Shown piece after piece: positions 1 through 32,000 of a DNA stretch of 32,000 bases (position 1 is the first letter of the stretch; every line of letters starts with the position of its first letter). The notes below the pieces were generated by a model that did not search any database, was not told the DNA's origin, and was given only the letters and a program-made list of their open reading frames with translations. This stretch comes from Gemmatimonadales bacterium (GTDB lineage Bacteria > Gemmatimonadota > Gemmatimonadetes > Gemmatimonadales > GWC2-71-9), in the NCBI GenBank assembly GCA_036003865.1, contig DASYRZ010000054.1, positions 28,445 to 60,444 of the forward strand. Reading direction: 5' to 3'. The position numbers and the translations under genes were made by a program.

Positions 1-1
1 A

Positions 2-253
2 ACGCTGATGATCCGTTTTGTGGGCGATCGAGACGATCTCGATTTCTCGCAGACCCCTGCAGGGCGCCTAACTCTCCCTCCCTACAGTCGCGTTAACGTG
101 AGCGCGGAGTATCGGCCGCTGAACCGTGTCGCGGGGCTTTCTTTGAGTGTGCGTGTGGAGAACCTGTTCAACAACCACTCGTCGGAAATCACAAACTTCC
201 GGGTCAGGGGACGGCTTGTGATCATCGGTTGCCGGACAGTCTTGGCGCTCTGA
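2..253 (+). CDS. Outer-membrane TonB-dependent-receptor-like protein, C-terminal fragment (5' end lies outside the window)
   Basis: The frame is open from the window edge. The terminal peptide ...LSLSVRVENLFNNHSSEITNFRVRGR... resembles the last beta-strands of TonB-dependent receptors (NLF-x-x-x-Y/S ... GR). Only ~83 aa are visible. Confidence 0.4.
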   Translation, partial: TLMIRFVGDRDDLDFSQTPAGRLTLPPYSRVNVSAEYRPLNRVAGLSLSVRVENLFNNHSSEITNFRVRGRLVIIGCRTVLAL

Positions 254-258
254 GCAGG

Positions 259-282
259 CCTCTCGTCGCCGCGTGCGAGAGG
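259..282 (+). terminator. Stem-loop just after the receptor stop codon (possible intrinsic terminator, no U-tract)
   Basis: cctctcg (259-265) pairs with cgagagg (276-282) around a 10-nt loop, 6 nt after the TGA at 251-253. Confidence 0.25.
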
Positions 283-470
283 AACCGCCGATTATCAATC
301 GCAAACATTTGGCGCCCGCTTGCAGTCACATGCCTGTCGAAATATGTCCGGCACTCATTCGACACGGCGGGGTATCCGCAGGCGGTTGCGCACGCAATTG
401 AAGCAGTCACGTAACCCGTTGTGCACGGTGTACGACTTGTTTCTACAACTGTATCAGCAGGGGGTGCGGC

Positions 471-2387
471 ATGCGTTTACTTCGAATCGTAGGAGCCGTC
501 GGCGTAAGTGTGGCCCTCGTACTCTTGGGCGCGTGCTCAGATCAGCCAACCAGACCTGATCGGGGCTCCGATCCACTTGTCGCATCGGCCCATTCGCCGC
601 AGTTCGACATACGAGCAGTTCAGATGGATCTCCCGCCGAGGCCGCGTCCTTGGGATACCGACGATGGTGGACTTGTTGACGCGCTCCGAGCACAGGACGG
701 CCACGCCATCATCGCGTTCAAGGCGCCAACGAGCCGTCGGTCCTCCGAGGCACGCGGTCTGCGAGCGGCAGTGCCTGCGGCCTCGATTGAGCTGGGGCTC
801 TCGCTTCTCCGCGGCAGCGGTGCCGAGGTGATGTATGTCTACCGCACCTTCGGGGCTGCATGGGTCCGCATCGATCCTGCTCTGGGGCCTCAACTGCGTC
901 GTCACCCACTGATCGACTATATCGAGCCCCGTCAGTGGTTCCAGCTCGATCGTAGCCCAGCACGCGTAATGGCCGCGAAGGGAATGCTCGCTGTGCAAGG
1001 AGGCCAGACGACGCCTTGGGGCATCAAGATGGTCCGTGCGCCAGAGAGCTGGTCGCTCACCACCGGAACTGGTGTCAAGACCCTGATCATCGACACGGGC
1101 ATCGGAGCGCACGACGATCTCCCGGCTATCCCCCCGGTGAACTGTGGCGGCGGTTTTGGTGGTTGTGATGACGGTCCATTCTTTCACGGCACGCATGTAG
1201 CCGGGATTGTCCTTGCGCGAAACAACGCCATCGGTGTAGTAGGTGTGGCTCCGGGGGTAGATGGCAGCGATTTGTTCGCTTGGGGAGCGTGTGACTCGAA
1301 TACAGGCGGTTGCTCCACAACAGAAATTGCTGCGGGTATTGATGAGGGGCGAACCGATTCGGTGAAAGTTATTAGTATGAGTTTGCATGGCCCATTTGAT
1401 CAGGGTGTTGCGAACGCCGTGGCCCAAGCGTGGCAAGCTGGTATCGTGCTCGTCGCAGCTGCCGGTAACCACTCAACCGCTCGCCCCCAAGACAATATCG
1501 TGGTTTACCCGGCTGGAAACACCAACGTCATCGGGGTTGCCGGGGTCCAGACCGACAAGAGTTTCGCGAGTACGAGTCCATGCCCCCATCCACTTGGGGG
1601 ACAGGTAGCCTCCAATTCAGGTTCGCATGTCGACCTCGCGGCTCCATTCTGGGCTCTGAGTACGGTGGGCTCGTCCGCCTATGAGGACGAACGGCAGGGC
1701 TGGTGTGGCACTTCAATGGCGACACCGCATGTCACGGGTGCGGCAGCACTTCTGTGGGCTCAGAACCCTACTTGGACTAACCAACAAGTCGTCGATCGGC
1801 TCTTTGCCACGGCACTCGCCGCGCCAGGTCAGGAACTCTTAGTTGGTCACGGCCTCGTCGACGCAGCGAACGCCGTCGGTCTTGGTGCTCCCCGAATTGG
1901 TAGACCGCTTCAGGATGTCAGCAACACTGGGGGATTCACTGCTAGTTCTGGAACAGCCTTGTGGGCGATGACCGACGAGGCGCTACCTGATGGGAACACG
2001 ACTTATGTCGTCAAAGAAGCCGACGATGGTACGTACACGTTCGAGGTGAAACTCACTAGCTTGGCCGATGTCTACAATGCGTCTAACCCTGCGGTGATGC
2101 GGCTTCGACAGTTCGTCTACATTGTCGATTTCCCACAGAATTTAGGTGCAGTGCAGACGACGATGACATTACTCCAGGGGATTACCCAAATCGCAACGAC
2201 GACGTTTACAGCACAGCCGGGCCAGTACACCCAAATGCTTGATTATGCACTGACCTCGGCTGAACGAGCGGCGATCACTAATCCTGCGGATCTCCGAATG
2301 CGAGTGTCGGTACGAATCGCGACTCAGGATATTCAGAGGCGGGGTTGCCGGGTGACCTTCATCGAATTTGACAACAACCCGAGCTAA
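471..2387 (+). CDS. Subtilisin-family (S8) serine protease, predicted lipoprotein, with I9-like propeptide and an unassigned ~160-aa C-terminal domain
   Basis: Catalytic motifs are present: LIIDTGI (Asp), HGTHVAGI (His), AAGN (oxyanion Asn) and GTSMATPHVTGAAALL (Ser). The signal peptide has a lipobox (VALVLLGAC). A propeptide-like segment precedes the catalytic domain. Confidence 0.9.
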   Translation: MRLLRIVGAVGVSVALVLLGACSDQPTRPDRGSDPLVASAHSPQFDIRAVQMDLPPRPRPWDTDDGGLVDALRAQDGHAIIAFKAPTSRRSSEARGLRAAVPAASIELGLSLLRGSGAEVMYVYRTFGAAWVRIDPALGPQLRRHPLIDYIEPRQWFQLDRSPARVMAAKGMLAVQGGQTTPWGIKMVRAPESWSLTTGTGVKTLIIDTGIGAHDDLPAIPPVNCGGGFGGCDDGPFFHGTHVAGIVLARNNAIGVVGVAPGVDGSDLFAWGACDSNTGGCSTTEIAAGIDEGRTDSVKVISMSLHGPFDQGVANAVAQAWQAGIVLVAAAGNHSTARPQDNIVVYPAGNTNVIGVAGVQTDKSFASTSPCPHPLGGQVASNSGSHVDLAAPFWALSTVGSSAYEDERQGWCGTSMATPHVTGAAALLWAQNPTWTNQQVVDRLFATALAAPGQELLVGHGLVDAANAVGLGAPRIGRPLQDVSNTGGFTASSGTALWAMTDEALPDGNTTYVVKEADDGTYTFEVKLTSLADVYNASNPAVMRLRQFVYIVDFPQNLGAVQTTMTLLQGITQIATTTFTAQPGQYTQMLDYALTSAERAAITNPADLRMRVSVRIATQDIQRRGCRVTFIEFDNNPS

Positions 2388-2603
2388 GAGCTTGGGGCCG
2401 TCCCGTGCACCACTCCCCGACGCTCGATACCCGGAGCAGTCCGGGCTACCGCTCGTATCTCATGGCGCCCGACGTGCCCCGTCCCGGGGCGCTGCGCCGC
2501 CCTGGCGGTACTAACGCCGCAGCAGCTCATCACACGCGATATCGCCGCCTGCACGGCGTTCGATCGCCGCGCGCACCGGGCGGGGGTCGGCGGTGAAGCG
2601 GAG

Positions 2604-3476
2604 ATGCTAGCCCCGGCCCAACGCATAGTCTCGCTGTTGCCGAGCGCGACGGAGATCGTGTGCGCGCTCGGTCTGGAAGAGCGGCTCGTCGGGATTTCGC
2701 ACAGCTGCGACTACCCGCCGAGCGTGACCTGCCTGCCGCGGCTCTCCCGTCCTCGCGCGAATCTCGAAGGGGTGTCGAGCGGTGAGATCGACGCCGCAAT
2801 TCGGGCGGCGATGCGGGACTATGGGAGCGTATACGAAATCGACATCGAAGGTCTCACCGCACTGCAGCCGGACCTCGTGCTCACGCAGGGCATCTGCGAT
2901 GTGTGTGCGGTGCCTGAAAAGCAGGTGGTTGGGGATTTGGGGCTAGGGACTCGGGTCTTGTCCTTAGACGCACATGACATGGCGGCAATCTTCACGAGCA
3001 TTCGGGACATTGGGCACGCGACCGGCACCGTCGCACCGGCCGAGCGTCTAGTTGCCGACTTGCAGCGCCGCATCGCGGTGGTTCGCACAAAAGTCGCCGG
3101 GCGGCCCAAGCCGCGCGTCCTCGCGCTCGAGTGGCTCGATCCCCCTTACGTGCCCGGCCATTGGGTACCGGAACTGGTCGAAGCAGCGGGCGGCGAACTG
3201 CTGGCTGGCACCGCGCGTCGGCCCTCGTACCGGATGGAATGGGCGGACTTGCAGGGACTCGAGCCTGATGTCCTCCTGGTCATGCCCTGCGGCTTCAACC
3301 TCGAGGAAACGCAGCGCGAGGCCGTGCGTCATAGACGGCAGCTGCGGGCCGTGGGCGGCCGGGTCCACCTGCTCGACGCGTCGGCAAACTTCAGCCGTTC
3401 CGGTCCCCGAGTCATCGACGGATTGGAGATTCTCGCGTCGACGTTCGCCGCCCTTCGCCGCCCTTCGCCGCCGTAG
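2604..3476 (+). CDS. Periplasmic-binding-protein family (BtuF/FhuD-like, cobalamin or Fe-siderophore type) substrate-binding protein
   Basis: The N-terminus IVSLLPSATEIVCALGLEERLVGISHSCDYP and the later LQPDLVL motif are typical of the PF01497 class. No obvious signal peptide follows the annotated Met. Confidence 0.7.
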   Translation: MLAPAQRIVSLLPSATEIVCALGLEERLVGISHSCDYPPSVTCLPRLSRPRANLEGVSSGEIDAAIRAAMRDYGSVYEIDIEGLTALQPDLVLTQGICDVCAVPEKQVVGDLGLGTRVLSLDAHDMAAIFTSIRDIGHATGTVAPAERLVADLQRRIAVVRTKVAGRPKPRVLALEWLDPPYVPGHWVPELVEAAGGELLAGTARRPSYRMEWADLQGLEPDVLLVMPCGFNLEETQREAVRHRRQLRAVGGRVHLLDASANFSRSGPRVIDGLEILASTFAALRRPSPP

Positions 3477-3534
3477 TATCACGCCGCCGTCTTCTCTCGC
3501 CGCCGCTTCATCTCGTCGCCCTTATATTTCCGAT

Positions 3535-4314
3535 GTGAGTCTCGTTTCCACACCTGCTGTCGTCCTTCGGACTTACCGCTACAGCGAGACGTCCAAGATC
3601 GTGCGGCTCGCGACGCGCGACTACGGCGTCCAGAGCGCCATCGCCAAAGGAGTCCTCCGCCCGCGCAGCCCCTTCGGCGCCGCGCTCGAAACGCTGAGCG
3701 AGGGCGTCGCACAGCTGTATCACCGGGAGACGCGCGAGCTGCAGACGCTGGCGGCATTCGACGTGATCCAGCTGCGGCGCGATCTCGCGGGTGACCTGGG
3801 CCGCTTTGCGGGGGCGGCGGCGCTATCCGAAGTCATGCTGAAGATGGCGCCCCCGGCGCCGCTTCCCGCCGCCTACGAGGCCTTCCTACTCGGCCTGGAC
3901 GCGTTGGTCGGCGCCGCGCCCCATCAGGCCGACGCGGTCGCGGTCCGCTGGCTGTGGCTGCTCGTCGGTGTGCTGGGATTTGCACCGCAGCTCGACGCGT
4001 GCGTGCGTGACGGGAACGCCGTTTCCGGGACGGTCGCGTTCAGTATCGCCGAGGGCGGTGTCTTGTGCACCAAATGCGCGGGTGTTCAGCCTCCCACCAA
4101 GCTGCCGCCCCACGCCTATCGCGATCTGGTCGCCTTGAACAGCGAACAGGCGGAACTCCCCGCGTTGGACGTCGCCCACGCGGCCGCGCATCGGCGGTTG
4201 ATCGCGCGCTTCATCCGGCACCATTTGGACGAGACGGGAAGGAACGGAAAAGAACCGAAGGCAAGTGCCATCGACATCTGGGAGCGCGGCGCGTGGGCTC
4301 ACGCAGCTTCGTAA
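3535..4314 (+). CDS. recO: DNA repair protein RecO
   Basis: A GTG start gives VSLVSTPAVVLRTYRYSETSKIVRLATRDYG..., a RecO OB-fold N-terminus. A C-x-x-C zinc motif (LCTKCAG) follows, and the length is ~259 aa. The upstream part of track ORF 3052..4314 overlaps the previous gene and is not coding. Confidence 0.85.
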   Translation: MSLVSTPAVVLRTYRYSETSKIVRLATRDYGVQSAIAKGVLRPRSPFGAALETLSEGVAQLYHRETRELQTLAAFDVIQLRRDLAGDLGRFAGAAALSEVMLKMAPPAPLPAAYEAFLLGLDALVGAAPHQADAVAVRWLWLLVGVLGFAPQLDACVRDGNAVSGTVAFSIAEGGVLCTKCAGVQPPTKLPPHAYRDLVALNSEQAELPALDVAHAAAHRRLIARFIRHHLDETGRNGKEPKASAIDIWERGAWAHAAS

Positions 4315-6164
4315 TCGGCACCGCCGGGCATATCGATCACGGGAAGACCGCGCTGGTAAAGGCCCTCACCGGTGTGGATACCGACCGTTGGGAAGAAGAG
4401 AAGCGCCGCGGCATCACCATCGATCTCGGATTCGCCCCGCTGCCGCTGCCCGGCGGCATTCAAGCCAGTGTCGTCGATGTCCCCGGTCATGAAGGATTCG
4501 TCAAAAACATGCTCGCCGGCGCAACCGGTATCGATGTCGCGCTGCTCATCATCGCCGCCGACGAAGGGATCATGCCGCAGACGGAGGAGCACCTCGCCAT
4601 CGTCGAGCTGCTTGGCGTGCGGCGCGGTATCCCAGTCCTCACCAAGCGCGATCTCGTCGACGACGAGTGGCTCGCGCTGGTCCGGACCGAAGTGGCCCAA
4701 CGCCTTTCGCGCAGTCGCATCCGGTGGACCGATCCCATTGCGGTGAGCGCGCTCAAGGCGGAGGGTTTGGAGGATCTGAAAAAAGCGTTGGGGGAGGTTG
4801 TGGAGGATCTGCAAGAACGGTCGACGGACGATCTGTTTCGCTTGCCGATCGATCGAGTGTTCTCGCTGCCCGGCGCGGGGACGGTGGTGACCGGCTCGAC
4901 CTGGAGCGGAACGGTGTCCGGCGGCGCGAATGTGCGGTTGCTTCCCCTGGATCGCGAAGTCCGGGTGCGGTCGATCCAGGTTCACAGCCACGACGCAGAT
5001 CGCGCAGGCCCCGGCCGGCGGACCGCCCTAGCGTTGGTCGGTGTCGCGAAGGAAGAACTCGAGCGCGGCGACGTCGCCGTCACGGGCTCGGGATGGGGCG
5101 CGACGAGCACGCTGGATGTCTCGCTCGAGCTGCTCCCATCACTCCGCAAGCCGCTCGCCGTCCGTTCCCGGATCCGCGTGCACCTTGGCACGACCGAAGT
5201 ACTGGGACGCGTAGCGCAGGTGCGTGGGATAGCGCCGGGGGAAACGGGGCTCGCCCGTCTGCTCCTGGAACGGCCCCTCGTCGCCCGCGGCGGCGACCGA
5301 TTCGTCATCCGCAGCTTCTCGCCCGTCACGACGATCGGCGGCGGCGTCGTGTTCGATCCCTTTCCCCCCAAGCGCCCCCGGGTCTCGGAGCGCGGTCTCG
5401 CGGTCGGTCAACCTGCGGCGGAGCGGCTGGCGCGATTGGTGGAGGAGGCGGGTCTCGGCGGAGTGCGGTCGGCGGATCTTCCCGTGCGGTTGGGCATTCT
5501 TCCTTCTGACGTATCCGCCACAATCGCGGCCGTCGGGAAAGGCGTCCTGTCCGTAGGGGATGTGGTCGTGGCGCGACGGGCCATAGCGGCGGAGGTGGAA
5601 CGGCTCGCAGGCGTGGTCGCCGCGCACCATGAGGAGCATCCCCTCGATCCTGGGCTCTCATTGCAAGCGTTGCGCGCCGGCATCACTGCACCGGCCGCGG
5701 TGCTCGATTTGCTCATCGAACATGGGGTAAAGAAGCAGGCATGGGAGCTGGTCGAGAACGGCGCTGCGGTCCGAAAGCCGGGTTGGCAGGCGGCGCTCAG
5801 GGAACGGGCGGGAGATGCTGGCGGACGCCTGGCGGCGCGGCTGCGGGAGGCGCGCTGGCAGCTTCCGACCGTGGCCGAGCTAGAACGTGAGTTTGCCGAT
5901 CCTTCCGTCCCCGCGCTGCTCGCGCACCTCGCGCGGGAGGGATCGGTCGAGCGCGTGGACCAGGAGCGCTATGCGCTGAAACAGGCGCTGGAGGAGTTCC
6001 GTCGAGCGGTGGAAGACACGCTGCGCGAGCTGGGTGCCGCGACCCCGGCGCAATTCCGCGACCGGCTGGGTCTGACACGCAAGTACTTGATCCCGCTGCT
6101 CGAGTGGGCGGATCGGCGTGGCATCACAAGTCGAAAGGGCGATACCAGGGTTTTACGTGCTTGA
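4293..6164 (+). CDS. selB: Selenocysteine-specific translation elongation factor SelB
   Basis: The GTPase motifs are present: G1 GTAGHIDHGKT, DTDRWEEEKRRGITIDLGF, and DVPGHE. A long winged-helix C-terminus ends LGLTRKYLIPLLEWADRRGITSRKGDTRVL. The GTG start overlaps the recO stop, and the ORF-track start at 4065 is an artificial extension. Confidence 0.85.
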   Translation: MGSRSFVIGTAGHIDHGKTALVKALTGVDTDRWEEEKRRGITIDLGFAPLPLPGGIQASVVDVPGHEGFVKNMLAGATGIDVALLIIAADEGIMPQTEEHLAIVELLGVRRGIPVLTKRDLVDDEWLALVRTEVAQRLSRSRIRWTDPIAVSALKAEGLEDLKKALGEVVEDLQERSTDDLFRLPIDRVFSLPGAGTVVTGSTWSGTVSGGANVRLLPLDREVRVRSIQVHSHDADRAGPGRRTALALVGVAKEELERGDVAVTGSGWGATSTLDVSLELLPSLRKPLAVRSRIRVHLGTTEVLGRVAQVRGIAPGETGLARLLLERPLVARGGDRFVIRSFSPVTTIGGGVVFDPFPPKRPRVSERGLAVGQPAAERLARLVEEAGLGGVRSADLPVRLGILPSDVSATIAAVGKGVLSVGDVVVARRAIAAEVERLAGVVAAHHEEHPLDPGLSLQALRAGITAPAAVLDLLIEHGVKKQAWELVENGAAVRKPGWQAALRERAGDAGGRLAARLREARWQLPTVAELEREFADPSVPALLAHLAREGSVERVDQERYALKQALEEFRRAVEDTLRELGAATPAQFRDRLGLTRKYLIPLLEWADRRGITSRKGDTRVLRA

Positions 6165-6275
6165 CAGTCTAGTGGCGGTTCCTAGCTTTTTGGGTAGCAC
6201 CATTAACCTTTGCGTCCTGTACCAACCAAGGAGAGCGGTCTAACGCATCTTTACGTCTGCAGAGGAGTCGGTGAG

Positions 6276-6725
6276 ATGAAGCTGTACGCCTGGGCAGTGC
6301 TGGTGGGGGGGCTCGGGGCAGAGTTGACGGGAGGAGTCGGTGGGGTTTTGGGGCAGGCGCCGCCCGCGCCGCCACCCCCGCTCGTCGAGCTCAAGCAGAA
6401 CTACCCGAATCCGTTCAACCCGGCGACCACGATCCCATTCACGTTGAATGGTGAGTTGTTTGCCAACGGTCACCGGCCGAAGGTGTCGCTCAAGATTTAC
6501 AACGTGCTGGCGCAGCAGGTTGCGACGCCCATCCTGCAAGGGACGGGCGAGGAGCTCACCGAGCTCGAGCTGACCTGTAATACGCCCACGACGGGGTGCA
6601 CCTTCAACGCGTACTGGGACGGCAAGGTCCTGAAGACCGATCAGGAAGCGGCGTCGGGCGTGTACATCTATCAGCTGGTTGTCGACGGTAGACGATTTAC
6701 GAAGAAGATGATTGTGATGAAGTAG
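6276..6725 (+). CDS. Small secreted protein consisting essentially of a signal peptide plus a FlgD-Ig-like / T9SS type-A C-terminal sorting domain
   Basis: GGAG lies upstream of the ATG at 6276. The hydrophobic N-terminus is MKLYAWAVLVGGLG. The CTD signature is LKQNYPNPFNPATTIPFTL ... SGVYIYQLVVDGRRFTKKMIVMK. Confidence 0.6.
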   Translation: MKLYAWAVLVGGLGAELTGGVGGVLGQAPPAPPPPLVELKQNYPNPFNPATTIPFTLNGELFANGHRPKVSLKIYNVLAQQVATPILQGTGEELTELELTCNTPTTGCTFNAYWDGKVLKTDQEAASGVYIYQLVVDGRRFTKKMIVMK

Positions 6726-6726
6726 G

Positions 6727-6759
6727 GGCGGTAAAGAGGCGGTAAAGGGGCGGTAGGAG
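6727..6759. repeat. Three tandem 11-nt units (ggcggtaaaga / ggcggtaaagg / ggcggtaggag)
   Basis: Read directly. The repeat starts 2 nt after the stop codon at 6723-6725 and ends 10 nt before the IS3-type end. Confidence 0.8.
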
Positions 6760-6768
6760 TGCTTACTC

Positions 6769-7040
6769 TGAGCCTGTCCCGATTTCGTGGACACCCAATG
6801 GCGTAGATTCTGCCAAGGGGGTGTCCCATGGGGAAGGGCCCGCGGAAGTTCGATGAGCAGTATAAGCGTGAGGCCGTCCGGTTTCTCGAGGAGACCGGGC
6901 GGCCGTTGCGTCAGGTCGCCGCCGAATTGAAAGTCAGTGAGCAGGCCCTCTGGCGCTGGCGCAAGAAGTATGGGACGGGGGATCGCGAGCAGCTGACGCC
7001 GACGGAGCGGGCGGAGCTGCGCCGATTGCGCCGCGAGGTC
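6769..7040 (+). mobile_element. IS3-family insertion sequence remnant (left end plus 5' part of orfA only)
   Basis: A TG-initiated terminal sequence (tgagcctgtccc...) resembles IS3/IS407-type left ends. The orfA-like HTH peptide MGKGPRKFDEQYKREAVRFLEETGRPLRQVAAELKVSEQALWRWRKKYG...ELRRLRRE then loses similarity. An 8-bp stem (6789-6796/6819-6826) lies over the RBS. Confidence 0.65.
6828..7040 (+). pseudogene. Truncated IS3-family transposase OrfA (HTH_Tnp_1-like)
   Basis: See the IS3 remnant entry. There is no frameshift window and no OrfB (DDE) part, and the reading frame continues into unrelated sequence. Confidence 0.6.
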
Positions 7041-7041
7041 G

Positions 7042-7314
7042 TTCCAGCGCGCGGGTGCACGGACACGATCGGTCGTGGTCGCGCAGGCTGTGCTCACAGA
7101 TCATGTTCATATCCTCGTTCGGTGTGCACCCGACGCGACCGTCAGCGGCTTTGTCAGAGAAGCAAAGTCTGAATCATCGAGGCGGGCCGGAAAATTCCTA
7201 CGATGGCAGCGCGGTTACTCGGCGGATTCTGTTAGCAGGTCGCACGTGATGCGCGTCCGGTGCTACATCGCCAAGCAATTCGCCCATCACCCCGACAAGA
7301 TCCCTCCAGAGTAG
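7042..7314 (+). pseudogene. 5'-truncated IS200/RAYT-like Y1 (HUH) transposase fragment
   Basis: ...VVAQAVLTDHVHILV (HUH motif) ... WQRGY ... RCYIAKQFAHH (catalytic Tyr region, YxxxQ). About 50 N-terminal residues are missing. The fragment abuts the IS3 remnant. Confidence 0.55.
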
Positions 7315-7371
7315 GGAGCCCCGCGGCCGTGGCGCGGGGCTACAAGGAGTTCTCCGCGGCCGTGGGGCTAC
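7311..7371 (+). repeat. REP-like element: GTAG-headed imperfect palindrome plus a second partial copy
   Basis: The first copy is gtag-gga-gccccgcg(7318-7325)-gccgtgg-cgcggggc(7333-7340)-tac. A partial direct copy, ccgcggccgtggggctac, lies at 7354-7371. The element starts on the stop codon of the RAYT-like fragment. Confidence 0.55.
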
Positions 7372-7420
7372 AAAAGGCGGTAACTCCCATTCTTCCTTTC
7401 AGTTGCACCGCTTTGCACGC

Positions 7421-7426
7421 TATATT
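7421..7426 (+). promoter_or_regulatory. Possible -10 box (TATATT) placed for a leaderless alaS transcript
   Basis: TATATT ends 6 nt before the ATG at 7433, and there is no Shine-Dalgarno sequence between them. No convincing -35 element was found. Confidence 0.25.
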
Positions 7427-7432
7427 TTCGGA

Positions 7433-10029
<2,597 letters not shown>

Positions 10030-10033
<4 letters not shown>

Positions 10034-10308
10034 CTCGCGAAGAAGTGCTGGCGTGGCTCCATTCGCGCAGACCGGCCCCTCCGCCGACGCTGCGGGATCG
10101 TCTCGACCGCGCCGTCCAGCAACTGCGGCCGGCTCCTCGCTCCCAGCTCCCCACGTACCTGGCGCAGCTGGGGAGCACATTGCTCGACGGTGTCGTGGAC
10201 AAACCGAACGGCGGCCGGGAGCTGGCGCTCGACCTACTGGCCGCGGATGCGTTCGCGACGTACGCGTTCGAGGCCCAAGCCGAAGGAGGATCGACGCATG
10301 AGACTTGA
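10030..10308 (+). CDS. Hypothetical protein (92 aa), translationally coupled to alaS
   Basis: The ATG overlaps the alaS stop (ATGA). Third-position GC is high, as in neighbouring genes. No recognisable motif was found. Confidence 0.45.
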
Positions 10309-11035
10309 TGGTCAGGGGTTGCTCGTGCTCGTAGATCCGGTTCGCACCGGTGGCGCGGAGGCGGCACGCATCGGCCGCGCGGCAAAGGCGGCCGGGGTGC
10401 GGGGGCTGTTGATCGGCTCGTCGTTCGATGGCGCGGCCCAAACCCACGAGGTGGCGCGCGCGCTCCGAGAGAACGCGCCCGGCATTCTGGTCGCGCTCTT
10501 TCCCGGCTCGGCCATGCAGCTCACCGATCAGGTGGATCTCGTTCTGTTCCTCTCGCTCGTCTCCGGCCGCAACCCACAGTATCTGATCGAGGAGCATGTC
10601 CGGGCCGTGCCGTATTTGCAGCAGCATCCCGTGCCGACGCTGTCCACCGCGTACATCCTCATCGACGGCGGGCGTGTCACGAGCGTGGAGTCGGTGAGCC
10701 AGACGCGGCCGTTGCCCGCCGACAAGCCCGAGCTGGCGGCGGCCCACGCGACGGCCGCCACGTTGATTGGGATGCAGGCGATCTATCTCGACGTCGGCAG
10801 CGGCGCCGACCGTCCCGTTTCGCCGGAGGTAATTCGGGCGTGCCGCGCCGCCGTACCGCAGCGCCCGCTGTTCGTCGGCGGCGGCATTCGCACGCCGGCG
10901 CAGGCGCGCGCGGCCCGGCAGGCGGGAGCCGACTTCGTCGTCATCGGCACCGTCGTCGAGGAAGGACCGCAGGGGGAGCTGGGGAAGCGCGGTGGGCTGG
11001 GTGGGTTGGAGGCATTCGTCGAGGCTGTGCGGTGA
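10298..11035 (+). CDS. Geranylgeranylglyceryl/heptaprenylglyceryl phosphate synthase family protein (PcrB/GGGPS-like)
   Basis: The RBS gaaggagga precedes the ATG at 10298. The motifs are FPGS...DLVLFLSLVSGRNPQYLIEEH, AIYLDVGSGA and LFVGGGIRTPAQA...GADFVVIG, typical of the TIM-barrel GGGPS family. The track start at 10190 is an extension. Confidence 0.75.
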   Translation: MRLDGQGLLVLVDPVRTGGAEAARIGRAAKAAGVRGLLIGSSFDGAAQTHEVARALRENAPGILVALFPGSAMQLTDQVDLVLFLSLVSGRNPQYLIEEHVRAVPYLQQHPVPTLSTAYILIDGGRVTSVESVSQTRPLPADKPELAAAHATAATLIGMQAIYLDVGSGADRPVSPEVIRACRAAVPQRPLFVGGGIRTPAQARAARQAGADFVVIGTVVEEGPQGELGKRGGLGGLEAFVEAVR

Positions 11036-11604
11036 GCCTCGAGAAAATCCGCGGATCGCTCGACGACCTGGCGACACTCGCGGGCCGGGTCGCCGCGGAG
11101 CAGGCCGGCGAGATCGCGGCGATCGCCGATCGCTACGAGACGACGTTGCGCGGCGGCGGCACGCTGTTCTTCGCGGGCAATGGCGGCAGCGCGGCCGATG
11201 CCCAGCATCTCGCCACCGAGTACGTCGTGCGCTATCAGACCAACCGGCCCGCGATGCGCGCGGTCGCGCTCACGACGGACACGTCGTTGCTGACGGCGTG
11301 CGCGAACGACATGGGGTTCGACGAGGTGTTCGCGCGGCAGGTCGAAGCCCTGGCCGAGCCTGGCGATCTGCTCGTGCTGCATTCCACGTCCGGCGAGAGT
11401 CCCAACGTGATTCGCGCGGCGCAGGCGGCGAAGGCGCGGGGCGTCGGCGTCGTGGCCTTTCTGGGCAAGGGCGGTGGCCACCTCAAAGAGTTGGCCGACG
11501 CGGCGCTGATCATTCCCGCCTCCGATACCGCGCGCATCCAGGAGCTGCACCTCGCGATCGAGCACGTGATCTGCGATCTCGTGGAGAATCGGCTCACAGG
11601 ATGA
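11032..11604 (+). CDS. gmhA: SIS-domain D-sedoheptulose-7-phosphate isomerase (GmhA-like)
   Basis: FFAGNGGSAADAQHLATEYVVRY, NDMGFDEVFARQVEA, HSTSGESPNVIRA and RIQELHLAIEHVICDLVE align motif by motif with E. coli GmhA from memory. The GTG start overlaps the upstream stop (GTGA). Confidence 0.8.
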   Translation: MSLEKIRGSLDDLATLAGRVAAEQAGEIAAIADRYETTLRGGGTLFFAGNGGSAADAQHLATEYVVRYQTNRPAMRAVALTTDTSLLTACANDMGFDEVFARQVEALAEPGDLLVLHSTSGESPNVIRAAQAAKARGVGVVAFLGKGGGHLKELADAALIIPASDTARIQELHLAIEHVICDLVENRLTG

Positions 11605-12338
11605 TCGATCTCGCCGGGAAGCGGGCGTTCGTGACGGGCGGAGCACGGGGCATCGGGCGCGCGACGGCGCTGCTGCTGGCGAGCGCCGGCGCCAAGGTCG
11701 CAATCGGCTACCGTAGCCGCAAACCCGCCGCCGAGCCGCACATCACCGCCTCCGTCCGCGGGGACCTCGGCACCTCGACCGGGGCGAGCAAGGCCGTCGC
11801 CGAGGCTCTGCGCGCCCTCGGCGGAGCGCTCGACATGCTCGTGGTCAATCACGGCGTGTGGCCGCCCGACGATGTGCCCGTCGCCAAGCTGACCGACGAG
11901 CAGTGGGAATCCACGCGGCGCGCCAACCTCGATGGGGTGATCTACGTGTGCCGCGCGGCGATCCCCAAAATCACGGCTGGCGGGACGATCGTGCTGGTCG
12001 CGTCCACCGCGGGTCAGCGCGGCGAGGCGTTTCACGCCGACTACGCGGCCACCAAGGGGGCGGTGATCTCCCTGACGAAGTCGTTGGCGGTCGAGCTCGC
12101 CCCCAAGATCACCGTGAACTGTGTCGCTCCCGGCTGGGTGGATACGGAGATGTCGCAAAAGCCGTTTGAACGGGACGCGGGAAACGGGAGACGAGCGATC
12201 GAGAAGACGATTCCACTCGGGCGCATCGCTACGGCGGCGGATATTGCGGGACCCATCGTGTTTCTGTGTTCATCTCTCGCGCGCCACATCACCGGCGAAG
12301 TCCTGAATGTCAATGGTGGGTCGGTGCTGTGCGGTTAG
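11601..12338 (+). CDS. Short-chain dehydrogenase/reductase (FabG-like 3-oxoacyl reductase family)
   Basis: The motifs are GKRAFVTGGARGIGRA (TGxxxGxG), NHGV (the position of the NNAG motif), the YAATKGAV catalytic YxxxK, and NCVAPGWVDT. The ATG overlaps the gmhA stop (ATGA). Confidence 0.85.
   Translation: MIDLAGKRAFVTGGARGIGRATALLLASAGAKVAIGYRSRKPAAEPHITASVRGDLGTSTGASKAVAEALRALGGALDMLVVNHGVWPPDDVPVAKLTDEQWESTRRANLDGVIYVCRAAIPKITAGGTIVLVASTAGQRGEAFHADYAATKGAVISLTKSLAVELAPKITVNCVAPGWVDTEMSQKPFERDAGNGRRAIEKTIPLGRIATAADIAGPIVFLCSSLARHITGEVLNVNGGSVLCG
12171..12191 (+). repeat. Heptamer micro-repeat copy (gggacgc gggaaac gggagac), in frame in the SDR gene
   Basis: Read directly. It encodes RDAGNGRR and is the inverted partner of 12351-12371. 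Confidence 0.8.
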
Positions 12339-12350
12339 GTCACGTGGCTC

Positions 12351-12371
12351 GTTTCCCGTTTCCCGTGTCCC
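12351..12371 (-). repeat. Heptamer micro-repeat copy in inverse orientation (gtttccc gtttccc gtgtccc), intergenic
   Basis: Read directly. It fills most of the 34-nt SDR-cca spacer and ends 1 nt before the cca ATG. Confidence 0.8.
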
Positions 12372-12372
12372 G

Positions 12373-13536
12373 ATGAGTTTCCCCGCGCAGCTTCCCATCC
12401 CGTCCGAAGTTCTGAAGATCGCCAAGAGGCTCGAAGACGCGGGCTTCGAAACGTGGTGCGTGGGCGGGGCGATTCGGGATAACCTGCTCGGTGTCGCGAA
12501 TCACGATTTCGATCTCACGACCGCGGCGCCGCCCGGAGCGGTGCAGAAACTCTTCAAGCGCACCGTGCCGGTCGGGATCGAGCACGGCACCGTCGCGGTG
12601 CTCGACGCGCACGATCAGCCGCACGAGGTCACGACCTTCCGCAAGGACATTCAGACCGACGGGCGGCATGCCGTCGTGGCGTTCGGAGTCTCGCTCATGG
12701 ACGACCTGGCGCGGCGCGACTTCACGATCAACGCCATCGCCTATCATCCGATTCGCCACGAGTGGCGCGATCCGTTTCAGGGCGAGCAGGACCTCAGCAA
12801 GAAACTCATCCGCTCGGTGGGTGACCCGAACTGGCGCTTCCAGGAGGATTATCTCCGCATCCTGAGGGCCTTGCGATTCAGCGCGCGCTTCGAGTTCCGC
12901 ATCCACGCCCGCACGCTCGAGGCCGCCAAGGCCAACGCACAGGGGCTCGCGCAGCTCTCGGCCGAGCGTGTGCGAGACGAATGGTTCAAGGGTCTCAAGA
13001 CTGCGAAGAAGATGTCGAAGCTCGTGACCTTGTGGCGGGACGTGGGCGCCACGCGGATCTGGCTGCCGGAAATCGCGGGAAACGAGAAACGGGAAACGGG
13101 GAACGTGGACAAGCTGCCGCGAGATCCGGTGCTCATCACGGCTTACCTGGCGAAGGACCCGGCGTCGTTGCTCATCCGCTTGAAGGGCTCCAGCAAGGAC
13201 ATCGAGCGGGGGCGGGCGATTGGGACCTGGCGGGACAAGTATCCCGATGCAAAAGATCCAGCGGCGATCCGGCGCTGGCTTTCCGCGACGGGCGAGTACG
13301 CTGACGATTTGTTGACCCTGCCGTCCGCCCCCACGGCGCTCCTGAAAGCAGTCGCGGCAATCCGCGCGAAGAACCCACCCCTGGCACTGAAGGATCTCGC
13401 GGTGCGGGGTGACGATCTCATTGCCGCCGGCGTACGGCCCGGTCCGGATCTGGGCGAGACGCTGGCGCGGTTGCTCGAGGAAGTGCTCGAGGATCCGGCT
13501 CGCAACACCAAGGAGTATCTGCTCTCCCGTGTCTAA
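12373..13536 (+). CDS. cca: tRNA nucleotidyltransferase (CCA-adding) / poly(A) polymerase family protein
   Basis: WCVGGAIRDNLLGVANHDFDLTT is the class II NTase signature, followed by RRDFTINA and EDYLRILRALRFSARF. The start at 12373 is chosen because the track start at 12307 overlaps the SDR gene. Confidence 0.8.
   Translation: MSFPAQLPIPSEVLKIAKRLEDAGFETWCVGGAIRDNLLGVANHDFDLTTAAPPGAVQKLFKRTVPVGIEHGTVAVLDAHDQPHEVTTFRKDIQTDGRHAVVAFGVSLMDDLARRDFTINAIAYHPIRHEWRDPFQGEQDLSKKLIRSVGDPNWRFQEDYLRILRALRFSARFEFRIHARTLEAAKANAQGLAQLSAERVRDEWFKGLKTAKKMSKLVTLWRDVGATRIWLPEIAGNEKRETGNVDKLPRDPVLITAYLAKDPASLLIRLKGSSKDIERGRAIGTWRDKYPDAKDPAAIRRWLSATGEYADDLLTLPSAPTALLKAVAAIRAKNPPLALKDLAVRGDDLIAAGVRPGPDLGETLARLLEEVLEDPARNTKEYLLSRV
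13077..13104 (+). repeat. Heptamer micro-repeat copy (gggaaac gagaaac gggaaac ggggaac), in frame in cca
   Basis: Read directly. It encodes AGNEKRETGN. Confidence 0.8.
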
Positions 13537-14248
13537 CGCGCTGCTGTACGCGCTGGTCGCGGCCGCGGGCAACGTGCTCGGCGCGCTCGCCGTCACCCGG
13601 CGCGCGGTACGCGAGCTGCGCGTGATCGAGCTGCTGGTCGCCTTCGGCGCCGGATTCATGCTCGCGGTGGCCATCGTCGAGCTGCTGCCGGCGGCGCTGT
13701 CCCGCAGCGGCCGCGCCGCCCCGGCGTTGGTGCTCGTTGGGTATCTCGCCGTCCATCTCACACAACACACGGTCACGCCGCACTTCCACTTCGGCGAAGA
13801 AACGCATCCCGTGAGCTCCGTCGCGGGCACGTCGGCACTCGTGGGACTGCTCCTGCACACATTCTTCGACGGCGTGGCGATCGCGAGCGCGTTTCTGGTG
13901 CGTCCCGAGCTGGGTGTCATGGTGTTCATCGCGATCTTTCTGCATAAGTTGCCCGAGGGGGTGACGATCTCGAGCCTGATGCTGGCGGGCGGGCGGACGG
14001 GTGGCCGGGCGGTCGGGGCCGCGGCGCTGCTGGGTGTCGCCACGCTGCTCGGCGTCGTGCTCACCGAAGAGATGGGATTCCTCGTGCAGCACGGCCTGGC
14101 GCTTTCCGCCGGCGTGACGATCTACGTGGCGGCGTCGAACCTCGTCCCGGAATTCCAGGGTAAGCGGGGATGGAAGCTCCCGGCGGCTTTCTTTGCGGGA
14201 GCCGCGGCATTCTATCTAACCAAATTGATTATGGATACGGCTGCTTAG
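13529..14248 (+). CDS. zupT: ZIP-family divalent metal transporter (ZupT-like)
   Basis: The protein is multi-pass hydrophobic and carries the FLHKLPEGV motif (HxxPEG). The GTG start overlaps the cca stop. It is ~239 aa. Confidence 0.75.
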   Translation: MSNALLYALVAAAGNVLGALAVTRRAVRELRVIELLVAFGAGFMLAVAIVELLPAALSRSGRAAPALVLVGYLAVHLTQHTVTPHFHFGEETHPVSSVAGTSALVGLLLHTFFDGVAIASAFLVRPELGVMVFIAIFLHKLPEGVTISSLMLAGGRTGGRAVGAAALLGVATLLGVVLTEEMGFLVQHGLALSAGVTIYVAASNLVPEFQGKRGWKLPAAFFAGAAAFYLTKLIMDTAA

Positions 14249-14636
14249 GGGAATGGGGACTGGGGAATGGCGTTCGCCCGCGTCGGGCGTCAAGCGAACG
14301 TAGTAAGCCGATAAGCAGTCGCAGTGTCCGTTCGGCCAACGCGACGATCGATTCTCCGTTTGTTTTGGGAAGCAAGTCGAGATCCATGCTTATCTTTAGA
14401 TGACTATGCAGCTCCGCGGTCGATCCCAGAGATATTCTCAGGCACCGGATAAACTGGGCCGTCGTGCCCAGGGCGTACCCTTCCACCATGTTCGCTGGAA
14501 TGGACGTCGCCGCTCGACGAATCTGATCCGCCATCCCGAAATGCCGGCTGAGCGGTGGTTTGAGCGTCAGACTGTAGGCCGCGCGTGCGAGTTGCTGTGC
14601 GCATTTCCAGGCCTCGAGAGTCTCGAGTTGTTTCAT
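14229..14636 (-). CDS. Four-helix-bundle protein (23S rRNA intervening-sequence protein / Avd-like family)
   Basis: WKCAQQLARAAYSLT...FGMADQIRRAATSIPANMVEGYA...FIRCLRISLGSTAELHSHLKISMDL is characteristic of the TIGR02436/PF05635 family. The last ~14 codons read through the flanking heptamer repeat and into the zupT 3' end. Confidence 0.8.
   Translation of the reverse strand: MKQLETLEAWKCAQQLARAAYSLTLKPPLSRHFGMADQIRRAATSIPANMVEGYALGTTAQFIRCLRISLGSTAELHSHLKISMDLDLLPKTNGESIVALAERTLRLLIGLLRSLDARRGRTPFPSPHSPKQPYP
14248..14272 (+). repeat. Heptamer micro-repeat (ggggaat ggggact ggggaat ggcg): left terminal inverted repeat of the four-helix-bundle cassette
   Basis: Read directly. It matches the reverse complement of 14708-14732 at 22 of 25 positions. 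Confidence 0.85.
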
Positions 14637-14707
14637 GGTTCAATTATTAGTGAATCGATGCCCTTCGCTCGGATCCAACGCATGCATGGTAGAGTCAAAT
14701 CGACGCG

Positions 14708-14732
14708 CGCCATTCCCCATTCCCCAGTCGCC
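14708..14732 (-). repeat. Heptamer micro-repeat in inverse orientation (cgcc attcccc attcccc agtcgcc): right terminal inverted repeat of the cassette
   Basis: Read directly. It ends 8 nt before the rarA start codon. Confidence 0.85.
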
Positions 14733-14740
14733 GTCGTTCC

Positions 14741-16087
14741 GTGACTGAGCCCACGCTGTTTCAAGGCTCGACAGAGCCGTTAGGGGCCAGAATGCGCCCC
14801 AAGACGCTCGACCGGTTCCTTGGTCAAGAACATCTACTGGGACCCGGGAAGGCGCTCGGTGACTTGATCCGTCGCGGCGACGTGGGGTCGTGCATCTTCT
14901 GGGGCCCGCCAGGCTCGGGCAAGACCACCCTCGCCAGAATCATTGCCAACTATACGGACCGCCACTTCGAGCCGTTTTCCGCGGTCACTGAAGGCGTGGC
15001 CCGAGTCCGGGAAATCATCCGCGAAGCCGAGGACCGGCTCAAGTACCAGGGGCAGGGCACGATTCTGTTTTGCGACGAGATCCACCGCTTCAACAAGGCG
15101 CAGCAGGATGCGTTCCTGCCGTGGGTCGAGAACGGCGTCATCACCCTCATCGGCGCGACGACGGAGAACCCGAGCTTCGAGCTGACGAGCGCGCTCCTGT
15201 CGCGGTGTCGCGTGTTTGTCCTGGAACCGCTCACCGATGAGCACATCCGGATAATCATCGAGCGGGGGACTGGGGAATGGGGAAAGGGGAAGAGCGCCGG
15301 CGCGGTTCTGGGATTCGATGCAGACGCGCTGGACCTCTTGGTGCGCCATGCTCAAGGAGACGCGCGTCGGGCGTTGAATACTCTCGAAGCCGTCTTCAAG
15401 CACGCCGAGCACCAGTCCCCATTCCCCAGTCCCCTCGGTGCTGATCTAGTGCGGAGCGTGCTCGAAAAGCCGCTGCCAGTCTACGATAAGGCCGGTGAGC
15501 AGCACTTCAATCTGATTTCGGCATTGCACAAAGCGGTGCGCGGCTCGGACGTGGACGGGGCGCTCTATTGGCTCGCCCGCATGCTCGCGGGTGGCGAAGA
15601 CCCGCTCTACATCGCGCGACGGCTCGTGCGCATGGCGATCGAGGACATCGGACTCGCGGATCCGCGCGGCTTGACCGTCGCGCTGGCCGCGAAGGACGCC
15701 TACCACTTCCTCGGCAGCCCTGAAGGAGAGCTGGCGCTGGCCGAAGCGACGATCTATCTGGCCACGGCGCCCAAATCGAATCGGGTCTACGCCGCGTTCG
15801 GGGATGCGCAGGCGGCGGCCCAGGAGCATCCGGCGGAGCCCGTCCCGCTGCACATTCGCAACGCCCCCACAGGGCTGATGAAAGAGCTCGGCTACGGCGC
15901 AGGATACAAGTACGCGCACGAGTACGCGGACGGCTACGTCCCGCAGGAGTATCTGCCGGAGAGCCTGCGGGGGCAGAACTGGTATCGGCCGACCGATTTC
16001 GGATACGAAAAGACGGTCGCGGAGCGGATGGAGTTCTGGGCCAAATTGAAACAGCGAATGGCGCGTGGTGATTCATCCGAGACGTGA
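14741..16087 (+). CDS. rarA: Replication-associated recombination protein A (MgsA/RarA AAA+ ATPase)
   Basis: The motifs are Walker [12 protein letters not shown], Walker [13 protein letters not shown], sensor [11 protein letters not shown], and the C-terminal [26 protein letters not shown]...[11 protein letters not shown] and APKSN. Confidence 0.9.
15265..15292 (+). repeat. Heptamer micro-repeat (ggggact ggggaat ggggaaa ggggaag), in frame in rarA; four G4 runs with 3-nt spacers
   Basis: Read directly. It encodes GTGEWGKGK. Confidence 0.85.
15414..15434 (-). repeat. Heptamer micro-repeat in inverse orientation (agtcccc attcccc agtcccc), in frame in rarA
   Basis: Read directly. It encodes QSPFPSP. 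Positions 15416-15434 are a perfect 19-nt inverted complement of 15265-15283. Confidence 0.85.
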
Positions 16088-16219
16088 GTTAACGACAAGC
16101 GCCGCCTTGCGATACCCCTGCTAGACATCTGACACAAAGGATGATGACGCGCGTCACGGACGCTCTGGGCATGGGTTTGTAAACTCAGGCCCGAGCGAGC
16201 GCGCGGTGGAGAAAAGCGC

Positions 16220-16316
16220 TCGCACGCTGCTCAGAGCAAAGCCGTCGAAAGGCGGTGACGCAGAGCTACGGGGCTACGGCGGTTCGCCGCCATGCCAGCC
16301 GGGCCGCCAGCGGACC
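16220..16316 (+). promoter_or_regulatory. Candidate GEMM-I (cyclic-di-GMP-I class) riboswitch aptamer
   Basis: The core 16232-16274, CAGAGCAAA-GCCGUC-GAAA-GGCGGU-GACGCAGAGC-UACGGGGC, parallels the Vc2 core CAGGGCAAA-CCAUUC-GAAA-GAGUGG-GACGCAAAGC-CUCCGGCC (quoted from memory). The P2 stem carries compensatory changes and keeps the GAAA tetraloop. A P3 hairpin can be drawn (cgg/ggc/ggcgg-uucg-ccgcc/gcc/ccg) and a P1 pairing cgcug (16225-16229) with cagcg (16308-16312). The element lies 72 nt upstream of a surface-lipoprotein operon, in the same orientation. Confidence 0.6.
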
Positions 16317-16341
16317 ACGACACGGGTCTCGTTGGCGGCCC
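16301..16341 (+). terminator. Possible expression-platform hairpin overlapping the 3' side of the aptamer
   Basis: gggccgcca (16301-16309) pairs with tggcggccc (16333-16341). The 5' arm shares nucleotides with the P3 and P1 3' strands, so the two folds are mutually exclusive. The downstream tract ggtcgcattt is only weakly U-rich. Confidence 0.3.
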
Positions 16342-16383
16342 GGTCGCATTTGACAATGTCCCGGAGCAGCGGAGGCGGATCCG

Positions 16384-18014
<1,631 letters not shown>

Positions 18015-18024
<10 letters not shown>

Positions 18025-20444
18025 CGCGCGTGACCACTACGTCCACGCGTTCCTCGCGCCTCTTCCTTCTTAAGGCGTGCGTGCTGACGCTGGTGGTGAT
18101 CGCCTGCGAGTTTCCCACCCGCACGCCCAACGACCCGACCGCCGTGGTCGCCGTCTTGCCTCAATCCGTCGCCCTGTTTCCGAATCAGTCCATCACGTTC
18201 ATGGCGGTTGGTCTGACAGCGGCTGGCGACACGTCGCAGGCCGGTGTCACGTGGAGTGTCACGGGCGGCTCGGTGGGCAGTGAGAGTAACAGTCGCGGTC
18301 GCCATTACGTGCAGTACCAGGCGACCTCCGCCCCGGGGCAGTATCAGATCGCGGCGCAAGCACAGGACGGCCCGGCCGACACGGCGAGCATCACCGTGAC
18401 GTCGGCATCCGTCGCCTCCGTAACCGTGACCCCGTCGACAGCCAGTGTCGGTGTCGGGAGCACGGTGCAACTGACCGCCACGCTGAAAGACTCTGCGGGC
18501 AACTCCCTGAACGGGCGACCGGTGACGTGGGTCAGCGGCTCGCCGACGGTGGCGACGGTGGACGCGAACGGGCTGGTGATCGGCGTGTCCACGGGCAGCG
18601 CGACGATTACGGCGACGAGCGGCAGCGCCAGCGGGTCGGCCACGGTCACGGTCACGGGGCCCGCGCCGGTGGCTTCGGTCACAGTGACGCCGGCGACGCC
18701 GAGTATCGGCGTTGGGAATACCGTTCAGCTGACGGCCACGCTGAAGGACTCCGCGGGGAACACTTTGACCGGCCGGCCCGTGACGTGGACCAGCGGATCG
18801 CCGACCGTGGCGACGGTGAACGCGAGTGGACTGGTGACCGGCGTGTCCGCGGGCAGTGCGACGATCACGGCGACGAGCGGCAGTGTCAGTGGCTCGGCCA
18901 CGGTCACGGTCAGGCCGCCAGCGCCGGTGGCATCGGTCACGGTGACGCCGGCGACGCCGAGCATCGGCGTCGGGAACACCGTTCAGTTGACGGCCACGCT
19001 GAAGGACTCCGCGGGGAACACCTTGACCGGTCGGCCCGTGACGTGGGCGAGCGGATCGCCGACGGTGGCGACAGTGACTGCGACTGGACTGGTGACCGGC
19101 GTGTCCGCGGGCAGCGCGACGATTACAGCAACGAGTGGCAGCGTCAGTGGGTCGGCCACGGTGACGGTCACGCAGTCATCCGGCTCGGGCCCTATCACCG
19201 ACCCATGGGTCGTCCTCACAGAGCCGACGCTTCCCAAGCCCGGGGCGCTGACGCCGATACTCCCCGCGCCATACGGTTTGAAGGTGACGAGAATCGTCGG
19301 TGACCCCGGTTCGTCGTTTACGATGAGCGCGGGAGGGAGCGGGAGCTGGGGGTCCGACGCGCGCCATCACTATTCGGATGACCAGCCGTGGAACGCGGAC
19401 GGCACGTTGCTGATGTTGCAGAACAGCGGCTCGCCCGGTGATCTGTTGCTCGACGGTGCGACGTATGCGCCCTACAAGAGCGGGTGCAGCGACGGTGGGT
19501 ATGGTCGCTGGGTTCCGACAGTCGCGCATAAGTTCGAGCGGGTGTCCAATGAGGGTGGCACGCTGTTCTGGTACGATGTGCGTACCTGCGCGACCACCCG
19601 AAGCTGGAACCTTCCGTTCTCGGCCACGGCCGACATCGAGATGGGGGCCTCCAATGATGGGCGCTACCTCGCGCTCTCGGACGGCCAGCGGGTCTTCGTC
19701 GTAGACATGGATCCGCAGGCGCCGTACTCGCCCTATCCGAATCAACGGATCGGGCCGGCGTACGATTACTCGAGCTGCGGCGTGTCGAGCGGCTGTCAGC
19801 TCGACTGGACCCAGGTGTCGGCGTCCGGGAAGTACGTGATCGTGCATTTCGAGGGGGACTGGCAGCAGGTGCTCGACGTCAATCCGACCACGCTGGCCCT
19901 CACGCCGCGCGCCATGCCCAGCGGCTCGTATCGGTGCCACGGCACGGCGGCGCAAGGGTTCATCGAGGATCTTGGCCATCCCGACGTGGCGCTGAATCCG
20001 TTCGACAGCAACGAGGATGTGGTGATCGGGCAGGAGCACTGCGGCAACATCGGCAGCACGGTGAATGGGCAACTGATCGGCGGCGTGATGATGGTGCGGT
20101 TGCGCGATGGCGCGATCACGTCGCTCAGCGATCCGACGAACGAGTCGTATCCGTATCACATCTCGACCCGTAACCTCGATCGGCCCGGCTGGGTGTACGT
20201 GACGTATTGGCCGAGCGCGGGGGAGCGCTTCAACGACGAGATCGTGGCCTACAAGCTCGACGGCAGCGGGTCGGTCGAGCGCTATGCGCACAGCCACAGC
20301 AACTCGAGTGGCTGCTACCGGTGCGAACCGCACAGCGTGCCGGCGCGCGACGGGCGACGGATCCTCTGGGCCAGCACCTGGACGATCAATGGGACGGGCG
20401 GGTCCAGTTCCGTTACCCAAGCCTATGTCGTGGATGCCAGATAA
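18015..20444 (+). CDS. Lipoprotein B: Ig-like N-terminal domain, three tandem Big_2 domains, and a ~420-aa uncharacterised Cys/His-rich (beta-propeller-like) C-terminal domain
   Basis: The ATG overlaps the gene A stop by 10 nt. The lipobox is LVVIAC-EFP. The Big_2 consensus is VGxTVQLTATLKDSAGN...VTWxSGSPTVATV...GSATITATSG. The C-terminal domain (from ~19176) is paralogous to 25262..26695. Confidence 0.85.
18402..19175 (+). repeat. Three tandem 258-bp (86-aa) repeats, each encoding one Big_2 domain
   Basis: The unit starts at 18402, 18660 and 18918 are in register. Units 2 and 3 are ~90% identical at nucleotide level by eye. Confidence 0.9.
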
Positions 20445-20501
20445 GCGCTGGTCCCTGTAGCACTTCGCTTACGACTCTGCCGTAGCCGACCTGCAGACCC
20501 T

Positions 20502-20535
20502 ACGTCGCTCCGCGCTCAACAGTGCGGGGCGACGT
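20502..20535 (+). terminator. 12-bp GC-rich stem-loop downstream of gene B (possible terminator / transcript boundary, no U-tract)
   Basis: acgtcgctccgc (20502-20513) pairs with gcggggcgacgt (20524-20535), including one G-U pair, around a 10-nt loop. It lies 58 nt after the stop codon. Confidence 0.35.
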
Positions 20536-20584
20536 CGCTTAAGTGGCCACGTGACTTGGCCCGGATCGTGCTCATCGCGACCAC

Positions 20585-21640
20585 GTGATCACAGCGTTCG
20601 ATCCCGCCGTCGGGTCGCTGGCCCTCCTGCCATTCGAGAAGAACTCGGATCAGTGGGACGCGTTCGTGCAGCGCACCCCCGGCTCCACGTTCTGCCATCT
20701 GGCGGGGTGGCGCGAGATCATGACCGACGTCCTGGGCCACGAGTGCCTGTACCGCATCGCTGCCGATGCGGACGGCAGGTGGCAGGGCGTGCTGCCGCTC
20801 GTGCGGGTGCGCAGCCGGCTGTTTGGTCACTACCTCGTGTCGATGCCGTTTCTCAACTATGGCGGGCCGATCGGCACTCCCGCGGCGCAGCGCCTACTCG
20901 CCGAGGACGCCAACGTGCTCGCGCGGCGCTCAGCCGTTGATCTGCTCGAGTTGCGCACGCGTCACAGTGTGCCGTGCGATCTGGAGATCTCCAATCGCAA
21001 GATTACGGTCGTGCTGAATCTACCGGAGTCACCGGAGCTCCTGTGGCGCAAGGTTCTGCCGAGCTCCCGGCGACGGCAGATCGAGCGCGCCAAGAAGGAG
21101 GGCTTGGAAGCGCGGTTCGGTCCGGATCAGCTGGAGCCCTTCTACGAGGTCTTCGCGCGCAACATGCGTGACCTCGGTACGCCCGTGCTGCCGCGCCGCC
21201 TGTTCGAGGAGATCGCCCGCCTCTTTCCGAATTTCGCGGTGTTCGGTGTGGCCTACGGCAACGGCAGACCCCTTGCCGGCGGCTGCGGCTTCGTCTGGGG
21301 TGATGAATTCGAGATTACGTGGGTCTCGTCATTGCGCGAGTACGATCATCTGATGCCCAACATGTTTCTGTACTGGTCGTACATGCAGCACCTGATTGGG
21401 CGGGGCGTCCGCGTTTTCAATTTCGGCCGCTGTACGCCGAATGGTCGCACGCATCGGTTCAAGCATCAGTGGGGCGGCGTAGATGTGCCGCTCCCGTGGT
21501 TACAGTGGTCTCCCAGCGAGATCGCCACGACGCCATCTCCAGAGCGTCCGATCTATCGGGTCGCCACCGCGATGTGGAGTTACATCCCGGTGCGCGTAGC
21601 GAATCTCGTCGGTCCAGTTCTCGCCCGCCAAATTCCCTAA
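20585..21640 (+). CDS. FemAB-family / GNAT (Acetyltransf_6, BioF2-like) acyl- or aminoacyl-transferase of the type found in exopolysaccharide (PEP-CTERM-type) loci
   Basis: The protein is ~351 aa. It carries FCHLAGWREIM...GVLPLVRVRSRLFGHYLVSMPFLNYGGP and a C-terminal half ...FEITWVSSLREYDHLMPNMFLYWSYMQHLIGRGVRVFNFGR, typical of FemAB-like two-GNAT-lobe proteins. It starts at a GTG. Confidence 0.6.
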   Translation: MITAFDPAVGSLALLPFEKNSDQWDAFVQRTPGSTFCHLAGWREIMTDVLGHECLYRIAADADGRWQGVLPLVRVRSRLFGHYLVSMPFLNYGGPIGTPAAQRLLAEDANVLARRSAVDLLELRTRHSVPCDLEISNRKITVVLNLPESPELLWRKVLPSSRRRQIERAKKEGLEARFGPDQLEPFYEVFARNMRDLGTPVLPRRLFEEIARLFPNFAVFGVAYGNGRPLAGGCGFVWGDEFEITWVSSLREYDHLMPNMFLYWSYMQHLIGRGVRVFNFGRCTPNGRTHRFKHQWGGVDVPLPWLQWSPSEIATTPSPERPIYRVATAMWSYIPVRVANLVGPVLARQIP

Positions 21641-21644
21641 TCGC

Positions 21645-24600
21645 TTGCGTCGTTCTGCCAGGTCGCATTGGCCCAAGCAGATCGCGGCTGTCGCGCTGAC
21701 TCTGGCGCTCGCTTGTACCTCCGATAACCACGTCGTCAGTCCGACGAAGGACTTCGCGCCGTCGGCGACGTCCTCGATCGCTCCCCCCCCCGAGGTGCTG
21801 GTGGGGGCAGGGAACATCGCGACTTGCAGCACGACGAATGATGATGCGACCGCGTCATTGCTCGACAACATCGCGGGCACTGTCTACACGACGGGCGACA
21901 ACATCTACGGATTAGGCGCGCTCGCCGAGTTCCAGACCTGTTACGGACCGTCGTGGGGCCGGCATAAGGCGCGGACCCGGCCGGCGGTGGGCAACAAGGA
22001 GTACCAGACGGCAGGCGCGGCGGGGTATTGGCAGTATTTCGGCGCGGCAGCGGGCGATTCGGGCAAGTACTACTACAGTTACGATCTGGGCGCCTGGCAC
22101 GTGGTCGTGCTGAACAGCCAGATCGATATGACGGTGGGCTCGGCGCAGGAGGTGTGGCTGAAGGCCGACCTCGCCGCGAGCGCGAAGCGCTGCACGGTGG
22201 CGCTGTGGGATCAACCGCGCTTCAGCTCGAGCGGCACGAGCGTGCGGTCGGCGGTGAAGCCGTTGTGGGACGCGCTGTACGCGGCTAAAGCGGACCTGGT
22301 GCTGAACGCGCACTATCGGGTCTATGAGCGGTTCGCGCCGCAGACGCCGGCGGGAGCGGCGGACCCGGTGAATGGGATCCGGCAGTTCACGGTGGGGACG
22401 GGCGGATCGACCGTGGACGTGTTCGGGACGCCGCTGGCGAACAGCGAGGTGCGGGCGACGAGCGTGTATGGCGTCTTGAAGCTGACGCTGGCGGACGGGA
22501 CCTACAGCTGGCAATTCATTCCCATCGCCGGCCAAACCTTCACGGATCAAGGGACGGGCAACTGTCATCGCACTCCGCCCACCAATCAAGCGCCGTCCGC
22601 GAATCCGGGTGGTCCCTATACGTCGTCCACCGGGACGGTGACGTTCGACGGGAGCGGCTCTTCAGATCCGGATAACAACCTGCCACTCGCCTACACGTGG
22701 GCGTTCGGCGACGGCACGCAAGGCACGGGCGTCGCGCCCGCGCACAGTTACGCGGGGAACGGCACCTATACAGTGACGCTGACTGTCACCGATACGCTGG
22801 GTACCGCAAGCACCCCCGCCACCACGACGGCGACGATTGCGACTCCGCTGAACAATCCCCCGGTCGTGAATGCTGGATCGGATGTGACCGTCGGCGTTGC
22901 GTTCAATCTGAGCGCGACGTTCAGCGATCTCGACCTCGACGATGCGCCGTGGACGTATCAGATCGCGTGGGGTGACGGCGGCACGGACAACGGCGGCAGT
23001 GCGACCCAAGCAAGCGCAGTCAGGGCATCGCACACCTATGCGACGAGCGGGTCATACACTGCTCGCGTGACCGTGACCGACAAGAACGGCGGCGCGGGAT
23101 CTGATGATCTGATCGTCACGGTTGCGAACACGAATGTGCTGGTGGGGGCGGCCGACATTGCGGACTGCGGCGTGACTGGCGACGAGGCGACGGCGGCCCT
23201 ACTGGACGCGATCCCCGGCACGGTCTTTACCGCCGGCGACAACGTCTACCCGGAGGGCGATGCAACGCAATTCACGAGCTGTTATCACCCGTCGTGGGGC
23301 CGCCATCTGGCGCGCACGCGCCCGGCGGCCGGTAATCACGATTACCTCGACAACCCTGCGCTCGGCGCCGCCGACTACTTCAATTACTTTGGGCCTGCGG
23401 CCGGTGATCCGACGACGGGGTGGTACAGTTACGACCTCGGCGCCTGGCACGTCGTCGTGCTGAACAGCAATCTCTCCATGACTGCCGGCTCGCCACAGGA
23501 GCAGTGGTTACGGGCGGACCTCGCCGCCTCGAGCAAGCGCTGCACGCTGGCGTACTGGCATCACCCTCGCTTCAGTTCTGGATCGCACCACGGCAGCTCC
23601 ACCGACCCGCTGCCCGTGTGGCAGGCGCTCTATCAGGCAGGCGCGGAAATCGTCATCTCCGGGCATGATCATGCGTACGAGCGCTTCGCGCCCCAAACAC
23701 CCGAGGGCTTCTCCGATCCCAATTACGGCATCCGGGAGTTCATCGTCGGAACCGGGGGCAAGGACCATTACGGATTTAGGACGCCGTTGCCGACCAGCGA
23801 GGTGCGGGACAGCACGTCTTTCGGCGTGCTGAAGCTGACACTGCGTGTCACCGATTACGACTGGCAGTTCATCCCGGTCGCGGGCGCGAGCTCTAGCGAT
23901 GCGGGCAGCGGCTCGTGCCATGGTACCCCGCCACCGAACGCGCCGCCGGTTGCCAATCCAGGTGGGCCGTACGCCTCCTCGACGGGGACAGTCACGTTCG
24001 ACGGCGCTGCCTCATCCGATCCGGATAACCACCTGCCGCTCACCTACGCCTGGACGTTCGGCGACGGGACAACGGGGAGCGGGGTGACACCGACGCACAG
24101 CTACCTGTTGAGCGGTACGTACACGGTACGGCTCGCCGTGATGGATGCATTGGGCGCGTCCAGCGGGTCGGCGAGCACCACAGCGACCATCAGCATCCCG
24201 CCCGCTCCGGTCGCGTCCGTGGACGTCAGTCCTGCCAACGCCAGCATCCAGGCCGGTGTCTCCATCCAGCTCACGGCCACACCGCGAGATGCGAGCGGCA
24301 ACGCGCTGTTCGGCCGGACGATCACCTGGGCGACCGACAACGCCGGCGTGGCGACGGTAGATGGAGGCGGAGTGGTGACCGGGCGGGGGGCTGCGGTTGG
24401 TACCGCCACAATCTCCGCCACGAGCGAGGGGCGGACCGGTGTCGCGACGATCACAGTCACCACGGCTCCGGGCGCGGTGACATTCGTCGGTGCGGGCAAC
24501 ATCGCCTCCTGCAGCGGGACGAACGACGATGCCACCGCGACCTTGCTCGACAACATCGCGGGTACCGTCTTCACGACGGGCGACAATATTTACGGCGACG

Positions 24601-25256
24601 GATCACCGACCGATTTCCAGACCTGTTACGGGCCATCGTGGGGCCGCCACAAGGCCCGGACCCGGCCGGCGTCGGGGAACAAGGAATACCAGGCTCCCGG
24701 CGCTGGGGGCTACTGGCAGTATTTCGGCGCGGCGGCGGGCGATTCGGGGAAGTACTACTACAGCTACGATCTGGGCGCCTGGCACGTGGTGGTGCTCAAC
24801 AGTCAGATCAACATGGCGGTCGGATCACCGCAGGAGCAGTGGTTGAAGACCGACCTCGCGGCGAGTACCAAGCGCTGTACCGTGGCGATCTGGGATCAGC
24901 CGCGGTTCAGCTCGAGTGGCACTAGCGTCCGCTCCGCGGTGAAGCCGCTCTGGGACGCGCTCTACGCGGCCAAAGCCGAGCTCGTGCTGAATGCGCATTA
25001 CCGAGTGTACGAGCGATTCGCGCCGCAGACGCCAACGGGAGCGGCGGATCCGGTGAATGGGATCCGGCAATTCACGGTCGGAACCGGCGGATCGACAGCC
25101 GATCTGTTCGGGACCCCGATTGCGAACAGCGAAGTGCGGGCGACGAGCGTGTATGGCGTCTTGAAACTGACGCTCGCGGACGGGAATTACACCTGGCAAT
25201 TCATTCCCATCGCCGGCCAAACCTTCACGGATTCGGGCAGCGGCGACTGCCACTAG
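21645..25256 (+). CDS. Lipoprotein C (1203 aa): MPE* - PKD - PKD - MPE - PKD - Big_2 - MPE* (* = degenerate active-site motifs)
   Basis: A TTG start lies 4 nt after the femAB-like stop. The lipobox is LTLALAC. The PKD signatures are FDGSGSSDPDNNLPLAYTWAFGDG...YTVTLTVTD and two more. The central MPE domain has GNHDY (23331-23345) and GHDHAYERF (23661-23687). The flanking MPE domains have GNKEY (21990-22004; 24675-24689) and NAHYRVYERF (22305-22334; 24990-25019). Confidence 0.85.
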   Translation: MRRSARSHWPKQIAAVALTLALACTSDNHVVSPTKDFAPSATSSIAPPPEVLVGAGNIATCSTTNDDATASLLDNIAGTVYTTGDNIYGLGALAEFQTCYGPSWGRHKARTRPAVGNKEYQTAGAAGYWQYFGAAAGDSGKYYYSYDLGAWHVVVLNSQIDMTVGSAQEVWLKADLAASAKRCTVALWDQPRFSSSGTSVRSAVKPLWDALYAAKADLVLNAHYRVYERFAPQTPAGAADPVNGIRQFTVGTGGSTVDVFGTPLANSEVRATSVYGVLKLTLADGTYSWQFIPIAGQTFTDQGTGNCHRTPPTNQAPSANPGGPYTSSTGTVTFDGSGSSDPDNNLPLAYTWAFGDGTQGTGVAPAHSYAGNGTYTVTLTVTDTLGTASTPATTTATIATPLNNPPVVNAGSDVTVGVAFNLSATFSDLDLDDAPWTYQIAWGDGGTDNGGSATQASAVRASHTYATSGSYTARVTVTDKNGGAGSDDLIVTVANTNVLVGAADIADCGVTGDEATAALLDAIPGTVFTAGDNVYPEGDATQFTSCYHPSWGRHLARTRPAAGNHDYLDNPALGAADYFNYFGPAAGDPTTGWYSYDLGAWHVVVLNSNLSMTAGSPQEQWLRADLAASSKRCTLAYWHHPRFSSGSHHGSSTDPLPVWQALYQAGAEIVISGHDHAYERFAPQTPEGFSDPNYGIREFIVGTGGKDHYGFRTPLPTSEVRDSTSFGVLKLTLRVTDYDWQFIPVAGASSSDAGSGSCHGTPPPNAPPVANPGGPYASSTGTVTFDGAASSDPDNHLPLTYAWTFGDGTTGSGVTPTHSYLLSGTYTVRLAVMDALGASSGSASTTATISIPPAPVASVDVSPANASIQAGVSIQLTATPRDASGNALFGRTITWATDNAGVATVDGGGVVTGRGAAVGTATISATSEGRTGVATITVTTAPGAVTFVGAGNIASCSGTNDDATATLLDNIAGTVFTTGDNIYGDGSPTDFQTCYGPSWGRHKARTRPASGNKEYQAPGAGGYWQYFGAAAGDSGKYYYSYDLGAWHVVVLNSQINMAVGSPQEQWLKTDLAASTKRCTVAIWDQPRFSSSGTSVRSAVKPLWDALYAAKAELVLNAHYRVYERFAPQTPTGAADPVNGIRQFTVGTGGSTADLFGTPIANSEVRATSVYGVLKLTLADGNYTWQFIPIAGQTFTDSGSGDCH

Positions 25257-25261
25257 CGGTC

Positions 25262-26695
25262 ATGCGGCTGCGTTGTGCTGTTCCCGGCGTGCTGGCCTGT
25301 ACGATTCTGTCCATAGGGGGAGCGGAGTACTTCCGCTCGGTCATCCCGAATGGAGCGGCATCTCCCCAAGCAGGCCGCCGCCCGCTCACCGATCCTGATG
25401 CCGTCCTCCCCGAACCGCGCGTGCCGAAGCCGGCGTACCTGGTGCCCCTGTTTCCCGAGCCGTTTGGGCTGAAAGTGCTGCGTATTACCGATGACACGGG
25501 AAAACAAATCGGCTTCCCCTCGAGCCAGCGCGGCACCTGGGGGTCGGATGCTCGCCACCACTATTCCAACGATCAACCCTGGAGTGCGGATGGAGCCCTC
25601 CTCGCCATCCAGAACAGCGGGGGCGGCACTCCCAACTACGTCTATCTCGATGGCGAGACGTATCGCCCGGTGCGGGGGCCGTGTGCGAATTACGACTATT
25701 ACGACGACCGCTGGCATCCGAGCCGCCGCCACCCACGGGAGCGGATCAACGTCAATCGGACGGACAAGCTCACCTGGTTCGACGTCATCAACTGCACCGA
25801 GACGCGCAGCTGGACCCTGCCGATTCCCGTAAAGGGGATCGGCGGCAACCCGTCGGACGACGGCAGGTTCGTGGCGCTCACCGATGAACGGCACGCGTTC
25901 ATCGTGGACATGGACCCGCAGCCGCCACTCGCACCATATCCCAACCGACGCATTGGACCGCCGCGCGATCTCACGGGCGACTGCGAATTGCCCGAGGGCT
26001 GTGCCGTGAACTGGGTCTCGATCTCGCCATCAGGCCAATACATGGTCGTGAATTACCACGGCGATCACCTGCGCGTCTACGATGTGAACGCCGGCACGCT
26101 CGCTATCACACCGCGTCCCATGCCGACGACGTATCCCAAGTGCAGCGGCACGGCGAGCAATGGGTTCATTTACGACCTTGGGCATCAGGACATGGCGCTC
26201 AACCCGTTCGATCACAACGAAGACGTCATCATCGGCCAGGAGCACTGCGGCAACCGCGGCCAACGGTTGGCCGGCGGGAGGATTCTCGTGGGGGGGGTGA
26301 TGATGGTGCGGTTGCGCGACGGGGCGATCACCGCGCTGACGACGCCAACCAACGAAGCGTATCCCTATCACATATCGACCCGGAATTATGACCGGCCGGG
26401 ATGGGCGTACGTGTCATACTGGCCCTCGGCGGGGGGCCGGGGGAGGTTTAGCGATGAGATCATCGCCGTGCGGATGGATGGCAGCGGCACGGTGGAACGG
26501 TACGCGCACACGCGGACCGAGACGGCGGGGTGCTACCGCTGCGAGGCGCACGCCGTGCCATCGCGGGACGGCAAGCGCATCGTCTGGGCGAGCACGTGGG
26601 GAACGAAACCGCGACCGGGGGGGGCAGGGGGGGCAGGGGGGGCAGGGGGGGCAGCACCGCCGGTCGTGCAGGCCTATGTCGTCGACGCGCGCTGA
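25262..26695 (+). CDS. Lipoprotein D: stand-alone copy of the uncharacterised Cys/His-rich (beta-propeller-like) domain, with a (GGA)4 tail insert
   Basis: The ATG lies 5 nt after the gene C stop. The lipobox-like sequence is GVLAC. The protein is collinear with the C-terminal domain of gene B: WGSDARHHYSxDQPW, VDMDPQxP, ALNPFDxNEDVxIGQEHCGN, GGVMMVRLRDGAIT, YPYHISTRNxDRPGW, GCYRCExH, QAYVVDAR. Confidence 0.8.
   Translation: MRLRCAVPGVLACTILSIGGAEYFRSVIPNGAASPQAGRRPLTDPDAVLPEPRVPKPAYLVPLFPEPFGLKVLRITDDTGKQIGFPSSQRGTWGSDARHHYSNDQPWSADGALLAIQNSGGGTPNYVYLDGETYRPVRGPCANYDYYDDRWHPSRRHPRERINVNRTDKLTWFDVINCTETRSWTLPIPVKGIGGNPSDDGRFVALTDERHAFIVDMDPQPPLAPYPNRRIGPPRDLTGDCELPEGCAVNWVSISPSGQYMVVNYHGDHLRVYDVNAGTLAITPRPMPTTYPKCSGTASNGFIYDLGHQDMALNPFDHNEDVIIGQEHCGNRGQRLAGGRILVGGVMMVRLRDGAITALTTPTNEAYPYHISTRNYDRPGWAYVSYWPSAGGRGRFSDEIIAVRMDGSGTVERYAHTRTETAGCYRCEAHAVPSRDGKRIVWASTWGTKPRPGGAGGAGGAGGAAPPVVQAYVVDAR
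26617..26653 (+). repeat. G8-CA-(G7-CA)3: four tandem 9-nt units (G-quadruplex-type motif) in the 3' end of gene D
   Basis: Counted base by base. It encodes GGAGGAGGAGGA in frame. Confidence 0.95.
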
Positions 26696-27828
26696 AGCGC
26701 AGGGGCCGGCAGCGTCCGCCGCCTGCTGAGCTCGCCGTACATACTGGCGGTGCGCTCGAACATGTGATCGAAGGTGAACTGCGCCTCGTAGCGCGCGCGA
26801 CCGGCGCGTCCTAGGCGCCTCCGCAGCGTCGGAAACTCGAGCAACAGCTCCAGCCGCGATTGGAGTGCGCCGACGTCCCCCGACGGGACGAGGAATCCCG
26901 TCTCGAATTCCGCCACCGACTCGCTCACGCCGCCCACGTCAGATGCAACGACGGGCAAGCCCGCTCGCATTGCCTCGAGGATGCTGCGCGGAAACCCCTC
27001 CCAGCGACTGATCAGCAAGAAGACCTGGCTGCGCGCAAGGTGCTCGGCCACATCATTGCGGGCGCCGAGGAAATGCACGCGATCCGCTATGCCAAGGTCT
27101 TGGGCGAGCGCGGCGATCTGCGCACGGTCCGGACCATCACCGATCAGGTCCAGCTGCCACGCTCGCCCGCGCAGACCGGCGAGCGCGTGCAGCAGCGTCC
27201 CGTGATCCTTCTGCGTCTCGAAACGAGCGACCATGACCAGCCGCACTGGCGAGCCCTCCGGCGTCGTGCGGAGCTCGGGTGCGATGTCCGGCATCCCATT
27301 GTGCACCGTCGTCACCTTCGGCGCCGGGGCGACATGATAGCGGAGGGCGAGCTGTCGGTCGTAATCGCATACGGCAATGACGCGGTCCGCGGCGAGCACG
27401 CCGATGCGCTCGAGCCAGCGGTAACAGTAGGCGGCGACGCGGGGCACGCCCGTCGTGAATGACCACCCGTGCGTCGTCTGGATGCAGGGAATGCCGAGCG
27501 ACGCGGCCGCGAGCGCGGCAAGCCAACCCGCCTTGGCGGCGTGGGTGGAGACGAGATCCGGCCGGAGTTCGCGCAGCACGGCCCGCAGCTCAAAGAATGC
27601 CGCCACATCGTGCCAGGGGTGGATCGGCCGGACGAGATGCCGCAGCGAACGGTACGGAATGGCGCGGCCCCGCAGCTCTTCCGTGAACGGCCCCTCTCCC
27701 CCGACCACGACAACCGGCTCCCCGCCACGCGCGCGCAACTCGAGCGCCACATCGCGGATATGGATGTGCCCGCCGCCGATCGAGTCGGACCGCGTTATGA
27801 CGTAGGCCACCTTGGGAGTGGGGGTCAC
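26674..27828 (-). CDS. Glycosyltransferase family 4 (GT-B, group 1)
   Basis: The N-terminus is KVAYVITRSDSIGGGHIH. The C-terminal motif is SRWEGFPRSILEAMRAGLPVVASDVGG...E (E-x7-E region). The GTG start overlaps the upstream aminotransferase stop (GTGA). Confidence 0.85.
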   Translation of the reverse strand: MTPTPKVAYVITRSDSIGGGHIHIRDVALELRARGGEPVVVVGGEGPFTEELRGRAIPYRSLRHLVRPIHPWHDVAAFFELRAVLRELRPDLVSTHAAKAGWLAALAAASLGIPCIQTTHGWSFTTGVPRVAAYCYRWLERIGVLAADRVIAVCDYDRQLALRYHVAPAPKVTTVHNGMPDIAPELRTTPEGSPVRLVMVARFETQKDHGTLLHALAGLRGRAWQLDLIGDGPDRAQIAALAQDLGIADRVHFLGARNDVAEHLARSQVFLLISRWEGFPRSILEAMRAGLPVVASDVGGVSESVAEFETGFLVPSGDVGALQSRLELLLEFPTLRRRLGRAGRARYEAQFTFDHMFERTASMYGELSRRRTLPAPALQRASTT

Positions 27829-29012
27829 CGGCGGAACGCGTCGATGATGTCGAGCACCGCGTCGATCACGTCGTCAACATCCTGGTCGCTCAGCCGGCAG
27901 TTGAGCGGCAGGCTGATCATGCGGCGGTAGTTGGAGTAGGCGAGCGGATACGTCCCCGGCACGAAGCGATACTTGTCGCAGTAGTAGGGATGGAGGTGAA
28001 TGGGAATGAAATGCACCGAGGTGCCGATATTGCGTTTCGTGAGCTCCTCGATGAATTGATCCCGATCGAGGCGCAGCGCCTCCAGACGCAGCCGCAGCAC
28101 GTACAGATGCCAGGCATGCTCGACGTCCGGCCGTTCCACCGGTGTCTCGAGCGCGTCCTGATCCGCGAAGGCGTTGGTGTAGCGCGCAACCACCTCACGG
28201 CGACGCTGCTGAAAACCCGGAAGCTTCTTGAGCTGCCACAGACCGAGCGCGGCCTGGATGTCTGTCATGTTGTACTTGAAGCCGGGATGGAGCACTTCGT
28301 AGAACCATTTCCCGCCCTTGTCGTAGCGCTTCCACGCATCACGACTCATCCCGTGGAGGCTGATGAGACGCGCCCGCTCCAAGAACTGCGGGCTGGCGGT
28401 CAGCATGCCCCCCTCTCCCGTGGTGAGGTTCTTCGTCGCGTAAAAACTGAACGCGACGGGGTTCGCTCCCGAGCCGATGAGGCGTCCTTTGTAGCGGGCA
28501 GGGACCGCGTGGGCGGCGTCTTCCACGATGGTGACGCCGTGTCGCTGCGCGGCGTGTTCGATGGGATCGAGGTCCACCGGGTGACCGGCGAAGTGGACCG
28601 GAATGATGGCCTTGGTGCGCGCGGTGATCGCCTCCTCCACCGCTCGAGGATCGATGTTCAGCGTATCGGGCTGCACGTCGACCAGCACGGGGCGGGCGCC
28701 GCAGTGCTCAATCACGTTCACCGAGGCGGCGAACGTCAGCGGCGTAGTGATGACCTCGTCGCCGGCGCCGACGCCGAGCGTGACGAGCGCGGTATGGAGC
28801 GCGGCGGTGCAGGAGTTCAGCGCGAGCGCCTGGGGCGCACCCAGAAACTGCGCGAATTCCGACTCAAACCGCTTCGTCTTCGGCCCCGTCGTAATCCACC
28901 CAGACCGCAGCGTGTCCACCACCTCGGCGATCTCCTCCTCGCCGATCAGTGGCGGCGCGAAGGGCAGGAACTGCTCGCGTGGGCGGAGGGGGCGCAGCGA
29001 TGGGATCGTCAT
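27825..29012 (-). CDS. DegT/DnrJ/EryC1/StrS-family PLP-dependent sugar aminotransferase (ArnB/PseC-like)
   Basis: FLPFAPPLIGEEEIAEVVDTLRSGWITTGPKTKRFESEFAQF, DAAHA, and SFYATKNLTTGEGG (PLP lysine) are present. The start at the internal Met (29012) is preferred over the track start at 29114 by comparison with typical N-termini. Confidence 0.85.
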   Translation of the reverse strand: MTIPSLRPLRPREQFLPFAPPLIGEEEIAEVVDTLRSGWITTGPKTKRFESEFAQFLGAPQALALNSCTAALHTALVTLGVGAGDEVITTPLTFAASVNVIEHCGARPVLVDVQPDTLNIDPRAVEEAITARTKAIIPVHFAGHPVDLDPIEHAAQRHGVTIVEDAAHAVPARYKGRLIGSGANPVAFSFYATKNLTTGEGGMLTASPQFLERARLISLHGMSRDAWKRYDKGGKWFYEVLHPGFKYNMTDIQAALGLWQLKKLPGFQQRRREVVARYTNAFADQDALETPVERPDVEHAWHLYVLRLRLEALRLDRDQFIEELTKRNIGTSVHFIPIHLHPYYCDKYRFVPGTYPLAYSNYRRMISLPLNCRLSDQDVDDVIDAVLDIIDAFRR

Positions 29013-29353
29013 CGGCTCGAGTCTCAGGTTGCAGTTGGGTTTGTGACACGACAGGAGTGCCATCTCGCAAGGGACGTGCACAAGCGGCGTCCGGCGTAAC
29101 ACACCATCAGGCAATGGGTTGCGAAACGGCGCCCCGAGACCGTCGGCGGGTCGCTGTCAGCCATCTATCGGCGGACTTGTAACCAATCTGCTACAAGACC
29201 CGCTGACGCCCAGCCGCCGTGCTCTCTCCAAAGACCTGAGCGGCGAAGCTATGTGCCTATAAGGAGTTCGCTTAACTCCAGCTCCGCAAAACGGGCAGGG
29301 AAGGCACAAGACTTGTAATCCGAGCGGACGACAACAGCCCGTCCTGAGGATTC

Positions 29354-32000
29354 ATGCGTTCTACAATCGTCCGTGCGGCCCGACTTGGTGCCCTTGGTGC
29401 GCTCCTGACTATCGCGACGTGCACGGAGCCGCAAGAGCCGACGCTTCCCCCCTCACCAAGTGGGCCCAGCGCCGACGTCGTTGGGAACGATCCCGTCTTC
29501 GTGGGCGCGGGCGACATCGCGCAATGTGATAGCCGGAGCTACGCCACCGACACACTGCTGCAGGGGATCCCCGGAACGGTGTTCACGGTCGGTGACAACG
29601 CCTACCCCGACGGCTCTGACGCCGACTTTACGAATTGCTACAACCCGACCTGGGGGAGAGAGAAGGCCCGCACCTATCCAGCCATCGGCAATCACGAGTA
29701 CAGTCTCGGCAACGCGAACGGATACTTCAATTATTTCGGGCAGTCGTTCGGGTACCCAAACGCCTATTACAGCTACAACCTCGGCAGCTGGCACATCGTC
29801 GTCCTGAACAGCATGGGCGACCCGTTCGTTTCCATTGCCGACGGTTCACCCCAGCTGCAGTGGCTCAAGGCCGATCTCGCCGCGAACCAGAGCCTTTGTT
29901 CGCTCGCGATCTGGCACCATTCGCGCTTTTACTCACCCCTCTCGAACACCGACTCCGGTGTAGACAACGACACGAAACCACTGTGGGTCGCGGTGAACAA
30001 CGGCGGCGTCGACGTGGTACTCACCGGCCACGAGCATCAGTACGAGCGGTTCGCTCCACAAGACAATGACGGCAATCTCGATCTTGAAACGGGCCTCAGG
30101 TCCTTCGTGGTCGGAACGGGAGGGTCCGGTCTGGCCGGCCCCAACTTCACCAGCACGCGTCGCAACAGTGAGGTCAAGAACGGCGTGACGTGGGGCGTGT
30201 TCAAGATGACGCTCCACCCTACGAGCTACGACTGGAAATTCATTCCCATCAAAGGGCAGACCTTCGCCGATTCCGGCAGCGCGTCGTGCCACGGCACACG
30301 GCCGGTTGTGAGCGCCGGCTACGATCAGGTCGTCGCGCCCAATGTTCCGCTCAACTTGATCGTGACGTTCACGGACTACGACAACAGCACCCCCTGGAAC
30401 TACACGATCAACTGGGGCGACGGGTCTACAACGAGCGGCACCACCACCACGCCCGCCCCGGTCGACAGTATTCGGGCCAACCACACCTATGTGACGACCG
30501 GGCAGTACCTCCTGACGGTCGCGGTGACCGACAATACCGGGCTGACGGGCTCGAGTAAGGCGAACGTGACCGTGACGAACGCCAACATCCTCGTCGCCGC
30601 CGGCAACATCTCGCGCTGCGATACGCAGAACGACGACCGCACCGCGGATCTGCTCGACCGCGTCGGCGGCACGGTGGTCACGGTCGGCGACAACACGTAC
30701 GCGAGCGGCTCGCTCACCGAATTCCAGAACTGCTATGCGCCCACGTGGGGACGTTCGCTGCCGCGCACGTTGCCGGTGCCCGGCGACAAGGATTACCAGA
30801 CCTCCGGCGCCTCCGGCTATTTCTCGTACTTCGGCGCGGCCGCGGGGCAGGCCGGGAAGGGCTACTACAGCTATGATCTCGGCACCTGGCACATCATCGC
30901 GATGAACAGCAGCATCTCCACCGCGGCGGGGTCGGCCCAGGAGCTGTGGCTCAAGGCGGATCTCGCGGCGACGAATAAGCGGTGCATCCTGGCGTACTTC
31001 CACTATCCGCTGTTCGGGTCCCAGAGCGGGTCGCAGGTGTGGGGCTCCGTGCAGCCGCTCTGGAACGATTTATACGCAGCCCGCGCGGACGTCGTGTTGG
31101 GCTCGCACTTCCAGTTCTACGAGCGCTTCGCGCAGCAAACCCCTGCGGGAGTCCGGGACTCGCTGGGCGGCATCCGCGAGTTTGTGGTCGGCACGGGTGG
31201 CCAAAGCTGGACCTCCTTCGGCACGCCGTTCCCGACGAGTCAGGTGCGGTCGACCCAGACCTGGGGTGTCCTGAAGCTCACGCTGAACTCCACGAGCTAT
31301 AGCTGGCAATTCCTTCCGATCCAGGGCCAGACCTTTACTGATGCAGGGAGTACCGACTGCCATACGAAGGGAGCCGTTGCGTCCGTCGCCGTGAGTCCGA
31401 GTGCGGCATTCCCCGCGCCGGGCGGGACTGTGCAGCTCACCGCCACGCCGCGGGACGGGAGCGGCAACGCGTTGCTCGATCGCGTGGTGACGTGGTCCAG
31501 CTCCAATACGGCCATCGCGACGGTGTCGGCCAACGGTCTCGTGACGGCGGTAACTTCAGGGTCGGCGACGATCACCGCCAGAAGCGAGGGCAAGAGCGGA
31601 ACGGCGGCGATTACGGTGACCTCCGCGCCCGTCGCGACCGTGACCGTGAGCCCCTCCGCGGCGACGATCATCGCGGGCTACACGCAGCAACTCAGCGCGA
31701 CCCTGTTTGACGCGAACGGCAATGTGCTCACCGGGCGGGTCGTGACGTGGGCCAGCGACAACCCCGCGGTCGCCACCGTCTCGAACGCGGGACTCGTGAC
31801 CGCGGTAGCGCCCGGTACGGCGCACGTCAGCGCGACGAGCGAGGGCAAGAGCGGAAGCTCCACCATAACGGTGAACCCCGCGCCCGTGGCGTCGGTGAGT
31901 GTGAGTCCCACCGCCGCGACGGTGGGGGTCGGCGCCACCCAGCAGATCACGGCAACGCTCCGTGATGCGCTGGGCAATATCCTGACCGGTCGGGTCATCA
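29354..32000 (+). CDS. Lipoprotein E (3' end outside the window): MPE - PKD-like - MPE* - Big_2 x3 or more
   Basis: This ORF is absent from the ORF track because it has no stop in the window, and it was read manually from the ATG at 29354. The N-terminus is MRSTIVRAARLGALGALLTIATC. Domain 1 has GAGDIAQCD, GDNAYPDG, GNHEY (29687-29701) and GHEHQYERF (30026-30052). Domain 2 has AAGNISRCD, GDKDY (30782-30796) and GSHFQFYERF (31100-31129). Big_2 repeats run from ~31375 (VQLTATPRDGSGN..., TQQLSATLFDANGN..., TQQITATLRDALGN...). Confidence 0.8.
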   Translation, partial: MRSTIVRAARLGALGALLTIATCTEPQEPTLPPSPSGPSADVVGNDPVFVGAGDIAQCDSRSYATDTLLQGIPGTVFTVGDNAYPDGSDADFTNCYNPTWGREKARTYPAIGNHEYSLGNANGYFNYFGQSFGYPNAYYSYNLGSWHIVVLNSMGDPFVSIADGSPQLQWLKADLAANQSLCSLAIWHHSRFYSPLSNTDSGVDNDTKPLWVAVNNGGVDVVLTGHEHQYERFAPQDNDGNLDLETGLRSFVVGTGGSGLAGPNFTSTRRNSEVKNGVTWGVFKMTLHPTSYDWKFIPIKGQTFADSGSASCHGTRPVVSAGYDQVVAPNVPLNLIVTFTDYDNSTPWNYTINWGDGSTTSGTTTTPAPVDSIRANHTYVTTGQYLLTVAVTDNTGLTGSSKANVTVTNANILVAAGNISRCDTQNDDRTADLLDRVGGTVVTVGDNTYASGSLTEFQNCYAPTWGRSLPRTLPVPGDKDYQTSGASGYFSYFGAAAGQAGKGYYSYDLGTWHIIAMNSSISTAAGSAQELWLKADLAATNKRCILAYFHYPLFGSQSGSQVWGSVQPLWNDLYAARADVVLGSHFQFYERFAQQTPAGVRDSLGGIREFVVGTGGQSWTSFGTPFPTSQVRSTQTWGVLKLTLNSTSYSWQFLPIQGQTFTDAGSTDCHTKGAVASVAVSPSAAFPAPGGTVQLTATPRDGSGNALLDRVVTWSSSNTAIATVSANGLVTAVTSGSATITARSEGKSGTAAITVTSAPVATVTVSPSAATIIAGYTQQLSATLFDANGNVLTGRVVTWASDNPAVATVSNAGLVTAVAPGTAHVSATSEGKSGSSTITVNPAPVASVSVSPTAATVGVGATQQITATLRDALGNILTGRVI

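Follow-up and report, generated by a model that had tools for sequence, protein, structure and literature searches.

A GEMM-I riboswitch with an altered ligand pocket in the leader of a surface-lipoprotein operon of Gemmatimonadota

The window, that is, the whole 32-kb stretch of DNA analysed here, carries the rarA/mgsA gene at positions 14741–16087, followed by a gap of 296 nt that ends at the start codon of gene A (ATG, 16384), the first of five genes designated A to E (Table 1). The start of gene A is supported by the N-terminal motif M-x-F-x-H-K-L, conserved in homologues. Its polyproline linker is about 66 residues long, and a sequence search of the PDB identified purple acid phosphatases as the nearest solved relatives of its metallophosphatase domain (E 2e-11). 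Judging by their common strand and spacing, genes A to E are probably co-transcribed, and the order of gene A, gene B, the acetyltransferase gene and a large next gene is kept in two related contigs, L001 and L002. Glycosyltransferase and DegT aminotransferase genes lie after the operon on the opposite strand.

Table 1. Positions of the riboswitch elements and of the downstream genes in the window.
Feature	Position	Strand	Basis and remarks
GEMM-I (c-di-GMP-I family) aptamer including P1	16225–16312	+	RF01051 and covariation; P1 reaches G16312
P1 5' strand CGCUG	16225–16229	+	Sequence; pairs with CAGCG at 16308–16312
J1/2 CUCAGA	16230–16235	+	Rfam alignment; A16235 is the Vc2 G20 equivalent (contact to the ligand alpha base)
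P2 domain	16236–16261	+	Junction pairs G16236-C16261 and C16237-G16260; 6-bp stem 16241–16256
J2/3	16262–16264	+	A16262 (A47 equivalent, intercalating), G16263 (position 48), A16264 (A49)
P3 domain	16265–16305	+	Receptor-like CUAC/CAUG; bulged G16298 (Vc2 G83 equivalent); C16305 (position 90)
J3/1 (G16306, C16307)	16306–16307	+	Rfam model positions 82–83; invariant in alignment A1
Terminator-type anti-aptamer hairpin	16298–16344	+	Minimum free energy (MFE) folds; conserved in relatives
Weak U-rich tail CGCAUUUGACAAUGU	16345–16359	+	Sequence; follows the hairpin
Shine-Dalgarno GGAGG (16371–16375) and gene A ATG (16384–16386)	16371–16386	+	Sequence
Gene A	16384–18024	+	Pfam; lipoprotein with two Big_2 domains, polyproline linker and metallophosphatase domain
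Gene B	18015–20444	+	Three Big_2 domains and an uncharacterised C-terminal domain
Gene C	20585–21640	+	FemAB-like; passes the NCBIfam cutoff of the XrtA/PEP-CTERM-associated FemAB family
Gene D	21645–25256	+	Pfam; three metallophosphatase domains, PKD and Big_2
Gene E	25262–26695	+	Paralogue of the gene B C-terminal domain

A preliminary description of this DNA had proposed that the gap upstream of gene A contains a GEMM-I aptamer, and this was borne out by a covariance-model search. The Rfam model RF01051 (c-di-GMP-I) matched positions 16225–16311 on the + strand over its full length (model positions 1–87) with a score of 65.5 bits (E 7e-11), against a gathering score of 35 bits, and this was the sole match at the gathering level across the 32 kb. 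Model position 11, with consensus G and corresponding to G20 of Vc2, aligns to A16235, so the substitution reported at this specificity position is real. The pairing of 16225–16229 with 16308–16312 as P1 was also predicted correctly and shows covariation in relatives, and the elements follow one another in the order previously read, namely GCAAA, a 6-bp P2 capped by GAAA, GACGCAGAGC and the P3 hairpin. The GAAA tetraloop of P2 occupies positions 16247–16250, GACGCA and then AGA precede P3, C16259 is the equivalent of Vc2 C44, and C16307 is the equivalent of Vc2 C92, the Watson–Crick partner of the ligand guanine. Altogether, positions 16225–16344 are a genuine riboswitch of the cyclic-dinucleotide family. 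A search of the full-text literature with strings of the aptamer sequence returned irrelevant primer matches only.

The c-di-GMP-I riboswitch Vc2 of Vibrio cholerae (Rfam RF01051; PDB entries 3IRW and 3MXH) shares most of its architecture with the window RNA. Both have the three-helix fold, a GCAAA/GACGCA junction with a pair of the G21-C46 type, a GAAA tetraloop with its receptor, the C44-G83 pair or its equivalent, an intercalating A47 and C92. In Vc2, G21-C46 and C22-G45 form the junction pairs, A48 and U90 form a Hoogsteen pair, A49 makes an A-minor contact, C92 pairs with the ligand, and the recognition nucleotides are G20, C92, A47 and A48 (PMC11705072, PMC3764141). Unlike Vc2, which has G20 and A48-U90, the window RNA has A20 and G48:C90; its position 48 is G16263, whereas both Vc2 and Gs1761 of Geobacter have A there, and its position 90 is C16305 in place of the U of Vc2. 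The canonical c-di-GMP pocket defined by G20 and A48-U90 is therefore absent, and the window RNA combines the GEMM-I fold with a pocket carrying A16235 and G16263:C16305. The window RNA also differs from Vc2 in its expression platform, a putative terminator of the ON-switch type.

Homologues of gene A are numerous, and those that are named come from Gemmatimonadetes or Gemmatimonadales. Eight contigs (L001–L008) encoding three gene A homologues that are 55–60% identical were searched with RF01051, and all eight have a match of 58–68 bits directly before the orthologue of gene A, in every case with A20. The aptamer thus occupies the same position in eight orthologous loci, which upholds the proposal that it heads a surface-lipoprotein operon. 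The upstream neighbours in these contigs vary and include an HflX-like GTPase, a MarR regulator or polysaccharide genes; therefore, the riboswitch belongs to the lipoprotein operon and not to rarA. A near-identical leader is carried by the metagenome contig L161. A scan for sigma-70 promoters found none; the block conserved with L161 at about 16090–16165 may hold a promoter.

Behind the aptamers of relatives lie genes for small secreted proteins or for Big_2 lipoproteins whose C-terminal domains vary. Proteins that are secreted or exposed on the surface are classic targets of GEMM riboswitches, and canonical G20 aptamers of the same phylum also precede lipoproteins, so that the suggestion of an undescribed type of regulon was overstated.

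The occurrence of the altered pocket was assessed by a scan of genomes, one for each species, in which the pattern specified GCAAA, P2 and GACGCA and left position 20 free. At least 120 loci from many phyla were found. They include a distinct group with CUG(C/U)UCAGA followed by GCAAA, and further on GACGCA followed by GAG, and then GCCG(G/A)GCCGCCAGC; among the matches listed this group has 12 members, of which 11 come from genomes labelled Gemmatimonadota (Gemmatimonadales and Longimicrobiales). For a tally of positions 20, 48 and 90, at which the genome sample is unselected, the matches listed comprise 72 aptamers of the type G20/A48/U90, 21 of G20/A48/C90, 12 of A20/G48/C90, six of A20/A48/U90 and one of A20/A48/C90, and 11 others are of different types or not assignable. 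Among these matches, G48 occurs only together with A20 and C90 (12 out of 12, versus 93 aptamers with G20/A48), and the A20 aptamers outside Gemmatimonadota retain A48.

A scan of metagenomes with a pattern allowing any nucleotide at positions 20 and 48 yielded 118 unique aptamers, 107 of them with A20/G48, eight with G20/A48 (the proteobacterial type), two with A20/A48 and one with G20/G48. The rare G20/G48 and A20/A48 forms are located in contigs L162, L175 and L228. Taken from genomes and metagenomes together, the subclass comprises more than 120 unique sequences hosted by Gemmatimonadales and Longimicrobiales, with A20 present in 121 of 124 unique sequences and C90 invariant. On sequence grounds, the window RNA is a member of a phylum-wide subclass defined by A20 and G48:C90.

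The alignment of 123 unique aptamers of this subclass (A1) supports the predicted structure. Covariation had been proposed as a check on the fold, and P1, P2 and P3 are all backed by compensatory changes in these 123 relatives. With the GEMM-I structure imposed on A1, 91.6% of cells are paired, and both partners have changed in 12 pairs; none of 500 shuffles reached the real values on any measure, and controls in which the structure was slid along the alignment gave 22–48% of paired cells. In P1, where 98% of cells are paired, CG is replaced by UA three times and GC by AU four times. The pair at A1 columns 25/32 in P2 occurs as CG (47 sequences), UA (41) and UG (28), and in the P3 domain the pairs at columns 54/93 and 66/84 occur as GC (68) or AU (50) and as AU (55) or GC (54), respectively. 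The two P2 junction pairs, equivalent to G16236-C16261 and C16237-G16260, are invariant in 123 of 123 sequences, and the same is true of A16262 and C16307, the equivalents of the ligand-contacting A47 and C92. The nucleotides of the Vc2 tertiary contacts are invariant in A1 as well, namely the GAAA loop and the equivalents of C44 and G83 (C16259 and G16298), predicted from the sequence to form the interhelical pair, and receptor nucleotides of the types CUA(C/A) and (C/U)AUG are present. A chance resemblance to GEMM-I was considered and is ruled out by the model score, the orthologues and the covariation.

The hairpin described earlier as competing with the 3' strands of the aptamer is real, although it extends over positions 16298–16344 and not 16301–16341. 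Its 5' arm (16298–16312) consists of the 3' strand of P3, J3/1 and the 3' strand of P1, and the conserved hairpin and the aptamer are mutually exclusive. Folding of the leader gave −78.1 kcal/mol for the terminator structure versus −54.9 kcal/mol with the aptamer enforced, which makes the hairpin the default state. The arrangement is general in the subclass: the CCGCCAG segment of the aptamer pairs downstream in the MFE fold of 106 of 122 unique related loci, compared with 3 of 122 shuffled controls. The notion that this hairpin serves as the expression platform has accordingly held up, as it is of the terminator type, excludes the aptamer and has a counterpart in 106 of 122 relatives.

The U-rich tail is the weakest link for the copy in the window, with four U in its best 8-nt stretch, and a simple terminator scan of the window made no call for the hairpin and tail at 16298–16359. 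In relatives, the 12 nt after the hairpin contain a median of six U, at least five U fall within an 8-nt stretch in 71 of 88 loci, and many have textbook U tails, such as GGCGGCCCUUUUUGUUG in L056. Such an intrinsic terminator cannot coexist with the aptamer, and the ligand should therefore turn transcription on; an ON switch acting through a blocked transcription terminator is the most likely mode of control, its direction following from this exclusion. A peptide conserved at the N-terminus of the downstream gene products was considered as a possible RNA platform element and rejected, since the peptide is preserved through synonymous codon changes.

It could be argued instead that the hairpin has no regulatory role, being the terminator of rarA or a product of chance, and that control is exerted at translation through a predicted pairing of GCUGCUC (16227–16233) with GAGCAGC (16366–16372) near the Shine-Dalgarno sequence. 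The unconstrained fold of 16215–16400 indeed pairs the 5' strand of P1 with 16363–16372, and the U tract in the window is weak. However, the hairpin takes its 5' arm from the 3' strand of the aptamer itself, this arrangement is seen again in the 106 of 122 loci beside unrelated upstream genes and usually with strong U tracts, and the hairpin begins about 210 nt past the stop codon of rarA, all of which makes this explanation very improbable. In particular, a role as the rarA terminator is ruled out, given that the hairpin accompanies the aptamer next to unrelated upstream genes.

Taken together, the element is in all likelihood a transcriptional ON riboswitch that adopts the GEMM-I (c-di-GMP-I) fold and sits in the leader of an operon for surface lipoproteins in Gemmatimonadota, and the following sequence of events can be proposed. 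The nascent RNA could fold into the three-helix aptamer made up of P1, the GAAA-capped P2 and the receptor-bearing P3, and a 3',3'-cyclic dinucleotide with at least one guanine, the candidate class of ligand, would bind in the junction. The ligand guanine would pair with C16307, A16262 would intercalate between both ligand bases, and the second base would face A16235 beside the G16263:C16305 pair. Binding would lock P1 and the base of P3. When the ligand is absent, 16298–16312 would pair with 16325–16344 to form the much more stable GC-rich hairpin with its U-containing tail, and transcription would end ahead of gene A. Since termination before gene A would mark the ligand-free state, the ligand would turn the operon on.

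Gemmatimonadota also have many canonical G20/A48 aptamers. No terminator accompanies these, and GGAG and a start codon lie within 12–29 nt of their 3' end (GCCGAAC...), which suggests translational control. A protein family with the motif TGNGAPSG...NLNIIGVS is encoded behind both A20-type and G20-type aptamers, which fits a ligand shared by the two classes. The G20-type aptamers of the phylum score best, at 60–70 bits, with the c-di-GMP-I-GGC variant model (RF03167) of the same clan, whereas the window aptamer scores best as RF01051, and the G20-type aptamers found in tandem have A where the variant is defined by G (GACGCAAAG).

Tandems of an A20-type and a G20-type aptamer, on one strand and in one leader, occur in at least 14 metagenome contigs, and Rfam confirmed both aptamers in all six of the tandem contigs tested. 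Their order is fixed: the A20/G48 aptamer and its terminator lead, and the G20/A48 aptamer abutting the ribosome-binding site follows 150–185 nt later. Homotypic A20-A20 tandems occur too. The two classes thus coexist in single genomes, each keeping its identity and its own type of platform. Tandem c-di-GMP-I riboswitches have been described before, with 347 doublets recorded and Bc3-5 of Bacillus thuringiensis as an example (PMC9481103). The related contigs with two GEMM-I aptamers per leader resemble these doublets, but many of the Gemmatimonadota tandems are heterotypic, and the window holds a single aptamer.

The presence of A20 recalls the GEMM-Ib (c-AMP-GMP) riboswitches of Geobacter, among them Gs1761 (PDB entry 4YAZ) and Gm0970. 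They share with the window RNA an A at the G20 equivalent (A14 in Gs1761) and the same fold, as well as the ON type of switching (inferred for the window RNA), extracellular or surface targets and the coexistence of canonical G20 aptamers in one organism. The pocket of Gs1761 has A14, A41, A42, U73 and C75 (PMC6274999). Gs1761 differs from the window RNA in keeping A42 and U73 where the latter has G48 and C90, in having C15-G40 in place of the G-C junction pair and in its phylum. The likeness to GEMM-Ib suggested earlier therefore stands for A20 and fails for G48:C90, which replaces A42/U73 of Gs1761; this renders the Geobacter analogy incomplete, and the retained A:U equivalents mean that the Gemmatimonadota RNAs are not simply GEMM-Ib riboswitches of the Geobacter type.

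Other A20 aptamers indicate how much this one nucleotide can determine. The G20A mutant of Vc2 has roughly equal affinities for its two ligands, slightly in favour of c-di-GMP (Kd 53 nM, with the adenine protonated) over cGAMP (Kd 120 nM); Cbe 1-2 of Clostridium beijerinckii, a natural A20 aptamer, is bispecific; and the apparent selectivity of A20 aptamers varies with the strength of P1 (PMC6140456). An A20 aptamer of Desulfobacca acetoxidans (cluster 3) has a markedly improved affinity for cGAMP and largely retains c-di-GMP binding (PMC9481103). With A20 in a GEMM-I pocket, as in the window RNA, these three cases show that this nucleotide gives cGAMP binding and does not necessarily exclude c-di-GMP. 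A20 has been published as the marker of GEMM-I RNAs responsive to cGAMP, but it is insufficient for selectivity towards this ligand, and a preference of the window RNA for 3',3'-cGAMP is not established by it. The retained equivalents of C92 and A47 argue for a dinucleotide containing guanine. Among such molecules, 3',3'-cGAMP, alone or together with c-di-GMP, is the foremost candidate, although we hold it to be slightly short of probable; c-di-GMP bound in a deliberately weakened or faster manner is a serious possibility, and another guanine-containing dinucleotide would be an unlikely third choice. The assignment of cGAMP in the preliminary description may be regarded as a reasonable hypothesis.

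A ligand other than c-di-GMP is favoured by the strict retention of the triple signature beside canonical aptamers and by the fixed order of the heterotypic tandems, while the overlap of regulons and the departure from the Geobacter pocket count against it. One could equally hypothesise, with a confidence that stays well below an even chance, that the RNA is a plain c-di-GMP riboswitch in which A20 and G48:C90 relieve the very high affinity and the slowness of the canonical pocket, letting a transcriptional switch under kinetic control respond at physiological ligand levels, and that cGAMP plays no role in these bacteria. Vc2 G20A, with its Kd of 53 nM, binds c-di-GMP, and so do Gs1761 and Cbe 1-2 (PMC6140456). 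Furthermore, A20 is tied to terminators and G20 to control at the ribosome-binding site, an association suggesting that the pocket is tuned to the platform, and the regulons of the two classes have gene families in common. In the literature searched, neither a cGAMP synthase nor a Hypr GGDEF protein has been reported for Gemmatimonadota; a motif scan of 1.7 Mb of related loci found six GGDEF domains, all with the canonical Asp, a sample too small to inform on this point. On the other hand, affinity can be weakened by many routes, yet one exact triple signature is found across two orders, and the A20-then-G20 order kept in the leaders looks more like two inputs. Moreover, the natural A20 GEMM-I RNAs described in PMC6140456 and PMC9481103 bind cGAMP, at least comparably to c-di-GMP, and those of Geobacter do so selectively.

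The altered pair may instead point to a guanine-containing dinucleotide, cyclic or linear, that is new to riboswitches, with G48:C90 and A20 reshaping the site of the alpha base. G48 is exclusive to the subclass among the genome matches listed, and position 48 belongs to the ligand-recognition nucleotides of Vc2 (PMC11705072, PMC3764141); its equivalent in Gs1761, A42, contacts the ligand in simulations (PMC6274999). Variants with new ligands have also been found repeatedly inside parent riboswitch classes (PMC5473149). Nevertheless, the remaining pocket and the fold are canonical, the gene context suggests neither a candidate molecule nor a synthase, and the exchange of A:U for G:C may be a neutral structural swap, so that a ligand of this kind seems rather improbable.

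The GEMM-I family is well known and its A20 variants are already known, while the A20/G48:C90 subclass of Gemmatimonadota and its pairing with canonical aptamers appear to be undescribed in the literature searched, in which no open-access description of Gemmatimonadota GEMM riboswitches was found. To our knowledge, signalling has been almost unstudied in Gemmatimonadota, which are abundant soil bacteria, and descriptions of riboswitch-linked cGAMP signalling outside phage defence have so far come mainly from Geobacter and its relatives. A strictly conserved pocket variant that occurs across the phylum beside canonical aptamers, in some cases within one leader, offers a cheap and direct test for a second dinucleotide signal in the phylum, and the forms in L162, L175 and L228 are natural near-mutants that could reveal what positions 20, 48 and 90 each contribute to specificity. 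Should c-di-GMP prove to be the ligand, the subclass would illustrate how pockets are tuned to suit transcriptional or translational control, and a large set of Big_2 surface lipoproteins would be assigned to a c-di-GMP regulon. We tentatively consider, as a conjecture that falls somewhat short of probable, that the subclass is a separate specificity class confined to Gemmatimonadota, responding to a dinucleotide other than c-di-GMP (cGAMP made by an unrecognised synthase, or an undescribed molecule) and forming two-input gates with canonical aptamers; if this is true, such gates would control which surface lipoproteins a major phylum of soil bacteria produces.

Some related contigs carry two GEMM-I aptamers in a single leader. 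Heterotypic tandems, which combine an aptamer of the Gemmatimonadota subclass (A20/G48, numbered as in Vc2) with a canonical G20/A48 aptamer, were found on the relative contigs L132, L135, L137, L141, L159, L166, L186, L198, L205, L222, L224, L234, L241, L243, and L245. The A20/G48 aptamer comes first, together with a strong terminator, and the canonical aptamer follows 150–185 nt downstream, adjoining the Shine–Dalgarno sequence of a lipoprotein gene; in L136, the order is reversed. Such a leader could act as a two-input gate. Homotypic tandems of two A20/G48 aptamers also occur, spaced by about 150–180 nt, and each aptamer in the copies inspected has a separate terminator-like hairpin.

Coordinates of features in the window and in related loci
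Feature	Locus	Positions
Conserved N-terminal peptide (start of gene A)	Window	16384-16430
Polyproline linker of gene A (residues ~127-192)	Window	~16762-16959
Heterotypic tandem (example)	L135	5691-5951
Homotypic tandem, two A20/G48 aptamers	L131	10093-10346
Homotypic tandem, two A20/G48 aptamers	L140	1482-1758
Homotypic tandem, two A20/G48 aptamers	L163	850-1104
Homotypic tandem, two A20/G48 aptamers	L212	1386-1637
G20-type aptamer, best match RF03167	L135	5860-5951
G20-type aptamer, best match RF03167	L222	6148-6238
G20-type aptamer, best match RF03167	L224	1594-1685
G20-type aptamer, best match RF03167	L241	356-447
G20-type aptamer, best match RF03167	L245	2536-2627
Rare pocket intermediate	L162	1601-1697 and 3593-3688
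Rare pocket intermediate	L175	3703-3799
Rare pocket intermediate	L228	

The canonical Gemmatimonadota aptamers matched the Rfam model RF03167 (c-di-GMP-I-GGC) best, with scores of 60–70 bits, yet the position defining that model is A rather than G in these sequences, and therefore Rfam labels within the clan can be misleading here. Natural intermediates of the subclass are rare, comprising one G20/G48 and two unique A20/A48 aptamers; in L162, a stretch of 3.7 kb contains three GEMM-I aptamers. A single A20/G48/C90 aptamer was found on L016 (VBAP01000130.1), a contig of 4.6 kb assigned to the bin 'Bacillati bacterium ANGP1'. The soil sample behind this contig also yielded a Gemmatimonadetes MAG. 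The contig is either mis-binned or represents the sole occurrence of A20/G48/C90 outside the phylum.

Upstream of the window riboswitch, a block at 16090–16165 is conserved in the closest metagenome relative (L161), while the 55 nt between this block and P1 are not. The block may be the site of the promoter, and no −35 or −10 elements could be assigned in it.

In gene A, a linker of about 66 residues, nearly all proline, separates the first Big_2 domain from the remainder of the protein, and the poly-glycine ORF on the opposite strand (16563–17186) is spurious. The C-terminal domain of gene B (19170–20441, about 420 residues) and the whole of gene E (25262–26695) are paralogues, about 55% identical, with no sequence match in Pfam, NCBIfam, or PDB. 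Gene D (21645–25256) encodes three copies of a metallophosphatase domain resembling purple acid phosphatases; PKD and Big_2 domains lie between the copies, and the near identity of copies 1 and 3 suggests that a duplication took place within the gene recently. Gene C (20585–21640), lying inside the lipoprotein operon, scored above the NCBIfam cutoff (281 versus 260 bits) for TIGR03019, a FemAB-family protein associated with XrtA/PEP-CTERM systems. Together with the adjoining glycosyltransferase and DegT genes (26674–29114, minus strand), it suggests an exopolysaccharide or exosortase context.

Genes downstream of A20-type riboswitches typically begin with a conserved peptide, M-x-F-x-(F/H)-K-L-(S/A)-x-R-L-A-x-(L/M)-(K/R), preceding a hydrophobic stretch and the lipobox cysteine. 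This peptide is present in 51 of the 118 related loci, occurs also in gene B of L001 (starting at 5374), L021, L056, and L115, and is absent from lipoproteins encoded downstream of G20-type aptamers. The corresponding regions of genes A and B had no match in Pfam or NCBIfam, and the peptide may represent a lineage-specific sorting signal.
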